Source of the DNA: a virus
Taxonomy: Duplodnaviria > Caudoviricetes
Length of the DNA stretch: 56,674 nucleotides
Strand: one strand, 5' to 3'
Virus record (IMG/VR): IMGVR_UViG_3300034021_000712
Span: 1-56,674 of that record
Position 1 is the first letter of the stretch; each line of letters opens with the position of its first letter. Made by a program: the position numbers and the translations under genes. Below the pieces are notes generated by a model, which had not been told where the DNA came from, searched no databases, and saw only the letters and a list, made by a program, of their open reading frames with translations. Below are positions 1 to 56,674 of this stretch, in pieces.

Positions 1-77
1 CGTGCATACCTATCTAAACGCAAATCAAAATGAGCGAACCATTCAGCTTCGTGTTCTGGCTTTAAGTTGAGGGGCAT
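1..77 (-). CDS. Hypothetical protein, N-terminal part (runs off window)
   Basis: ATG at 77 opens MPLNLKPEHEAEWFAHFDLRLDRYA..., open to the window edge. Confidence 0.55.
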   Translation of the reverse strand, partial: MPLNLKPEHEAEWFAHFDLRLDRYA

Positions 78-79
78 AA

Positions 80-259
80 TTAGTCTCCAAAATAAGAATA
101 AAGTCTTTCAAATTTTTCTAACATTGTGCGATGATGGTTAATACCTTCAAGTAGAACAACCTTAATTTCTTCTGTCACATCCTCTGGGGAAACGTCATCT
201 TCATTTAGTGCATCATAGATAAATCCACTAACTTGTTCTAGTGCATGACATTTACTCAT
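80..259 (-). CDS. Small hypothetical protein (59 aa)
   Basis: Manual translation MSKCHALEQVSGFIYDALNEDD...; ATGA overlap with the upstream ORF; below the ORF-track cutoff. Confidence 0.65.
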   Translation of the reverse strand: MSKCHALEQVSGFIYDALNEDDVSPEDVTEEIKVVLLEGINHHRTMLEKFERLYSYFGD

Positions 260-402
260 TTACCATCTCCTATAATGTAGTCTTCCAACTTTCTGAGTCT
301 AGCATCTATCTTATCAAGTGTGTCTTGAATGTCAGGTATCATGAACATGATGCCCCTGATGTTAGTTTCTAGATTGTTTATTTGATCTTGAATATCATCC
401 AT
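256..402 (-). CDS. Small coiled-coil hypothetical protein
   Basis: Track ORF 256..480; probable start MDDIQDQ at 402, coupled to the upstream stop. Confidence 0.6.
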   Translation of the reverse strand: MDDIQDQINNLETNIRGIMFMIPDIQDTLDKIDARLRKLEDYIIGDGK

Positions 403-604
403 AACTTCGAGGGAATTGATGTTTACAGTCTGGGCAGACCCAATGATTAATTCTATCTTCACCCAAAAGTTCAACACCAATCACACGACTATAAAAGTAT
501 GGCGGAGAATAATTCTCCCAATACTTTTCTGGAATTGGTGCAGCAACCCAATTAGCTTCACATTCTGGGCAATTCTCAAGCTTGGTAATGTCAGCGTAGT
601 TCAT
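395..604 (-). CDS. Small zinc-ribbon protein
   Basis: CPEC ... CPDC cysteine pairs in 69 aa. Confidence 0.7.
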   Translation of the reverse strand: MNYADITKLENCPECEANWVAAPIPEKYWENYSPPYFYSRVIGVELLGEDRINHWVCPDCKHQFPRSYG

Positions 605-788
605 ACTGTTTTATAATAATAGGTTGAGCATTGTCATTCCAATGTCTAATTACACCAGCAACAATGAAGACATTTGTGATAAGATATGTGCTGAAGATAA
701 GTGTGCGAATGATTGCAACTTTATCTGATTCTACATCACACTCGCTTGCTTTTTGCCCTAGGGCTTTTGCCCACCACCGCCACATCAT
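591..788 (-). CDS. Small membrane protein
   Basis: Probable start MMWRWWAKALG; one hydrophobic helix. Confidence 0.7.
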   Translation of the reverse strand: MMWRWWAKALGQKASECDVESDKVAIIRTLIFSTYLITNVFIVAGVIRHWNDNAQPIIIKQYELR

Positions 789-1062
789 TTTTATTTGTTT
801 CATTTGATGTAAAGAACTGATCCAAAGATGAAAATAGATTTTGCTTTGATTTCTTTTTCTTTGGTGTGGTAACATTTAAAACCCTACCATCAGAAACTTC
901 TACCAAAGCACCAACATCATTTAGCTTATATCTTGTTATGTATTTTGTCAAGTGCTCTTCACATTCAAACCAACATATTTTTCTATCCTTACCGTCTTGA
1001 TATTCTAGACGGTAAGGAAACTTTTCATATGGAAACTTTTCTGTCTCTTTAGATGCTGCCAT
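736..1062 (-). CDS. Hypothetical protein
   Basis: 108 aa ORF in a tightly coupled minus-strand run. Confidence 0.7.
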   Translation of the reverse strand: MAASKETEKFPYEKFPYRLEYQDGKDRKICWFECEEHLTKYITRYKLNDVGALVEVSDGRVLNVTTPKKKKSKQNLFSSLDQFFTSNETNKNDVAVVGKSPRAKSKRV

Positions 1063-1324
1063 GTTTTTCTACAGTTGCCCTCCAAAAGTCAGTGGTCATT
1101 TCCTTTGATCCTACCATCTTTGCGACGATGACACCATCGATGAGTGCCACTAAAGTTGGTGTCACATCAACACCACAATCAATGGCAAATTGTGACCACA
1201 CTCCATTCTCTTTCGCATTGGTGATGGTAACAACATTCTCCCAACCTTCTACCTTCTTCAGTTGCGTTTCAGCATACATGCAAGGTCTACAACCTTCCTG
1301 CACAAATAAGTGAATTTTAGTCAT
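1049..1324 (-). CDS. Thioredoxin/glutaredoxin-like protein
   Basis: CRPC active-site motif and the cis-Pro segment GVDVTPTLV. Confidence 0.8.
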   Translation of the reverse strand: MTKIHLFVQEGCRPCMYAETQLKKVEGWENVVTITNAKENGVWSQFAIDCGVDVTPTLVALIDGVIVAKMVGSKEMTTDFWRATVEKHGSI

Positions 1325-1752
1325 CGTAATTTACTCTTGATTTTAGTGAGACAATCATTGAAACCTTCTACACTACACTCAACATAAGCGTTTTGAGAAC
1401 CAGCAGCAGATTGTTCTTTGGGCAACCATTCTTCAATCTGTTCTACCAGGGTTTCAATATTTTGTCCTGAAGGATTGTTGTTGATAAAGATTTCATCCCA
1501 CCAATCAGCAATAATATCATAGAGTGTGGTGGGTTTTGGTTTCTCTACTCGTTGATATTTTACACCACGATAGTAAATACAGTCGCCATCTTTGATTATT
1601 TGATATGGCTCAAGTTCAGTTGCTTTGATAGTCATTTGTTTAAGATAAGGAGTAGCATCCATCACACCATCTTTCATTGCTTGTCTAAAAGCATCACGCA
1701 ATCCATCGGCAACTTGTTCTGGTGTTTGTGGTGTTGGTTGAAATTCAGTCAT
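1321..1752 (-). CDS. Hypothetical protein
   Basis: Track ORF 1321..1839; probable start MTEFQP at 1752 (ATGA overlap). Confidence 0.7.
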   Translation of the reverse strand: MTEFQPTPQTPEQVADGLRDAFRQAMKDGVMDATPYLKQMTIKATELEPYQIIKDGDCIYYRGVKYQRVEKPKPTTLYDIIADWWDEIFINNNPSGQNIETLVEQIEEWLPKEQSAAGSQNAYVECSVEGFNDCLTKIKSKLR

Positions 1753-1931
1753 AGGTCTAATGGTTGTTGAGGGTCTTTCTTCCAAACTTCTTTGTAGATA
1801 ATCCAAGGTTCTTCTTGGTGGGTCATTTGAGCAGACCAATGCACACCATTCGCATCAACAGCATCAAGATAATGAATACGAGTCTTAGGATCAATAGTTC
1901 GTGTGATGTATGTGAATTTTACTTTGTTCAT
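1749..1931 (-). CDS. Hypothetical protein
   Basis: 60 aa, ATGA-coupled at both ends. Confidence 0.7.
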   Translation of the reverse strand: MNKVKFTYITRTIDPKTRIHYLDAVDANGVHWSAQMTHQEEPWIIYKEVWKKDPQQPLDL

Positions 1932-2491
1932 TTCTCATCTACCCATACAAAAGAAAGACAATTTTTCATAAACCAACGACTAATAGCAGTCGGTTTCTTA
2001 TTCATATAATACTTCAAATACCCATTACCGAATGTATAATATCCAACTTCTTTACCACCAGATTTAATCACAAAATTGGAAGTAATGTTACTACCAGTCG
2101 CAACAAGATTAGAGTAACCTAATGTAAGTCTGACTGGGAATTGTCCGTGTTCTTTCGCATACTCAATATCCTCAATAATCCTGGTAATCTTTTTACTAAA
2201 CTGATACTCTTGACGATATTTGAGTGCTGCGAACTTATATTTTACATCCTCAATCTGTTTATCAATCTTCTCATCAAACTCTTGTGAGATTTCTTCTAAT
2301 GACTTGCGTGGTAATTCAAATTTGATTTCTTGTGGCTCATTCGGGATGGTGAAGTATTCTTTGAGGAGTTCATACTGTTCGTTGTCTGCACTCGCATTAG
2401 AATACAAACCCATACACTCAAAGACATTCTTTACATCTTTAAGAGTTTTGATTTTACTTACATCTAATTTATGATTTAATCTTTCAGTCAT
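1928..2491 (-). CDS. Hypothetical protein
   Basis: Track ORF 1928..2527; probable start MTERLNH at 2491. Confidence 0.7.
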   Translation of the reverse strand: MTERLNHKLDVSKIKTLKDVKNVFECMGLYSNASADNEQYELLKEYFTIPNEPQEIKFELPRKSLEEISQEFDEKIDKQIEDVKYKFAALKYRQEYQFSKKITRIIEDIEYAKEHGQFPVRLTLGYSNLVATGSNITSNFVIKSGGKEVGYYTFGNGYLKYYMNKKPTAISRWFMKNCLSFVWVDEK

Positions 2492-2709
2492 TTCACAAAA
2501 TCCCCAACCACAGGAACAGTTCCACAAATATCAGTAATTCGTCCTACTGTTTGATCTTTGAGTGCTTGACGACACTCCAAGTTCTTATTGTATGTTTGTT
2601 GAAAGAGTGCTCGTTGTTGTTGCTCACTATAAGTGATAGAAGTAGCAGCAACGATTATAATAAAGAATACAGACAAAACTATCCAATCAAGTTCATCAAA
2701 GTTTTTCAT
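2488..2709 (-). CDS. Small membrane-anchored protein
   Basis: N-terminal hydrophobic helix; ATGA-coupled. Confidence 0.7.
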   Translation of the reverse strand: MKNFDELDWIVLSVFFIIIVAATSITYSEQQQRALFQQTYNKNLECRQALKDQTVGRITDICGTVPVVGDFVK

Positions 2710-2918
2710 TTCAGTGCCTCCAGTTCGTTAGCAATTTCATTCAGTTCATCAGCAATATGAAGAAGCCAAGATTCATCTTCAAGAACTCCACTTCTATGAA
2801 TGTGAGAAGAAATCACACGAATAGCAGCAGCAACTCCGTCCTGTGGAAAGTTGTAAGTATCCTCTGCTTCGTATGCTCTCATAATCTTTTGTGCTCGTTC
2901 TTGTTTATGGTTAGTCAT
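2706..2918 (-). CDS. Hypothetical protein (RAQK...AAAIR family)
   Basis: 70 aa; resembles 2915..3091 and 9311..9517. Confidence 0.7.
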   Translation of the reverse strand: MTNHKQERAQKIMRAYEAEDTYNFPQDGVAAAIRVISSHIHRSGVLEDESWLLHIADELNEIANELEALK

Positions 2919-3091
2919 AGAGCCTCCACATTATAGGAAAGACGATTTAGATAATCTACAACAGGGTCAAAGTAGAGTTGGTCAGCAATCTCACGAATTG
3001 CCGATGCTAGTGCTTCCTTCATATCATCTGTGGGTTCTACAATCAATTCTGCTTTGAATGCTTCCCAAACTTTGTATGCTGCGTTAGTCAT
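2915..3091 (-). CDS. Hypothetical protein (58 aa)
   Basis: Manual translation MTNAAYKVWEAFKAELIVEPTDDMKEALASAIREIAD...; fills the gap with ATGA overlaps. Confidence 0.7.
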   Translation of the reverse strand: MTNAAYKVWEAFKAELIVEPTDDMKEALASAIREIADQLYFDPVVDYLNRLSYNVEAL

Positions 3092-3219
3092 AATACTGCT
3101 GCGATTACTGCTGGTAGAGTGTTTGTAGTTTTGTCTGTTGGTTCTTGTGATTTTTTCTCTTTGTATTCTTTGAGTGCTTTGAGAAAGATTTCCTCTTCTC
3201 TTTGAAGGTCGTCAGGCAT
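3088..3219 (-). CDS. Small hypothetical protein
   Basis: Track ORF 3088..3285; probable start MPDDLQ at 3219. Confidence 0.5.
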   Translation of the reverse strand: MPDDLQREEEIFLKALKEYKEKKSQEPTDKTTNTLPAVIAAVL

Positions 3220-3388
3220 AATACATTTCCTCCTCATAAGCAACATAATCACTTTGAAGATAGTTAAAGAACTCTCCGTCTTCACTTCTCATAGTATAGC
3301 ACCATTCATCAAAGATTTCTCCAATCCACCACCAGCCAATTTGGATTTTCTCAAAGAAGTTCATAGGACGATTGTAGAGTTTTGTCAT
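3212..3388 (-). CDS. Trp-rich hypothetical protein (58 aa)
   Basis: Manual translation MTKLYNRPMNFFEKIQIGWWWIGEIFDEWCY... Confidence 0.65.
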   Translation of the reverse strand: MTKLYNRPMNFFEKIQIGWWWIGEIFDEWCYTMRSEDGEFFNYLQSDYVAYEEEMYYA

Positions 3389-3391
3389 TTC

Positions 3392-3592
3392 TCACTCCAT
3401 ATAATGATAAATTGGTTCTTTGTATCTCCTTAACATCCTAATTGCCTCTTTTGCTTGCATAAGTTGTCCAAATCTTTTTGTTGAGTGAAGAACATACTCT
3501 GCTTGAACAACATTATATCTTTGAATAACATAGTAAGTAGTCATACAATCAAAATCAAAGCATTCTTCAATTCGGTAATCATAAACTTTCAT
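3392..3592 (-). CDS. Hypothetical protein
   Basis: 66 aa coupled ORF. Confidence 0.7.
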   Translation of the reverse strand: MKVYDYRIEECFDFDCMTTYYVIQRYNVVQAEYVLHSTKRFGQLMQAKEAIRMLRRYKEPIYHYME

Positions 3593-3789
3593 AATACACC
3601 TCTAATAACTTTACGCATCGTGGCTTCATGGATAATGTCTTTTTCCAGTTCGTATGGTGATGCTACTTGAAGATAGGTTTGATACTGATGCTCGTTGAGG
3701 TCTTTGGATGGAATGTATCCCTTATAGGATATCATTTTTTGAATTGCCTTACGAGTTGGTTCTTCCCAGTCCTCTTTGAAGTTGAACAT
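3589..3789 (-). CDS. Hypothetical protein
   Basis: 66 aa coupled ORF. Confidence 0.7.
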   Translation of the reverse strand: MFNFKEDWEEPTRKAIQKMISYKGYIPSKDLNEHQYQTYLQVASPYELEKDIIHEATMRKVIRGVL

Positions 3790-4049
3790 CAGTCATTCCA
3801 CCCATCAAAGTATTCTGTGAAAAATTCAAAAGCAAGAGATTGTTTGTCGTTGTTGAGTTCTACACCAAAAAGAGAACTGGCAAGAAAAGAAAGTGTGACA
3901 TGAAATCCACCAGAAGACCAATGATGAGCGGTAGGATTTTCATAATTCACCCACAGAAATGAATGATTTTTGAAGACACCAAACTGCCAAGTATGAGAGG
4001 TTTGACCATCATCCCAAACTTTTTTATCGTATTGGAAGAGTTTATTCAT
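3789..4049 (-). CDS. Hypothetical protein
   Basis: Probable start MNKLFQYD at 4049; resembles 9066..9314. Confidence 0.7.
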   Translation of the reverse strand: MNKLFQYDKKVWDDGQTSHTWQFGVFKNHSFLWVNYENPTAHHWSSGGFHVTLSFLASSLFGVELNNDKQSLAFEFFTEYFDGWND

Positions 4050-4194
4050 AATAATCACCAGTAGTATAAAGAAGTAAGGCACCAAATGCAATCAGAAAAG
4101 AAATCAAATAGTCATCACCAACAATTGAGTTTACCCCAGTAACAAAAAAGAAAAGTAGAGGCACTTGAAGTAAGTATTTGATTATGAGTTTCAT
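4042..4194 (-). CDS. Small two-helix membrane protein (50 aa)
   Basis: Manual translation MKLIIKYLLQVPLLFFFVTGVNSIVGDDYLISFLIAFGALLLY... Confidence 0.6.
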   Translation of the reverse strand: MKLIIKYLLQVPLLFFFVTGVNSIVGDDYLISFLIAFGALLLYTTGDYYE

Positions 4195-4349
4195 CCTTCT
4201 TCATCATATTCAGTAGTAATACTATCAATCACATAATCTCCGTGAGCAATCAGAAGATTAGCAGTCGCAATAGCCATCTGCATCGTTTTGTGTTGTTGGT
4301 GTCGTTGTTCCAAATCGTTTTTATAGTGATAGGTAATGAGGTAGGTCAT
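4191..4349 (-). CDS. Small hypothetical protein (52 aa)
   Basis: Manual translation MTYLITYHYKNDLEQRHQQHKTMQMAIATANLLIAHGDY...; AGGAG upstream. Confidence 0.65.
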   Translation of the reverse strand: MTYLITYHYKNDLEQRHQQHKTMQMAIATANLLIAHGDYVIDSITTEYDEEG

Positions 4350-4363
4350 TTCATTTTCTCCTC

Positions 4364-4600
4364 TTAATCTCCAATCTCCATAATTTTGTTGACCGCATTT
4401 ACAATTTTTTTAATTTGTCTAAGATCTTCTAATCTTTGTTTATGCTCATCATATTGCTCACAGAAATCATTCATTCGTTCTTCATGCCCCTCATCATCAT
4501 AGTTTGTTTCTTCACGAATCTCCCACTCAAGATCATTCAGATATGCTTGGGTATCATCGATGAAATATTCAAGGGTATCAGATAAAGTCATGATCTTCAA
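4364..4600 (-). CDS. Acidic helical hypothetical protein
   Basis: 78 aa ORF in a coupled run. Confidence 0.7.
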   Translation of the reverse strand: MKIMTLSDTLEYFIDDTQAYLNDLEWEIREETNYDDEGHEERMNDFCEQYDEHKQRLEDLRQIKKIVNAVNKIMEIGD

Positions 4601-4760
4601 AGGTAAAGTAATCAGTAATAGAAGACATCACTTCATCATTGATACGATCAATAATTACATGCTCTTCAGGATTTTCCACATGTTTGTGAGCAAGACGCCA
4701 ACCACGTTGCACACCCTGCTCAATTGCCATTTCAAGAATCACATGATATTTTGGTTTCAT
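4578..4760 (-). CDS. Hypothetical protein
   Basis: 60 aa; ATGA-coupled to the RNA ligase. Confidence 0.7.
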   Translation of the reverse strand: MKPKYHVILEMAIEQGVQRGWRLAHKHVENPEEHVIIDRINDEVMSSITDYFTFEDHDFI

Positions 4761-5800
4761 CGATCTTTATGCTTTAGGAGATACGAGTTAGCAATCGCTT
4801 TGAAAGTGAAATCACTATCCCACGATTTGAATACAATACCTTCACGTTTGGTCTGTGGGTTCAACGATGGACCTTCAGCAAAGTTAAGAAGGTCATCAAT
4901 GGTTTCGTATTGTTGGGTGAGAAAAACGTGTTGGTCGATGATAGGAACGTGTTCCACATCAGCACCAAGCATCCTCAGTTGGTCGAGAACGGTATAACGC
5001 TCAAAGGGTTTAAAATAGCGACCCTCAGTGATACTGTAGATGTCAAACAGGTAGAAACGCTGACCTTTGAGTTTCTCAGGATTACCCTGAATACTTTCAC
5101 CAATCAACTCACCTTGAATGGCATACTCTTCACCTTTTTCTTTACTCAGTTCAAGCAAAGCTTCAATGATATTCTGTTCCCGTGCTGCTTTCCAGAAACT
5201 ATTACCTTCAGTTTCCTTCAGATCAATATTCCTGGAACACACACCAACCTCACCATCTTTGATATAGATCGTAGTGCTGCTACCATCAAGTTTGAGAGTA
5301 ACTTCATAGGTCTCATCTTTGTGTGTTTCAAAGATGTTTTTACGAAGGTTCTGGCAACGCTCCTGGTCAGTTTTAGGGATGAAGTGTGGGAAGTTACCCC
5401 TCATCGTTCCCTGAAGTTGAGCAGGAATAGGTGGTTCCCACTTCTGAATGCCCAGCGATTCAGTAAGATCAGTGCCAATATCACGCCAGAAGGTAAGTTC
5501 AATCGGCAGCAAAAGACCCTGACTAACTTGACCACGAAGTTTGACAGTTTTGAGACGCTCACCCTTCACACCATTATACTCACGGGGTTCTTGACCCTTA
5601 CTGAGGAATGGAGCAAGTTCGTGGGGCACCCAACTATCAATCTCAAGGTAGATGGCAATATCACCAACCTTATACTCACCTTTCTTGACAACTACGGGCC
5701 AACCACCATCAACGATGGCACATTCAATAGCATCAGCACCTTCGATAGGTTTGATGTAGGTGATAGGTTTGATCGAAGCAAGTTTACGCACAGTATTCAT
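4757..5800 (-). CDS. ATP-dependent RNA ligase, DRB0094/Rnl5-like family
   Basis: N-terminal RKLAS...IEGADAIE...GWPVVVKKGEY OB-like domain; FIPKTDQER; nucleotidyltransferase motifs KLDGS, QGELIG, FYLFDI, EGIVFK, FKAI. Confidence 0.9.
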   Translation of the reverse strand: MNTVRKLASIKPITYIKPIEGADAIECAIVDGGWPVVVKKGEYKVGDIAIYLEIDSWVPHELAPFLSKGQEPREYNGVKGERLKTVKLRGQVSQGLLLPIELTFWRDIGTDLTESLGIQKWEPPIPAQLQGTMRGNFPHFIPKTDQERCQNLRKNIFETHKDETYEVTLKLDGSSTTIYIKDGEVGVCSRNIDLKETEGNSFWKAAREQNIIEALLELSKEKGEEYAIQGELIGESIQGNPEKLKGQRFYLFDIYSITEGRYFKPFERYTVLDQLRMLGADVEHVPIIDQHVFLTQQYETIDDLLNFAEGPSLNPQTKREGIVFKSWDSDFTFKAIANSYLLKHKDR

Positions 5801-6000
5801 TTGAAGAACCCATTAACAAGAGCAATAATAAACACAATAGCAATGATGGTAAGACCAATCAGAGCACTAATCCACAGAGGAGAAAGAACCCAGACCCAAG
5901 ACCAAGTAATATGACCAGTAAGTTTCAAGCCAATAAACAAAACAGTCAGCAGACCAGGGAAGCCGATGCCAGATGAAGATGAAGAAGAGTTGTTAGACAT
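5797..6000 (-). CDS. Small two-TM membrane protein
   Basis: SSSSSSGIGFPGLLTVLFIGLKLTGHITWSWVWVLSPLW, a widespread phage membrane-protein pattern; probable start 6000. Confidence 0.8.
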   Translation of the reverse strand: MSNNSSSSSSGIGFPGLLTVLFIGLKLTGHITWSWVWVLSPLWISALIGLTIIAIVFIIALVNGFFK

Positions 6001-6025
6001 GATTGCCTTTTGTTGACTTAAATGA

Positions 6026-6070
6026 ATTCTATGCCATAAAAAAGGGGCTGTCAAGCCCCTTGTGCCAGTT
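6026..6070 (-). promoter_or_regulatory. Sigma70-type promoter fused to a terminator-like hairpin
   Basis: Minus strand AACTGGCACA-AGGGGC-TTGACA-17 nt-TAGAAT; inverted repeat AAGGGGCT/AGCCCCTT followed by a U-tract. Confidence 0.8.
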
Positions 6071-6540
6071 CAGAAATTGCCCTTGCCCTGACCCACATCA
6101 AACACCCAGATGCCACGCTCAATCCACATATTCACTACCCTTTGCCGATCATCAAATACACCAAGAATGTTGTGTGTCTTCTCAATTTCGTCAGCAATCT
6201 CACCTTTGACAACAGCATCATCACGATGATCCTTATACTTTCTCATATAGATCTCATCATAAAAGATTTCGTTGTCAGTCAACCACTTGATCGTTTGTTC
6301 TTTGTAGTCATCTGAACGACCAGAAACAATAATCAAGTCAACTTCCTGATCATTACGAAGTGCTTGAAATACTTTCTGAACTGCTACATTAGGTGTATCA
6401 TTTACCAGACCAGCATTCCAAGCATCCCAGTTGCGGGGCTTTGTTGCCACATATTGTCTACGATGGCGAACATCACAGATGGTGCCATCAAGATCAAAGA
6501 TATAGCAATTCCTGTTTTGTTGCGCATTCGACATAATCAA
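6070..6540 (-). CDS. HAD-family polynucleotide 3'-phosphatase (T4 PNKP C-terminal domain-like, stand-alone)
   Basis: IFDLDGT motif I, VSGR motif II, MR...RDD..VK, VFDDR..VV.MW...G. Confidence 0.88.
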   Translation of the reverse strand: MIMSNAQQNRNCYIFDLDGTICDVRHRRQYVATKPRNWDAWNAGLVNDTPNVAVQKVFQALRNDQEVDLIIVSGRSDDYKEQTIKWLTDNEIFYDEIYMRKYKDHRDDAVVKGEIADEIEKTHNILGVFDDRQRVVNMWIERGIWVFDVGQGKGNF

Positions 6541-7006
6541 ATCCTTCTTCTAAGGTTGGAATTTCAAACTGGTGCCACATTCGGTGGAGAATACTCTCAG
6601 GAATGAACTTACCTTCACGGGTTTTGTTTCGTTGGATGGCATCCTCATAGCTCACTTCAAAGTATACAGCACAACGACGATACATGGAAGGGAGTTTAGA
6701 AAGTTTTCTCTTTCGGGTCTTGATCGATAAGTTTGTCTGATCCCAGATAATATCCTTTCCTTTATCCTTTGCCATAATGAAATTAAGTTCAAGTTCCCGA
6801 GTAGCATCAGGAATCACATCATCAAATACTTCATTATAAGTTTGACCGACACGTTCTGCATATTTTTCAATATAGTTATCGGTAGAAAGAACTACTGCAT
6901 CTTTCCAGTAGTCTAGTGTCTTCAGTTTTTCAACATATGTGGATTTTCCAGAAGTAGGAATTCCACAAAGCATTACACATTCCACAAGAGACCTCCCCAC
7001 AGCCAA
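6494..7006 (-). CDS. P-loop polynucleotide 5'-kinase-like protein (AAA_33/PNK N-terminal domain)
   Basis: GIPTSGKST P-loop, LSTD, IIWDQTNLS..TR, RN..R lid. Confidence 0.82.
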   Translation of the reverse strand: MAVGRSLVECVMLCGIPTSGKSTYVEKLKTLDYWKDAVVLSTDNYIEKYAERVGQTYNEVFDDVIPDATRELELNFIMAKDKGKDIIWDQTNLSIKTRKRKLSKLPSMYRRCAVYFEVSYEDAIQRNKTREGKFIPESILHRMWHQFEIPTLEEGFDYVECATKQELLYL

Positions 7007-8142
7007 CGATTTTCATCAATTTTAGTTTGTGTTGACAAAGAATTGCCAATCATTTTAACAATAACTTCCTTAGCAGTCTTTCCACCTTTCATAGCATACA
7101 TGATTGGAGCATGAATTTGAAGAACTTTCTTCTGAACAAATTCAACCGCAAAGTCTTTTTTCTCTGGATACATTGTGTTTCCAGCAACATATAGATCTGC
7201 CATTTCAGATGCAAGATCATCCACAGATAACCAGAATGCAGTTTGGAATTGCTTGACACGATTTGCATCCTCTGGAGTTAGCAGAGGCACAAGATCATCA
7301 ACAGATTCATCAATGATAGTTTGAATCACATTCTTCTCTTGATTAATTTGATCTTTTGATTTATGGCGAAGCACATACTCATCGGCTTTCACTTTAACCA
7401 TGTGCCCACTGTTAAATCGTAGCACAATACCCTCACCATCATCCCATTCCCGAACCTGCTTAACAAACAAGTTAATATCTTGAACAGCAAGACCATCCAC
7501 TGCTTTTACAACAGGGATACCATAGTGTTCACCAAACTCTTCCAAGTTCCAGTGAAGGATGTAATTACCCATCATGGTATTACGAACACCAGTGAGAATC
7601 AGTTGATCCTCTGGATAATCTACCACAATACGATTTTTACGAGAACACCATTCAAAGATGGGGGTCATATTGCCATCAAGCATGGCAAGAATGAACTCAC
7701 GATACTGTGGTTTGTCGGCAATAAACAACTCAGCATTCATTGCTACATCAGTAATACCTGCTTTGGTAGCAAGACGAAAACCTTCTTTCGTAGGAATCGG
7801 ACGGATCATGGAACCATCCAGTTTCTCCAGAACTACATGAGGTTCATATAGATTAATCTTATTGATAGCAGTTTCTTCCCGCTCACCAACATTAAAGAAT
7901 TTGTGATACGGACGAGAAATGATTTGACCAGTTTCAGTATCGAAGATTAAACCACGGCATTCCCGACGCATCTTCATGTTATAGTGACTACGCTCACGAA
8001 CAAGAGAGAACGTATCCTCAAGCGCCACCATATAATTGATAACAGTGTACCAATCCTTGACTATCACCTTGAACTCAGGACGGTCTTCAATATGAGGAAT
8101 CACATCGTCAATATGATTGATGTCAGGAAAATCGTAGTTCAT
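6973..8142 (-). CDS. T4 Rnl1-like RNA ligase 1
   Basis: RECRGLIFD, RPYHKFFNVGE, EKLDGSMI, TPIFEW, EGIVL, KVK..Y; probable start MNYDFP at 8142. Confidence 0.92.
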   Translation of the reverse strand: MNYDFPDINHIDDVIPHIEDRPEFKVIVKDWYTVINYMVALEDTFSLVRERSHYNMKMRRECRGLIFDTETGQIISRPYHKFFNVGEREETAINKINLYEPHVVLEKLDGSMIRPIPTKEGFRLATKAGITDVAMNAELFIADKPQYREFILAMLDGNMTPIFEWCSRKNRIVVDYPEDQLILTGVRNTMMGNYILHWNLEEFGEHYGIPVVKAVDGLAVQDINLFVKQVREWDDGEGIVLRFNSGHMVKVKADEYVLRHKSKDQINQEKNVIQTIIDESVDDLVPLLTPEDANRVKQFQTAFWLSVDDLASEMADLYVAGNTMYPEKKDFAVEFVQKKVLQIHAPIMYAMKGGKTAKEVIVKMIGNSLSTQTKIDENRWLWGGLLWNV

Positions 8143-8162
8143 GGTGCTGTTGAATTTCAATT

Positions 8163-8191
8163 AGAATAACAGGTGGATCGTGGTCTGTCAA
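8163..8191 (-). promoter_or_regulatory. Sigma70-type early promoter for the rnl1-kinase-phosphatase operon
   Basis: TTGACA-17 nt-TATTCT with extended TG. Confidence 0.8.
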
Positions 8192-8204
8192 GCACTGATA
8201 AGTT

Positions 8205-8732
8205 TTACGGATATGTTCCAGTAATTTCAATAGAGTAATTTAATCTGCCACCACCATCAGAATTAACAGTCAATCCTGTTACAATTGCTCGTTTGTCTGT
8301 GACATCACGGAGAATTCTACAAAACTGTTCCTCCAATTCATTTTGAGGATCTATAGCAAACATCTTGTGTTTAACAACATGAGATGTTAAAGTGTTTGCT
8401 GTGACATAACTATCGTTCATATGTAAAGAACCATTACTCACGGTTCCTGTAGGTATTACAACATCATTACTACCATCAAATACTGTTAGTTCACCACCAC
8501 CGTTAATAGAAAGTGTTCCTTTTGCTGTTGGATTGACAGGAGTAATGCCTATACTTGATGTCGTGAATGGTGTATAACTACCTATAATTCTATCAAATTC
8601 TTCTTCTGCTTCTTCAAGAATTTCTTTTCGTTTATCTACAGGTTCTTCCTTAGTTTCTTCCTCAGTTTCTACCTTAGATTTTCCATATATTTCGTCAAAT
8701 TTATCAAGTAGTGGGTTGCTCATAGTCATCAT
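8205..8732 (-). CDS. Hypothetical protein
   Basis: 175 aa ORF, acidic N-terminus. Confidence 0.7.
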   Translation of the reverse strand: MMTMSNPLLDKFDEIYGKSKVETEEETKEEPVDKRKEILEEAEEEFDRIIGSYTPFTTSSIGITPVNPTAKGTLSINGGGELTVFDGSNDVVIPTGTVSNGSLHMNDSYVTANTLTSHVVKHKMFAIDPQNELEEQFCRILRDVTDKRAIVTGLTVNSDGGGRLNYSIEITGTYP

Positions 8733-9069
8733 CCCATGGTGCTTTTCGGTTTAGTATTTCTTTAAATCTTTCCATCACTTTTGGATCGGGTGGAGCATTG
8801 ATACGTTCCATTAAAGCATCATAATCTTGTTGAGATAATACAATACGTTCTGGTGGATATGATCCTTTACCCCAATACTCTTCAAACTTGTGAACATAGT
8901 TCATATGATCCCAACCATGATTGAGATTCAACCAGAACTCAGCATAACGTTGGTGGTCATCCATTCGCCAATTATCATGATTGATTAGACGATACCAATA
9001 CCAGAAAATTGTATACTTAATCGGTTTAAATCCGATTATCCACTTGTTTAAGAACACTGGAAAGTTCAT
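8704..9069 (-). CDS. Hypothetical protein with a DUF1778/TacA-like C-terminal segment
   Basis: C-terminus ERIVLSQQDYDALMERINAPPDP; probable start MNFPVF at 9069. Confidence 0.65.
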   Translation of the reverse strand: MNFPVFLNKWIIGFKPIKYTIFWYWYRLINHDNWRMDDHQRYAEFWLNLNHGWDHMNYVHKFEEYWGKGSYPPERIVLSQQDYDALMERINAPPDPKVMERFKEILNRKAPWDDDYEQPTT

Positions 9070-9314
9070 TGGCGATACCAATCTAATTCGCGTTGACGAT
9101 ATGCAAGGAAGTCAAATGAGATGGTTAGTTTATATACAGAAAAGTTAAATCCAATCAAACTCTCCCCTAAGATATTCATTAAGAATAATGGTCTAGCAGC
9201 ATAGTGTGACCAATCTAAGTTAAATTGGAATAGATTGAACAGTCTGGTGCAGAATACATTCAAATACCATTCGTGCCCATAATCGTAAACATGATGATAA
9301 TCAAACAGTTTCAT
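9066..9314 (-). CDS. Hypothetical protein
   Basis: 82 aa coupled ORF. Confidence 0.7.
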   Translation of the reverse strand: MKLFDYHHVYDYGHEWYLNVFCTRLFNLFQFNLDWSHYAARPLFLMNILGESLIGFNFSVYKLTISFDFLAYRQRELDWYRQ

Positions 9315-9517
9315 GGGAGATTCTCCACTTCTTTGGATAGTGTCATCATATCACCCTTGTCAAGCACTGTCAAGTTGTTGAGCTTCTGGGCTGTCATAGT
9401 TCTCACATGTTCCATAGTTTTGCGAATGATAGCAGCAACAAGCTTTTGCTCGCTGTCTGCCCATGTGTTACGCTCATTCCACACAGAATCCATTAGTTTT
9501 TGCGCTCTTTCAGTCAT
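9311..9517 (-). CDS. Hypothetical protein (RAQK...AAIIR family)
   Basis: Probable start MTERAQK at 9517. Confidence 0.7.
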   Translation of the reverse strand: MTERAQKLMDSVWNERNTWADSEQKLVAAIIRKTMEHVRTMTAQKLNNLTVLDKGDMMTLSKEVENLP

Positions 9518-9753
9518 TACCACCTACCTAATCTTAATTTACGTTCTGGGGAAAGATATGGATTGTATGGGTCATCATAAGGATAGATATATTCACACAT
9601 CCAACCCCAAGATAATGCCTCCCAGAAGTCATCAGGAAAGTGCTCAACCGTTTCATGACAATCTATGATATATCTAATATTGAAAAATCCCTCACGAAAC
9701 CATTCCCACTTACTCATTCCCCAATATTCATCGTGTGTCATTTTGCCTCCCAA
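9517..9753 (-). CDS. Trp/Tyr-rich hypothetical protein
   Basis: 78 aa coupled ORF. Confidence 0.7.
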   Translation of the reverse strand: MGGKMTHDEYWGMSKWEWFREGFFNIRYIIDCHETVEHFPDDFWEALSWGWMCEYIYPYDDPYNPYLSPERKLRLGRW

Positions 9754-9956
9754 AATCTACCATCAGGACCACAAGAGTAATCAAGTGATTCCCAACACTT
9801 AGCACGGAGCATATCACAGAACCTGCTCTCATTACCAGTTACAAGATTTTGTGAAGTATTTGGTGATTTGCAAGTATCGTGTCGGTGTCCCATTCCCATA
9901 AGGTGAGAGAACCAATCCTTACGATACCATTTGCAATCTTTACAAAGTTTAGTCAT
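9738..9956 (-). CDS. Small Cys-rich (metal-binding) protein
   Basis: CKDCKW...C...C...CG pattern. Confidence 0.7.
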   Translation of the reverse strand: MTKLCKDCKWYRKDWFSHLMGMGHRHDTCKSPNTSQNLVTGNESRFCDMLRAKCWESLDYSCGPDGRFWEAK

Positions 9957-10408
9957 GAATAGTTAACGTGTGAATGTGTTTGCCAAGTAAAGATTGGTTG
10001 ATCTCTACGATTAACCTGCACTTTTACATGTTCTGGGATAAGTTTAGCATACTTCTCCATGAACTCTTCTTCTGCGAGTTCTTCAAATCCATACATGTAA
10101 TGGTCACAATCAACGAATTTAGTGAATTTTTCTTTCTCTCTGTCTCTACCATCATAAGATTGATAGTTACGACAAATCATTAACCAGAATGATCGACCTT
10201 CACCAGTAGCAAAATAATCAATCGCAAAGAAACGATAAAATGGCTTTTCTTCTCGTTTCGCAGCTTCTTCAAGCATTTCTTCGTGTGTCATAAATCCATC
10301 ATAAGTAGTGTTTAACCATGGAGCATCATCTTTCATTTTTGCCCATCCTAAATTAGGCCAAGTGTCTCTAAAAATTTCGTTTAGCTTTTGGTTTTGGTAA
10401 TACATCAA
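9953..10408 (-). CDS. Hypothetical protein
   Basis: 151 aa ORF with DYFATGEGRS motif. Confidence 0.7.
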   Translation of the reverse strand: MMYYQNQKLNEIFRDTWPNLGWAKMKDDAPWLNTTYDGFMTHEEMLEEAAKREEKPFYRFFAIDYFATGEGRSFWLMICRNYQSYDGRDREKEKFTKFVDCDHYMYGFEELAEEEFMEKYAKLIPEHVKVQVNRRDQPIFTWQTHSHVNYS

Positions 10409-10595
10409 AGCAAACTGAATTGAATTTTCCCTTTATTCCTCTTAATTCTATTTTAGTGTGTTGAGAGTGAATTTCCACCTTCTCAACATGATATTTGTCT
10501 CCTACAATGAGAATGCCTGTTGGATCATCATTGTTTCCCCAGTTGATTTGCTCTTTAGAGCATCCAAGGAATTTAACTGTATCACCCGATCTCAT
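10368..10595 (-). CDS. Hypothetical SH3-like small protein
   Basis: GDTVKF...GDKYHVEKV...FNSVCF. Confidence 0.65.
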   Translation of the reverse strand: MRSGDTVKFLGCSKEQINWGNNDDPTGILIVGDKYHVEKVEIHSQHTKIELRGIKGKFNSVCFDVLPKPKAKRNF

Positions 10596-10971
10596 CTTCT
10601 CCTAGCTCCACATCTTCTACAAGATTTTTTAGTCGATCAAAGAAATCTTCATCAAGGGGAATGAGTTTTTCCTCACCACGATCAACACGATCCATCATTT
10701 GCATTAAGCTTTCAAGAAATTCTTTTGGATAAACATCGTCATCATTTAATCCAACCCAGAACCAGTCAATACACTCTTGTTCTGGATCTTCTATTGTTCT
10801 GAGGAGGGCATAATTCTCATAAGATGAACTCATGAGATCTGCCCACACTCTAAAATTACAACGAATAGTTTGCCATCCAGTCATCCAACAATGACCGATC
10901 CAATACTCCCACCAATTCAAGGTGGTTCTATTTTTCTTTGGTGCTGTTCCTCTTACTGGTGTGCTATACAT
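10582..10971 (-). CDS. Trp-rich hypothetical protein
   Basis: 129 aa, LNWWEYWIGHCW. Confidence 0.7.
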   Translation of the reverse strand: MYSTPVRGTAPKKNRTTLNWWEYWIGHCWMTGWQTIRCNFRVWADLMSSSYENYALLRTIEDPEQECIDWFWVGLNDDDVYPKEFLESLMQMMDRVDRGEEKLIPLDEDFFDRLKNLVEDVELGEDEIG

Positions 10972-11132
10972 TATGGATACAAGGGTGGATGATACTTTAG
11001 ATACTCACGAAATGTCATCTTCATTTCTTTAATTGTCATTCCACAGTGGCTGGCTGCTTCAGGAAGATTCATCGTGGAATGAAACAAACCTTCATTCGCT
11101 TCTTTAACTGTCTGTGGTGTCGTTTGATTCAT
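10971..11132 (-). CDS. Small hypothetical protein (53 aa)
   Basis: Manual translation MNQTTPQTVKEANEGLFHSTMNLPEAASHCGMTIKEMKMTFREY... Confidence 0.7.
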   Translation of the reverse strand: MNQTTPQTVKEANEGLFHSTMNLPEAASHCGMTIKEMKMTFREYLKYHPPLYP

Positions 11133-11281
11133 TTGATTCCTACTTCTTTCAAATATTGATGATATCTCAAAAATCTAGTCATCGATGGCTCAACTTCTAG
11201 ACTCTTACAACATTCCAAATATGATATCCACTCAAACCATGGTGTAGTTGGATCTAATGGAAAATAATATTCATCTTTCAT
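11129..11281 (-). CDS. Small hypothetical protein (50 aa)
   Basis: Manual translation MKDEYYFPLDPTTPWFEWISYLECCKSLEVEPSMTRFLRY... Confidence 0.65.
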   Translation of the reverse strand: MKDEYYFPLDPTTPWFEWISYLECCKSLEVEPSMTRFLRYHQYLKEVGIK

Positions 11282-11287
11282 ATGATT

Positions 11288-11533
11288 TTACTCTTCTTCG
11301 AGTTTCATGTCAAGTTCCTTTCTTAATTCTCTGGCACGTTTTTCGCCCATTCTTTTCAAATTCCAAGTATCCCAACGTAGGCGAGGATAAAATTTAACCC
11401 AAAAAATAAATCTATGGAAATTGACCACAGCCAACTTCCATAGAAGGGTAATATATTTTGCTACATTAGGATCTACAACTATCACATATGCGATAATAGC
11501 AAATAAAGCGAACCAAGTATAATAATAATTCAT
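11288..11533 (-). CDS. Small membrane protein
   Basis: N-terminal hydrophobic segment, 81 aa. Confidence 0.7.
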   Translation of the reverse strand: MNYYYTWFALFAIIAYVIVVDPNVAKYITLLWKLAVVNFHRFIFWVKFYPRLRWDTWNLKRMGEKRARELRKELDMKLEEE

Positions 11534-11545
11534 TTTTGATTTTAT

Positions 11546-11815
11546 TTATGGCATGGGAACACACCAGTAATTGTTTTTGTCACGATACTGATACAAACAT
11601 TGCTGACCATATCCATAACCATTTCCCCAGCCATACCCATATCCATAAGGTCTATAAGGTGGCAGCCAAGTGTAATTTTGGCGGGCAACTGCACCAGGAT
11701 CATACTGACAGATCCTCTCCCCGACTCGATTAAAATAACAATTATAGAATCCAGGTTCAGCCTGAGCTGGATATGGTGCAATTGCTAAAAGTGTAGCCAG
11801 AATGAGCTTTTTCAT
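11546..11815 (-). CDS. Small secreted Gly/Tyr-rich protein
   Basis: Signal peptide MKKLILATLLAIAPYPAQA; YGYGYGWGNGYGYG; four Cys. Confidence 0.7.
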   Translation of the reverse strand: MKKLILATLLAIAPYPAQAEPGFYNCYFNRVGERICQYDPGAVARQNYTWLPPYRPYGYGYGWGNGYGYGQQCLYQYRDKNNYWCVPMP

Positions 11816-12735
11816 AGTAGGGCAAGAAGACCTTGAGAGTCTCGGATACGTTTCTCTGCTAGTTTAGCATACTCTGGATTCAGCTCAAAGCCAATATACT
11901 GTTTACCAAATTTAACAGCAACCTCTCCAGTGGTGCCAGATCCCATGAAGGGGTCGATCACCACCCCACCATCGGGGCAGCAGGTTCTAATAGGCTTTTC
12001 AATCAATTCTGGAGGATAAACTGCAAAGTGAGCCCCACCATAAGTCGTTGATGATACATCCCAGACCGTAAATGTGGGTCTTTTGGGGCATTTGCCCGAA
12101 GCAATAAGCTCTTCGTAGTTAAAATCCCTGTCGATGCCTGTTTCCTCGCGCATCCTGGCATAATGCTTGTCTTGGTTGGCAGAACTGAGGGAAAATCCCT
12201 CTTTATCATCTACCTGGGCATCTTTACGCTTGTCTACGTTATTTTTAGAGAACATCCTTCGAATAGAGATCTCTGCCTGAGGAACCATCATAGGATCACG
12301 ATCAAAATAATACTTTTTGACATCCTTCACAAACCAAAAGAACTTCTCATGGTTCGACCAATACCTATCTTTAGATGAGATTGGTTGAGGATTTGGTTTA
12401 TTCCAAATTATTTCGTTCCTAAGATGCCAGCCTCTATCAGACATAGCAATCTCAAACCTACTAGGAACTTGCAGCAGCCTTTTCTTGTCATAAGTGTCTG
12501 CAATGTTCACCCAGCAGGATCCACTGGGCTTCAGAACACGATAGACTTCATCGAAGACTTGGCACAGATTCTCTACAAAATCAGCTACACTAGATTCTGC
12601 CCCAATCTGACCATCGCTCTTGTAGTCTCGGAGATTGTAATATGGTGGAGAGGTTACACACATATCTACTGAAGAATCAGGAAGATTCTTGAGGTTAGTG
12701 ATGTTGTCACCAACGTGGATGATGTTAGTTTGCAT
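11812..12735 (-). CDS. Beta-class amino-methyltransferase (N4-cytosine/N6-adenine DNA MTase)
   Basis: Motif IV TSPPY N-terminal, HFAVYP, motif I DPFMGSGTT C-terminal; probable start MQTNII at 12735. Confidence 0.93.
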   Translation of the reverse strand: MQTNIIHVGDNITNLKNLPDSSVDMCVTSPPYYNLRDYKSDGQIGAESSVADFVENLCQVFDEVYRVLKPSGSCWVNIADTYDKKRLLQVPSRFEIAMSDRGWHLRNEIIWNKPNPQPISSKDRYWSNHEKFFWFVKDVKKYYFDRDPMMVPQAEISIRRMFSKNNVDKRKDAQVDDKEGFSLSSANQDKHYARMREETGIDRDFNYEELIASGKCPKRPTFTVWDVSSTTYGGAHFAVYPPELIEKPIRTCCPDGGVVIDPFMGSGTTGEVAVKFGKQYIGFELNPEYAKLAEKRIRDSQGLLALL

Positions 12736-12736
12736 A

Positions 12737-13222
12737 TCAGGGCTTGAGGGCATATTGGTCATAGGGGAAGAGATCAAAGAACTGCTTTACAGTTACTTTG
12801 CCGTCTTTGATCGTTCCATTCTCCGTCAATTCTACTACTTTGTCAACAGGGATCTCATAGAATTTTGGAGCTTCAGTGAAGCGGGCTCGTAGATCACAGA
12901 ATACATATGAATCTACAGAACTCAATTTCTTTTTGTAATCATTCTCATCATAAAACCGACCCTTGCCAGTTGCTGTAGATGGAGAAAAGAAAACATATTG
13001 TGTCTTACAGATGTTGCGAACCTCAATGAGCTGATTGAGTCGTTCTTTAACCACAACATCGTAAGGAAGTTGTTTTCCAACAACACGTTCACCACCAAGA
13101 AGCTTGGCAACAGCAGCCTCAGTGATAGGTGAAGTTCCACTGCCATTTACAGTGTCGATGAACTCATCCAGACTAATACCATAGCCATCAGCAATTTGCT
13201 GAGCGTTGATGTTCCAGAGCAT
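12737..13222 (-). CDS. Hypothetical protein, possible PD-(D/E)xK-like endonuclease
   Basis: E...PYD-x10-IEVR arrangement; directly upstream of the MTase. Confidence 0.5.
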   Translation of the reverse strand: MLWNINAQQIADGYGISLDEFIDTVNGSGTSPITEAAVAKLLGGERVVGKQLPYDVVVKERLNQLIEVRNICKTQYVFFSPSTATGKGRFYDENDYKKKLSSVDSYVFCDLRARFTEAPKFYEIPVDKVVELTENGTIKDGKVTVKQFFDLFPYDQYALKP

Positions 13223-13245
13223 AGTGGTGATTTAATTACAGTTTA

Positions 13246-13279
13246 ATTATAACAGGGCATAGCCCCCCTTGCAAGGGCT
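13246..13279 (-). promoter_or_regulatory. Sigma70-type promoter for the putative nuclease-MTase pair
   Basis: TTGCAA-17 nt-TATAAT with extended TG; -35 flanked by AGCCC/GGGCT. Confidence 0.78.
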
Positions 13280-14532
13280 CAAGCCAGTGCAAGAGGTGGC
13301 ACACCCTTCAGGAAGATGGCATCAACTACTGTTTGGAGACGTTTGACGATCTGAGAACCATAATTAGTGTAAACAGGCACAGTAACGTAGCCACAGGGTT
13401 TGCGATAAAATTGACAATCACCAGGAACAAGCACCCCAGTCGCAATATCTTCGGCGTCTTGTCGATCAACTCGAATAACACGCCCGATAGTTTGCGCCAT
13501 TTCAACGATGTTGAGATTCCTAAGCAGGATTGTGTGCGTAAGCCCTGGGACGTTGATCCCTTCGCTGAGAATGGAATAGTGAAGGAGAATGAATTTCCGC
13601 TGCGGATCCTTACCCCATTCGGTGAGAGTGTCAAAAAATACTTCGCGGTTGACCTTTTGTTTGTTGACATAAGCCCCATGTTTAGAAGTGATGTGGAGGA
13701 TATCATATCCCCGCTCAGAGAGACGCTCTAGAACATCACTCTGACTGAGCATGTTCCAAAGAATTTTGGTGCTAGGTGCAGCCACAAGAATCTTAGCAGC
13801 AGCAGATTCATCGAGAGAATCAACGATATCAACAACAGTGTTAGAATCTACCGTTGCAGCAGTCTCTTTGCTACGAAGAAAATCAGTCTCATGAGCAACA
13901 ACCTTGGGAGGAATGATGCTACCGTTGGCAATGAGCTTAGGTGCAGGAATATTCATGAGAACATTACCATACACTTCAGGGTTGTTCATGCCCCTAGCAT
14001 GTTTTTGACTGATTCGTGGAGTAGCAGTGAAATAATAGCAATTCTGAGCATATTGGCTGATTGCAAACACGCTGGTGAAGAAGTTTCTACCAGTCGAGTT
14101 GTGAGCCTCATCATAGTAAATGACATCGATATCAATACCACTATCGATAATCTTAGGAAGAGAATGATAGGTAGTATACAGAATACGATGGCTATTAGAT
14201 TGCTCTGCCATCTTCACGAAACCAGCAATTTTGTCTGGATTCGTGGTCTTGAAGTGCTTAGTTTCACCGCTGTGAATGTGAGCAGGAATAGCAACGTTAC
14301 TAAGAATGTGCTCACTAAACTCAGCCTCAAGCTGACTCGCCAGAAGAATTCTCGGAGCACAGACAACAATAGTCATCGGACGCTGAGCTTCATTAAGTCT
14401 GCGCAGACAATCAAAAATCATGATGAGGGTCTTGCCACCACCAGTAGGGCAATAGATAGAACCTTTGTTTGCAGACTTCAGAGCATCTAGAGCTTTTTGC
14501 TGGTGGTCACGAAGTTTCATAGAATCAATCAT
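13279..14532 (-). CDS. SF2 DEAH helicase (ResIII-like)
   Basis: Q-motif LRDHQ, PTGGGKT, YDEAH, TAT, LSEGINVP, QTIGRVIR. Confidence 0.9.
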   Translation of the reverse strand: MIDSMKLRDHQQKALDALKSANKGSIYCPTGGGKTLIMIFDCLRRLNEAQRPMTIVVCAPRILLASQLEAEFSEHILSNVAIPAHIHSGETKHFKTTNPDKIAGFVKMAEQSNSHRILYTTYHSLPKIIDSGIDIDVIYYDEAHNSTGRNFFTSVFAISQYAQNCYYFTATPRISQKHARGMNNPEVYGNVLMNIPAPKLIANGSIIPPKVVAHETDFLRSKETAATVDSNTVVDIVDSLDESAAAKILVAAPSTKILWNMLSQSDVLERLSERGYDILHITSKHGAYVNKQKVNREVFFDTLTEWGKDPQRKFILLHYSILSEGINVPGLTHTILLRNLNIVEMAQTIGRVIRVDRQDAEDIATGVLVPGDCQFYRKPCGYVTVPVYTNYGSQIVKRLQTVVDAIFLKGVPPLALA

Positions 14533-14542
14533 TTACTTGTAA

Positions 14543-14579
14543 AGGATAGCAAAAATTATCCCCCCAGTCAAGGGGGGAT
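14543..14579 (-). promoter_or_regulatory. Sigma70-type promoter with -35 in a hairpin loop
   Basis: ATCCCCCC-TTGACT-GGGGGGAT; TTGACT-17 nt-TATCCT with extended TG. Confidence 0.75.
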
Positions 14580-14596
14580 GGATAAAAATATTTTAT

Positions 14597-15232
14597 TTAA
14601 GAAAGGATTTCTAAAAGATTAGGTAATGGCTTTTCTTTTTTGGTTCTTTTCTTTTTTACATTCTTTTTGGCATTATGAAAATTGCCATCATAAAACTCAA
14701 TTGCTGCTCTAGAGTTATCTCTAGGCTTTTTATACTCAAGATTATCTAAGAGATTGTTTTTAGGATTAGTATCTAAGTGATCAATAAAAACAGTATCCCT
14801 CACCCAGTCTATAACCTTAGGTGGGATTCTTCTCTGCCCAACCATATCAGGAGTGATAACTTCAAACCAACTATCTTCCAATTCTTTTGGTGGATGATCG
14901 TATATAGATCTAAATGTTCCCATCATTAACTGATGGAGATACAATGTTATTCTAGCTTTCTTGCTGTTCTTTTGTCTGCAACTGTAACTATATGTTGGAT
15001 CCCAGTTTTCAGGTAAAGTAAAATCTAATTTTTGATGGAGTTTATCTTTTGAATTTCTAGGTGTCATCAAGTGAACTCTATTTTTGAATCTCAAGAGACT
15101 GTATACCTTTGCACTCTTAGTTACATAATATCCAGGAAGTGGATATCGGTAAACAGCTGGATATGCTAACTCTCCATCAATTAATATAGGCTCAGATAAA
15201 TCAGTTTGCAAAAATTGGCACGACTTCGACAT
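14597..15232 (-). CDS. Free-standing HNH endonuclease (homing endonuclease-like)
   Basis: LYLHQLMMGTF...IDHLDTNPKNNLLDNLEY..N; NUMOD4-like N-terminus (PGYYVTKSAKVYS). Confidence 0.8.
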   Translation of the reverse strand: MSKSCQFLQTDLSEPILIDGELAYPAVYRYPLPGYYVTKSAKVYSLLRFKNRVHLMTPRNSKDKLHQKLDFTLPENWDPTYSYSCRQKNSKKARITLYLHQLMMGTFRSIYDHPPKELEDSWFEVITPDMVGQRRIPPKVIDWVRDTVFIDHLDTNPKNNLLDNLEYKKPRDNSRAAIEFYDGNFHNAKKNVKKKRTKKEKPLPNLLEILS

Positions 15233-15356
15233 TAACGCATCCCTCTTCTTTCACATGCGATTCCCAAAAAATGGCATCATCAATCTTCAAAAATGTTGCT
15301 GTTTGCTTGCTGAACTTGTTCTTTTTCGGCTTCAGATACACTACTTGATACTTCAT
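15201..15356 (-). CDS. Small hypothetical protein (51 aa)
   Basis: Manual translation MKYQVVYLKPKKNKFSKQTATFLKIDDAIFWESHVKEEG...; follows the promoter at 15381-15410. Confidence 0.65.
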   Translation of the reverse strand: MKYQVVYLKPKKNKFSKQTATFLKIDDAIFWESHVKEEGCVNVEVVPIFAN

Positions 15357-15380
15357 TATTTCTAGGTGGATATCCATAGA

Positions 15381-15410
15381 ATTTTAACACCTCATCATAG
15401 AGGTTGTCAA
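15381..15410 (-). promoter_or_regulatory. Sigma70-type promoter
   Basis: TTGACA-18 nt-TAAAAT with extended TG; the spacer contains an ACCTC/GAGGT inverted repeat. Confidence 0.7.
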
Positions 15411-15415
15411 GGTTC

Positions 15416-15721
15416 TTATTTGTGTTCTGCAACGTTGTGCCCTCCTCCTGTAAATTCTGCAACAATTCTACCATCCTTTATCTTCTCAAATCTCTCTGGA
15501 TCCACTGCAATCTCATCCCAGTTTTGAGTATAAACTAGCATGTGAACATCATTCACCCTCTTATCTCCTTCTGTTATACAGATGGTAACATATTCATCAC
15601 AGACAAATTTAATGTAACCAGAATGTGATCTATATTCAACATAAGATCCTTCTTTCAAAGACATAATGATATCACGAAGTTCTAGTGCGTGTGAATTCCA
15701 GAGAAACAGAGGTGTGGTCAT
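15416..15721 (-). CDS. Hypothetical protein
   Basis: GSYVEY...GYIKFVCDEYVTICI; coupled ORF. Confidence 0.7.
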   Translation of the reverse strand: MTTPLFLWNSHALELRDIIMSLKEGSYVEYRSHSGYIKFVCDEYVTICITEGDKRVNDVHMLVYTQNWDEIAVDPERFEKIKDGRIVAEFTGGGHNVAEHK

Positions 15722-16380
15722 GGAAGAGGAATTAGTGAGAATTGAGAATCTGGGATTGATGCTCTGAGAGTCACATCATACCCTAAAGTAATTCTAGGAC
15801 CTTTAAAGTCTTCATTAACAAATACTTTATGCTCTCGATATCCAGGACCAAAATAGATTTGCCCTGGCTTGTTTACGATCTCATAATGGTCATCACCATT
15901 TCGAAACTTAGTAACTGTTTCTTTAGGATCAATGGAGATATAACCATGATAATCCCAATGATGATCATGCCAATCAAGAACAGTATCTGGTCTATGAAAG
16001 TTCATCCAACATTGATACCAAGCAGGAGTTGCATCACCAATAGAAAGACGAATGAGTGATTTCAGTTGCCTTTGAATCTCATAAAAATAAGGTGATGGTG
16101 CAGTCAAAGCAAACACATTATAGAAAGAATAACCCGACAAATTTGAGTTTGAATTGTTCATTTCATTTTCAATGAAGTTGTGATCCTTCGCCTGTAAGAT
16201 CTGAGGGAGATCACCAAAAGTAAGTTCCTGTCTACGAGTAAGAGAAGAATCTACATTGACAAATACGTTCTTAAAATTTTCGTATGCAGTGTTTAGATCC
16301 TCAATAATTTCTCTCTGATAGCTTTCAATAAAATCGCTTTTATATAAAACCCAATCAGTTCCGTGATCAATTAATCTCAT
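15718..16380 (-). CDS. Putative 2OG-Fe(II) oxygenase
   Basis: W.N...WHDH...GYISI...PGQIYFGPG..EHKV...RITLGYD double-stranded beta-helix pattern. Confidence 0.75.
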   Translation of the reverse strand: MRLIDHGTDWVLYKSDFIESYQREIIEDLNTAYENFKNVFVNVDSSLTRRQELTFGDLPQILQAKDHNFIENEMNNSNSNLSGYSFYNVFALTAPSPYFYEIQRQLKSLIRLSIGDATPAWYQCWMNFHRPDTVLDWHDHHWDYHGYISIDPKETVTKFRNGDDHYEIVNKPGQIYFGPGYREHKVFVNEDFKGPRITLGYDVTLRASIPDSQFSLIPLP

Positions 16381-16997
16381 TTTAAAGCCTCCATGTTTAA
16401 GTTAATTAGATTAAAGTTTAGCACACATCGGTGTGTGTCATTTGCATAAGAAGAGCAATGAAAATGATTGCTTGGAAAGATAACCACTCTACCACGCTTA
16501 GGTTTAATTGGTTCCTTCAAAATATCAAAGTCGTTATCATTCTGAATCTTATCAAATTCTTCTTTAGTATAATCCTGGAGATGTTGCTGAAGAACGTGCG
16601 TATCTCCATTATTTGTATTGACATAATATAGCCCACTCCAAGAATTTCTATAGAAGTGGTCAACATGAGGTAGGTGCCAACCCTTATCATATCCAACTTC
16701 TTTCTGGAATAGATTTAGCCTCATGCTATCAAGTTTGTTCCATTTAATCTCTGACTCTCTTTCGCTAATAGCCAGAATAATAGGATAGAACATGTCAAAT
16801 AAATTAGATTTGACCGTATCATCACTATAAATGTAATGAAAAAATCCAGGAACATTTCTAGGATCTCTTTTTTTCACAGCAGAAATTGCATGTTGTTTAT
16901 AATACCAGGGGATTTGAATTTCCTCGTTGAAAACAAAATCTTCAATCCATTTCTGTTGAGCTTGAGGAATAATATCATCAATAATATAATATTTCAT
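16377..16997 (-). CDS. 2OG-Fe(II) oxygenase
   Basis: PHVD, LYYVN..GDT, PKRGRVVIF...HCSS...RCVLNFN. Confidence 0.85.
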   Translation of the reverse strand: MKYYIIDDIIPQAQQKWIEDFVFNEEIQIPWYYKQHAISAVKKRDPRNVPGFFHYIYSDDTVKSNLFDMFYPIILAISERESEIKWNKLDSMRLNLFQKEVGYDKGWHLPHVDHFYRNSWSGLYYVNTNNGDTHVLQQHLQDYTKEEFDKIQNDNDFDILKEPIKPKRGRVVIFPSNHFHCSSYANDTHRCVLNFNLINLNMEALK

Positions 16998-17599
16998 TCG
17001 ATAACTCCATTGTTTAATGTTTTCATTTCTTCATGTATTTCAGGGTGAGCTAAACTAAAGTGAGCACCAAGCATTGGTCTCCCATCATACTTATAATGAG
17101 AAAATTCACCCTCAGAATCAACATATTGTAAAAATCCCATAACCTGCTCTTTACCTGGGAAAGGGGGTCTCCAATGTAGATACTTTGATCCCTGAAAAAT
17201 TACAATATCTCCAACATCTAGACTAATTGATTCTACACCACTATCATATTGAATGTAAAGATCCCACTCAACTGGATCTTTAGTTATACAACAGCTAACA
17301 GAATATTCTGAAGATCTTCTATCTTTATGCCTCTTCAATTCACATCCATTCATGTATATTCTGGCATAAGAATAAGAAGGATAAAGCTTTCTACCAACTG
17401 CAGATGAGATTGTAGGCGTTAGGTTATCCATTAGCGCCTCAAAGCATATAGGAGAATACATAGCAAATGCTCCTGGAACAGTGGGATCAGAATCTGGTCC
17501 TCCAGAAGCAATAACATTTGCTCGTATTAGTTTGTATTCTGTTGCTATATGATCGCAAACTTCTTTGGAGATTGCATTTCTAATTATGATATGTTCCAT
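16994..17599 (-). CDS. 2OG-Fe(II) oxygenase-like protein
   Basis: YARIY..G..LKRHKDR, GDIVIFQG...HWR...FLQY. Confidence 0.82.
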   Translation of the reverse strand: MEHIIIRNAISKEVCDHIATEYKLIRANVIASGGPDSDPTVPGAFAMYSPICFEALMDNLTPTISSAVGRKLYPSYSYARIYMNGCELKRHKDRRSSEYSVSCCITKDPVEWDLYIQYDSGVESISLDVGDIVIFQGSKYLHWRPPFPGKEQVMGFLQYVDSEGEFSHYKYDGRPMLGAHFSLAHPEIHEEMKTLNNGVIE

Positions 17600-18231
17600 T
17601 AAATATTACCAACTCTACCAAAAAATACTAGTGTCAACCTTGAATCTTCGTTAGTTGTTCCAAAAAAGTCTGCAGCACTATGGAATTGTCTAGCATCAAA
17701 TAAAAGCATTCTATTAAATCTATTTTCAACCTTTAAATTAGGAGTGAAGTGTGAATTACATTCATTCCTATACTTTTCATATTGAACAACAATCTCATCA
17801 GATTCTGCATTTGCAGCAGTAACAAATTCATTTACATAATCTACATCTTTTCTATCTTTTAGCCGATCATAGAGCCAAGTTCCACTATTTTGTGGTGGCT
17901 CGGGATTTAAGTATACCATACCAGCAACATCTAAATCATCAGAGTCTTGATGAACCCAGCCACCAATATCTCTCTCCTTGCAGATATGAAAGGAGCAATC
18001 AAAGTATTCAAAGAAGTTATAGTTTGGTATATGGGGGATTAGTTTTCTGCAAACCAGATGATGAAAATCAACATGGTTTATATTTAAAATTTCAGATCTT
18101 AATCCAGACCAATTTCCACGATTACCTTTATAAAACTCAAAAGTAAGTGCCCAAGAACGAATAGCTTCTGGAGTTTCGAAAAAGTTATCAACAATAACAG
18201 TTGGAAATGGTGGTTTAACGATGCGTGTCAT
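17599..18231 (-). CDS. 2OG-Fe(II) oxygenase-like protein (DUF6445-like)
   Basis: IVDNFF..P, WVHQD, AGMVYLNP...SGT, NRFNRMLLFD...HSA...RLTLVFF. Confidence 0.82.
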   Translation of the reverse strand: MTRIVKPPFPTVIVDNFFETPEAIRSWALTFEFYKGNRGNWSGLRSEILNINHVDFHHLVCRKLIPHIPNYNFFEYFDCSFHICKERDIGGWVHQDSDDLDVAGMVYLNPEPPQNSGTWLYDRLKDRKDVDYVNEFVTAANAESDEIVVQYEKYRNECNSHFTPNLKVENRFNRMLLFDARQFHSAADFFGTTNEDSRLTLVFFGRVGNI

Positions 18232-18953
18232 TTCTTATATAAAAATGCAAATGGGCATTTAGATTCTTGCTTCTTAAACATCAAATTCTTTGATAGCTTA
18301 GGAATTACATCCTTTAAAGCAATTCTCCTTTGAGTGTCTTCCACAAGAAGATCATCAGGTCTTGCTTTAACTAGAGTGAATTGGCAATTCAAATCACCCT
18401 CTTTAAAAAATCTAACTTTATATAGTGGATCTCCTCTCTTAATGACAATTGGTTTAGTGTCATCTAAAATATCAATAGCAAAAGAAAGTGGTCTAGTCCA
18501 GCTGCTAAGATTCCACCACCCACCAATAGTTACGAAATTACATAATGCATTGTTGGGATGTGGTGATTGATCTAACCAAACATTCTTCTCTTTTGTCCAG
18601 AAAAGAAACATAGGAATAGGAAGCTGATATGTCTCCAAATTGGATCTATTTTGCCCCTGAATATACTTATGAAACTGATCTTCTCTCAGTGAAGAGTTTA
18701 CAAACCTATTAACCCGATCAATCTCAAGACGGATATCTCTAGCAGCATATACAATAAATTCTCTGCTTGCCTTATGTTGGAAAGCAGGACATTCATAATA
18801 TGTCTTTGTATTTGGAATTTCTTGAATTTGCCTTTTAGGTTCAATACCGACACCATCTAAAGGAAGAGGTGAGTTTTTCATATCAGGAATATATCCATCA
18901 CCCTCAAATTGTTGATAATAGATCTTAATTTTCTTCATAATACTTTGGAACAA
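18228..18953 (-). CDS. Hypothetical protein (dUTPase-like/DUF6065-like fold suspected)
   Basis: CPAF near N-terminus, W.RP, IKRGDPL, C-terminal SKCPF. Confidence 0.6.
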   Translation of the reverse strand: MFQSIMKKIKIYYQQFEGDGYIPDMKNSPLPLDGVGIEPKRQIQEIPNTKTYYECPAFQHKASREFIVYAARDIRLEIDRVNRFVNSSLREDQFHKYIQGQNRSNLETYQLPIPMFLFWTKEKNVWLDQSPHPNNALCNFVTIGGWWNLSSWTRPLSFAIDILDDTKPIVIKRGDPLYKVRFFKEGDLNCQFTLVKARPDDLLVEDTQRRIALKDVIPKLSKNLMFKKQESKCPFAFLYKK

Positions 18954-19503
18954 AGTTTGCGTTTATAACTACTCTTTTTTGATGTTGTTGTGGGCAACTA
19001 CTAGAATGGTATATGCCTCCACCAAATAATATAATTCTCCCCTTCTTTGGAGAACATCTGTCTACAGGTATCCTGTTGCCATCAGAATTATAGTCAAAAA
19101 AGATTGTATCCCCGTCACTATCATTAACGTAATACAGAAGTGTTTTATGTGGGATATTGTAATCTATATGAGCTTTATTATATGTTGTTTTTCCTGTTTT
19201 GACAAGCAATCCACACTTAATTCTCAATAAATTATCCAAAGGCTCTTCAAATTTCTCTGAAGCTTCATAAAATAATGGCATAAGATAATCTAAAAATTCA
19301 CCTTCAATGCCAACTTGTCGATCATATTGAACATTGGCAAATCCTGGAGTGGGCTCGCCTTCATGTTCATCAATATGTTCTTTAGTGAAGTAAGAAACTT
19401 CTTCAAGATATCTCCAAGAAAATCTAAGACCCAATAGAACATGTTCTATTTCATCTTGATATCTTTTTGATACTACATTATCAATACATTTAAAATACTT
19501 CAT
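18925..19503 (-). CDS. 2OG-Fe(II) oxygenase
   Basis: AHID, LLYYVNDSDGDT, PKKGRIILF...HSS...RVVINAN. Confidence 0.85.
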   Translation of the reverse strand: MKYFKCIDNVVSKRYQDEIEHVLLGLRFSWRYLEEVSYFTKEHIDEHEGEPTPGFANVQYDRQVGIEGEFLDYLMPLFYEASEKFEEPLDNLLRIKCGLLVKTGKTTYNKAHIDYNIPHKTLLYYVNDSDGDTIFFDYNSDGNRIPVDRCSPKKGRIILFGGGIYHSSSCPQQHQKRVVINANFVPKYYEEN

Positions 19504-20150
19504 GCTCCAAAATTTATCGTTAAAACAACTCGATCATCATCAGAATTACTAACTTGTGTTCTATGCTTTATCCACCCAGGAAAAAATAAAACATCATTGG
19601 TCTTAACTTTAACTTCTTTCCAAAGATACTCTAATGGTTCATAGGGTAAACCAAATTTATGATACTCCAAAGGATCCCTAAATTCAATATTTCCAGAGTT
19701 TGGTGGGCATTGTAAGTAACATGTGGCAATCAAAGGAGTATGGTTATGATTGTGCTCTAGAGTAGCTCCTGTTCTCTTATGTAAATTATTCCAAGAAGAT
19801 GTAATAATAGGCGATCCCCTATATTTCAAATGATTCCACACAAACATTGCTCTATTCATCAACCAAGGCATAAAAAATTGAGTTTCTTGCCAGGTATGTG
19901 GTTGATATGATATGTGTAAATTATCTCTATTTTGTGCCGTAGAAAATGCTGCTCCTGTTTCTAATGCACTACCAGTATATTCAGGGTTCTGCGTTGCATT
20001 CATCGATAGCCCAATAGCATTCTGCAACCTAGACATAGGATAGTTAAATCCATCCTCGTAATGAAACAGCCAAATATATGATTCCCAAAGATCAATGGAG
20101 ACTGACCCAGAAGGTCTCTCCATTGATGAATCTTCCCATTGATATATCAT
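19500..20150 (-). CDS. Putative 2OG-Fe(II) oxygenase (TIGR02466-like)
   Basis: SW.N...EHNH...YLQCP..SGNIEF.DP...FFPGWIKH...RVVLTIN. Confidence 0.83.
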   Translation of the reverse strand: MIYQWEDSSMERPSGSVSIDLWESYIWLFHYEDGFNYPMSRLQNAIGLSMNATQNPEYTGSALETGAAFSTAQNRDNLHISYQPHTWQETQFFMPWLMNRAMFVWNHLKYRGSPIITSSWNNLHKRTGATLEHNHNHTPLIATCYLQCPPNSGNIEFRDPLEYHKFGLPYEPLEYLWKEVKVKTNDVLFFPGWIKHRTQVSNSDDDRVVLTINFGA

Positions 20151-20440
20151 TCCTCTTCTTCTTCTGGAATAGTAAGAACAAAGTTACCATCAGCATCGGT
20201 ATCTACATCCTCATTGAGAACGTCTCTCTTATAAATCATGAGACCTTCTACAGCTCCCATAAGTTTTGTTCTCTTTTCGATCAGATCATTTCTCTTGCCG
20301 AAATCAATTTTAGTGATTCCATATGGATTGATCTTAACATCATTCATTTCAGTTTCAAGCTTTTCAATTTCCTCGCTTGCCTCTTTAATCTGTGCAGCGA
20401 AATTAAGAATCAGTTCGTCTAAAGTCATAGTGTTCTCCAT
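20147..20440 (-). CDS. Small coiled-coil hypothetical protein
   Basis: 97 aa coupled ORF. Confidence 0.7.
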   Translation of the reverse strand: MENTMTLDELILNFAAQIKEASEEIEKLETEMNDVKINPYGITKIDFGKRNDLIEKRTKLMGAVEGLMIYKRDVLNEDVDTDADGNFVLTIPEEEEE

Positions 20441-21207
20441 TAAAGATTTTTGCCGTTTGCGTATTTTGAAATAACTGTGATGGTTCTTTTCAACCTATCA
20501 GAAAGAGTATCATATCTGGGGATAGAATGTGAAGTAAACCTGAAAGAATGCTCAAGTTGCCATTCTTTTTCTCCAGCGCCATCAATGTATATATCATACC
20601 AATTTTTATCCAAAACTTTTCTAGGAATTGGAATATATTGAGCCAGTGGAGTTCCCCCTTTGATTAAGACTTCATCATTCAATTTGTGCCAGAACAATTG
20701 AACATTACACTGTAGTGCATATCTGGGATCAAATATTCCTGTAGCAGAGGTAAATCGATCTTCATTATTCCAATGAACATGCGTTTGAATTAACACAATA
20801 TCATCAGATGCCCTACATCTCCATGGTGTTTCAATTTTAATCGTTGTTGCTAATGTCTCTCTTGGGCTATCAATAATAGGTAAAGTTTGATCTGGAGGAT
20901 GGTTGCCTACCAAACCAGCTTGAGACATAAATGCCGATCCAGATTCCCACTCAAAGCTAGAACCGTCACCGTTCGTTTTAATTACAATATCTGTAGGGCA
21001 AGTTATAACCCACCCCATTTTAACGTATTGATTAATACCTGGGCAAGTTGCTGCCGATAAAATATTAGTAATCTTAGAAAAGGGGCACTTTGACCCCTCT
21101 CCTTTCCAAGTTCTGGTTAAAGATGATGCTGGGATGATAGGATATAAATCTTCTACTGCTTTTTCAAGAGAATAAAATCTTACCCAGGGCTTTTTTCTTC
21201 TAAACAT
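20440..21207 (-). CDS. Hypothetical protein (DUF6065-like fold suspected)
   Basis: CPGI..Y...GW, KI.TPW, IKGGTPLAQYIP; SKCPF motif. Confidence 0.65.
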   Translation of the reverse strand: MFRRKKPWVRFYSLEKAVEDLYPIIPASSLTRTWKGEGSKCPFSKITNILSAATCPGINQYVKMGWVITCPTDIVIKTNGDGSSFEWESGSAFMSQAGLVGNHPPDQTLPIIDSPRETLATTIKIETPWRCRASDDIVLIQTHVHWNNEDRFTSATGIFDPRYALQCNVQLFWHKLNDEVLIKGGTPLAQYIPIPRKVLDKNWYDIYIDGAGEKEWQLEHSFRFTSHSIPRYDTLSDRLKRTITVISKYANGKNL

Positions 21208-22835
21208 GTATCAACTCCACCATAAATGTTGTCACGCAAGTATTCGTAATGTGATGGAAGAGTCTTAATATAATCTTCCATTCTATTTCTGAAGTTAAGA
21301 TACCCATCACGAATATTCAAGATATCTTCATCAGTCTCAATCTTATCAAATGCTCTCCTCATTCTAGCATGTTCTAGTGTAGAAATAGGGCGAACACCCA
21401 TTCCAGCAAGAATATAATTCATTCCACCCATGCTTTCATTATATGTATTCCTGTCTAAATTACCAGCAATACTAAACCAAACTTCATCAGTTCGACGTAA
21501 TGTGTTGAACATGTCTGGATCATATTCATGCTTAGTAGTAGCCCATCTCCAATATGGAGTATCATTTCTCTGAGAGAATGCATAATGCATAGAGACGAAT
21601 TGATAGAAATTATTGATTTCATCATCAACTGAGAAATTGTAAGATTCAATTTCAGTTCTAGTTACATATCCCTGCCTTCTATTCAGAATCTCTACTAGTC
21701 TAATAATATTTTCATGAGTTGTCAATAGACCAGTAGATTCTAATGGCTCAACAAAGCCATAGGATAATCCGATTCCAACACAATTCTTAACCCAAGCTCT
21801 TCTTCTCTTTCCATGCTTAATAGATACACGGAAAAACTTATCTGGATCTACTCTATCTTCTCCATACTTTTTAACAAGATGATTGTAGAACTCTTCCTTG
21901 GCTTCGGCATCGGTGCAGAATTCATTTGAGTATGCATACCCAGTTCCGATACGATTCCATAGAGGAATTGTCCAGCACCAGCCATTGTTCATCCCCTCAC
22001 AATCCGTGACGTTAATCATTTCACGGTCTTTTTGTTCTACATCATTAGTATATGGAATTCTAGCAGCCCAGGCTCTATTTGTTCTTAGGTTATTCCATTG
22101 AACGAAAGAACTACCAAATTGCTTTTCTAGCAGGAGTGATTTGAATCCTGTGCAATCAATGATCAGATCAGCTTCAATAGTTTGCCCCTGTTCTGTAAAA
22201 ACACCAACAACAACATCAGTCTTTTTGCTTCCACTAGGATCGTCACCTGCATCTTTAACAAGACCAGCAACATCACCATACATATGGATTACCCCGTTTG
22301 GGATAGCAACATTATCTCTCAAATATTCTCCAAACTTTTCAGCATCTAAATGATAGGCAGTATCCCACTCAAAGTTATACTTTGGTAGATATTCTTCATT
22401 TCCGTTTGATTGCTTATTATGCTTAACCAGATAGGTATTTGATGGTGCAAAAAATTCTGCAAATTTAACATCAAAACTTGGATCCAAAAGTTTAATTTCA
22501 TCCAAAGCATTCAACTTTAAAGTTGAAGATGGCATATGAAATCCAGTTTGAAATGGATATTGAAAAGTTCCCGAATCTTTAGTTCTAAAATTAGTAAACT
22601 GAATTGAATTCTTGTATGTAGCATTACAATGTGGCATCCAATCTTCATCTTTTAAGCCCAATAGCTTAAGGAATTTGTTGAAATGCCCAAGTGTAGATTC
22701 ACCCACACCAACTTTTGGAATCACTTTCGATTCAACAAGAGCAATTTGTAACCAAGGGCATAGTTTACTCAGGGCAGCAGCAGTCATCCATCCAGAACTG
22801 CCGCCGCCTACGATTACGACGGATTCGATTTGCAT
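21180..22835 (-). CDS. Flavin-dependent halogenase (tryptophan halogenase/PrnA family)
   Basis: VGGGSSGW FAD-binding motif, GVGEST, catalytic-Lys segment ATYKNSI, DCTGF, WCWTIP, GFVEPLESTG. Confidence 0.93.
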   Translation of the reverse strand: MQIESVVIVGGGSSGWMTAAALSKLCPWLQIALVESKVIPKVGVGESTLGHFNKFLKLLGLKDEDWMPHCNATYKNSIQFTNFRTKDSGTFQYPFQTGFHMPSSTLKLNALDEIKLLDPSFDVKFAEFFAPSNTYLVKHNKQSNGNEEYLPKYNFEWDTAYHLDAEKFGEYLRDNVAIPNGVIHMYGDVAGLVKDAGDDPSGSKKTDVVVGVFTEQGQTIEADLIIDCTGFKSLLLEKQFGSSFVQWNNLRTNRAWAARIPYTNDVEQKDREMINVTDCEGMNNGWCWTIPLWNRIGTGYAYSNEFCTDAEAKEEFYNHLVKKYGEDRVDPDKFFRVSIKHGKRRRAWVKNCVGIGLSYGFVEPLESTGLLTTHENIIRLVEILNRRQGYVTRTEIESYNFSVDDEINNFYQFVSMHYAFSQRNDTPYWRWATTKHEYDPDMFNTLRRTDEVWFSIAGNLDRNTYNESMGGMNYILAGMGVRPISTLEHARMRRAFDKIETDEDILNIRDGYLNFRNRMEDYIKTLPSHYEYLRDNIYGGVDTCLEEKSPG

Positions 22836-22864
22836 AATACCTCTATAAACAATTAATAATTATA

Positions 22865-23365
22865 TCAGAAATTTCCTCTCTCTAGCCAAGGCTTATACTT
22901 CAACCAGCAAGGATGTTCTTGAGATGCCATCTTTGGTTGCTTTTCAACAGAAGGCTCTTCAATTCTTTGCCTCTCCAACATTTGTTCCAGAGTTTCATCT
23001 GGTCTTTGGGGAGAATCAGGCCAACCTGCTTCTGGTTTTCTAACCTCAGCCTTAACTTTATCAATATGTTCAATCCAGTTACTTGTTCCTTCTTTCAGAT
23101 CATGATAAAGCATATCAAGTTGACTACCAAGATCACCATAACGAACTTGTCTCATCAACTTAGGATCGTGGAAAGGAATTTCTCTCTTAACCCAGATTGA
23201 TTCATCTTTCGATGGAGAATACTCTAAAGTCCAATGAATACTAATATCATCAGGAGCATCTAACCAAATAAAAGATGCATCTGGACCTTCATAAATTTCG
23301 TATTCTTCGCCTGGATCACAGATTTCCATTACTGTTCCAGTATGTTCTACAAGTGCTTTTCTCAT
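22865..23365 (-). CDS. Hypothetical protein, probable fibre-assembly chaperone
   Basis: RYGDLGSQLDMLYHD motif typical of small proteins that follow phage fibre genes. Confidence 0.6.
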   Translation of the reverse strand: MRKALVEHTGTVMEICDPGEEYEIYEGPDASFIWLDAPDDISIHWTLEYSPSKDESIWVKREIPFHDPKLMRQVRYGDLGSQLDMLYHDLKEGTSNWIEHIDKVKAEVRKPEAGWPDSPQRPDETLEQMLERQRIEEPSVEKQPKMASQEHPCWLKYKPWLERGNF

Positions 23366-23374
23366 GTTACCTCC

Positions 23375-24184
23375 TTATAAGTAATTAGTTACAATAACAA
23401 CTCCAGATTTTCCATCGGCACCTCTGAAGCTGTGAAAGTGCCCGCCAGATCCACCAGCACCGTATGCAGCATGATCTTGATGGTTATGACTAAAGTTGCC
23501 TCCGTTAGGCCAACCAGCAGCAACGGCACCACCAAAGTGAGATGCACCACCTAATCCGCCGCCGCCCATTCTATGGTCTGTATGACCAAATCCTCCACCA
23601 CCCCATACATTTAGATCACCACCAGAACCATTACGACCTAAGCCACCAGAGTGAGCATTAGTTCTATTTGCACCATGACCACCTCCAGCAGATAGATATC
23701 CACCAAAAGAACTAGAGCCACCATCGTTACCAAAACCAAAATACCATGTTCCAGTTCCTGCACCCCCAACAGTTACGGAAACAGAAGATACAGATTCAAC
23801 ATTAATGACTCTTTCAGCATAGCCACCAGCACCACCAGATTCTGAGTGACCAGATCCACCGCCGCCGCCTGCTTGAACTCTAACATGAATATATCTAACA
23901 CCAGTTGGTCTACTCCAGGTTCCATTACCAGTATAAACATTCATTGAAGTAATGTTACCAGAAGAAACTGCTGACCAGCTCAATGAAGTTCCATTAGTGG
24001 TAAGAAATTTTCCAGATTGACCAGAAACTGAAGGAATAATAGAGTTGGATGATCCACCAATTGTTCCTTCAATAACGATATCAGTTACCGTTAAAGTTCC
24101 AGCAACAGAAATTGTGCCATTGGAAAAAGTAAATCCACTGGATCCTGTTAAGTCTTTAATATTTGATACTTTTAATACTGCCAT
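23375..24184 (-). CDS. Glycine-rich fibre/adhesin-like protein, paralogue 3
   Basis: N-terminal LKVSNIKD, GKFLTTNG..LSW linker, Gly-rich domain with GGAGGY and GVVIV end. Confidence 0.8.
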   Translation of the reverse strand: MAVLKVSNIKDLTGSSGFTFSNGTISVAGTLTVTDIVIEGTIGGSSNSIIPSVSGQSGKFLTTNGTSLSWSAVSSGNITSMNVYTGNGTWSRPTGVRYIHVRVQAGGGGGSGHSESGGAGGYAERVINVESVSSVSVTVGGAGTGTWYFGFGNDGGSSSFGGYLSAGGGHGANRTNAHSGGLGRNGSGGDLNVWGGGGFGHTDHRMGGGGLGGASHFGGAVAAGWPNGGNFSHNHQDHAAYGAGGSGGHFHSFRGADGKSGVVIVTNYL

Positions 24185-24188
24185 GGTT

Positions 24189-24989
24189 TTACTTGTAATG
24201 TGTAACTACAACAACACCTTCTTTTCCATTGGAACCCCTAAAGCTATGGAAGTGACCACCAGATCCACCAGCACCGTATGCAGCATGATCTTGATGGTTG
24301 TGACTATAGTTTCCCCCATTAGGCCAACCAGAAGCTACTGAACCGCCGAAATATGAATTACCTCCAGTTCCTCCACCATATGCAAAGTGACATTGACCAC
24401 CTCCACCCCATACATTTAGATCACCACCAGAACCATTACGACCTAATGCTCCATTATGAGCCCCATTCTCATTTGCACCATGTCCACCTCCAGCAGAACA
24501 ATATCCACCGAAGGAACTAGTTCCACCACCTCCACCAAAGCCAAAATAATACGTTCCGCTTCCCCCACCACCAACTGTTACAGAAACAGATGATACGCTA
24601 GTTACATCAATAATTCTTTCAGAATATCCACCAGCACCACCAGACTCACCATGACCAGATGCACCTCCACCTCCACCTTGAACTCTAACCTGAATATATT
24701 TAATTCCTGTTGGCTTATTCCAGGTTCCACTACCTGTGAATATTTGCATAGAGTTAATATTTTCACTGGAAACAGCAGACCAACTTAAAGAATTACCATT
24801 AGTGGTCAAAAATCTATTCTGATTTCCAGATTGAGATGGAATAATTTGGGTTGAACTACCACTTATTGCACCGTTAACAGTAATATTTTGAACTCTAAGT
24901 GTTCCTGTGCTAGTAACACCACTAGAATTTAGGGAGAATCCCCCAATTCCAGCAATATCTTTAATATTAGCTACTCTTAATGTGCTCAT
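24189..24989 (-). CDS. Glycine-rich fibre/adhesin-like protein, paralogue 2
   Basis: Colinear with its neighbours over the full length. Confidence 0.8.
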   Translation of the reverse strand: MSTLRVANIKDIAGIGGFSLNSSGVTSTGTLRVQNITVNGAISGSSTQIIPSQSGNQNRFLTTNGNSLSWSAVSSENINSMQIFTGSGTWNKPTGIKYIQVRVQGGGGGASGHGESGGAGGYSERIIDVTSVSSVSVTVGGGGSGTYYFGFGGGGGTSSFGGYCSAGGGHGANENGAHNGALGRNGSGGDLNVWGGGGQCHFAYGGGTGGNSYFGGSVASGWPNGGNYSHNHQDHAAYGAGGSGGHFHSFRGSNGKEGVVVVTHYK

Positions 24990-24993
24990 TTTC

Positions 24994-25794
24994 TTACTTG
25001 TAATTTGTAACTACGACTACACCATACTTACCATCAGAACCTCTAAAGCCAGAGAAATGCCCTCCAGATCCACCCGAACCATATGCCGAATGGTCTTGAT
25101 GGTTATGACTAAAGTTGCCACCATTAGGCCATCCAGCAGCTACTGAACCACCAAAGAATGAACCTCCACCAGTTCCTCCACCGTGAGCAGTATGAGACTG
25201 ACCACCTCCACCCCATACATTAATATCACCGCCAGAACCATTACGACCTAAACCACCAGAGTGCCCATTATTTCTAGCAGCACCATGACCACCACCAGCA
25301 GAACAATAACCACCAAAGGAACTAGTTCCTCCGTCGTTTCCAGCATTAAAGTAGTAAGTTCCTCCACCGCCGCCACCAACTGTAATTCCTACAGATGTTA
25401 CAGATTCCACATTGATAATTTTTTCAGCATATCCACCAGCGCCGCCAGATTCACCATGACCAGCGCCGCCGCCGCCGCCACCTTGAACTCTTACATGCAC
25501 ATATTTTACACCAGTTGGTTTATTCCAAGTGGAATTGCCAGTGTAAACATTCATAGAAACAATGTTTTCTGACGATAACGTGCCCCAAGTAAGCTTAGAG
25601 CCATCAGTGCTTAAGTATTTTCCAGATTGACCAGACTGTGGAGGTATAACTTGAGATGATTGCCCAGTGATATTACCGTTAATGACTAAATTACCAACCG
25701 TAATAGTTCCGCCTGCAGAAGCAGAACCACTGTTCATGGAAAATCCACCAGTTCCAGCAAGGTCTTTAATATTTGATACTTTTAGAGTGCTCAT
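24994..25794 (-). CDS. Glycine-rich fibre/adhesin-like protein, paralogue 1
   Basis: Colinear with its neighbours over the full length. Confidence 0.8.
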   Translation of the reverse strand: MSTLKVSNIKDLAGTGGFSMNSGSASAGGTITVGNLVINGNITGQSSQVIPPQSGQSGKYLSTDGSKLTWGTLSSENIVSMNVYTGNSTWNKPTGVKYVHVRVQGGGGGGAGHGESGGAGGYAEKIINVESVTSVGITVGGGGGGTYYFNAGNDGGTSSFGGYCSAGGGHGAARNNGHSGGLGRNGSGGDINVWGGGGQSHTAHGGGTGGGSFFGGSVAAGWPNGGNFSHNHQDHSAYGSGGSGGHFSGFRGSDGKYGVVVVTNYK

Positions 25795-26093
25795 AATTGA
25801 TTTTTATAGTCTAAAAATAAGGAATAAAATTCCCCATCTTTTCCTGGAATTTTGTTATTATTTATATCGTTCCATAGGGAATCAAGTAAATCTAATAAAC
25901 TTATTGGTTTTTTGTCACCAAGATTCTTAAAGATTTTATTTTCTTCTTCTATTATTTCATCAGGATGTGGTCTTTTGGTGTCTTCATCATACCATAGCAT
26001 ATCATGTGGGTTATCGTCAACCATTATAAATTTAGCATTTGGATTACCCGTTAAATTAGTAATAGCCTGAGACCAATAATATCTTCTATTCAT
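25791..26093 (-). CDS. Small XkdW-like/fibre chaperone-like protein
   Basis: WYDEDTKRP and LLDSLWNDI motifs; follows a fibre gene. Confidence 0.55.
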   Translation of the reverse strand: MNRRYYWSQAITNLTGNPNAKFIMVDDNPHDMLWYDEDTKRPHPDEIIEEENKIFKNLGDKKPISLLDLLDSLWNDINNNKIPGKDGEFYSLFLDYKNQL

Positions 26094-27001
26094 TATCCTC
26101 TAATTTCCATAGCATAGAATGCAGAGATCGATCTCATATCATTAGAAACACGATCATTAATATATAGATCTCTAACTGAACCACTCCAAGATGCGGATGC
26201 TCTTACTCTATATCTAACAGGAACCGTAACACCAGGAGAATCTCTAAAGATTATATGATGGTTATACATATAATCTGTAGTATCTTGACCATCATATACA
26301 GTAGAAATTGATCCTGCACCAACGTTTGAATTTCCAGAAAGCCCAGAAGTTAAAAGACTACCATCTCTGGAAAAGCCAAATGATGTTACATGTGTTGCAG
26401 AGCAATTAATCATTGCAACTAAAAGTATCTTCGAATTTGTATGAGTGGGCTGAATAGAAATTTCTAGTTCAGGAATGTCAGCACTGCTATCCAGATCTTG
26501 TGAACGAATTAGATATCTTGTTGGTGATGAGTGAACCATTCTAACCTGAACAATTTCACCTTCTCTTAGGTCATTATCCTCACCACCCATGATGAGCCAA
26601 CTTGCACCATTTTCAATAGTTACTGTGTAATTATTGTCAACCTGAACAGGACCAGCAGTGAATCCATTTGTGAATTCTGCACCACCATTAGCAACAGGAC
26701 CTACAGTTAAATTTTCAGAGATATTGGTTCCATTTGTTCTGATGATTGACTTTTCACCAACAGAAGGACCGCCACCACCAACATCTGTCCAACCAGGAAC
26801 ACCCTGTCTAGCATCAGCAACCCAAATTTGAGCTTGGTCTGCAGTGGTATTGAATACCATAGTTCCCACTGCAGGAGTTCCCAAAGCATTAATTTGGGTT
26901 TGATTTAAGCCTTGCAGTGTGAGTGATTGTGATAGTGAAAGTGTGGTCATTAATGCTCTAGTAGAAGCATTAATTTGTGACTCTATAATTTTTGTTGCCA
27001 T
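26093..27001 (-). CDS. Tail fibre-like structural protein
   Basis: GTMVFNTT, SIIRTN..ISEN, GPV.V...VTI, C-terminal ISIQP...SKILL...MEI domain. Confidence 0.75.
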   Translation of the reverse strand: MATKIIESQINASTRALMTTLSLSQSLTLQGLNQTQINALGTPAVGTMVFNTTADQAQIWVADARQGVPGWTDVGGGGPSVGEKSIIRTNGTNISENLTVGPVANGGAEFTNGFTAGPVQVDNNYTVTIENGASWLIMGGEDNDLREGEIVQVRMVHSSPTRYLIRSQDLDSSADIPELEISIQPTHTNSKILLVAMINCSATHVTSFGFSRDGSLLTSGLSGNSNVGAGSISTVYDGQDTTDYMYNHHIIFRDSPGVTVPVRYRVRASASWSGSVRDLYINDRVSNDMRSISAFYAMEIRG

Positions 27002-27022
27002 GAGTTTATAAGAATAAGGTTA

Positions 27023-30000
27023 TTAGATTACTAACTCACGGATTTGAATTACATCACCAGTTTGTGGAACTGTAGACACGGAAAAGTCTACAGCATTACC
27101 AGTAACAGTATAATCAACTCCAGGAACTTGACATACACCGTTCAAGAATACGAGAACGGAATATGCAGTGTGCCCCGAAGAAATAGCAAAGGTAGATTGA
27201 ACCCCATTGCCATTATACGTTACACCATTATTGCTATTGGTAATACCAGTAGCTAATCTATATTTATCCGCGCACCCATATGATCCAGTAATATCAATGT
27301 TACCTTGAACATACACATTACCAGCAATCTTCATCCTGTTGGATGCATCTGGAGCCATACCAATACCATAGTTGGTAGTGCCAGAATATCTCTGAGATGT
27401 TATTGGCGTGGTATCAGATAATCCGAATTTATACCATGTTGCAGAATCATAAATCCAACCTAATGCTTGACCAGGAGCCCAATCCTGATTGTATACCATA
27501 TCACCATCATTAAATGCTAATCCAGCTGGGAGATCAGGTAAGCCCTGAGCATTCTCTTCTGCTAAGAAAGATTGCTTAAGAACTGTTCCATCTGCATTTG
27601 TATAGGTAAACTTCAGCGTTTGAATATTGTCAAGTGAAGTTACCTTTTTCTGGAATGTTACAGGACCAGAAAATACAGATTCTAACTGGTTAGATGCACC
27701 ACCAATTACGGTTAGTTTATCAGTTAAAACCAATTCTGAGAAAGTTTGGATTGTTGTATTTTCTTCACCCAAAACATTAAGTTGTGCAATGTCAGCATTA
27801 GTAATCTGACCAGTAACTGGGTTAACAACTTGGTTACCAATGAAGAGGTCACCGTTAGAGTTTAGACCAGAATAGAATGCAACGCCCGCTGCTTCTTTTA
27901 GTGACTGAGATAATCTAACTTGAGAATCAGTTAAAACTTCAACCTGCGTTGAGGGGAATGCAGTAGAATAGTTACCAGGACCAAAACCAAGATATTCAAA
28001 TGTGTGGTTACCTGAACGTAGAATTGAATATCTTCTCAATTCTACAGGAATTGGCTCTACAGAATTATCAGCTTCTCTGATTTTTAGTGGAATTTTTCTC
28101 TGCTCTGAATCACCAAGTCTAGCAGTTACTGTAATGCCATTCAAGACGTTAGCAACTGTAGTATATCCAAGATTATTTTCAGTTTCTTGTAAGAAGAATT
28201 GTGCAGTTTCTTTTGTGATCGATCTTTGAGCATCAAGATTTGGTGTTGGGGTTGCACCATCTGTAGCATATACTAATCCAATTGTCTCGTTATCTGCAAT
28301 AGATACCGAAGCTTGAGGATCAGCATTTGGGTTGTCTCTATCAAACGAAGGATATACCTCATTAACGTTCTGAGAGAACTTAAAGTCATTAAAGTTGTCT
28401 GTTGTAGGTGAAACAGAGGCAGAAAGAACTGAAAGATAATAAATTCCGTCTTGCTCACCACGAATAAATTCTTGGTATGTTTCAACTTCATACACATAAT
28501 AAATTTTATTGTATGAAGGAGAATTGGTTTCAGATGATCTTGGTTGCATTACGAAACCAGTAATAGGTTCTCTAGGAACTGGGAATGAATCTTTATCTAG
28601 AAGATATCTAAATCTATAGATTCTATCAGTTAAGTTTCTTGCATCGGGAACTCTTCTAATATATGAAGTTGGCGTGAATCCAAGATTTTGATATTGTGAA
28701 TTGGCAAGAAGAGTAGTATAGATGGTATTTACGTTTCCATCAACTTGAAGATACCAATTAGATCTGCCAGAATCCCATTTAATTGGATTATTTGGATCAT
28801 CTGCTGCAGTTCCAGTAACATCAGTTCCAGCAGGTTGAATATTAGCATAATGAACTGTTGGTGTAGTTGCACCAGATGCAATCAGCGAAACATATAATCT
28901 ATCTGGTGTATTAACGTTATCTCTTCTAGCACCAATTGTATAGCCTTGAATTTTTGTTGGTGGTGGAGCAGACTGATTGGTATATCCGTATAAGTAAAGC
29001 TTAGTTTGATCTGCTGCAGCTCTTGTCTTTTGAATATCAATTGTAACCCAGTTTACAGAAATCTCAGGAACATCACCTAAAGATTTTGGAGGGATTATAT
29101 GTGTAACTTGACCAGCTTTATCTTTAGTAAATGCTGCAGCCTTAAAGCCTTTACATCTTAATGATGTATTACCAAAGTTGGAGTTAGAGTTGGTGATCGA
29201 CATGTCACCACCACTATCAGCAAAGAAGTGATCGCCAAATCCAACAGCGAACACAGAAACAACCTGAATAAAAGCATCATTTGAAGCTTTAACGTGGCAA
29301 TGTCTCCAGCCTTTTCTATATTTGCAAAGACCATTGATGTGAGCACCAGATCCTGCAGTTTGTGGTTCGTAGTTGCCTGTATTGGGATTATAGAGAACAA
29401 ATGCTCTGTCATCCTTTTGTAGAGAAATTCCAGTAAACTGCGCAACAACCATGGATTTAAAGCCAGTAGCTCTAGATCCATCAGCGTGCATACCATTAAT
29501 TCCCCACACGGAACGTAGGGATAGGTTGAACATGTATGGAGAAGCAGAGTCTACTGTATCAATTTCAACCTTAACTAAGATATTATTTCCAATTGCATTA
29601 CCAGAAGGTTCTGCTGACATCTGATATGTAAATTGGTTACCCTGCGCAGATGTAACCAAGAATGAGCCATTATATAATAACTGGTCTTGTTCAGTCGGCC
29701 CTACAACACCAGAAACGTTAACTGCAACACCAACTGAGAATCCGTGGTTTTTAGGATTACCTAGTTCGTCAACTGTAAATGCTGTAGCAGTCTGACCATT
29801 ACGAATAATCTGAGAAACTGCAAATTCGTCAGAGATAGGACCAACGATTCTATTTTCTTCGACTCTTGCTTGGATCTGATCCTGAGAAATAACTCCAGAA
29901 GTATCAGGAATAGTAGCGTAAGCTTTTGAAATCTTTTGGTAGTAAAGATCTAGATCTTCTTTACTTGCATATTCAAAGCAAGTTAATTTGTGGTGAGAGA

Positions 30001-30601
30001 AGTTTGGTGCAATTGTATTAATTGCATCAGGTCTATAATATACACCATTATTATCACCATCAAATAATGAGAACTGCCAGAAATAACAACCACCAGTTAC
30101 TCTAAAAATAGCACTAGCTCCTGGTTCATTTAAGGCATTAATACCTAAACTACCTGATACTGTAGGATATGGAATATATTTTGGAATAATCTTCGTTCTT
30201 CTAAGGTCAGATCCAACTAGTGAACAACCTCTTGGAACAATGACGCCACCATCTACAGAATTAAATCTGTAAAGAATGTTACTACTTGAGTTGATATCAA
30301 AGTTACTATTTGCATCAAATGGTTGAATAGTAGCGTAATCAGATGTTCCAGGTCTATTATCAATAATATATTCAGAGGGATACAAATAGATAGAGAAAGC
30401 ATCAAACTCGTCATTAGAAAGACCAACTCTATATGAGAATCTTGCTACTTCTAAGAACGCTCGCTGTAGAGTTTTGAATGGTCGCAATGCAGAGTTTCCT
30501 CTGTTATCATATGCATCTGATGCATCAAAATCGTCAGGGTTAACGTAAATAATACGACCCGTTCTAGACGTAATGATATTTTTTAATCGAGTAAGTGCCA
30601 T
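27023..30601 (-). CDS. Large virion structural/fibre protein (beta-helix-like N-terminal region)
   Basis: IYVNPDDFDASD..RGNS.LRPFKTLQRA, GSDLRRTKI, VDSASPY, SMVVAQFTG; C-terminal VFLNGV.Q.PG.DYT module. Confidence 0.8.
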   Translation of the reverse strand: MALTRLKNIITSRTGRIIYVNPDDFDASDAYDNRGNSALRPFKTLQRAFLEVARFSYRVGLSNDEFDAFSIYLYPSEYIIDNRPGTSDYATIQPFDANSNFDINSSSNILYRFNSVDGGVIVPRGCSLVGSDLRRTKIIPKYIPYPTVSGSLGINALNEPGASAIFRVTGGCYFWQFSLFDGDNNGVYYRPDAINTIAPNFSHHKLTCFEYASKEDLDLYYQKISKAYATIPDTSGVISQDQIQARVEENRIVGPISDEFAVSQIIRNGQTATAFTVDELGNPKNHGFSVGVAVNVSGVVGPTEQDQLLYNGSFLVTSAQGNQFTYQMSAEPSGNAIGNNILVKVEIDTVDSASPYMFNLSLRSVWGINGMHADGSRATGFKSMVVAQFTGISLQKDDRAFVLYNPNTGNYEPQTAGSGAHINGLCKYRKGWRHCHVKASNDAFIQVVSVFAVGFGDHFFADSGGDMSITNSNSNFGNTSLRCKGFKAAAFTKDKAGQVTHIIPPKSLGDVPEISVNWVTIDIQKTRAAADQTKLYLYGYTNQSAPPPTKIQGYTIGARRDNVNTPDRLYVSLIASGATTPTVHYANIQPAGTDVTGTAADDPNNPIKWDSGRSNWYLQVDGNVNTIYTTLLANSQYQNLGFTPTSYIRRVPDARNLTDRIYRFRYLLDKDSFPVPREPITGFVMQPRSSETNSPSYNKIYYVYEVETYQEFIRGEQDGIYYLSVLSASVSPTTDNFNDFKFSQNVNEVYPSFDRDNPNADPQASVSIADNETIGLVYATDGATPTPNLDAQRSITKETAQFFLQETENNLGYTTVANVLNGITVTARLGDSEQRKIPLKIREADNSVEPIPVELRRYSILRSGNHTFEYLGFGPGNYSTAFPSTQVEVLTDSQVRLSQSLKEAAGVAFYSGLNSNGDLFIGNQVVNPVTGQITNADIAQLNVLGEENTTIQTFSELVLTDKLTVIGGASNQLESVFSGPVTFQKKVTSLDNIQTLKFTYTNADGTVLKQSFLAEENAQGLPDLPAGLAFNDGDMVYNQDWAPGQALGWIYDSATWYKFGLSDTTPITSQRYSGTTNYGIGMAPDASNRMKIAGNVYVQGNIDITGSYGCADKYRLATGITNSNNGVTYNGNGVQSTFAISSGHTAYSVLVFLNGVCQVPGVDYTVTGNAVDFSVSTVPQTGDVIQIRELVI

Positions 30602-30632
30602 CTCTTACCTATCTTCCTTAGATATTTATTTG

Positions 30633-32765
30633 TTAGTTAACCGATTTAGGCGTATTTAATACAACATAGTCATCAGATACAGTCTCAAATCCAGTCACGA
30701 CATAGCTGAGATCTGCAGCACTAGAATATACCATTATATTCTGACCAGGACCGACAACAATACTAGAATTTTTATCCGTTGCATTTGCGTTAATCGCTTT
30801 ACCATACATGATGTAATCTTGTGTTTCAATTTCATCCACATCAACATGAACTGCAGTGCTTACTGTTCCAACAGTAAATGTTAGATTGGGAGCACCACCA
30901 CCACCCAATTGAGCATCTAGAACAGTGATTGTATCCGAAATCGCATGACCTTTTCCGCCATTCAAAATAGTTACAGTTGCAGCACCAGATCCATTAACAG
31001 CAATACTAAATGATTGATTTGTTCCAGATCCACTTGTAGTTCCAGTTACAGTATAAGTTCCTTGAACTCTCAATGCATTGGCAGCACCAACGCCAGTAAC
31101 TGTTAGAATTTTACCGTCTACTGCTTCAACATAAGAACGAGCGCCATCTTCAATAGATGGAGAATCGTAGAATTTATCTCCATTTACAAAAGGAACCGAA
31201 TCTTTTTCAAGAGAGACTTTTAGTAATGCATTAGTTGCATCCCAGTCTTGAACATATCCATGTGCTCCTGGAACAACTCCAGTAATTGTTTGTGTTGTTG
31301 TTCCAATTGTAAATGTATCGGCAATCGTGAAGTCTGCTCCAGAAAAATTGTATACAAAAATTTCAGTATAGGTTGGATTATTAATAGTATTAATAGTAAA
31401 TCCATATCCAATTGAAGCTGCAGCTTCGTTATACACATAAATTGTTCCTGCAGTTGTATCAGTAATACTAAATTGCAGATATGCTCCTGCTTGACCAGAA
31501 GTTCCACTTTTAATAACGCCAGTTGTATACTCAGTTCCTGCTGTTGGTGTATTATTAATACCCTCAATGGCATCAACCGAGAACCTAAAGAGATCACCAG
31601 TCATTGAAGAATCTGATAAATCAAACTTATAAGTTCTCAAATTATTCAGGGTGAAATTAACTGGTTTAAAATGACCACTTCCTGAAGTAGTTGATAGTAG
31701 GAATTGGAAAGTCTGATTAACTGAGCTTGTTACTGTAAATTGAAGATCTGCTGAAGCAGTTGCTCCAGATATAGTTTCTCCTGTAGCAAAATAATTAATT
31801 AAGACTAGCTGACCGATATTATATAAAGTTACTGTGGTTGCATCATTATGATTTACATCTGCTGTGCCATATTGTCCCCTGGCAACAGTAATGTCATTAC
31901 CAACAACATTATCAATTCGCATTAATTCATTATCAATTCGAATAATACCACCAGTAATAAATCCAGTCGAGTCGGTAACAGTAAGAGTTGTATCACTTGC
32001 AGCAAAAGTTGCACCTTCATTTACTGTTGTTGTGGTTGCACTAGCAACAAGTGGGGTCGATCCATAACCACCAGCAATTGTTGCAGCAGTTGTTCCTAAT
32101 GCACCTCTAGTTACTGTAATTGAACTAGTTACGCTATTTACTGTTGCAATTTGTAATAGTTCATTATTATTGGTTGGTAATAAATATCCAGCTTGTAAGT
32201 CGTTTGGCGCTATTCCAATACCACTAACTTTAATAGTAGTAGCAGAGTTATTTAAAGCATTCACATGAAGATAAATGGCATTTCCTGCTGCAGCACCACG
32301 ATAAGTTGCAGTTAAGCCAGTAGTATCTCCAGTTACTGTTTCACCATTAACGAAAGTGCCACTTAAACTAGCTCCGTTAATCGATTGAGTATGGATGTCT
32401 TCTACAATCACATAGTAATTAACCAGATCTGATGGCTTATATACATCAAACAAAGTAGCAGAAGCTTCAAGATCAGTAGTAATATTCAAACCAGGAATTG
32501 CAACAGTATTTGTCATTCCTGGAGTAATCTGTAATTTATATTTTGTTACTGGATTCCCTTTCTGAAATTTATATGTGCTTGGCTGTGCTCCATCAATTCT
32601 AAGAATTTGATCATAGTCTCTTAATGCAACACGATATGATGCACTAGATCCACTCTGATTGCAAACGTTTAATACTACACTACCAGTTCTATCAATATCT
32701 GGAGAATATAGTTTATGATTTGTGGTTGCCCCTGGTTTTGCGGCTGCTAATCTTCCTGCTGTCAT
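30633..32765 (-). CDS. Virion structural protein
   Basis: MTAGRLAA N-terminus, Thr/Gly-rich, internal repeats ITVTRGALGT/ITVARGQYGT. Confidence 0.75.
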   Translation of the reverse strand: MTAGRLAAAKPGATTNHKLYSPDIDRTGSVVLNVCNQSGSSASYRVALRDYDQILRIDGAQPSTYKFQKGNPVTKYKLQITPGMTNTVAIPGLNITTDLEASATLFDVYKPSDLVNYYVIVEDIHTQSINGASLSGTFVNGETVTGDTTGLTATYRGAAAGNAIYLHVNALNNSATTIKVSGIGIAPNDLQAGYLLPTNNNELLQIATVNSVTSSITVTRGALGTTAATIAGGYGSTPLVASATTTTVNEGATFAASDTTLTVTDSTGFITGGIIRIDNELMRIDNVVGNDITVARGQYGTADVNHNDATTVTLYNIGQLVLINYFATGETISGATASADLQFTVTSSVNQTFQFLLSTTSGSGHFKPVNFTLNNLRTYKFDLSDSSMTGDLFRFSVDAIEGINNTPTAGTEYTTGVIKSGTSGQAGAYLQFSITDTTAGTIYVYNEAAASIGYGFTINTINNPTYTEIFVYNFSGADFTIADTFTIGTTTQTITGVVPGAHGYVQDWDATNALLKVSLEKDSVPFVNGDKFYDSPSIEDGARSYVEAVDGKILTVTGVGAANALRVQGTYTVTGTTSGSGTNQSFSIAVNGSGAATVTILNGGKGHAISDTITVLDAQLGGGGAPNLTFTVGTVSTAVHVDVDEIETQDYIMYGKAINANATDKNSSIVVGPGQNIMVYSSAADLSYVVTGFETVSDDYVVLNTPKSVN

Positions 32766-32778
32766 TTTTTAATTTCCT

Positions 32779-34104
32779 CTACCATCCTGATTGAAAGAAG
32801 TTTATAAGTCTTAATTTTCCACCAAAAGCTGGGGCGGAAATCGGTCCCCCAAAAGAAACACCAACCTGACCTACGTTATTTGTTGATAATAGCTCAGCAT
32901 TAGCATTTGGGAATTTAATAGTAACTGCTTCTGTAATATTAGAAGCATCTATTGTAATTATACCATTAAGTGACTGTGGATTATTTATCTGAACATCTTC
33001 TAAAACTTTATTAGCAAGTGTTTGACTTGCTAATGTTGATACTAAAGTATTTACTCCTAGAGTATTTAAATCTTCTGCTGGGAATCTAAATGGTATAGTT
33101 CTGTTTTCACCAACATTACTAATATCAAAAGATACTTTTTTAGTTTCAAAAGTAGTATCAGAAAAAATTGCACCTTTATACACTTTGTTTGTCAGTGTTT
33201 GTGATGCATCAGTTCCAACCAAAATAACATTAAGGTCAGGGAATGTTACTGTTCTATTCTGTGTAATACCCGAAGCGTTAAACGAGACTTTTCTAGTTGG
33301 AACCTGAGGATCAGTAGATGGAGTATTAGAGAATGTTGGGTTAACTAAATTTTTATTGAAAGCATTCTGCTCAGAAATATCATCCAGTAATGTAGATTGC
33401 CCAGGACCTACACCAAAATCAGGCAGTCTATAAATTTTAGTTCCAGGTGCTTCCCATGCATCACATTCGAATCTTGCAATCTTTGTAGTATCAGAAGATC
33501 CTGTTATTGAAAAATCATTATCTTTAATGATAATTGATTTATTGGTAATAGTTTGAACAGTATCATTACCAAGAAGAGTGGTAGAAGTAAAGGATCCAGT
33601 ATTAGGAAGAGCAAATCTTCTAACACCAGATCCTGTAGAGATACCAGATACTTCAAATGTTGCTAGTTTACCAGGGTTTTGATCGTCAATAATGAAAAAC
33701 TGTGAATCAGTAAATCTAGAAGAACCATTAACAGTAAAATACCCAGATCCTTGTGGGGTTATTTGAATATTAGAGTTAGACGAAAAGGTATCAATTCCTC
33801 TAATAACAATGGTGCTAGAACCATCTGTATTTTGTGTTCTTGAATTATAAAGAGCAGTGGTTCCGAATGAAATTCCAATTTCATTTACTGCAGACTGATA
33901 TAATCCAGTGTCACGATCTAGGTCAAAAGCTAAACCTGGATTTGCTTTTGATCCTGCAGAAACACCTTTGAATAACTGATTGATTTTTGCCTTCCTATTT
34001 GGAATCAAAGGATCCGAAATGATAATAGGCAAAAAAGCCTCTCCAGTTACAACTGAATCGGCTAGTGGTTCTAATTGAGATATTCTTTTATATAGTAAAG
34101 CCAC
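32779..34104 (-). CDS. Virion structural/fibre shaft protein
   Basis: KRISQL, PGLAFDLDRDTGLY, repeated QT(I/L)(T/A)NK shaft motifs. Confidence 0.75.
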   Translation of the reverse strand: MALLYKRISQLEPLADSVVTGEAFLPIIISDPLIPNRKAKINQLFKGVSAGSKANPGLAFDLDRDTGLYQSAVNEIGISFGTTALYNSRTQNTDGSSTIVIRGIDTFSSNSNIQITPQGSGYFTVNGSSRFTDSQFFIIDDQNPGKLATFEVSGISTGSGVRRFALPNTGSFTSTTLLGNDTVQTITNKSIIIKDNDFSITGSSDTTKIARFECDAWEAPGTKIYRLPDFGVGPGQSTLLDDISEQNAFNKNLVNPTFSNTPSTDPQVPTRKVSFNASGITQNRTVTFPDLNVILVGTDASQTLTNKVYKGAIFSDTTFETKKVSFDISNVGENRTIPFRFPAEDLNTLGVNTLVSTLASQTLANKVLEDVQINNPQSLNGIITIDASNITEAVTIKFPNANAELLSTNNVGQVGVSFGGPISAPAFGGKLRLINFFQSGW

Positions 34105-34129
34105 TATTATCTACTGGTGCAGTTTTCTC

Positions 34130-34137
34130 TATTTATA
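34130..34137 (-). promoter_or_regulatory. T4-type late promoter
   Basis: TATAAATA on the minus strand, 25 nt upstream of the structural gene run. Confidence 0.75.
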
Positions 34138-34144
34138 AACTTTA

Positions 34145-34217
34145 TGCCCGTGGTCGGATTCGAACCAACACTGTATGGATTCTAAGTCCACCTTCTCTAC
34201 CGTTGGAATACACGGGC
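34145..34217 (-). tRNA. tRNA-Leu(UAG), short variable loop
   Basis: GCCCGTG/CACGGGC-A acceptor; GTGGA-CTTAGAA-TCCAT anticodon arm; 5-nt variable loop; TTCGAAT T-loop. Confidence 0.92.
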
Positions 34218-34292
34218 TGGTGGCGGGGGGTGGAGTTGAACCACCTACCTGAAGCTTATGAGACTTCTGTGCAACCGTTACACTTCCCCACT
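34218..34292 (-). tRNA. tRNA-Met(CAU), initiator-like acceptor, encoded CCA
   Basis: AGTGGGG/CCCCGCC-ACCA with 1:72 mismatch; GAAGT-CTCATAA-GCTTC anticodon arm. Confidence 0.88.
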
Positions 34293-34304
34293 ATGAAAGG
34301 AGTA

Positions 34305-34338
34305 AATATACTCCTGTTTTTTGAGGATGTCAACCCTC
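34305..34338 (-). promoter_or_regulatory. Sigma70-type promoter for tRNA-Met/tRNA-Leu
   Basis: GAGGG-TTGACA-TCCTC; TTGACA-17 nt-TATATT. Confidence 0.78.
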
Positions 34339-34341
34339 TAC

Positions 34342-34490
34342 GCTCGGCTCGCCACCTATTTAGTTATCGAGCAAATAGGAATCTCGGCGGGAGTATACCT
34401 CCATCCGCACCAGTCGGCATTTATATTGCCCATCCGACGAGGGCAAATGGGTCATATTGACTCCACCACCTAATTTACACAAACTAGGAA
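34342..34490 (-). ncRNA. Structured ncRNA: three tandem pseudoknot/hairpin modules with UGGYG (wcaG/manA-like cyanophage RNA)
   Basis: TTGCCC/GGGCAA stem with loop GTCGG pairing CCGAC; CGAG/CTCG stem with loop CCTATTT pairing AAATAGG; CCTAGTTT/AAATTAGG stem; each followed by TGG(T/C)G. The family name is recalled, not searched. Confidence 0.72.
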
Positions 34491-34708
34491 AGAAGTAACT
34501 GCAATAACTTTGCTAGTTCGATCATAAAGAAAAAACTACAAATAATTACAGTATCCCACATTTTGTGTTTTACAAAAGATGGGATAAGAAGTGATCCAGC
34601 TATTAGTTTAATAACTAAACCAAACTGCAAATCTCCCCAAACCATAATGAAGTAACCGATAATGACAAATGCATTACCAACGTATCGCAATAAAGTGAGA
34701 TTAGACAT
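34484..34708 (-). CDS. Small three-TM membrane protein
   Basis: 74 aa hydrophobic ORF (LRYVGNAFVIIGYFI...HKMWD). Confidence 0.75.
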   Translation of the reverse strand: MSNLTLLRYVGNAFVIIGYFIMVWGDLQFGLVIKLIAGSLLIPSFVKHKMWDTVIICSFFFMIELAKLLQLLLS

Positions 34709-34710
34709 AA

Positions 34711-34756
34711 GGGGGTTCTCCCGACCAGGGCTAGTTTTAGGTCATACCGAGACCTA
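34711..34756 (-). ncRNA. 5' module of the manA/wcaG-like structured RNA
   Basis: TAGGTC-TCGGTAT-GACCTA hairpin, then TGGTC and a GGG-AGAA-CCC hairpin, immediately 3' of tRNA-Ala. Confidence 0.5.
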
Positions 34757-34827
34757 TGGAGAATACCAGAGTCGAACTGGTGATTGATGCTTGCAAAGCA
34801 CCCGTTTTACCACTAAACTAATTCCCC
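34757..34827 (-). tRNA. tRNA-Ala(UGC)
   Basis: GGGGAAT/ATTCTCC-A with the G3:U70 identity pair; loop TTTGCAA. Confidence 0.92.
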
Positions 34828-34865
34828 TGGCGGCCCTTTTGTTAACGGGGTAGAGCCGAACCCCG
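34828..34865 (-). ncRNA. Putative small H-type pseudoknot RNA ending in CCA
   Basis: CGGGGT-TCGGCTCT-ACCCCG stem; loop CGGCTCT pairs with downstream AGGGCCG; ends CCA flush with position 1 of tRNA-Ala. Confidence 0.55.
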
Positions 34866-34870
34866 AGACT

Positions 34871-34900
34871 ACTTTAGAGTATGGACCTCTATTTTGTCAA
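34871..34900 (-). promoter_or_regulatory. Sigma70-type promoter
   Basis: TTGACA-18 nt-TAAAGT. Confidence 0.6.
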
Positions 34901-34901
34901 G

Positions 34902-34986
34902 CGGAGGGAGGGGGAGTCGAACCCCCAAGGCTTTTACACTCAACTGTTTTCAAGACAGGTTCCGTCGCCAATCGGATTGCCCCTCC
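34902..34986 (-). tRNA. tRNA-Ser(UGA)
   Basis: GGAGGGG/TCCCTCC-G; loop CTTGAAA; long variable arm; G73. Confidence 0.92.
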
Positions 34987-35026
34987 ATAATGTGGGGGTT
35001 TCCCCCCAACACTTCCTTCACACGGA

Positions 35027-35098
35027 AGCCCCCGACAAGATTCGAACTTGCGACCAGCGGTTTACAAAACCGCTGCTCTACCACTGAGCTACAGAGGC
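35027..35098 (-). tRNA. tRNA-Thr(UGU)
   Basis: GCCTCTG/CGGGGGC-T; GCGGT-TTTGTAA-ACCGC. Confidence 0.93.
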
Positions 35099-35104
35099 AT
35101 ATCC

Positions 35105-35371
35105 CTATAAAGGAATATCTTGTGGATTTTCAATGTGCTCCTCGATTTGGAATAAGATTGGATGACAACCTTCCATAATCAAGTAGTTACTATATCTATA
35201 CAAGTCTTCCATGTCATAAGATGCCATTTTCGGATTTGCATTGTATAGTTGTTCTTGAAAGTCTTCCTCTAACTCATCAAAAGTGAATGGCATTTTGTTT
35301 ATAAAAAACATTTCGACAACACCAACGTTAGTTAATGTGCAGTATGCTTTTTCGATCTTTAGTTGTTTCAT
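35105..35371 (-). CDS. Hypothetical protein within the tRNA cluster
   Basis: 88 aa, MFFINKMPFTFDE...YLIMEGCHP. Confidence 0.75.
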   Translation of the reverse strand: MKQLKIEKAYCTLTNVGVVEMFFINKMPFTFDELEEDFQEQLYNANPKMASYDMEDLYRYSNYLIMEGCHPILFQIEEHIENPQDIPL

Positions 35372-35385
35372 GGAAGACTTCCACT

Positions 35386-35409
35386 TTCATAGAATATTTA
35401 TTCTATGAA
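35386..35409 (-). promoter_or_regulatory. 11-bp inverted repeat containing a late-promoter-like ATAAATA
   Basis: TTCATAGAATA-tt-TATTCTATGAA immediately 3' of tRNA-Leu(UAA). Confidence 0.55.
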
Positions 35410-35482
35410 TGCCCGTGGTCGGATTCGAACCGACCCTTGAACGATTTTAAGTCGTTTGCCTCTTCCGCTGGGCTACACGGGC
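35410..35482 (-). tRNA. tRNA-Leu(UAA), short variable loop
   Basis: GCCCGTG/CACGGGC-A; AACGA-CTTAAAA-TCGTT; 5-nt variable loop. Confidence 0.92.
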
Positions 35483-35492
35483 ATTTGAGACA

Positions 35493-35520
35493 ATCTTAGC
35501 AGAACTGCTCGGATTGTCAA
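35493..35520 (-). promoter_or_regulatory. Sigma70-type promoter
   Basis: TTGACA-16 nt-TAAGAT with extended TG, inside a GACAATC/GATTGTC inverted repeat. Confidence 0.65.
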
Positions 35521-35521
35521 G

Positions 35522-35594
35522 TGCTCCTTGAGGGGATCGAACCCACCTTAGCCGAATTATGAGTTCGGTGCATTCGCCAGATTGCTAAAGGAGC
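35522..35594 (-). tRNA. tRNA with CAU anticodon (elongator Met or lysidine-modified Ile2)
   Basis: GCTCCTT/AAGGAGC-A; CCGAA-CTCATAA-TTCGG. Confidence 0.88.
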
Positions 35595-35600
35595 AACAGG

Positions 35601-35672
35601 TAGGAATACTGGGAGTTGAACCCAGACTACCCCGTTATAAGCAGGGCGCTCTAACCATTAAGCTATATTCCC
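35601..35672 (-). tRNA. tRNA-Ile(UAU)
   Basis: GGGAATA/TATTCCT-A; CCCTG-CTTATAA-CGGGG. Confidence 0.9.
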
Positions 35673-35704
35673 ATGAAGCGATTAATCAACTATAATCGCT
35701 TCAT
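35673..35704. repeat. 12-bp perfect inverted repeat directly 5' of tRNA-Ile
   Basis: ATGAAGCGATTA-atcaacta-TAATCGCTTCAT. Confidence 0.75.
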
Positions 35705-35832
35705 ATTCGACCTGTTGCGTTCAATCGATTCTTTAAAGCTTGTCTACGCTTTTTAGCAGAGCGTAATGCTTGAGGCTTCAAATGTCTCTTCTGCTCTTTT
35801 TTAGAGTGATGCTGCCAGTTTGGAAGATTCAT
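35701..35832 (-). CDS. Small basic protein (43 aa)
   Basis: Manual translation MNLPNWQHHSKKEQKRHLKPQALRSAKKRRQALKNRLNATGRI; promoter upstream. Confidence 0.7.
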   Translation of the reverse strand: MNLPNWQHHSKKEQKRHLKPQALRSAKKRRQALKNRLNATGRI

Positions 35833-35855
35833 TGGTTTCTCTCGACCTCATTACC

Positions 35856-35895
35856 TATTTAGAATAGCATGGAGGGGGCTCTCCGTCAACCCCCT
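35856..35895 (-). promoter_or_regulatory. Overlapping early (sigma70) and late promoters
   Basis: TTGACG-17 nt-TATTCT overlapping CTAAATA; -35 enclosed by AGGGGG/CCCCCT. Confidence 0.75.
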
Positions 35896-35914
35896 GATTT
35901 GAGTCTCATGTGAC

Positions 35915-36169
35915 CTATTCAACAATCTGAACAGGTTTCGAAAACTCTTGTGTCAGTTCACCTATAGATTCACTGACATACTCACGAACTTCTTGTGGAT
36001 TTGGTTCCATCTCTAAAGCATCTGGAACTATAGGGGTGTTTGCAATAGGTGTCATTAAGACTACACCCTTTTCTGTTTTGATTTTTAGAGTATATCCTCT
36101 CTCAACTAAAGAGAAGCAAAAATCAAAGTTAGTTTGAATTTCTTGGATATCTACTGAAATAATATTCAT
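35915..36169 (-). CDS. Hypothetical protein
   Basis: 84 aa; EIQTNFD...LVERG...I.TEKGVVLM.P loosely resembles Phd/YefM N-termini. Confidence 0.65.
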   Translation of the reverse strand: MNIISVDIQEIQTNFDFCFSLVERGYTLKIKTEKGVVLMTPIANTPIVPDALEMEPNPQEVREYVSESIGELTQEFSKPVQIVE

Positions 36170-36378
36170 AGTTGATAAGTCAGCATATCTGCGGGGAGAA
36201 GATCTTGAATTCTAGTGACTTCTTCCTGGAATCCTTCGGCACCCTCAGAATCCCATCGGAAAGACACGGTTCGTTTTTCACCATCATCAGCAATACAAAT
36301 AATTTGCCGCTCAATAAAATTGAAAACTACTTGAGACAGCTCTTTTTCTTCAGTCATAACGTTTGCCTGGTAACTCAC
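36166..36378 (-). CDS. Hypothetical protein
   Basis: 70 aa downstream of the promoter at 36381-36413. Confidence 0.7.
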   Translation of the reverse strand: MSYQANVMTEEKELSQVVFNFIERQIICIADDGEKRTVSFRWDSEGAEGFQEEVTRIQDLLPADMLTYQL

Positions 36379-36380
36379 AA

Positions 36381-36413
36381 ATCATAGCACGAGCCCAGGG
36401 GGGTGTCAACCCC
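36381..36413 (-). promoter_or_regulatory. Sigma70-type promoter with -35 in a hairpin loop
   Basis: GGGG-TTGACA-CCCC; TTGACA-17 nt-TATGAT with extended TG. Confidence 0.8.
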
Positions 36414-38884
36414 TAGTTCAGGAGGAGGGGTAAGCCAAAGAGCTGCGCAGGTCCTTTGTTACATCCAGCAGCATACAATCCTGTCGCAACACTATAAGCA
36501 GCCAAACCGTTCTGAACGCTATTGACAATAGCCCCAGATGCCCCTGTGCAAGCTTCGATGATACCACCAGATGCTGTGTTAACAATTGTCATATGAGCAC
36601 CTGTTGTTCCATTAACCATATCTAAGAATCCACCTGGAATTGTTTGCCCTAAAATAACTCTTACCTGACCAGGAGCAGATAATGATGCACCAAAGGATTG
36701 CGTAACATCATAAATCGGACCTCCAACAAATGTAAACTGACCTGCTGTTGGAGAACTTAACCCTATGTTCAAGAAATTGATAAAGTTCATTTCTCCCGTT
36801 GAACATATATTAGTAATCCATGAAGTCTCATTAACAATTTCTGCTGAAGCTTCATTTGTAATAGTAGCTGCTTTGAGAGAAATATCGGGCGCTGTCAACT
36901 TAACGGCACTATATCCCTGTAGTTCTACTTTGTTTCCAGCGAAAGCAAAATCACCCTGTATCTTTTGTTGGTGGTCGGCAGATTTTGTCTGAACTGATTT
37001 CTGCTGCTTTTCACCATCATTGAATCCATTCTTCTTAGCAGAAATACCGTTCGATGTATTTTCGTTAAACGCCCCAAGAACTTCTAGGTGGAAATTACCC
37101 ATCACTTTAAGTGTGTAATCACCTTCAATGATCATTGTTTTATTGCCTTTTACTGTCTTGCAGTCATCTCTAGCAATAATTTTAGTTTCATTTCCTGGAA
37201 CATTAGTATGTGCATTTCCTCTGGTGTCTTCAATTACAGTTACACCACCAGGACCCTGATTGATTCTTTTTTCTTTTCCTGGAGTAGCATCATCAATAAT
37301 TTTTGACCCATTAAGCGATTGTTTAACATCCATTACATATGGATTTAAGTCACTGTATAAGAAATTAATATAGTTATTATCTGCAAATGTCGTCTTGCCC
37401 CCAAAGCCTCCAACATTGGTTGGTAAACCCAATGAAGTTAAAAATTCGCTAGGTGAATTACATTCGGTTGTTCCGAGTAAAGGTAGCCAAAACTTTTGTC
37501 TAGGTTCTTGAAACTTCCTGCCACAATCACTCTTAAATCCAAGAATAATATCAACTAGTGTGCTAATAATTTTTAAAATTCCAGAAAAACTAAGCTTAGT
37601 AAAATCAAAAGAAAAGATTGTATCGAATGTTTTTTTAAGCGATCCGAATGCAGATAGTGCAGATTTAGCAGTAGCTAATGCTGCAGAAATCAATTTAGCT
37701 TTGTCTGCAACTTGCTGAATCGCTCCTGTTAAATTACCAATAACTTGAGTAACGGCATTGGTAACACTACCAGCGATATCTGTAATTTTACTAAAAACTT
37801 GACCAACTAAAGAATTGACAAATCCATCAATATTGGAAAATGCATTTTTAACATAAGAAACAATATACTGCGCTTCGAATTGACAGAAAGAACCCAGGAT
37901 TTTCTCAACGATCCCTAAAATTGCAGTGATCGTTGCTAATGGAACAATCTTTGAAATTGCCCCAACAATAGCCCCAATTGCTTTTTGGAAAAATTGAGCG
38001 ATTAGTTCTTTGAATTGCGATAAAATACCAGAGAATGCTCCAGAAATAAAGTTTTTAATTTTTCCAACATATTCATCAACAATATTAACACTTACTAATT
38101 TTCCATTAGATAGTGAATATAACTGACCATTTGATGCTTGCTTAACCATAGTTGCAACACCAGCAACTTCGGTTAACATTCTTTCTAAATCTCTTTCGAA
38201 GTTATCTCCTGCTGGTCCGCTTACTCCATCGCCAATACCTTGAGGCTGAGATGGAGGTTTAATTGGATTAGTTACTACATTTCCAGGGAGAGTTTGTTCT
38301 GCAATTGAAATTGCACTATTTTGTGGTGTAGTTCCACCAGTAGGTGATCCAGGGGCTGTAGATTGAACTTTTGGTAGTGTTCCAGTTACAACTTCATTGC
38401 CCTTAATATCTCTCGCAGCAGGATTATTTACTTTATTCTCTTCAGCGTTTGCACCATCAGCAATAGTTGTTCTAGATGTTTCTGCTGCTTTCTTTGCAAT
38501 TTCTTCGTCTGTGGCTTTCTTGGTATCATCAGTTAAAGATTTGAATGAACGAATTGATCCCAAGACACAAGGTAGTTGTGCCTCTTCGCCATCCATGAAA
38601 AATCCAAGCACAACTGCACCAGGCTGGAGCATTGTAGAAGTTCCAGCAGAAGTAATTCCTGCCTGATCAGTTGGAAGAATTACAGTTGCCCAAGGAAGAG
38701 ATTCTCTAGGAATATCCTCAAGATATGCTTTCTTATCTTTATGCCCAGTATACCAGCCAAATACACGAACACGAACTCTACCTAGTTGTGCAGGGTCATT
38801 AATATCTTCTACTTCCCCCAGCCACCAAGTAAATCCATCTCTACCAGCGTAGTCTGTTCTTCCTAGGCTTGCAATTTGATCCAT
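36413..38884 (-). CDS. gp5: Baseplate hub/central spike protein gp5
   Basis: GFTWWLGEVEDINDP..LGRVRVR..G OB domain, VLGFFMDGEEAQLP; DATPGKE; C-terminal beta-helix repeats (VKGNKT..IEGDYTLKV.GNF). Confidence 0.9.
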   Translation of the reverse strand: MDQIASLGRTDYAGRDGFTWWLGEVEDINDPAQLGRVRVRVFGWYTGHKDKKAYLEDIPRESLPWATVILPTDQAGITSAGTSTMLQPGAVVLGFFMDGEEAQLPCVLGSIRSFKSLTDDTKKATDEEIAKKAAETSRTTIADGANAEENKVNNPAARDIKGNEVVTGTLPKVQSTAPGSPTGGTTPQNSAISIAEQTLPGNVVTNPIKPPSQPQGIGDGVSGPAGDNFERDLERMLTEVAGVATMVKQASNGQLYSLSNGKLVSVNIVDEYVGKIKNFISGAFSGILSQFKELIAQFFQKAIGAIVGAISKIVPLATITAILGIVEKILGSFCQFEAQYIVSYVKNAFSNIDGFVNSLVGQVFSKITDIAGSVTNAVTQVIGNLTGAIQQVADKAKLISAALATAKSALSAFGSLKKTFDTIFSFDFTKLSFSGILKIISTLVDIILGFKSDCGRKFQEPRQKFWLPLLGTTECNSPSEFLTSLGLPTNVGGFGGKTTFADNNYINFLYSDLNPYVMDVKQSLNGSKIIDDATPGKEKRINQGPGGVTVIEDTRGNAHTNVPGNETKIIARDDCKTVKGNKTMIIEGDYTLKVMGNFHLEVLGAFNENTSNGISAKKNGFNDGEKQQKSVQTKSADHQQKIQGDFAFAGNKVELQGYSAVKLTAPDISLKAATITNEASAEIVNETSWITNICSTGEMNFINFLNIGLSSPTAGQFTFVGGPIYDVTQSFGASLSAPGQVRVILGQTIPGGFLDMVNGTTGAHMTIVNTASGGIIEACTGASGAIVNSVQNGLAAYSVATGLYAAGCNKGPAQLFGLPLLLN

Positions 38885-38899
38885 ATCGATGTTTTATCT

Positions 38900-39358
38900 T
38901 TATTTATCGTGTTTAAAAAAATGGAATTCACCCTGCTCCTTTTTCTTTCCCCATAAAAATTCATTAGTTTCTATGCTATATGCAGCATCTCTGGAAAAAT
39001 ATTCAGTGCCATTAAATTTAATATAAGTTTCTAAAGAGATATTCTTTTCTGGTATCTCACATCTAGATATATCACTTTCCCACCAACCATCATTATATCT
39101 AAAAATTAAATCGCAATACTTAACTTCTGATTCTCTATTAAATGTTCTCAGAATCACATGATCATCTTCATAGATCAGTTTATGAATTGATCTACGATAT
39201 GCTTGCTTTTTCCCCAAATAATCATGCCAACTCCATGATTCAATTTTTCCGTTAGGAAGCTTTTCAAATAAAACATGTATGTATGCCCAATCTGTTGGAT
39301 ATGACTGTGCTTGTCTTTTATTCGTATAATGACCTAATAAATTATCCTCAAACTTCAT
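38900..39358 (-). CDS. cpeT: CpeT/CpcT-like phycobiliprotein lyase
   Basis: LLGHYTNKRQAQSYP..WAYI, CDLIF, SRD, WG...F.F; probable start MKFEDN. Confidence 0.85.
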   Translation of the reverse strand: MKFEDNLLGHYTNKRQAQSYPTDWAYIHVLFEKLPNGKIESWSWHDYLGKKQAYRRSIHKLIYEDDHVILRTFNRESEVKYCDLIFRYNDGWWESDISRCEIPEKNISLETYIKFNGTEYFSRDAAYSIETNEFLWGKKKEQGEFHFFKHDK

Positions 39359-39557
39359 ACCTCTTACATTCTGATGCGCCTGGGTTTTCAAAACAATATA
39401 GTTCTAATGCTGTAGGATCACGATCATCTTCTGGATTATTTTGTTGATATTTCTTTAAACTTGCAAGTTCATCTTCAAGATGCCTTCTTCTTTGATCGCT
39501 CAACATAGCATCTGACAGTTCATTCTGATTACTTTCAATGTGTTTTTTTAGTGACAT
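39348..39557 (-). CDS. cp12: CP12 Calvin-cycle inhibitor
   Basis: C-terminal DPTALELYCFENPGASECKRYE. Confidence 0.9.
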   Translation of the reverse strand: MSLKKHIESNQNELSDAMLSDQRRRHLEDELASLKKYQQNNPEDDRDPTALELYCFENPGASECKRYEV

Positions 39558-39559
39558 AA

Positions 39560-40981
39560 TTACGCCCTCTTAATTGAATCTCTAGCTAATACAAGAGTTG
39601 TAGTTACACCCTCTGCAGAATATCTATGCGTTAGCCCAACAACCAAATATTTACCACTATATAAAGGATCTTCTGTAACTCTAGCTCCAGATTGTAATGA
39701 TTTTGGAATGGAAACTGATATTACATTTCCCGTCACAATAGATGTATTGCCTGGAACAACTATGGTTAGCTGTATAGTATTTAACAACTGATATCTTGCG
39801 TTTGCATAAGCAGACACTGCAACTGTATCACGATTTGCCTGATTTCCATTATTTGCAGTATTGTTTGTTGTGGATTGCTTAGATAAGCCTGGAAGAATCC
39901 TAAGTTTCGATCTTGCTGGGAATAGCGTATCTTTAGAGGATGTCTTTCCATCATACAAATAATTCGAAACTGAGTCTGGATATGGGAACTGAGATTCTAA
40001 TTTATTGGCAATACGAAAAATACTCTTAACTGATACTACAGTTGGGGTCAATTTTGTTCCACTAGGGGTAGCAGATCTTCCCCTCGCTGCTTCTTTTTTT
40101 CTTCCCGAATCTGTTATTCCGCTTTCGAAAATATTAGGAACATTCAAAGAAAGTATAGCAGATGAATACGTTCCAGATCTCATCTTTTCAAGATGATTGT
40201 ATTTGTCTGGGAATTTTATCATCTCAATATTATAATATCCCCCTCCAGTTTGCTGAATGTTCTTTTGTGTGTATGAATACTTCAGCGGATTATTATACGT
40301 CGGATTTAATGAAGAGCAAAGATAATCTATTGATACAAAATTATATCCGTTTTTGTTCTCGAAGAACAAAAATCCAGATTGATCCTTATTTGAAGCTCTA
40401 ACAATCTTATCTGAAATATAAGATATTGTATCAAATGGTCTCCAGTTTGGTGATATGAATTGAATAATTCCTGAAGAATCCTCAAAGATACCACCTTTCA
40501 TTTTTTTACTAGCCTTCAAATTATCAGTAACAATCTTTTTGACTGCTTGTGTTCCTGATTCTTTACCAATAAAAGATTTGAAGACTCGATTAACTTCATT
40601 ATTATAAACTTCAGGCGAAACGCAATGAAGAGTATATAACTGAGTTCTTTCTTGCTTTACTACACTTCCAATTTTAAAAACTCGCATTATAATATTCAAC
40701 CCACTTCCTGTAGGATCACTATCGGTTATTAGATTTAATTTAATTAACTCATTGCCAGATAAAAATGCATTAAAATCTACAGTATCAATCATCGTAATAT
40801 CCATTCTCACAGATGGAGAATCTATACTTTCATGAACTGCAATTTCTTTTGCAAGATTTCTAATATCATAAACTCCTGCAGAAACAGATAAACTATTAAT
40901 CTCTTCAGATGGAGTCAGCGTTGAACTCTTATCTACTGAGATCGATAATTCTTTAAGTGTATATCTTTTTGAGAATGCCAT
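39560..40981 (-). CDS. Baseplate hub protein (gp27-like)
   Basis: ESIDSP, FISPNWRPFDTI, GFLFFENKNGYNFVSID, VPGN...G..I, YSGKYLV..LTH, L.RDS. Confidence 0.7.
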   Translation of the reverse strand: MAFSKRYTLKELSISVDKSSTLTPSEEINSLSVSAGVYDIRNLAKEIAVHESIDSPSVRMDITMIDTVDFNAFLSGNELIKLNLITDSDPTGSGLNIIMRVFKIGSVVKQERTQLYTLHCVSPEVYNNEVNRVFKSFIGKESGTQAVKKIVTDNLKASKKMKGGIFEDSSGIIQFISPNWRPFDTISYISDKIVRASNKDQSGFLFFENKNGYNFVSIDYLCSSLNPTYNNPLKYSYTQKNIQQTGGGYYNIEMIKFPDKYNHLEKMRSGTYSSAILSLNVPNIFESGITDSGRKKEAARGRSATPSGTKLTPTVVSVKSIFRIANKLESQFPYPDSVSNYLYDGKTSSKDTLFPARSKLRILPGLSKQSTTNNTANNGNQANRDTVAVSAYANARYQLLNTIQLTIVVPGNTSIVTGNVISVSIPKSLQSGARVTEDPLYSGKYLVVGLTHRYSAEGVTTTLVLARDSIKRA

Positions 40982-40985
40982 CTAT

Positions 40986-43900
40986 CTACCACAAATTAGT
41001 CTTTGGTGCAACGTTATCTGTCAACATGCCAAATTTTGGTGCAAGGTATTTATTTGCATCCAGTTGATATGCATTTGGCATAACAATATCAGAGGAGCCT
41101 GCACCTGGAGCGCCGATAATTGCTGGTTTTGCCTTTGCAATTGCTGCTACATTTCCATTAGAAGCTGCAGCTTGAGCCTTAGCTTTATCCTTTTTATCTT
41201 TAATTGCAGCTTCAACTTTAGTCTGACCTTCATCTAGCTTGCTTCCACTGCTCGCAGATGATGAGCTAGGAGCAAAAGCTTTACTTAAATCTTCAGATAA
41301 TTTAGTGAGCAATTGATCCAATTGCTGATCTGCAGATTGGGCAGTATCACCACCCGCTGCTGCAGATTCTGCTGCAGATACTCTATCATCAACTCTTTCT
41401 TTATATTCTTGTAGTGCTCTTGCAGTATCAACCTTTGTTTGTGTTAATGGTTTATCAATAGCAATCTGCTCTTTATCAAGAATATCTAAAAGATCTTTGA
41501 TTCTCTCGTGAGCTTTCTTTGCAGTTTCAGATTTTGGAGTAACTGACAATCTAGCTTGAAGCTCAGATCTAATTCCAGATCTTCTATTGTTTATTTCTTT
41601 TAAGACAAATGCAGACTTAGCAACTCTATCAAATTCATCTTTGTGTTTTGTTGGATGCAATGAAGTTAGATTTTGCATATTCATAAATCCACTTCCAGAC
41701 ACCCTCTTTGTTACTTGAAGAACATTTCCTGTGTATGGATTATATCTAGCATAGTAAGTTTTACCCCCAAGAACAACGTCTGTGGTGTTTGCATAAGATG
41801 AATCTAAAGCTAGTTTCACATCATCTTTTGATTTTGTTTTGTTGAAATTAATAACTCCTTGTGTTCCAGACTGACTTATAAAGGCTTTACCGCCAGCTGC
41901 AAATTTTGGAATTGTTGGGGTGACAGCACCACCCACACTAAAGCCCCTAGGTAATGCATACCCACCAGCTCTTGCCTGGTTCATTCTCATCTTAGTGAGA
42001 TGTGGGCTTCTCTGTGTTGCTGGTGTATTGAATGGAACTACAAAAGCTGTTCCTCCTGCTGCCCTGCCCTTTAATCCAACCCATTCGGTTCCATGACCAA
42101 TAAATGATACTGATCTGCCACCATCTAATGAGACTGGATAACCAGTTTGCGGACCTCTAATCCATCCACCTCTAGCATAGCCATCCACTGTTCCACCAAT
42201 TGATCTTTGAGGAGGAGTTTCCTCACCAGAAATTATTCTATGAATTCTCTTCAGTAAGCTCAGAACAGAATCACTTTGCTCTCCTCCGATAACTTTCTGT
42301 AACATTTCTCGCCCTGCATTTCCAACGCCCTCAGCAACTCCACCAACAAATTTTAATCCTTTATTTGCAATGGTATTCATCACAGAAGCAGGAACTCCAA
42401 ACATGCTAGCAATGGGTCCTAGAATAGATCCCAATAGCATTTTTATTGGTGCTGGTAAAAAGCTACCAAACATTCCACCAATAGCACTAATAGATCCAAC
42501 AATACCAATACCTATTGCTTTGAATGGCAATAGCATGGCTTCAGCTAGACCAGCTTGCAATGAATTCATTTTAAGCTGAGCAACTCTTAGCTCATTTGAT
42601 ATTGTTCCCCCTTCTGCCATCTGAGGAACAACCACTTTGCCCCCGTATGCTCTTTCTGTTGTAGCTGTTCTTTGTTTTGGCGCAGAACTACTACCAGCAA
42701 AAAACTCTAAGAATTTAATAAGACCATCTAATACTAAGAAGAAAGGAGACAACAATCCTTTAAATATACCACCGACAATCTTGGATATTAATGGTAAGTG
42801 TGGTTCAATAATATCCATCATTTTGGTCATCAATCCACCAAGAAGCTGGAAGAATTTACCTATTGGTTCTTTTATTGTTCCAAGAACGGCATTAAAGATT
42901 TCTCCAATCTTACCAAAGAATCTCTTTATCGGATCAATTATCGGTGTCAGAAACTCTCCAACTTTGCCACCAATAGCTCCACCTGCGATTCCACCTAAGG
43001 CTCCACCGATGGCTCCACCGATAGGACCAGCCAATTTCGAACCCAAAGCCTCTCCAGCTAGTGCTCCTGCTGTAGCTCCAGCTCCTGCACCTAGGGTTGC
43101 TCCAAGATCACCTTCAGAGTCAATGTTTGCTGCTATAGCAGCTACCGCGCCACCAGCAAAAGCCCCACCTAACTTTCTAAGTGGCAGCTTCTCCATCACT
43201 TTAGCAATCTTAGTTCCAGCGACAAGATTGGATATTATTTTACCAATACTACCAATAACCCAAGCAAGACCCTTTACAGTCTTGACTGGAGATTTGAGGA
43301 ATGCCATTCCAACAAATATTGGAACCATTCCAGCAAGGAATTGGGCTAATCCCAATAACCCTTTAATGCCCGTAGGATTTTCTAAAAACTTAACTAATCC
43401 TCCAAGAGTAACACCAACAAACATTTCAGTCAATCGCCAAAAGAACTTGAGAAGTTTAACAATACCCTCAACAATCTTTTGCATTTTTTCACTATTTTTG
43501 GATATCCAATCCAACATTCCATATAAAACAAATCCACGAAATACAGATTCGGCAACCTTTGCTATAGCTTGCCAAAATCCCATTACCCCTTTTTGAACTA
43601 TTTTAGTAAAACCTTTAGCAAATTTGTTTAATCCCTTCTCCTGTTTTTTCTCAGATTCAGCATCCTTTTCTTTTGATCTTCTTCTTTTCTCTAATGCATC
43701 AGAATCTTTCTTTCTTTTATCTTCTTTCTTTGTAATCTTGTCTTGAACTTTTTCAATAGTATTTGCAGAATCAACATATTTTTTAACTGAGTTCTTCAAC
43801 CCATAGTTAATACCTTCTGCAATGATAGCAATACTGTTGACAGTTGCCCCCAAGCTATTCAGAGACTTTACAACTGAAGAGTAACCACCACCAGATATAA

Positions 43901-44000
43901 CTTTCTCTCCAATAATAACAGTGGCACCCGCTCCTCTGGGGATGCTCACCATCTTATAGAGTCTAGCTCTTGGTATTTTTACTTCTGGATTGTCTGCCAT
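40986..44000 (-). CDS. Tape-measure/baseplate hub-associated large protein
   Basis: Lys-rich coiled coil, hydrophobic helices, Gly zipper, repeated xxGG motifs. Confidence 0.65.
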   Translation of the reverse strand: MADNPEVKIPRARLYKMVSIPRGAGATVIIGEKVISGGGYSSVVKSLNSLGATVNSIAIIAEGINYGLKNSVKKYVDSANTIEKVQDKITKKEDKRKKDSDALEKRRRSKEKDAESEKKQEKGLNKFAKGFTKIVQKGVMGFWQAIAKVAESVFRGFVLYGMLDWISKNSEKMQKIVEGIVKLLKFFWRLTEMFVGVTLGGLVKFLENPTGIKGLLGLAQFLAGMVPIFVGMAFLKSPVKTVKGLAWVIGSIGKIISNLVAGTKIAKVMEKLPLRKLGGAFAGGAVAAIAANIDSEGDLGATLGAGAGATAGALAGEALGSKLAGPIGGAIGGALGGIAGGAIGGKVGEFLTPIIDPIKRFFGKIGEIFNAVLGTIKEPIGKFFQLLGGLMTKMMDIIEPHLPLISKIVGGIFKGLLSPFFLVLDGLIKFLEFFAGSSSAPKQRTATTERAYGGKVVVPQMAEGGTISNELRVAQLKMNSLQAGLAEAMLLPFKAIGIGIVGSISAIGGMFGSFLPAPIKMLLGSILGPIASMFGVPASVMNTIANKGLKFVGGVAEGVGNAGREMLQKVIGGEQSDSVLSLLKRIHRIISGEETPPQRSIGGTVDGYARGGWIRGPQTGYPVSLDGGRSVSFIGHGTEWVGLKGRAAGGTAFVVPFNTPATQRSPHLTKMRMNQARAGGYALPRGFSVGGAVTPTIPKFAAGGKAFISQSGTQGVINFNKTKSKDDVKLALDSSYANTTDVVLGGKTYYARYNPYTGNVLQVTKRVSGSGFMNMQNLTSLHPTKHKDEFDRVAKSAFVLKEINNRRSGIRSELQARLSVTPKSETAKKAHERIKDLLDILDKEQIAIDKPLTQTKVDTARALQEYKERVDDRVSAAESAAAGGDTAQSADQQLDQLLTKLSEDLSKAFAPSSSSASSGSKLDEGQTKVEAAIKDKKDKAKAQAAASNGNVAAIAKAKPAIIGAPGAGSSDIVMPNAYQLDANKYLAPKFGMLTDNVAPKTNLW

Positions 44001-44003
44001 TGA

Positions 44004-47000
44004 TTATACTGGTAATACCATTGGTGACGCTGGGGCATAAGTCACAGTTACATTACTACCTGTATTATGTATGATTGGTTGCTCGACTAAAACAGTTCGT
44101 GTTGTGGCAATCATATCAGTTTCTGATAATTTTCTAGATGCCCTCTCTTCACTAGATTGTGTTAGTGTAGATGCCTTTTTATTTGGCATTGTAGTTGGTG
44201 TAACTGCAGGGCGAGAACTTGATTTTTGTGGTTCAATTTTTGATGCTACAGGTTCAACTGATGGTGAAACTCCAAATGCTTTCCCAAGATTTTCCACTAA
44301 TTTTTCAATCTCAGAATCCAATTGCTGTTCTGGAGTCATCGATGGCGCACTAGTTCCTCCAGGAGAACTTTCTCCACCCTCAACACTTTCAGTATATGCT
44401 CCAGTTCTTTGTGCTCCTAACTGAGCAGCAACCCACATCTCATGATATTTTGGCTGAGCATCTAAGTGAACGTGAACTGCACCGCCAGGCTTATTTCCCT
44501 GATAACCAATAACTGTATTTTTACTTACAGACTGACCAGGCTTTACCGAAATTCTATCGAAGTGATGGAATTGCATTCTCTCAACACCATTTCGGTCTGC
44601 TAATACAATAGTATATCCAGACGCACTTATGACTTTTCCATCTATTCCAGCTACAACTGGAGCACCTCTATCTAAAGCAGGATTGCTAAAGTCTCTGACA
44701 ATTACATAATCTCTAGGTGGTCCGTGCTTTCTTTGATTATAACCATGACTATCTGGCTTGTTGTGGTGTAAAGCAAAATTAGCAAAAGATGAATTTGGAT
44801 TTAATCTCTTATCTGCAACTGCTCCATTGGTGCTTAATAATCCACCTTTAGCCATTTCTTTTAAATTTTCTTCCACTCTTTCATACCAACCAATAGATGG
44901 TTCTCCCATGCCAACTGGATATTTTCTTACTTTACCACCAACAGCATAACGGTCTCTGAACCAGTTGCCACCATCAGGTCTACTTCTTGCCCCTGCATGT
45001 TTATATCCTAAAAAGTATTGAGCACCACCTACAAACTTTTTAGCATTTTGTGCCAGAGGCCCATTACTTTCAAAATCGGCAAGAACTCTAGCAGCAACTG
45101 ATGGATTTCCTGCACCAAAGCGTTTTGTTAATTGTTGTATCCCATCTGGCTTTGAGGCTAATTCAAATATTTCTTTTTTAGTTAATTTTAAACCACCATA
45201 TTTTCCTTGCGCATTTTCATCTTCACTAGATCCATAAAGAGCAGCAGAATAAGGAGTGAATTGCTCTCTAGCAGTTATAACTGCCGCAATCCCCCCACTT
45301 TGTTTTGCTGCTCTATTTAAAATGACTTGATAGACATCTGCAACATGTTGAGGTGCGGTTGCTTCTAATGTTGCTAAATGCGCTGCTGCTCTTTTATCTG
45401 CAGAAGAAGCTTTAATAGCTTGGATTTCAGCAGGTGTTAATGTTGGATCTGCAGTTGGTTGAGTAGGTGCTGCTCCAGCTCCACTTCCAGCTCCACCTTT
45501 ATATGAAGGTAAATCTTCAATGATACGCATCAATGTATTCTTTATGTCTCCACTGACAATAGAAACCAGTCTATCATCTCCAGCATCAGAACTCATTGAT
45601 AGATCAATAGTTCCACTTCTAGCCGATGAAGGCAATCCTCCAGACACCTTCGTTGCTATTGTTCTTCCACCAAAGGTATTAGATAGTCTACCAACATCAG
45701 AAGTTAAATTGGATGCAACTAGTTGACCAACATAACCGAATGATCTAAATGCTCCCGTAACAGAACTGAGTATACCTTGACCTATGTTAATTAAAGTTAG
45801 TTCTTCTGGAGAATATGATTCAGCAAAGGCTCCACCTTTTGCCATTTCGACTGCACCACCTGCAGCTTTACCCATGCCATCAAAATCAGTCAAGCCAAAG
45901 GTTAAAGTATCTAAGTAACCCAATGCAACACTCTTGGGATCTTTAAGCCTACCAAGCTGCTTCATCATCCACTGGAATCCACCCACTGCTTTCTTCCAAA
46001 GCCCACCATAGAACCACTTATATAAATTCATTATCTTGGATCCAGATGCTGATAGAACCTCTGCAATTCTACCAAAAGCAGACATCAATCTATTAAAATA
46101 CTGCCCATATTCTTCCGCAATGCCACCAACTGACATTTGAAGAAATTTACCAATCATTGAGAAGTATCTTCCGATTGGAGCAAAGATAGGCTCCATCAAA
46201 GGAACAAATTCCTTTCCTATGAACTCACCTAAAAAGCTACCGATTGCAGATCCAACAATAGGTCCGAGTGGTCCTAGAAATGGCAATAAGGCTCCACCAG
46301 CTACTGCTCCAGCAATACCTCCAGCAGCGGATCCAATTCCAGCACCAACTGCAGATGATGCCCTTTCACCCTCTGCCAATCCAGTAACTGCTCTGTTAAC
46401 GCCACCAAAAACAGACATTACTCCACCACCAATCTTGGCAAACTTCATTGCCTTTGGTGTTCCAAGAAAATCTATTCCACTTTGACCTAATTTAGATAAT
46501 CCTCTTCCTGCTTTAACTTTTGCTATTCTACCACGTTGTCTTAGCTTGGAAAGTCTTCCCTTTTTCCTCGAATGATATTGCCCTTGAAATCTTGCATCAA
46601 TTGCATCTTGATATAACGAGGATTCAAAGCCCTTGCCAGCTCTCTTGGCTCTTTTTTTATCTGCTCTTTGTGCAGATTTTTTTATAGCATCATACTCTTC
46701 TTTTGAATAAATTCTACCCGTATCTTTGTCTCTGTATCCAGTCTTTCGTAGTTCAATCTGAGCTTCAGTTTCTTTCTTTAACTTACCAAAGTCAGAGAAT
46801 GTTTTTAAAATAAAATTGGCATCTGTTAAAATTTTCCAAGGCATCAGAAGATACTGAGCCCCTTTGAGTGCAGCTACTCCAACTAATATTTCTACAGCAC
46901 CAATAAGGAATCTGAAAGTTCTAGCTAGAGCGTTCTCTTTAAAGCTACCAACAGTGTTAGCAACACCATCCATCACTTTACCAATGCCGAATGATGTAAC

Positions 47001-47537
47001 TTTATAAGCAAACTTAGCCAGACTGTATAATGTCTTTACTGCACCGTTTAGCTGACCAGAATCTGCTTTTGCTATCCAATTTAATGCATTGTAAAGCAGA
47101 AATCCCTTTACAATAGGCTCTAGAAATTTACCAATAGAAGTCAAAAGTTGTTCTAAAAACCCTAACTTCTTTCCTTCTTTTTTTAAGGCTTCTTTTGTTC
47201 CTTCTTCTACAGATCTATCCCCAAGCTTTTCTGTTTTCTCTTCCGATCTTCTATCTCTGAGAAAATTTTCAAGCTTTTTCTTTACCTTTTCGGCTAGAGA
47301 TTCTTGATTCTGTTTGTTTTTATCTTTCTTTTCTAATTTTGTTGTGGTTCTTTTTGTGTAAGAATCCAACCAATTATTCTGGAATTCAATTAGAATTCCA
47401 ATTTCTCTAAGGTTCTTTCCTACACCTTCAGTTACATGACCAATTCTATTAATAGCTTTGACGTAGGGACGAAAGGGATCGTCAGCATTTGTCTTTACTG
47501 AAATAAAATTTCTTACGTTTAGCGTGGATCCCTTCAT
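44004..47537 (-). CDS. Tape-measure-like protein with cell-wall hydrolase-like and M23 peptidase-like domains
   Basis: LEA...VYQVILNR...VITAREQFTPY (SleB/Hydrolase_2-like); HFDRISVKPGQSV...IGYQG...HVHLD (M23-like). Confidence 0.72.
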   Translation of the reverse strand: MKGSTLNVRNFISVKTNADDPFRPYVKAINRIGHVTEGVGKNLREIGILIEFQNNWLDSYTKRTTTKLEKKDKNKQNQESLAEKVKKKLENFLRDRRSEEKTEKLGDRSVEEGTKEALKKEGKKLGFLEQLLTSIGKFLEPIVKGFLLYNALNWIAKADSGQLNGAVKTLYSLAKFAYKVTSFGIGKVMDGVANTVGSFKENALARTFRFLIGAVEILVGVAALKGAQYLLMPWKILTDANFILKTFSDFGKLKKETEAQIELRKTGYRDKDTGRIYSKEEYDAIKKSAQRADKKRAKRAGKGFESSLYQDAIDARFQGQYHSRKKGRLSKLRQRGRIAKVKAGRGLSKLGQSGIDFLGTPKAMKFAKIGGGVMSVFGGVNRAVTGLAEGERASSAVGAGIGSAAGGIAGAVAGGALLPFLGPLGPIVGSAIGSFLGEFIGKEFVPLMEPIFAPIGRYFSMIGKFLQMSVGGIAEEYGQYFNRLMSAFGRIAEVLSASGSKIMNLYKWFYGGLWKKAVGGFQWMMKQLGRLKDPKSVALGYLDTLTFGLTDFDGMGKAAGGAVEMAKGGAFAESYSPEELTLINIGQGILSSVTGAFRSFGYVGQLVASNLTSDVGRLSNTFGGRTIATKVSGGLPSSARSGTIDLSMSSDAGDDRLVSIVSGDIKNTLMRIIEDLPSYKGGAGSGAGAAPTQPTADPTLTPAEIQAIKASSADKRAAAHLATLEATAPQHVADVYQVILNRAAKQSGGIAAVITAREQFTPYSAALYGSSEDENAQGKYGGLKLTKKEIFELASKPDGIQQLTKRFGAGNPSVAARVLADFESNGPLAQNAKKFVGGAQYFLGYKHAGARSRPDGGNWFRDRYAVGGKVRKYPVGMGEPSIGWYERVEENLKEMAKGGLLSTNGAVADKRLNPNSSFANFALHHNKPDSHGYNQRKHGPPRDYVIVRDFSNPALDRGAPVVAGIDGKVISASGYTIVLADRNGVERMQFHHFDRISVKPGQSVSKNTVIGYQGNKPGGAVHVHLDAQPKYHEMWVAAQLGAQRTGAYTESVEGGESSPGGTSAPSMTPEQQLDSEIEKLVENLGKAFGVSPSVEPVASKIEPQKSSSRPAVTPTTMPNKKASTLTQSSEERASRKLSETDMIATTRTVLVEQPIIHNTGSNVTVTYAPASPMVLPV

Positions 47538-47722
47538 TAAAGTGATGTTCTAGATTCTTGTTGCTTTTGACGACGTTCTTCTTCGGCAAGATAAGCAATC
47601 AATAAATTAACATAGATATCACGTTCCCAAGGTATCATATTTTCTAGTTCGGTTAAACTATACTTATGATGCTGCATTAATGCAAAATTCGTTTTGTAAT
47701 AATTCATCAACGAATCATGCAT
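47537..47722 (-). CDS. gp51: Baseplate hub assembly protein gp51
   Basis: YYKTNFALMQHHKYSLTELENMIPWERDIY. Confidence 0.85.
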   Translation of the reverse strand: MHDSLMNYYKTNFALMQHHKYSLTELENMIPWERDIYVNLLIAYLAEEERRQKQQESRTSL

Positions 47723-47727
47723 TAATC

Positions 47728-48432
47728 CTATCCGAAAAAAGCTGCTAATCCCTCCAATACAATTTCACTTTCAACTTCAGTGTTTGGATTGGTAACTTTC
47801 AATGTATATGAAAGTTTTGGCATTGTTTCGAAGAATTTCTGGATCAATTGGAATTGCTCCGAATCCATACTTTCAATAAATTCAATTGCTTCCTTTTTCG
47901 TAAATGAATCATAGACTTGCTCATCATCATAAACATTTTCAATACAAGTTGCAGCCAATTCAAAGATATCATCCATCTTAGGATTATCCTTCAAATTATT
48001 GCTAATGAATACATCAATTGAAGGATACTTCATAACAACTCCAACTTTATCATCAATTTGAATTTTGTTGCTATGCCCTTCGGGAACTTGCAGGTCTATC
48101 TCTTCTAGGGGAACTTTAATTTCAACTTTTGTTTCATTGTCATCTGGGCAGGTGACCATAAATTCACTATATTCGCCCACGGCTTTTGATCTAATCTTGA
48201 GGAATAGATATTCAATTTCAAATGTTGCTAGCTCTTCAACTTTTGCCTTTAAATTAGTGCAGCTTTTAATAATAGTTTTAACTGCATTCACCATTTCCTT
48301 TTCATCTTGAGATTCCATAGCCAAATAAAGAAGCTTCTCTTCTCTCACAAGAAATGGGCGATACTTAACTCTAGTATTTTTAATTGGTAATGTCAGTTCA
48401 TACTCAGGAACCGATAATTTAGGTAATGTCAT
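47728..48432 (-). CDS. gp26: Baseplate hub subunit gp26
   Basis: MTLPKL..PEY.LTLP, YRPFLVREEK, EYLFLKIRSK.VGE, FFETMPKL. Confidence 0.92.
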   Translation of the reverse strand: MTLPKLSVPEYELTLPIKNTRVKYRPFLVREEKLLYLAMESQDEKEMVNAVKTIIKSCTNLKAKVEELATFEIEYLFLKIRSKAVGEYSEFMVTCPDDNETKVEIKVPLEEIDLQVPEGHSNKIQIDDKVGVVMKYPSIDVFISNNLKDNPKMDDIFELAATCIENVYDDEQVYDSFTKKEAIEFIESMDSEQFQLIQKFFETMPKLSYTLKVTNPNTEVESEIVLEGLAAFFG

Positions 48433-48462
48433 ACAAAAGTATACTGTAAGTTATATTTTTAT

Positions 48463-49197
48463 TTAGACGCCATATTGCATGTCGCTTATAGAATTTCTAC
48501 CAAATACATTAATTTCACCAGTAGTTTCTCCCCAATCGAGATCATCAAATCTATATCTCTCAAAGTAGAAAGATACATCCAATTTCATCAATGATGTTTC
48601 GCTATTATTAAAAGACATGGCGCCAACATTAAATGGGAACGCATTGACAAGATGCCATATTCCACTTGGTTTGTTATATCTGATAAACTTATTTTTAGAG
48701 GAATCTCGATGAACAATATCACTACCGAGTTCCCACTTTTTAATTAGAATATCTGAAGTGTATTGATCGTATAATGCAACTCTATTTTCTGCATCAGATG
48801 CAGAATAATTCATCCATCTTTCAAATATAGTTCGATGAAATAAATTTTTAGTTACTAGGAACGAAATGCTAATTTCACTAAATGTTGTTCCCGTGGCATA
48901 TCTGCGCATAGAACCAACAGTCTTAACTTCTCCTGTTGTTATCTGTCTACTTGGAACAGTTACATCATCTGCAAAATAATTCATCCCTTCAGCAAAAAAT
49001 CTCGCCTTACCATAATCAGCTCTCATGGTATCAGAAGCTGCATTGATATTAGATGGATTTAATACTTTAGATAGTAAAACTTTCGGAGGAACAATTTCTA
49101 CAGAATATAAATTAGAACGAGCTGGTTCCCAGCCACCCTTTCCAGAAGCAACTAACTCTCTAAATTTCTTAAAATCATTTGGATTGTTGATTGCCAT
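48463..49197 (-). CDS. Tail-tube initiator-like protein (gp54/gp19 fold)
   Basis: PARSNLY.V, VTVPSRQI, FERW, L.NAFP..V, V.F.FE. Confidence 0.7.
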   Translation of the reverse strand: MAINNPNDFKKFRELVASGKGGWEPARSNLYSVEIVPPKVLLSKVLNPSNINAASDTMRADYGKARFFAEGMNYFADDVTVPSRQITTGEVKTVGSMRRYATGTTFSEISISFLVTKNLFHRTIFERWMNYSASDAENRVALYDQYTSDILIKKWELGSDIVHRDSSKNKFIRYNKPSGIWHLVNAFPFNVGAMSFNNSETSLMKLDVSFYFERYRFDDLDWGETTGEINVFGRNSISDMQYGV

Positions 49198-49677
49198 TTA
49201 TGGTCTGCTCCAAACAAAGCTACTAGGAAGGGTCATATATTTTCCGTTTACATTTGTCACAAACTCCTCTACAGGAAGTTTACCAATATCTCCCCACTCT
49301 GGCTCTGGAACAGAGAATAATCCAGAAGTGTTATCTATAATATATTTATGGTGCATTCTTGGTGGATAATCTTCAGTTCCACTCTGAAACATTTTACCCA
49401 AAGTAACTCTCAATACTGGTCTAACATAATGTAAATTACCTCCAGTAAAATGACCAGTAGCATACGAAACTGATGTGACATAGACTAAGGGATAGCGATC
49501 CCAATACTCTAATTCATCGCCAAACTTAGCTCCGTAAGAAAAGAAATACATTCTTCCAACCTGAGGATAACCATCTATCGGATCCAAGGAAGAAAATAAT
49601 TGAGATCTATACCAATTTTTACTTTTCCTTCTACCCTCCGTTTTTAACTTTATTTGCTCATACAGTGTTTGTCTCAT
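49198..49677 (-). CDS. gp2: DNA end protector gp2-like protein
   Basis: GRMYFFSY.AK...YWDRYPLV, G.NLHY..P..R, HKY, LPVEEF. Confidence 0.82.
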   Translation of the reverse strand: MRQTLYEQIKLKTEGRRKSKNWYRSQLFSSLDPIDGYPQVGRMYFFSYGAKFGDELEYWDRYPLVYVTSVSYATGHFTGGNLHYVRPVLRVTLGKMFQSGTEDYPPRMHHKYIIDNTSGLFSVPEPEWGDIGKLPVEEFVTNVNGKYMTLPSSFVWSRP

Positions 49678-50108
49678 ATCTTAAGCTCGTGTTCTGTAAG
49701 GATTAGAAATTTCATCATTCTATCTTCACAGTATTCTCTAGCTGCTTTCCATTTTGCTTGGTTGACAGCATAAGTTTTAACTTCAGTTAGGTATTTTTTA
49801 GTCATTTTTTTCTGTCGTTTTGGCTCATCTACCTGACTTTTTGGTTTAACTTCAACAATATACTTTTCAATCGTTCCTGATTTAGTTTTTGCTTTTACAT
49901 AAAAATCAGGAAAGTATCTATGAGGTCTACCATCTACTGGATGAATATAAGGTATTACAATTTCTTCAGATCCCCATTCTAATACATTTTCATTAATATC
50001 ACACCAAACCATGAACTTTCTTTCCCACAAACTACGATAAATAATGTTTGTAGGATCTCCTCTATATTTTAATGGGTTTGAAGGTCTGTATCTTCCAGAA
50101 TAACTCAT
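49674..50108 (-). CDS. gp4: Head completion nuclease gp4
   Basis: YSGRYRPSNP.KY.GD...IIYRSLWE, WGSEE, RYFPDF, EVKP, NQAKW.AA, ILTE. Confidence 0.95.
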   Translation of the reverse strand: MSYSGRYRPSNPLKYRGDPTNIIYRSLWERKFMVWCDINENVLEWGSEEIVIPYIHPVDGRPHRYFPDFYVKAKTKSGTIEKYIVEVKPKSQVDEPKRQKKMTKKYLTEVKTYAVNQAKWKAAREYCEDRMMKFLILTEHELKI

Positions 50109-51249
50109 GAGCACAAAAACTCCCTCTAGATATATATTTCCACAAATCCCACCAAAAACACCAAATCCTGTTGCGAGTGGGGTTACTGGTATTGGGAAAG
50201 ATTCTGCATTTGCAAATCAAGTTCAAGACTACCTGAAAATAACAATATATGATGCAGAAAGCTCAAATCCATATAATTATATAACACAGACCAATCCCAC
50301 TGAAGGAACAACCAGTGGTATTAGAGGATCGACATTAAATAGTTCTCCTCAAGCAGCAAACAAAGGAGACACAGAAACTATAAAATCCAGAATATACCTC
50401 TATCTTCCTGGATCATTACAAGAGAATTACTCAGTCAATTATGCAGACAACGACTTAGGAGCATTAGGTGTTGGTGCATTAAATGCTGCTGGATCTTTAA
50501 TGGCAGGTAATACTGATATTGCAGCAACTCTAAAATCTACTGCGGAGGGAATGAAACCTGAAGTAGCCCTTAACGCAATTGCATCTGGCATTAGTGGTAT
50601 TGGCAATATATTTGGAACTGGGGGTCAAGTATCCGCAAATGCAATTGCAGCATTAACTAGAAAAAAAATTATGAATCCTTATCGTGAAACAACTTTCAAT
50701 GGAGTTGATAATAGGGTTCATAATTTTTCATTTAAGTTATCACCTAGGAATGCTCAAGAAGTTATGGTGATTAGAAGTATCATCCAAACTTTAAGAACAT
50801 CGATGCTTCCTGGTATTAGTGGTGGTGGATTAAATCCAAATGACGATACCCAAACTGCCAATGCCAAAAATGAAGTAAACATCGACACTCAACGTGGGGA
50901 TAGATGGTTGACAATTCCAGACTTTATGAAATTGGAAATTGTCAGATATAAATCCAATTCCGTGGGTGAAGGAGATGAACTATACAGTTCAACAAGCAGA
51001 AAAAATTCCAGTGTTCTTAGAAGCATTATGACGTTTCCCGTCAAAATGGTTCTAACAAATTTCAATATCAATTTAACACCAGATGGTGTTTACAATTCAC
51101 TATTTGATGTAACATCTTCAGAGGATGGAACAAGAAGTGGCGAAAGTAGAGCTGGTTGGTATGATGATTTAGGTCCAGTATCATATCAAATCGATTTAAC
51201 ATTCAAAGAAACTGCTATCTTAACAAGAGAATCATTCACTCCAAAATAA
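50107..51249 (+). CDS. gp48: Baseplate tail-tube cap gp48
   Basis: IYLYLP, NPY.ETTF.GV..R.HNFSFKLSPRN..E, LTFKET; synteny gp4-gp48-gp53. Confidence 0.85.
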   Translation: MSTKTPSRYIFPQIPPKTPNPVASGVTGIGKDSAFANQVQDYLKITIYDAESSNPYNYITQTNPTEGTTSGIRGSTLNSSPQAANKGDTETIKSRIYLYLPGSLQENYSVNYADNDLGALGVGALNAAGSLMAGNTDIAATLKSTAEGMKPEVALNAIASGISGIGNIFGTGGQVSANAIAALTRKKIMNPYRETTFNGVDNRVHNFSFKLSPRNAQEVMVIRSIIQTLRTSMLPGISGGGLNPNDDTQTANAKNEVNIDTQRGDRWLTIPDFMKLEIVRYKSNSVGEGDELYSSTSRKNSSVLRSIMTFPVKMVLTNFNINLTPDGVYNSLFDVTSSEDGTRSGESRAGWYDDLGPVSYQIDLTFKETAILTRESFTPK

Positions 51250-51969
51250 ATGGCAAACTATTTCAAATATCTACCAAACGTTTATGTTAGGAAAGCAGAT
51301 CCTAATGTAGACCAATTTGTTCTTACTAAAAATTTCTTTAGAAGAATCAAAATCAAAGAAGAGACTAGAAATTTTGCTTTAGGTTTTACTCAGTATTCAA
51401 TTCAGGAAGGAGAAAGACCAGATACTCTTGCACAAAAGTTCTATGGTGATTCTACATTAGATTGGGTGATATTAATTTGCAATAATATCATAAATGTATA
51501 TTCAGATTGGCCTCTGACAAGAGAAGAATTAGTTCCATTTGTAGAATCAAAATATGGTGATTTAGATGGTATCCACCACTACGAAACATTAGAAATAAAA
51601 GATACTAAAGGTCAGGTATTACTTCCAGCAGGTATTACTGTCAAAGAAAACTTTATATATACCAGATCAGATGGAACTATAGTTCCCACATCACAATCTA
51701 TAATAGCAATCTCAAATTATGAATATGAAGCCAATATTAACGAAGAAAAAAGAAATATCTATTTACTAAAGAGTGGTTATATCAATGAATTTGTAGATGA
51801 ATTTAAGGCACTAACAGAATACTTGCCAAATGATGAATTAAACGAATTCGATATCAAACAAACAAAAACAAAAGTGATTAATCAGAATAACAAATATAAT
51901 TACGATAAATTGATTCCATATACTGCACCAAATATCGTAAAGAATGAAAGTTTAGGTGGTCTTTCATAA
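51250..51969 (+). CDS. gp53: Baseplate wedge protein gp53
   Basis: YFKYLPN, GERPDTLA..FYGD..LDWVIL..NNI.N...WP, HHYET. Confidence 0.92.
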   Translation: MANYFKYLPNVYVRKADPNVDQFVLTKNFFRRIKIKEETRNFALGFTQYSIQEGERPDTLAQKFYGDSTLDWVILICNNIINVYSDWPLTREELVPFVESKYGDLDGIHHYETLEIKDTKGQVLLPAGITVKENFIYTRSDGTIVPTSQSIIAISNYEYEANINEEKRNIYLLKSGYINEFVDEFKALTEYLPNDELNEFDIKQTKTKVINQNNKYNYDKLIPYTAPNIVKNESLGGLS

Positions 51970-51983
51970 AAACCCTACAGACC

Positions 51984-52014
51984 AAAAAAATACCCGCGAT
52001 TTTTGCGCGGGTAT
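51984..52014 (-). terminator. Rho-independent terminator for gp32 (between convergent genes)
   Basis: ATACCCGCG/CGCGGGTAT stem with a U-tract on the minus strand. Confidence 0.8.
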
Positions 52015-52040
52015 CGGGGAATTGAAAGTTCAATTTGGTT

Positions 52041-52958
52041 TCAGTCTTCTTCTGCAAGACGAGCAAAGTAACTCAGATTGTCATCATCTTCCTCAACTTC
52101 TCTAGAAACTGTAGCTTGTGTTTCTCGGAAGTTGTTAACTTCTTCTGCCCAATCGGATTGAGGTTGGGGTTCGTAACTATATTCTTCGTCTTCTTGAGTT
52201 TCACGATCAACTCGTCGAGCTTGCGACTTTCCAAGAACGATATTAAGACGCTCCTGAAGCTGTTCGTAGGTCTTGAAGTTGCTCTCATCGGTAAACTCTT
52301 TCAGTGAATATTCTTTCTTCCAAATCGACTCCAGTTCTTCATCAGAAAGATCATTCAACACTGATGGAGAAGAAAACTCTGACTTATCGTAGTTCCAATA
52401 GCCATCTTTTTTAACAATTTTCAGTTTGAAATCTGCACCTTTCCAGAAGTCAAAGACGTTAATTGGCTGTTCATCTTCAAATTGAGGTTGCGATTTCTCT
52501 GCAATTTTATCCCAGATTTTTTTACCATACTTAAAGAGGAAAATCTTTCCTTCATTTTCTGGATGCAGAGGATCTTTGATTACATAAATGTTGCTGTAAT
52601 ATGAAAGCTTTCGCTTTTGCTTTCGTGCAACTTCTTTATCAGAATCAATACCACTATTCCAAAGTGTACGATTAAGTTCACCGACAGGATCTTTCTTGTT
52701 GAGAGTAGTCAGGCTATTCTCAATATACCAGCCACCAGTGCCCTGGAAGGCGTGACTCCACACTTGAGCCCAAGGAAGATCCTCACCATTGGGTTCAGGT
52801 AGAAATCGAATTACTGCGTAACCATTGCTTGACTTGTCTAGTTCTGGCTTCCAGAAGCGTTCGTCAGCACCACCAGAAGGATTTTGAAGCTTTTCAATCT
52901 CTTTGGTTAGGCGATCGAATGCAGAACCAGAAGACTTTTTAAGATCAGCAAAAGACAT
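52041..52958 (-). CDS. gp32: Single-stranded DNA-binding protein gp32
   Basis: DERFWKP, NGYAVIRFLP, WYIENSLTTL, KYGKKI, NYDKSEF, acidic tail YFARLAEED. Confidence 0.97.
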   Translation of the reverse strand: MSFADLKKSSGSAFDRLTKEIEKLQNPSGGADERFWKPELDKSSNGYAVIRFLPEPNGEDLPWAQVWSHAFQGTGGWYIENSLTTLNKKDPVGELNRTLWNSGIDSDKEVARKQKRKLSYYSNIYVIKDPLHPENEGKIFLFKYGKKIWDKIAEKSQPQFEDEQPINVFDFWKGADFKLKIVKKDGYWNYDKSEFSSPSVLNDLSDEELESIWKKEYSLKEFTDESNFKTYEQLQERLNIVLGKSQARRVDRETQEDEEYSYEPQPQSDWAEEVNNFRETQATVSREVEEDDDNLSYFARLAEED

Positions 52959-53003
52959 GTGTGTATTCTCCGTATTTTCGTATTTGGCTTGTTCGCCATT
53001 GAT

Positions 53004-53032
53004 ATAATGGCATACTATTTAGGTGTTGTCAA
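53004..53032 (-). promoter_or_regulatory. Nested early and late promoters of gp32
   Basis: TTGACA-17 nt-CATTAT with CTAAATA in the spacer. Confidence 0.65.
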
Positions 53033-53379
53033 GGGTCTTGTCTGGATTCCGTGATCTCATTTTTCCATTTGATTAGCTTGGCTTCCATCTCGTCTAAAAT
53101 TTGCAGTAGACCTTGACCTGAGAACATCATACTCAATGTGTCGATTCTCGATTTCATATTGACTGCTTCGTTTTCTTCCGCTTGATGTGACATCAACTGC
53201 AGACGAGCATAAAAAACTTTTTGCTTTGAAATTAACTCTAAAGTTTTTTCAATATGTTCTAGTTTTTCTTCAGGATTAAAACTTTGAAGATTTTGACTCA
53301 TTGACAAAAGATCATTATACGATCTTTGCATTTCAATTAGTTCCTCTTGAACTAATTCAGATTTAAAAAAATTATCCAT
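53029..53379 (-). CDS. DUF1825-like protein
   Basis: FFKSELVQEE...KQKVFYARLQL. Confidence 0.75.
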   Translation of the reverse strand: MDNFFKSELVQEELIEMQRSYNDLLSMSQNLQSFNPEEKLEHIEKTLELISKQKVFYARLQLMSHQAEENEAVNMKSRIDTLSMMFSGQGLLQILDEMEAKLIKWKNEITESRQDP

Positions 53380-53962
53380 TAAAAATCTCCCTGACTATTC
53401 TTTTGTATTCATCTTTATCCACTTTAAGAAATGGAGAATACTTCAACACCTTAGTTTTTACTGGTTTTATAACCAAATCATCCTTAATTTTTGGAACAAA
53501 ATTTAATAGTTGATTCAATATAACTAAAGTTTCCAGGGAAACCTCACCAGAAAAATACTTTTTAATAATTTGTGGGTGTGAACTATTGGATTCAAATAAA
53601 CCATCAAAATTTTGATTATATGGTTTAGGAACATCATCTAATACTTTTGTAAATTCTTCTTTAAAGAAATAAGAAAGAGAATTTATTTTTTTCTTCCAGC
53701 TATAATAAACCTTCTCACCTTTTGGTTTTGTGATATCACCTACCCATACATCTTCGGAAATAAAGTTCGACACAAAGTAATCAACTAAGGTATCTTGGTT
53801 ATATTTATTTGCTAACTTTTCGAAAAAGTATTTGTCTTTTCTAGTGTTATACGTTTCTGGTTTAGATTTTATCTTGCCACAATATTTAAAAAAATCATAG
53901 CTAGCACTATTAAAGTGTAGCTTTATAGCAAGATATAATTTATAGCAATCAAACCCTGTCAC
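53372..53962 (-). CDS. gp59: Helicase loader gp59
   Basis: YKLYLAIKLHF...YDFFKY.GK, RKDKYFFEKL, SLETLVI, KYSPFL. Confidence 0.92.
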   Translation of the reverse strand: MTGFDCYKLYLAIKLHFNSASYDFFKYCGKIKSKPETYNTRKDKYFFEKLANKYNQDTLVDYFVSNFISEDVWVGDITKPKGEKVYYSWKKKINSLSYFFKEEFTKVLDDVPKPYNQNFDGLFESNSSHPQIIKKYFSGEVSLETLVILNQLLNFVPKIKDDLVIKPVKTKVLKYSPFLKVDKDEYKRIVREIFNG

Positions 53963-54204
53963 AGATGCAAAATACCCCTAGAAGTTTTTTTCATGTAGTT
54001 CAATTCTTGCGCTAAGAATTTAATCTTATCTTTAAGTGGTTTTGCAATTAGCTTTCCCACAGTATCAATTTCAATGTTATATTCGTCACACACTGAAATT
54101 ATAGCATCAATATAATTAATCAATCCCTTGCCTTCCAAAACTGTCTCTTCAACCAGTTTTGTAAATTTGCTTTGGGTCATGAAATTATTTTCAATACTTT
54201 TCAT
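53959..54204 (-). CDS. gp33: Late transcription coactivator gp33
   Basis: NYIDAI...C....I...KLI.KPLKDKI...AQELNY; probable start 54204. Confidence 0.9.
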   Translation of the reverse strand: MKSIENNFMTQSKFTKLVEETVLEGKGLINYIDAIISVCDEYNIEIDTVGKLIAKPLKDKIKFLAQELNYMKKTSRGILHL

Positions 54205-54853
54205 TAAGAGCCCTCCATTCGGAAATGTATTCATGAAGTAATTTGACATAGTAATTAATGTTGTAAGTTTCAAATACTTGCATGATCATATCACTTTCAC
54301 ATGCAATTAAGATTGTTAGTTTATCTACCTTGACTCCAGTTCGTTCATAATACATAAGTGCATATGCTGCACACTGCACAAAATAGTTTTGAATCCACTC
54401 TTCTTTTTTGAGTTTGGTTGATGTTTTAAAATCTACAATAGACAGTGTATTATCAAAGCTAGCCACGCAATCAACCCTCCCAGCGAGGCGTAGATAATCA
54501 CTGTAAAGATATTGCTCAATACAATGTATATCAGATATCCTATCAAGAGTCTTACGAGCAGCCCCAAAAAGGTATTTGGGAAGACCTTCCACCGTTTCAT
54601 CTAAATCGTTTTTAAGATATGATTCTACTATAGCATGGAACTTGGTTCCTCGGGTGGTTGCCCTCTTGCTGATAGCATTTGCAACATCTTCTCCAACACG
54701 CGCTCTCCATTTAGAAATATCAGTTCTTACTCCAGTTACTGTAGTAACGCTAGGATATAAGTTTCCTGATGGTGTAGGATAATATCTCTTTCCATCTTTT
54801 TGTATTGCTTCAGCATCATTGACTAAAACAGGCATTCCAACATAGTTAAACAT
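54191..54853 (-). CDS. PD-(D/E)xK exonuclease
   Basis: YPSVTTV, RGTKFH, AGRVDC, IVDFKTS, YFVQ..AYA. Confidence 0.9.
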   Translation of the reverse strand: MFNYVGMPVLVNDAEAIQKDGKRYYPTPSGNLYPSVTTVTGVRTDISKWRARVGEDVANAISKRATTRGTKFHAIVESYLKNDLDETVEGLPKYLFGAARKTLDRISDIHCIEQYLYSDYLRLAGRVDCVASFDNTLSIVDFKTSTKLKKEEWIQNYFVQCAAYALMYYERTGVKVDKLTILIACESDMIMQVFETYNINYYVKLLHEYISEWRALNEKY

Positions 54854-55445
54854 AAGTCATCCAAGTAGTAATAATATATTTGGTATCTTTCAATGGAGGA
54901 TTGCCTCTATGGATGTGAGTATATCCAGCAGGCCATATTAAAAGCTTTCCTTGTTCTGGGGAAATTCTCTTCGATTGATACAAGAATTCGGTTTCTCCAC
55001 CGTCTTCTATTGTATTCAAATAGAGCTGCAGTGTCAATATTCGTGTTGCAGTATAACGATCAAAGGATTCACAATGCCAAGCATGGAATCCTTCTCCTGG
55101 TCTTGTTTTTTGAACCTTTAAATCATTAACCGTTACATTATCCAAGTCTAACAAATAACTATACTTAGATCTATAATGATCTAAACACTCACTTATACCT
55201 GCATTAAATTCATGAGAGATTGACTTATGCAATGAATGCAATTTAAAGTCTTCAGAGAATGGAGTATCGGTCAAAAATAATTGTTTATCAGAAACCTGCA
55301 ATGGATTTCTACCAAGCCTTGATTTAATGTAGTATCCAGTTTCTTCAAGATAGTCAAAATGAGCAATTGCTTTTTGACAGAAATCACTGGATACTACATT
55401 TTCATATATTCCAATAAACTCATCATAAACTACATTCATTATCAA
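54846..55445 (-). CDS. 2OG-Fe(II) oxygenase (prolyl-4-hydroxylase-like)
   Basis: GFHAWHCE, LYLN...GGETEF, WPAGYTHIHRGNPP..KYIITTW. Confidence 0.9.
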   Translation of the reverse strand: MIMNVVYDEFIGIYENVVSSDFCQKAIAHFDYLEETGYYIKSRLGRNPLQVSDKQLFLTDTPFSEDFKLHSLHKSISHEFNAGISECLDHYRSKYSYLLDLDNVTVNDLKVQKTRPGEGFHAWHCESFDRYTATRILTLQLYLNTIEDGGETEFLYQSKRISPEQGKLLIWPAGYTHIHRGNPPLKDTKYIITTWMTYV

Positions 55446-56197
55446 AATCCTAGGTTATTTTTGGTTACTAGATATTCTTTAACTAATCCAGATCTAACAA
55501 TATCATTAACATTAAATTCATGACAGTCAAATGATGGCATTTGCTTAAGGATATTCAAGAAGTCTAAGACTCCTGTTCTCTCTGCACTTCTTACCAAGTC
55601 AGACTGAGTATAATCACCAGAGAAAATAATCTTACAGTCTTGACCTACTCTGGTAATAATTGAATCAAGTTCGTGGAAGTTCAAGTTTGAAAATTCATCG
55701 ACAATGATAATGCAATTGTCAAGAGTAACTCCACGGATAAAAGAAGTAGACCAAAAAGAAACAGTTTCTTGGGCTCTAAGATTGGCATATAAAAGTTCAA
55801 ACTCCTGATCACTAGGCATTTCAAACATATACTTTACCATATTTTTGTATGGAATTTGGTATAAATTTGATTTATCTTCATGATCTCCTGGGAGGAATCC
55901 AATTTCTCTAGTAGGAACGAGAGAACGAACGATATAAACTTTATCATATGGTGTGTGCTCATTCAAAACATCTTTTAGTGCTAGATATAAACTAATAAAT
56001 GTTTTACCTGTTCCTGCACATCCATGTAGAACTAAGTTTTTTCCATCAGCATAAGACTCAAATACTTTAGTTTGGGTCTCGGTTATTGGTTCTATGTTGA
56101 GAAGATGTTCCGTATTAATTGGTTTTTTTCTTCTCATTTGTTTGCTAGACATGTTATTAATGGAAGTAGTGCCGTTCTTTCTCTTTCTTGCTGGCAT
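55442..56197 (-). CDS. phoH: PhoH-family ATPase
   Basis: GCAGTGKT, REIGFLPG, SFIRG, IVDE..N, GD..QSDL, DIVRSGLV. Confidence 0.95.
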   Translation of the reverse strand: MPARKRKNGTTSINNMSSKQMRRKKPINTEHLLNIEPITETQTKVFESYADGKNLVLHGCAGTGKTFISLYLALKDVLNEHTPYDKVYIVRSLVPTREIGFLPGDHEDKSNLYQIPYKNMVKYMFEMPSDQEFELLYANLRAQETVSFWSTSFIRGVTLDNCIIIVDEFSNLNFHELDSIITRVGQDCKIIFSGDYTQSDLVRSAERTGVLDFLNILKQMPSFDCHEFNVNDIVRSGLVKEYLVTKNNLGF

Positions 56198-56201
56198 ATG
56201 C

Positions 56202-56426
56202 CTATGTGTATTGGGATAGGTTTGATTTTGGGTGATTCTTTTGAATCTCCTTCATTCTGTCTCGGAATCCACTAGGTAGTGTTGGTGCCCCATAAACTAC
56301 ATTAGGAGGATAATGCATCTGTGTAAGTTGCGGGTTATCCTCTTTATATTTATCGAGGTCATGAATACTCATGAACTTTTCGAAGATTTCTCCTGTGGAT
56401 TCGTCTTTAAATTTGTAGGTAGGCAT
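56202..56426 (-). CDS. Small FmdB-like hypothetical protein
   Basis: MPTYKF....TGE.FE..MS. Confidence 0.7.
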   Translation of the reverse strand: MPTYKFKDESTGEIFEKFMSIHDLDKYKEDNPQLTQMHYPPNVVYGAPTLPSGFRDRMKEIQKNHPKSNLSQYT

Positions 56427-56536
56427 GAACGTATCTCCATTAAAATTGTTTTAATATCTTCAAGTTCTTCATGAATATCTTGATGATGAAACCGCAAAGG
56501 CTTTTGAATTAATTCTTTAAATACTTTTTTCTTCAT
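56369..56536 (-). CDS. Small hypothetical protein (55 aa)
   Basis: Manual translation MKKKVFKELIQKPLRFHHQDIHEELEDIK...; ATGA-coupled to thyX. Confidence 0.6.
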   Translation of the reverse strand: MKKKVFKELIQKPLRFHHQDIHEELEDIKTILMEIRSCLPTNLKTNPQEKSSKSS

Positions 56537-56674
56537 GGTCTAATCAAAACGGCTGGTTGAAACTCTGAACAATCACATTCATTGACCCATCCCAATGCCT
56601 CAGAGACTGCAGGGAACTTGCAAGAAAAAATACATCTAGCTTGCTCAGCGATTTCCATGTGCTCTTTCTGAGTG
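56533..56674 (-). CDS. thyX: Flavin-dependent thymidylate synthase, C-terminal fragment
   Basis: TQKEHMEIAEQAR.IF...FP.VSEAL.W; position upstream of phoH as in cyanomyoviruses. Confidence 0.8.
   Translation of the reverse strand, partial: TQKEHMEIAEQARCIFSCKFPAVSEALGWVNECDCSEFQPAVLIRP

Follow-up and report, generated by a model that had tools for sequence, protein, structure and literature searches.

Organisation of the locus

The window, by which we mean the whole analysed stretch of 56,674 nt of viral DNA (Caudoviricetes; IMG/VR record IMGVR_UViG_3300034021_000712), carries on its minus strand a series of folded RNA modules set between tRNA genes. In 5′ to 3′ order on that strand, the features of the locus are as follows.

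34871..34900, minus strand: sigma-70-type promoter-like site TTGACA-18 nt-TAAAGT, 10/12, consensus match only; 5′ of tRNA-Ala
34757..34827, minus strand: tRNA-Ala(UGC), CCA not encoded; its 3′ end lies 2 nt ahead of the X hairpin
34711..34754, minus strand: module X, with hairpin 34754-34740, A-rich linker, CUGGUCGG at 34728-34721 and a GGGAG...CCCCC tail
34484..34708, minus strand: small 74-aa hydrophobic ORF, phrog_2318, between X and Y
34449..34488, minus strand: module Y, with hairpin 34488-34469, UGGUGGAGUC at 34468-34459, and small hairpin GUC...GAC closed by GACCC at 34453-34449
34341..34446, minus strand: wcaG RNA (RF01761), consisting of PK1 with UGGUGCGGAUGG, hairpin P2 at 34402-34389, and PK2 with GUGGCGAGC
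34323..34338, minus strand: closing hairpin GAGGG-UUGACAU-CCUC, whose loop holds the -35 hexamer of the next promoter; no U-tract after it
34305..34333, minus strand: sigma-70-type promoter-like site TTGACA-17 nt-TATATT, 11/12, consensus match only; between the array and tRNA-Met
34218..34292, minus strand: tRNA-Met(CAU), CCA encoded; first gene 3′ of the array
34217-34145, minus strand: tRNA-Leu(UAG), directly 3′ of tRNA-Met

The promoter-like site at 34871..34900 is a candidate start for the transcript that would carry the array, as judged from its match to the consensus. Four UGG motifs were located on the minus strand, namely UGGUC at 34727-34723, UGGUG at 34468-34464 and again at 34412-34408, and UGGCG at 34354-34350. 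The last three are spaced by 56 and 58 nt, at the positions and intervals given in a first-pass annotation of a 415-nt stretch of this locus. The two H-type pseudoknots and one hairpin described there were recovered as well, with their helices present in the window and covarying in related phage contigs; both pseudoknots belong to the wcaG RNA and are followed by G-UGG-Y-G. With 348 matches where 126 are expected, the TGGYG 5-mer is frequent in the window; the motif count alone is not significant, and the weight lies on conservation in other phages.

The wcaG RNA and its fold

In the Rfam search, positions 34446-34341 of the minus strand matched the wcaG RNA (RF01761) at 49.6 bits, above the gathering score of 42, over model positions 1-98 of 98 (E = 2.3e-08 to 2.8e-06). 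A likeness to wcaG noted in the first-pass annotation is thus borne out as family membership. The three helices of the model and the unpaired strands after helix 1 and helix 3 are all present, UGGUGCGGAUGG and GUGGCGAGC being exact, while helix 1 as aligned to the model includes two non-standard pairs. PK1 is built from UUGCCC (34446-34441) with GGGCAA (34431-26) and GUCGG (34438-34) with CCGAC (34417-13), and PK2 from CGAG (34386-83) with CUCG (34371-68) and CCUAUUU (34379-73) with AAAUAGG (34361-55).

Covariation was assessed on a structure-blind MAFFT alignment of 28 loci, in which 89.5% of cells pair as against 75.3% on shuffling, and none of 500 shuffles reached as high a value. Changes on both sides were observed for 5/5 pairs of PK1 stem-2, 6/6 of PK2 stem-2 and 3/4 of the PK2 pseudoknot, which supports these helices by covariation. 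Stem 1, the PK1 pseudoknot, is 57.9% paired when read as fixed MAFFT columns, a low value owing to differences in loop length; in a free search it is weakly supported overall, since 21/500 partner shuffles did as well, and among loci of the window's type it alternates between GCCC/GGGC and GUCC/GGAC. The sequences TGGTGCGGATG, TGGCG and TGGTGGAGTC served as search patterns, and their invariance in our alignments is therefore by construction; independent support for their conservation comes from the upper-case Rfam consensus. The minimum-free-energy fold of 34760-34293 (z = -4.25) pairs parts of some UGG strands. As such a fold cannot represent pseudoknots, it was left out of our judgement of UGG accessibility.

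In the main text of Weinberg et al. (2010; PMC2864571), wcaG is rated a probable riboswitch, its copies lying in what may be 5′ UTRs of exopolysaccharide and high-light genes; the motif is also listed in two cyanophage genome papers. These three were the only papers returned by our literature search on wcaG, and their main texts name no ligand or function; a 2020 review of orphan riboswitches does not mention it. The copy in the window shares with the published family all 98 model positions, the three helices, both junction strands, both pseudoknots and a T4-like cyanophage as carrier. The host context is also that of the family, the closest phage records being Synechococcus myoviruses; lake and freshwater metagenome runs of eight studies contain 0.71-0.92 of the sampled words. 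It differs in that PK1 is a long-loop variant, in that tRNAs behind their own promoter-like site follow it, so that it does not lie in a potential 5′ UTR of exopolysaccharide or high-light-induced genes, and in that it is joined to X, Y and a small ORF, all of them outside the Rfam model. Among cyanobacteria, 151 sampled genomes of the phylum were without a wcaG match. The three complete phage genomes S-CAM7, S-SRM01 and Syn9 each hold one wcaG and one Y.

Modules X and Y and the small ORF

The wcaG copy described above is the end of a larger, four-module folded RNA array. Searched with the window and with one compact array, none of 4227 Rfam families matched X or Y, and judged by Rfam 15 and the main texts of the wcaG papers, both modules are uncatalogued. 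What is known here is therefore the wcaG family, and what is new is the extended architecture, with its two modules outside Rfam 15.

The X stem is 98.4% paired over 94 modules, with compensatory changes in 4/4 pairs, and its hairpin loop in the window reads UCGGUAU. A tertiary pair between loop and linker, C34749-G34731 in the window, is C-G in 74 of these modules, U-A in 20 and unpaired in none. A contiguous pseudoknot helix was sought around this pair and none could be derived, and a second loop-linker candidate (columns 21/37) was rejected at 41.5% pairing. The Y hairpin is 94.2% paired over 54 sequences, and 4/7 of its pairs are compensatory.

The association of X and Y with wcaG was assessed on loci found by the wcaG pattern alone. 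The exact Y 10-mer UGGUGGAGUC lies within 75 nt upstream of wcaG in 28/46 of these, and where at least 450 nt of upstream sequence was available (n = 42), Y was present in 38, X in 36 and either one in 40. Conversely, 81 of 84 new loci retrieved with the Y pattern were, on inspection, cyanophage arrays. Of the GGR-loop hairpins, 141/390 on the sense strand have TGGYS directly after them as against 5/122 on the antisense strand, which speaks for strand specificity. When bacterial and archaeal genomes were scanned with the Y pattern, at least 120 matches in unrelated taxa came up; this result was discarded as uninformative, because 16 specified bases in 596 Gb predict about two thousand chance matches.

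The space between X and Y is filled by an ORF at 34708-34484, which takes up 225 of the 415 nt of the flagged stretch. This conserved ORF had been overlooked in the first-pass annotation. It belongs to phrog_2318 (PHROG E = 2.3e-21, function unknown), and a phrog_2318 ORF also precedes wcaG in S-CAM7 and S-SRM01. A Pfam search returned no family for the 74-aa product, and the Atlas clusters closest to it consist of hypothetical proteins from viruses and of DUF6552, which we take as a lead only. The Shine-Dalgarno-like GGGAG of the ORF is located in the X tail, and its UAG stop (34486-34484) falls within the Y hairpin.

Array architecture across cyanophages

The order X-[ORF]-Y-PK1-PK2, with adjacent modules about 53 nt apart, was found in 124 cyanomyovirus contigs, a locus set that was gathered by exact core patterns and is biased towards canonical sequences. 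What the first-pass annotation described, namely modules akin to one another that recur periodically and each expose UGG behind a helix, generalises to these 124 loci. Adjacent-module gaps (n = 248) have a median of 53 nt and range from 38 to 103 nt. In assembling this set, about 74 of 120 loci matching the wcaG core pattern in viral contigs were GC-rich chance matches, and these were removed by a stricter regular expression and by eye. L034, L094 and L100 were excluded as false and L080 because it duplicates L056, L005 was included manually, and the Y-pattern loci L131, L139 and L182 were excluded as chance matches.

The largest classes among the 124 arrays were X~Y.1.2 (32 arrays, including the window), X.Y.1.2 (27) and X.Y~1.2 (12). 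Reduced arrays that have lost both PK1 and P2 also occur, as Y.2 in three cases and as X~Y.2 and X.Y.2 in one case each; one array, at L125, is permuted to 1.X.Y.2, the order X.Y is sometimes reversed to Y.X, and PK2 of Syn9 has a Y-type tail. Three families of small ORFs occupy module boundaries, with phrog_2318 between X and Y and the two others between Y and wcaG.

Such rearrangements suggest an explanation in housekeeping and gene shuffling. X would be a 5′ stabiliser and a translational operator for the ORF, Y and wcaG would either stabilise the 3′ side or signal processing, and the modules would act as DNA recombination joints that swap small ORFs, in the manner of the promoter-early/stem-loop (PeSL) cassettes of T4-type phages (Arbiol et al. 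2010, PMC2839356; Comeau et al. 2014, PMC4122927). The three ORF families at module boundaries, the exchange of X.Y for Y.X, the GGGAG ahead of the ORF start in the X tail and the stop codon in the Y head all fit this explanation, as does the end of the array, where a hairpin combined with a sigma-70-type promoter agrees with the PeSL description of PMC2839356. However, Y and wcaG occur once per genome and are not dispersed repeats, and the conservation of unpaired strands together with a covarying tertiary pair exceeds what a mere stabiliser hairpin would need. Moreover, the terms 'cyano' and 'cyanophage' have no occurrence in the 2014 PeSL paper. We therefore regard this explanation as unlikely.

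The regular spacing of the modules, which recur every 53 nt or so, also brings to mind CsrB/RsmZ-type protein sponges, or decoys resembling type III antitoxins, that titrate a host RNA-binding protein or RNase toxin. GGA or GGG is present in the 7-nt loop of most X heads and in a second type of Y head, and further GGA/GGAG occurs in the tails, although the X loop of the window itself has GGU and not GGA. A CsrA gene is absent from the window and from three complete cyanophage genomes, and CsrA was found in only 29 of the 151 sampled genomes of the phylum, none of them identified as hosts. A type III antitoxin or decoy had been put forward in the first-pass annotation, and it fails because the modules are not near-identical repeats and no toxin gene is adjacent: TRF (minimum score 30) returned 0 rows for tandem repeats in 34200-34900, where the modules share short motifs only, the locus has no ToxI match, and no ToxN-like or other endoribonuclease gene adjoins it, its neighbours being tRNA genes and the 74-aa hydrophobic ORF. 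Taken as a whole, we give the sponge or decoy explanation hardly any credence.

Linkage to the tRNA cluster and transcription

The array is tightly linked to tRNA genes. A same-strand tRNA ends within 1500 nt upstream in 84/95 arrays, and within 3000 nt in 71/75, and all 437 tRNAs of the array loci (437/437) are on the array strand; a link first noted for this one cluster is hence general. A tRNA adjoins the first module in seven loci, the window included. Only one of the eight neighbouring tRNA genes in the window encodes its CCA, and once CCA had been added, seven of the eight would end in A or G followed by CCA.

In a reading that goes back to the first-pass annotation, the unpaired UGGY strands would pair with the NCCA ends of uncharged tRNAs in a T-box-like manner, and the array would thereby sense or sequester tRNAs of the cluster or of the host; a blunting of the stringent response would be a speculative consequence. 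UGGU and UGGC are complementary to ACCA and GCCA, which suits the same seven of eight neighbours. In the Rfam consensus every UGGY is single-stranded, with a helix on either side; the PK2 loop, changed to CUCG in the window, shows no covariation with UGG; and the tie to tRNA clusters is as close as described. Other structured RNAs carried by phages, such as GOLLD, ROOL and the T4 stable RNAs, are likewise neighbours of tRNA genes. Against this, the complementarity is 4-5 nt, of which only 4 nt are usable, and generic to almost any tRNA, in a window where the 5-mer is common, and UGGY joins independent helices, where the T-box has a bulge within a terminator-competing helix. No T-box match was obtained at E up to 10 in either 34000-35800 or 34293-34756, contrary to the parallel drawn in the first-pass annotation, nor is there a Stem-I-like specifier element. 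Since the base after UGG is only U or C, no covariation test with discriminator bases is possible, and the synteny with tRNA clusters may only reflect a shared hyperplastic early region. Pairing with tRNA ends is thus distinctly improbable. A more elaborate proposal gives the extended array up to four T-box-like docking sites for acceptor ends and has it transcribed together with the phage tRNA genes; in infection it would capture or sense uncharged tRNAs by their 3′ ends. Its chance is very slim; were it true, no regulatory RNA that binds tRNA would have been known before wcaG outside the T-box family, nor any in a virus.

Downstream of the array the context is more variable. In phage isolates, glycosyltransferase, GDP-mannose dehydratase, mannose-6-phosphate isomerase and hli genes are found there, sugar-nucleotide or high-light genes being frequent. 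Hairpins with T-runs lie within 90 nt after 91 of 109 related arrays, and a strict promoter pattern follows 52 of the 109, as against 68 of 2000 control windows; in 9/109, tRNA genes begin 31-58 nt after the array. On the minus strand of the window, no terminator-like site was seen in 34100-35800.

These data bear on the reading of wcaG as a classical riboswitch, in which its core, as a single aptamer, would bind a small molecule such as a sugar nucleotide and thereby control read-through of the following hairpin or terminator into downstream genes, with X and Y as unrelated neighbours or an accessory part of the leader. The rating by Weinberg et al. (2010; PMC2864571, main text), the two pseudoknots with their highly conserved unpaired strands, the frequent T-runs and the sugar-related and hli genes downstream in isolates are all what such a riboswitch would lead one to expect. 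However, the next genes in the window are tRNA-Met and tRNA-Leu behind a promoter-like site of their own, with no U-tract terminator on this strand, and in the 52 arrays mentioned above a sigma-70-type promoter pattern separates the RNA from the downstream gene. The upstream context of X, Y and tRNAs is far more constant than the downstream genes, module sets are reduced or permuted in some arrays, and no ligand is named in the main texts of the wcaG papers. In the window, a simple 5′-UTR riboswitch is disfavoured because a hairpin/promoter and tRNA-Met follow the array, and because module sets are shuffled or reduced elsewhere, which argues against the array being a classical 5′-UTR riboswitch for the following gene. 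Overall, we consider a classical riboswitch possible but doubtful.

RNA libraries gave one 268-nt metatranscriptome contig (depth 2.7) over 34350-34578, which could derive from DNA; otherwise, RNA-library runs covered tRNA genes only, often those of other organisms with mismatches. Such contigs give no ends, strand or expression level.

A model for the array

From the evidence presented above, we consider it somewhat probable that a single-locus array, ending in a genuine wcaG RNA, closes the tRNA cluster of T4-like cyanophages, and that its UGG strands are candidate docking sites. Along the minus strand, tRNA-Ala is followed by X, the 74-aa membrane-protein ORF, Y, PK1-P2-PK2, the hairpin/promoter and tRNA-Met. 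The array would be co-transcribed with the upstream tRNA genes, and tRNA 3′ processing may free its 5′ side. Every module would present a short, conserved, unpaired UGG with one or two further bases between two helices, and these strands could be docking sites for a trans-acting partner, be it a protein, a tRNA end or a metabolite. The UGG strand in X would overlap the ribosome-binding site of the small ORF and the head hairpin of Y its stop codon; binding and translation could therefore influence each other.

Some observations run counter to this reading of the array. The four tails differ from one another and the modules are single-copy (as counted for wcaG and Y), and the tails may instead be four parts of one folded RNA, like a large aptamer, and not equivalent docks. 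The T-runs after 91/109 arrays are as expected for a riboswitch expression platform, and the sugar-nucleotide and high-light genes often found downstream in isolates accord with the context given in the main text of Weinberg et al. 2010 (PMC2864571).

Since 2010, wcaG has counted among the orphan riboswitch candidates. The present analysis indicates that in most loci the 98-nt motif of the catalogue is no more than the terminal part of a larger array, which is single-copy and includes two structured modules outside the catalogue. This array consistently accompanies the tRNA genes of cyanophages, a promoter often stands between it and the genes it was thought to control, and its modules can be lost, swapped or split by small ORFs. 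It also defines constructs that can be tested, namely X, Y, PK1 and PK2, alone or together, against tRNA ends, proteins and metabolites as partners, with Syn9, S-CAM7 and S-SRM01 providing culturable pairs. If X and Y are confirmed, they would merit family models of their own or an extended wcaG model, and the CDS annotations that lie over these RNAs in deposited genomes could be corrected.

Comparison with known systems

In the passages covered of the two PeSL papers (PMC2839356 and PMC4122927), PeSLs are not described for cyanophages. The closing stem-loop of our array resembles one: the hairpin at 34338-34323 contains a putative -35 hexamer and forms one unit with a sigma-70-type promoter, and small non-essential ORFs abound in the surrounding region. 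The likeness is limited to this closing element, whereas X, Y and wcaG are structured RNAs, with wcaG and Y single-copy.

Tandem pseudoknot RNAs are known from the STAXI motif (PMC2864571, main text). Both STAXI and the ToxI-type antitoxins of type III systems share with the array a row of pseudoknot or hairpin modules at regular spacing. They differ from it in that the modules of the array are unlike in sequence and kind and are not direct repeats, have no toxin gene, and may be separated by an ORF.

In the T-box antiterminator, UGGN pairs with the NCCA end of a tRNA. The array has in common with it an unpaired UGG plus one base that is flanked by helices and complementary to tRNA 3′ ends, as well as a genetic link with tRNA biology. 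In the window, however, it has no match to the T-box model, no Stem I, no specifier and no competing terminator; its UGGY is a junction and not a bulge, and it has four sites where the T-box has one.

GOLLD, ROOL and the stable RNAs C and D of T4 are phage-borne structured RNAs of unknown function located beside tRNA genes. The array is much smaller than these and modular, and it is likened to them by genomic position alone: like them, it is a structured non-coding RNA placed next to a phage tRNA cluster and co-directional with it.

Identity and layout of the locus

The window is part of a T4-like cyanomyovirus genome; the closest records to its DNA are Synechococcus phages, and this DNA is present in metagenome runs from lake water and freshwater. 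The array lies on the minus strand inside a cluster of eight same-strand tRNA genes, with its elements arranged as follows.

Elements of the locus in 5' to 3' order
34900-34871, minus: promoter-like site, first element of the locus
34827-34757, minus: tRNA-Ala
34754-34711, minus: module X, a folded module upstream of wcaG
34708-34484, minus: 74-aa ORF
34488-34449, minus: module Y, a second such module
34446-34341, minus: wcaG RNA (RF01761 match)
34338-34323, minus: hairpin with the -35 hexamer of the next promoter in its loop
34333-34305, minus: TTGACA-17-TATATT promoter
34292-34218, minus: tRNA-Met, then tRNA-Leu

Between the promoter-like site and tRNA-Ala (34828-34870, minus) is a CGGGG...CCCCG hairpin with an A-rich stretch and then GCCGCCA behind it, loosely like X in its grammar but without UGG. 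Alone among the eight tRNA genes, that for tRNA-Met (34218-34292, minus) encodes its CCA; it abuts tRNA-Leu with zero spacer, and its acceptor stem is topped by an A1-C72 mismatch. Sigma-70-type promoter-like sites were seen within the cluster at 35493-35520 and 34871-34900 (both minus), so the cluster may be transcribed as several short units.

The wcaG core and the UGGYG motif

The Rfam comparison proposed in the first-pass annotation matched all 98 positions of the RF01761 model to 34446-34341 with 49.6 bits, above its gathering score of 42, and the identity of this segment as a wcaG RNA is secure. In the RF01761 consensus, UGGUGCGGAuGG follows helix 1 and GUGGCGaGc follows helix 3. Since it contains both strands, two of the cases in which UGGYG had been noticed directly after a helix are conserved junctions already known in wcaG. 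The positions reported for the motif, like all the other coordinates, were correct, with module spacings of 56 and 58 nt; what had been overlooked is that more than half of the flagged span is a protein-coding gene. The pentamer itself is not rare, with 348 matches in the window against 126 expected, and its significance therefore rests on conservation and not on counts. TGGTG is very dense at approximately 23400-27700 (minus), where large, fibre-like structural genes carry glycine-rich GGTGGT repeats that inflate the window-wide count.

Architecture of related arrays

An exact wcaG-core pattern was found in 120 viral contigs, of which 46, counting the window, were retained as true wcaG loci. 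In most of these, UGGUGGAGUCA...GACCC is conserved about 50 nt upstream of wcaG; the exact Y 10-mer lies within 75 nt upstream in 28 of the 46, and many additionally carry a CUGGUCGG module. A scan with the Y pattern only gave 84 new loci, 81 of them cyanophage arrays by inspection. At least 450 nt of upstream sequence was available for 42 of the loci obtained with the wcaG pattern only; Y was present in 38 of them, X in 36, both in 34 and neither in 2.

The commonest order, X, ~260 nt, Y and the two wcaG pseudoknot modules PK1 and PK2, is that of the window (32/124 arrays), and its gap is the ORF matching phrog_2318. Compact X.Y.PK1.PK2 arrays accounted for 27 of the 124, and 12 had ~280-380 nt between X.Y and PK1.PK2. 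Neighbouring modules were separated by a median of 53 nt (range 38-103, 248 gaps), a spacing that held across the 124 arrays and makes the periodicity first noticed in the window real and general. Module heads and tails recombine: phage Syn9 has the Y tail after PK2; S-CAM7 has a further pseudoknot module, of the PK1 type seen in the window and with UGGCGCG at its end, between Y and the canonical wcaG (L001 1540-1587), making a five-module array; one locus (L125) has the order PK1-tail, X, Y, PK2-tail; and in five arrays PK1 and the wcaG hairpin P2 are absent, with Y (four) or X (one) leading directly to the PK2 module.

Conserved structure

The covariation expected for the stems was largely borne out. 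In a structure-blind alignment of 28 related sequences containing Y and wcaG, 89.5% of cells in the specified helices were paired as against 75.3% in shuffled controls, none of 500 shuffles being as high, and shifting the partner by 1-3 columns lowered pairing to 30-55%. Two-sided changes were seen in 5/5 pairs of PK1 stem 2, 6/6 of PK2 stem 2 and 3/4 of the PK2 pseudoknot stem. Support for PK1 stem 1 was weak overall; among sequences of the window's subtype this stem alternates between GCCC/GGGC and GUCC/GGAC. The Y hairpin was paired in 94.2% of cells (54 sequences) and that of X in 98.4% (94 sequences). A base in the X loop and the linker base three positions 5' of CUGG formed C-G in 74 sequences and U-A in 20 and were never unpaired, which makes X more than a hairpin. 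The modules were strand specific (141/390 sense cases versus 5/122 antisense), and share a grammar in which the head is a GGR-loop hairpin plus A-rich linker or else an H-type pseudoknot starting GUUUC; next come an unpaired UGG with one or two further bases and then a second small helix. Rfam searches of the window and one compact array returned no family covering X or Y.

Small ORFs within the array

The hydrophobic 74-aa product matched phrog_2318 (E = 2.3e-21) and nothing in Pfam. Its protein-atlas neighbours, a lead only, were viral hypothetical proteins and DUF6552 (scores 0.91-0.92). S-CAM7 also has this ORF upstream of wcaG, as does S-SRM01, where it is unannotated. The X tail overlaps GGGAG, nine bases ahead of the AUG, and the stop codon is enclosed in the Y head; this suggests that in the window's class the array may be coupled with translation of the embedded ORF.

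Where a long gap follows Y (26 loci inspected), it usually contains a small ORF from one or the other of two further families, family A (e.g. loci L105, L021, L174) and family B (L142, L126, L017). One of these small proteins starts MTPYELRFEIFKQ, often with a CA-repeat leader ahead; the other, which resembles a coiled coil, begins with MATKGTAAKSA. Deposited CDSs lie directly over the wcaG RNA in S-SRM01 (hypothetical protein, L002 1540-1746) and Syn9 (gp208, L328 2629-2787), and are probably spurious.

Genomic context and interpretation

In 84/95 arrays the end of a same-strand tRNA gene lies no more than 1500 nt upstream of the first module, and in 71/75 no more than 3000 nt; the 437 tRNAs of these loci share the array's strand without exception, and in seven loci, including the window, one directly abuts the first module. 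Three complete genomes carry a single wcaG and a single Y each. A T-run follows within 90 nt downstream in 91/109 arrays, a strict sigma-70-type promoter within 130 nt in 52/109 (68/2000 control windows), and a tRNA gene begins 31-58 nt past the array in 9/109. One 268-nt metatranscriptome-library contig spanning 34350-34578 with one mismatch gives thin evidence that the array is transcribed. Among 151 genomes sampled from the cyanobacterial phylum, with at most 25 candidates scored in each, no wcaG was found; CsrA-family genes occur in 29 of the 151 (genomes G003-G090).

In the published account (PMC2864571), wcaG is a candidate riboswitch that occupies 5' UTRs of exopolysaccharide or high-light genes. 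This does not fit the window's copy, since a promoter and tRNA genes come next. Further strain comes from the constancy of the upstream partners, from the promoter often lying between the RNA and the gene, and from module sets that are shuffled or reduced. On these grounds we read the whole locus as one composite structured RNA, part of a tRNA-cluster transcript, whose conserved unpaired UGG strands would be recognition sites for a partner. The suggestion that they pair with tRNA CCA ends fits both the helix-UGGY-helix grammar and the tRNA synteny, but its basis is four generic bases, and the testable features of T-boxes and of ToxI, the latter bearing on a toxin decoy, were not found. Because each of the four tails is different and present in a single copy, one large aptamer or RNP scaffold is possible. 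We consider a CsrA-type sponge unlikely.

The wcaG core is a family already catalogued. Measured against Rfam 15 and published main texts, although supplements may cover some of it, the novelty lies in modules X and Y as companions, the ORF embedded in the array, the synteny with tRNA clusters, the modular variants and the promoter separating the RNA from its 'target'. The composite of array-closing hairpin and promoter is similar to the PeSL cassettes found in other T4-type phages (PMC2839356, PMC4122927).

Follow-up and report, generated by a model that had tools for sequence, protein, structure and literature searches.

A conserved pseudoknotted RNA element with an encoded CCA end, akin to tRNA-like structures, in cyanophage tRNA arrays

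The tRNA arrays of some cyanophages contain a real RNA motif that is akin to tRNA-like structures (TLS) and of which we found no earlier description. We characterised it in a stretch of 56,674 nucleotides of phage DNA (the window), in which the tRNA array of a T4-like cyanophage, a dsDNA phage, hosts the element, and in 46 distinct copies from phage and metagenome contigs. The element appears to be carried like a 'gene' within cyanomyovirus tRNA arrays and to have two parts, a 5′ hairpin (hairpin 1) and an H-type pseudoknot. We lean towards reading it as a phage tRNA-like RNA of ~65 nt whose CCA end is freed by RNase P and which acts in trans as a tRNA mimic; release, stability and tRNA mimicry are what its structure and setting most likely point to.

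Results

The element and its homologues

The element occupies the whole 73-nt minus-strand spacer between a tRNA-Ser and a tRNA-Ala gene. The sequence named in an earlier, sequence-only reading of this DNA is present: the spacer opens with TTGACA-18-TAAAGT and continues as CGGGGT-T-CGGCUCU-ACCCCG-UUAACAAA-AGGGCCG-CCA, and the flush tRNA-Met/tRNA-Leu junction with an encoded CCA described there, at 34218/34217, was confirmed. The features of the locus are listed below.

34901..34986, minus strand: tRNA-Ser (UGA), upstream neighbour, whose 3′ maturation would fix the 5′ side of the element
34828..34900, minus strand: whole tRNA-Ser/tRNA-Ala spacer, conserved RNA element (model R1: 78.9 bits, E 2e-24)
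34871..34900, minus strand: sigma-70-like TTGACA-18-TAAAGT, overlapping hairpin 1 (10/12 match)
34875..34891, minus strand: hairpin 1, UAGAG/CUCUA stem with loop GUCCAUA at 34886-34880 (covariation)
34866..34874, minus strand: variable linker AAGUAGUCU that joins hairpin 1 to the pseudoknot (no conserved columns)
34860..34865, minus strand: stem 1 5′ strand CGGGGU, partner 34851-34846 (covariation)
34859, minus strand: loop 1, one U that spans stem 2 (invariant T42 in the alignment)
34852..34858, minus strand: stem 2 5′ strand CGGCUCU, inside the stem 1 loop (covariation)
34846..34851, minus strand: stem 1 3′ strand ACCCCG (covariation)
34838..34845, minus strand: loop 3, UUAACAAA (AACAAA in every copy)
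34831..34837, minus strand: stem 2 3′ strand AGGGCCG (98.5% of cells paired)
34828..34830, minus strand: 3′ CCA, encoded and directly followed by G1 of tRNA-Ala (sequence)
34757..34827, minus strand: tRNA-Ala (UGC), downstream neighbour (66 bits)

A scan of the 56.7-kb record with model R1 gave one strong copy only, at 34828-34900 on the minus strand. A candidate second copy at 26716-26774 on the plus strand (15.7 bits, E 0.0024) lies antisense within a 302-aa ORF and was judged a chance match.

The search for covarying copies before tRNA genes in related phages, proposed in the sequence-only reading, returned 46 distinct copies in which both pseudoknot stems covary. These were retained from 59 distinct pattern matches after 13 had been dropped for lacking GGTT[AC]G[AG]CT or a GCCA end; the dropped matches have 1-5 of the 7 possible loop-tail pairs and are otherwise unlike the element. 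The GGTT[AC]G[AG]CT filter fixes some loop letters and leaves two covarying pairs free on at least one side. Because the patterns behind most copies preset GTCCANA, GGTT, ACC, AACAAA and CCA, the invariance of these letters is partly ascertainment, which freer patterns check in part only; AACAAA of loop 3 was kept even in copies retrieved by patterns that left loop 3 free. Two looser patterns, which returned at least 119 and at least 117 stretches, mostly noise, were used after filtering only.

Two covarying stems form an H-type pseudoknot

Within the window alone, the loop-tail duplex (-10.3 kcal/mol) is equalled by 46 of 1000 shuffled tails and is thus weak evidence, and the nested fold of the element is unremarkable (-18.5 kcal/mol, z -0.94). 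It is covariation of both stems across the homologues that bears out the proposed pairing of the loop with the 3′ tail (7 pairs, one of them U.G). All seven loop-tail pairs are kept in 42 of the 46 copies, six in 3 copies and five in 1. In stem 2, 98.5% of cells are paired, two pairs change on both sides and one pair changes on one side; across the 47 alignment rows, pair 34853/34836 is C-G in 25, A-U in 21 and U.G in 1, pair 34856/34833 is G-C in 39, A-U in 4 and G.U in 4, and pair 34857/34832 is G-C or G.U. Within the lineage of the window, one stem 2 pair can be followed stepwise as G-C (window), G.U (L236) and A-U (L293). Two pairs of stem 1 likewise change on both sides: column pair 39-54 is G.U in 21 rows, C-G in 14, G-C in 11 and U.G in 1, and the closing pair switches between A-U (11) and C-G (10).

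The model-based alignment shows pairing in 93% of 979 cells; shifting the partners by 1-3 columns lowers this to 39.6-56.2%. The covariation score of this alignment was reached by 0 of 500 shuffles, a statistic that overstates independence because the copies are kin, and a MAFFT alignment gives the same picture. One U.G pair is invariant in 47 of 47 rows and is pairable on the tRNA strand only, so that selection acts on RNA from that strand. RNAalifold, in which no knots are possible, chooses stem 2 over stem 1; covariation is seen in stem 1 as well, which requires that both helices form. The element thus has the two stems and the loop-to-3′-strand pairing of the H-type pseudoknot class, with evolutionary support. 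Loop 1 spans 7 bp with 1 nt, loop 2 has 0 nt and loop 3 spans 6 bp with 8 nt, lengths that, by general structural rules, may be feasible for H-type geometry.

A covarying 5′ hairpin belongs to the element

The earlier proposal of a ~38-nt RNA, the knot alone, is not supported, since a covarying 5′ hairpin extends the unit to ~65 nt, or 73 nt if the variable 5′ flank is counted. All 8 of 8 pairs of hairpin 1 change on both sides, and the four loop-adjacent pairs are paired in 45-47 of the 47 rows. The stem has 5 bp in the window and 5-9 bp among the homologues, and the seven-base loop has the consensus GUCCANA, with U at position 2 and CCA at positions 3-5. This loop was found in 28 of 28 evaluable loci retrieved by pseudoknot-only patterns that left it unconstrained. 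Hairpin 1 therefore has the size of an anticodon arm and the marks of the anticodon type (a stem of at least 5 bp, seven loop bases, U at position 2), and its loop is one base off CUCCAAA, the anticodon loop of the phages' own tRNA-Trp (6/7 match). We also considered pairing between the hairpin 1 loop and the D-loop of the tRNA that follows, and rejected it as inconsistent across copies.

A ligand-sensing pseudoknot of the preQ1-I/SAM-II type, or a functionless, decaying tRNA remnant, is extremely unlikely in the light of these data. Small riboswitch aptamers do share with the element a compact H-type knot and an A-rich loop 3, and the stem 1 loop starts with UUCG, which is T-loop-like and hints at tRNA descent. 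However, no preQ1-I or other small pseudoknot riboswitch in Rfam matched at E up to 10, the 7-bp, G+C-rich stem 2 would need no ligand, and what lies downstream in 46 of 46 contexts is a tRNA, with no ORF, 5′ UTR platform or other expression platform. That compensatory changes occur in three helices rules out a decaying relic.

The CCA end lies next to a tRNA or tRNA-like gene in every context

The CCA end abutting a tRNA 5′ end, first noted in the window, proved to be family-wide, whichever tRNA comes next. All 46 distinct copies end in GCCA and thus in NCCA; given the terminal C-G pair of stem 2, CCA alone is unpaired, and NCCA would be so only if that pair opens. ARAGORN places a tRNA start -1 to +3 nt after the element in 44 of the 46 copies, exactly flush in 28, and in the remaining two an odd tRNA-Ala-like gene begins after 1 nt. 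The downstream genes are Ala (24), Val (10), Pro (5), odd tRNA-like (3), Trp (1), Leu (1) and odd Ala-like (2). When the 3′ end was left free in the pattern, every copy among the matches listed had GCCA and a tRNA, in 12 distinct contexts plus L009, whose 5′ end is cut. Gaps between tRNAs of the same arrays are at most 3 nt in 97 of 271 cases and at most 0 in 24, so that, with 36% of array junctions tight, flushness by itself is not unique; element junctions are tighter than these (Fisher p ~1e-15, uncorrected for relatedness). A CCA is encoded in just 51 of the 271 array tRNAs.

The invariable position directly 5′ of a tRNA is also what a cis-acting leader would show, one that aids maturation, folding or stability of the next tRNA or insulates its neighbours and is degraded after RNase P cleavage; leader sequence influences substrate recognition by RNase P, according to the sections of PMC12710915 that treat it. 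Such a leader is distinctly unlikely here. At least six kinds of tRNA follow the element, and the 38-nt knot of the window, which precedes tRNA-Ala, shows 100% identity to that of S-SZBM1, which precedes tRNA-Pro. Most copies of the same tRNA-Ala lack the element, which lies directly upstream in 1 of 118 cases in other phage contigs, and a covarying anticodon-sized hairpin, a knot and an invariant CCA would be needless in a leader that is discarded.

The promoter match and wcaG

Of the promoter proposed for the ~38-nt RNA, both hexamers of TTGACA-18-TAAAGT are present (10/12) at a spacing within the usual 16-18 nt, but they are not conserved, occurring in 3 of the 46 copies (the window, L236 and L293). 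Sigma-70-like sites number 11 in the 2.4-kb region against 5.4 +/- 2.6 in shuffles, so about half of such matches are expected by chance.

The fuller scheme, in which a sigma-70 promoter at 34900-34871 drives a ~38-nt knot RNA that pairs through CGCCA with UGGCG of the downstream wcaG RNA, is very unlikely. Besides the 10/12 match, it draws on other array sites that lie directly after tRNAs or RNAs (35520, 34333) and on the conserved 3′ tail of the wcaG consensus, GUGGCGAGC, which is unpaired in the Rfam model. The promoter match is confined to one lineage, however, and overlaps hairpin 1, which is kept as RNA structure in all copies. As a partner of CGCCA, the wcaG UGGCG is unsupported: a complementarity of five bases is trivial when the window has 49 TGGCG sites, the knot is already predicted to pair the G of GCCA, and of 20 further loci with the element just 2 have wcaG within the DNA examined. 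A T-box-like reading of GCCA ends by the conserved unpaired UGGC of the wcaG RNA tail is a lead that we hold much less likely than the charged-mimic or sacrificial-end proposal of the Discussion.

Comparison with known RNA families

Rfam cmscan at E up to 10 gave no match on the element, either over 33800-36000 or over 34820-34910; Rfam 15 has no family for it, and tRNA, tymovirus TLS, preQ1 and other curated families were ruled out. A gathering-level Rfam scan of 20 homologous loci returned tRNA, wcaG (2), manA (1), abiF (2) and a group I intron (1) only. We rejected a tRNA identity because RF00005 did not match at E up to 10 and no ARAGORN call overlapped the element in 46 of 46 contexts; cloverleaf, T-loop, D-arm and 5′ acceptor strand are all lacking. 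ARAGORN reported no tmRNA, two-piece forms included, in the window or the 46 contexts, and a substitute for tRNA-Trp is ruled out by the presence of both in 8 of 46 loci. The tymovirus TLS family was rejected as well, since RF00233 had no match on the element and its weak matches fell on genuine tRNAs.

Plant-virus TLS combine an H-type pseudoknot acceptor arm, a CCA end and an upstream anticodon-like hairpin (tymovirus TLS-Val, RF00233; TMV TLS-His). The element shares with them a 3′ strand that pairs with a hairpin loop, the CCA end and the anticodon-like hairpin upstream, and its stem covariation and encoded CCA provide the pseudoknotted, CCA-ending acceptor arm of a TLS, which makes the earlier comparison with tymovirus-type arms apt as an analogy. 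Unlike plant TLS, it lies in the tRNA array of a DNA phage rather than at the 3′ terminus of a positive-strand RNA genome, has no T-loop/D-loop elbow, consists of two domains in ~65 nt and does not match RF00233. Phage T4 stable RNAs C and D (from the tRNA cluster) and mammalian mascRNA are non-tRNA RNAs matured by tRNA-processing enzymes; they resemble the element as non-tRNA RNAs that are tRNA-shaped or co-transcribed with tRNAs and in the RNase P-type release that we propose for it. To our knowledge, none of them is a pseudoknotted, CCA-ending acceptor mimic, and we set them apart on this ground.

The resemblance to phage tRNA-Trp lies in the loop, xUCCAAA against CUCCAAA in 8 of 8 phage tRNA-Trp genes, with the divergent copy L408 having exactly CUCCAAA, and in the 3′ G-CCA, also found in 6 of the 8 genes. 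The major Trp identity elements in bacteria are given as G73 and C34C35A36 in the relevant part of PMC9976931. The element differs from tRNA-Trp in having no cloverleaf, in a varying loop position 37 (A, U, C) and in acceptor-like pairs other than the A1-U72 and G3-C70 listed in that part of PMC9976931. The array RNAs wcaG (RF01761), manA (RF01745) and abiF (RF03085) share the element's niche, and several likewise abut tRNA 5′ ends, but they are unrelated in sequence and structure and their models do not match it. Our literature search found no description of the element, which the supplementary tables behind the main text of a 10,006-candidate viral RNA catalogue (PMC10690425) may list, and no report of pseudoknotted-acceptor tRNA mimicry in a DNA phage.

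Distribution and expression

The element is a phage-restricted accessory. Among 50,697 phage records it occurs only in S-RIM50, one S-RIM8 isolate, DSL-LC03 and S-SZBM1, the other listed S-RIM8 isolates being without it, and viral loci picked solely for the cyanophage-type tRNA-Ala carry it in 2 of 120 cases. The 15 pattern matches among 185,579 cellular species genomes reached at best 12 bits with model R1 and were dismissed as chance.

Anti-defence cargo is often accessory, and the uneven occurrence among S-RIM8 isolates would suit a trans-acting small RNA without tRNA mimicry, for example one that binds or neutralises a protein of host defence or a toxin, for which the array and RNase P serve as an expression and maturation cassette and the CCA is a remnant. 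Cyanophage arrays indeed hold other structured RNAs right before tRNAs, namely abiF (RF03085; S-SZBM1, L013), wcaG and manA; such RNA modules are covered in Table 4 of PMC9964418. We consider this alternative rather unlikely, as it leaves unexplained the invariant, always-encoded GCCA, when just 51 of 271 neighbouring tRNAs encode CCA, as well as the acceptor-arm length of the stacked stems and the 6/7 loop match to tRNA-Trp.

In public sequencing data, 15 DNA runs from lake and freshwater metagenomes hold at least half of the sampled sequence words, and 5 RNA runs hold small shares. Contigs from four metatranscriptome runs cover tRNAs (many of them foreign) and none covers the element, although contigs can show neither ends nor absence. 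One 268-nt contig spans wcaG and a small ORF (34350-34578, 1 mismatch), and a 151-nt contig matches tRNA-Ala only.

Discussion

Our preferred reading, a tRNA-like RNA released by RNase P, would work as follows. Stacking of the 6-bp stem 1 on stem 2, which has 7 bp or else 6 bp and an unpaired G, could give a helix of 12-13 bp with a single-stranded G-CCA end, matching a tRNA acceptor/T minihelix in size and terminus. The element would be co-transcribed with the array tRNAs. RNase P cuts tRNA 5′ ends, and we infer from this that a cut at the next tRNA, 0-3 nt away (tRNA-Ala in the window), would free ...GCCA-OH, any 1-3 surplus bases being trimmed as in CCA-encoding tRNA precursors. Having no T-loop/D-loop elbow, the element probably could not use RNase Z and the CCA-adding enzyme; independence from both would explain why the CCA is always encoded and the junction always tight. 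The freed RNA would then most likely act, via its CCA end and anticodon-like loop, on a tRNA-handling factor of the host or of the core phage. A hairpin 1 stem of 5-9 bp and a variable linker sit poorly with a rigid, tRNA-like L-shape whose two ends a single enzyme would read.

Cyanobacterial RNase P is not known to prefer substrates that carry CCA, and its use of the RCCA contact is doubtful. In the in vitro experiments covered by the pertinent sections of PMC12710915, bacterial RNase P recognises (G)CCA-ending H-type pseudoknots, namely the TYMV and TMV TLS and a biotin aptamer with a 3′ GCCAC. Like the element, the aptamer substrate is a small pseudoknot of the H type and carries a 3′ RCCA, but it is artificial and cleaved inefficiently. 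Loop 1 is where RNase P cleaves such substrates (same sections of PMC12710915), which suggests that the element itself could be bound or nicked at U34859/C34858.

A more specific proposal is that the element is the first DNA-phage TLS to enter tRNA biochemistry, as a minimal mimic without an elbow that bears both major Trp identity marks of bacteria (the CCA anticodon-like loop and G73-CCA) and that is either charged or sequestered by TrpRS or offers a sacrificial CCA end to toxins of host defence that modify or cut the acceptor ends of tRNAs; we regard this as unlikely.

Pseudoknotted-acceptor tRNA mimicry is a textbook trick of plant RNA viruses, and the element is compact, backed by covariation, embedded in a tRNA array and would owe its 3′ end to the tRNA next to it. 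If it is charged or serves as a decoy for CCA-reading enzymes, it would offer a very small natural model (~38-65 nt) for acceptor-end recognition by RNase P, synthetases and toxins. Cultured systems are available in S-SZBM1, S-RIM50, DSL-LC03 and the S-RIM8 isolates with and without the element. Even with a modest role, a well-supported motif joins the poorly understood RNAs of cyanophage arrays (wcaG, manA, abiF-like). If the element is charged, or is a decoy for enzymes that read CCA ends, it would represent a new type of interaction between phage and host, in cyanophages that are abundant worldwide.

Genomic context of the element

The window derives from a T4-like cyanophage; it is a fragment of 56.7 kb (CheckV completeness estimate, 31%) with Synechococcus myoviruses as its best DNA matches. 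Eight tRNAs form an array on its minus strand; the genes on either side encode a baseplate hub/tail lysozyme, a tail fibre and a virion structural protein.

Features of the array (minus strand)
Array order: Ile, Met, Leu, Thr, Ser, 73-nt spacer (34900-34828), Ala, 74-aa ORF, wcaG RNA, Met, Leu
34891-34875, hairpin 1 of the element (UAGAG-GUCCAUA-CUCUA)
34446-34341, wcaG RNA inside the tRNA array (RF01761, 49.6 bits; gathering score, 42)

The spacer sequence is as the sequence-only reading gave it: TTGACA-18-TAAAGT, then CGGGGU-U-CGGCUCU-ACCCCG-UUAACAAA-AGGGCCG-CCA, with the next base starting tRNA-Ala. The flush tRNA-Met/tRNA-Leu junction with an encoded CCA (34218/34217) was likewise found. 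Between tRNA-Thr and tRNA-Ser, a spacer of 40 nt (34987-35026, minus strand) holds a G+C-rich hairpin (GUUGGGGGGAAACCCCCAC). Downstream of wcaG, a promoter-like site (34333-34305, 11 of 12) is followed by tRNA-Met and tRNA-Leu, with no protein gene.

Covariation of the pseudoknot among homologues

Taken by itself, the window makes a weak case for structure beyond chance: the nested fold of the spacer is ordinary (-18.5 kcal/mol, z -0.94), and the loop-tail duplex (-10.3 kcal/mol) was equalled by 46 of 1000 shuffled tails. The homologues were decisive. Scans with patterns in which all seven loop and all seven tail bases were unconstrained returned 59 distinct matches from 42 viral, 49 metagenome and 15 genome stretches; duplicates were collapsed by sequence, several IMG/VR and metagenome loci being one and the same contig. 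Removal of 13 unrelated matches left 46 distinct elements, among which all seven loop-tail pairs were kept in 42, six in 3 and five in 1.

Loop/tail combinations (copies of 46)
CGGCUCU/AGGGCCG, 16
CGGCUAU/AUGGCCG, 15
CGACUAU/AUGGUCG, 3
CGGCUCU/AGGGUCG, 3
CGGCUCU/AGGGCUG, 3

Within stem 2, the loop-tail pairing, one pair changes from C-G to A-U, one from G-C through G.U to A-U, and one from G-C to G.U. The window and its closest kin, L236 and L293 (L-numbers denote homologous loci), share an identical 5′ half, and one stem-2 pair changes stepwise among them: G-C in the window, G.U in L236 and A-U in L293. Stem 2 was paired in 98.4-98.5% of cells across two alignments, A1 (MAFFT) and A2 (model-based, 47 distinct rows). 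Stem 1 has two doubly changed pairs, one of them occurring as G.U 21, C-G 14, G-C 11 and U.G 1 times, and all eight pairs of hairpin 1 covary. None of 500 shuffles reached the observed covariation score, the sequences being related, and pairing fell from 93% to 39.6-56.2% when the 3′ partners were shifted by 1-3 columns. RNAalifold, in which knots are not possible, picks stem 2 over stem 1; since stem 1 also covaries, both stems form, as an H-type pseudoknot. On the opposite strand an invariant U.G pair would become a C-A mismatch, which indicates selection on the RNA of the tRNA strand. The loop-to-3′ pairing proposed earlier is thus borne out by covarying copies upstream of tRNA genes in related phages, and the element is almost certainly a real structured RNA. 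That it is instead a riboswitch or a relic is scarcely credible: no Rfam family matches it, and compensatory evolution excludes a relic.

Because the patterns fixed GTCCANA, GGTT, ACC, AACAAA and CCA, partial controls for such ascertainment were made. Knot-only patterns recovered the hairpin loop in 28 of 28 evaluable loci. Every copy recovered with a 14-mer that did not constrain the 3′ end finished in GCCA followed by a tRNA (12 distinct contexts, and one copy truncated at the 5′ end). A divergent copy from the covariance-model search, L408 (60.1 bits), also ends in GCCA; its loop is CUCCAAA and its stem 1 is compensated (GGAG/CUCC).

Hairpin 1 and the putative promoter

Hairpin 1 lies within the region previously read as a promoter. 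Elsewhere its stem ranges from 5 to 9 bp and shows many compensatory changes, and its loop is GUCCANA in the 46 pattern-found copies, the pattern itself fixing GTCCANA. The RNA proposed earlier therefore stands as a pseudoknot but not as a unit of ~38 nt, which the covarying upstream hairpin enlarges. TTGACA-18-TAAAGT does match sigma-70 hexamers (10 of 12), but among the 46 copies it is confined to three, those of the window, L236 and L293, and is not conserved across the family. Its -10 hexamer also overlaps hairpin 1, on the 3′ side of the stem. The 2.4-kb array region contains 11 sigma-70-like sites against 5.4 +/- 2.6 in shuffles, and internal promoters may dot the array; one may exist in the window's lineage, but it is unproven and could not be a defining feature of the family. 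Further such sites lie just after tRNA or other RNA genes at 35520 and 34333. The site at 35520 (35520-35493) and that in the spacer (34900-34871), both on the minus strand, start with an exact TTGACA directly after the 3′ ends of tRNA-Met and tRNA-Ser, respectively.

The wcaG RNA has a conserved 3′ tail (GUGGCGAGC) that includes UGGC, the complement of the GCCA end. A promoter-driven 38-mer pairing with the UGGCG of wcaG, as formerly suggested, would suit the lack of pairing of this tail in the Rfam consensus, but it is very unlikely, given that just 2 of 20 further loci with the element contain wcaG, that the complementarity spans 5 bases and that the window has 49 TGGCG sites.

The encoded CCA end and the downstream tRNA

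The abutment of CCA on a tRNA 5′ end holds across the family. In 44 of the 46 distinct copies an ARAGORN tRNA begins -1 to +3 nt past the CCA (flush in 28), and in the other two a single base precedes a tRNA-Ala-like gene with an enlarged D region. Upstream distances, in contrast, vary widely.

Genes downstream of the element
Called by ARAGORN (44 copies): Ala 24, Val 10, Pro 5, odd tRNA-like 3, Trp 1, Leu 1
L041 4911-about 4990 and L267 343-about 420: tRNA-Ala-like gene one base after the element, loop CUUUGCAAG, acceptor GGGCUCA/UGAGUCC, not called by ARAGORN

Among 271 tRNA-tRNA gaps in the same loci, 97 were at most 3 nt and 24 at most 0 nt, while CCA was encoded by 51 of 271 tRNAs. By this comparison the ever-encoded CCA and ever-tight junction of the element are special (Fisher p ~1e-15 for the junction, which ignores relatedness).

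Distribution of the element

BLAST of the spacer identified the element in the cultured cyanophages S-RIM50, one S-RIM8 isolate, DSL-LC03 and S-SZBM1. The 38-nt knot of S-SZBM1 is 100% identical to that of the window, yet it abuts tRNA-Pro rather than tRNA-Ala. The window carries one copy (78.9 bits); a second match (26716-26774, plus strand, 15.7 bits, E 0.0024, ending ...GGACCGCCA) lies antisense in a 302-aa ORF and was rejected as chance.

Among the S-RIM8 isolates listed, only L002 (KX349286) carries the element, within a ~330-nt island of RNA modules between tRNA-Thr and tRNA-Ala (1448-1775) that is also confined to it. In the other listed isolates the query match begins some 3 nt upstream of tRNA-Ala, and under this match five of the records have tRNA-Thr next to tRNA-Ala. 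Among 120 viral loci selected solely by their cyanophage-type tRNA-Ala, two (L005 and L408) carry the element, which directly precedes that tRNA-Ala in 1 of 118 evaluable loci. A cis-acting leader for the downstream tRNA is distinctly unlikely, considering the six kinds of downstream tRNA, the rarity of the element before the same tRNA-Ala elsewhere and its three covarying helices. None of 15 pattern matches in one genome for each of 185,579 prokaryotic species was a true copy. On these sequence data, the element is an accessory module restricted to phage, without a dedicated partner gene.

Other RNA modules in cyanophage arrays

Modules and their positions (L001, S-RIM50; L002, the S-RIM8 isolate; L004, S-SZBM1)
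L002 1565-1640; L003 about 1395-1470; L004 about 1722-1790; also L067, L244, L300: conserved tRNA-like module (…CUGGUAGUCUAUUGGUAAGGAC…GGUUCGAUUCC…)
L001 about 1449-1490; L002 about 1448-1489; L004 about 1968-2010: conserved hairpin module between tRNAs, core CUGGAAAGAUAAACCAGAAUGCCG in a longer stem
L004 1854-1890 (55.7 bits); L013, a related contig, 1093-1129 (50.6 bits): abiF RNA (RF03085), directly before tRNA-Ala
L253 6342-6533 (62.5 bits): group I intron (RF00028)

The tRNA-like module, which has an aberrant anticodon region and lies beside the element in several phages, was annotated by ARAGORN as tRNA-??? (two-base anticodon) or tRNA-Leu(caa). The hairpin module is common to S-RIM50, S-RIM8 and S-SZBM1 and has no Rfam match at gathering level. 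Both were absent from the window. An abiF-like sequence also precedes tRNA-Ala in several viral tRNA-Ala loci (e.g., L363 and L434), and the intron, in a cyanophage array, adjoins an unusually long 117-nt tRNA call (6061-6177).

Possible function as a tRNA mimic

The element comprises two domains, a hairpin the size of an anticodon arm and a knot whose two stems, the first of 6 bp and the second of 7 bp (or of 6 bp with a free G), can stack into 12-13 bp ending in G-CCA, matching a tRNA acceptor/T minihelix in size and end. RNase P cleaves at tRNA 5′ ends, and a cut at the next tRNA in a co-transcript would leave the element with CCA-OH or with 1-3 trimmable extra bases. Small H-type knots with a (G)CCA end, those of plant-virus tRNA-like structures included, are bound and cut by bacterial RNase P in vitro, according to excerpts of PMC12710915. 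The element resembles viral tRNA-like structures in its pseudoknotted acceptor arm and CCA end, but it falls outside both that family and tRNA, whose models do not match it and whose elbow is missing. Lacking a T-loop/D-loop elbow, it could probably not use RNase Z or the CCA-adding enzyme, which would account for the constant presence of an encoded CCA and for a 3′ end borrowed from a neighbouring tRNA; these two features in turn suggest that the RNA needs a free CCA end. We favour, with modest confidence, this whole chain, in which the element would be a trans-acting tRNA mimic. A trans-acting RNA for which the array is merely an expression cassette would accord with the abiF-like, wcaG and manA modules that occupy the same niche, but it leaves the invariant encoded CCA unexplained and seems rather unlikely.

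One hint of the element's identity comes from phage tRNA-Trp. Its anticodon loop is CUCCAAA in 8 of 8 genes of the same arrays, one base from the element's xUCCAAA and identical in L408, and 6 of the 8 genes end in GCCA, like the element. Excerpts of PMC9976931 give G73 and C34C35A36 as the major bacterial tryptophan identity elements. A strict Trp mimic is, however, at odds with the variable loop position 37 (A, U or C), the variable hairpin length, acceptor-like pairs unlike those listed for Trp, and the real tRNA-Trp alongside the element in 8 of 46 loci. The boldest reading, that TrpRS charges the element or that it serves as a decoy for factors acting on CCA ends, is unlikely.

No description of the element was found in the full-text literature, including excerpts of PMC10690425, PMC9964418 and PMC2864571, the supplementary tables of a 10,006-candidate catalogue aside. 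As judged by comparative analysis, this undescribed motif is real and evolutionarily validated; its architecture is unusual, and its putative function is testable and potentially important.
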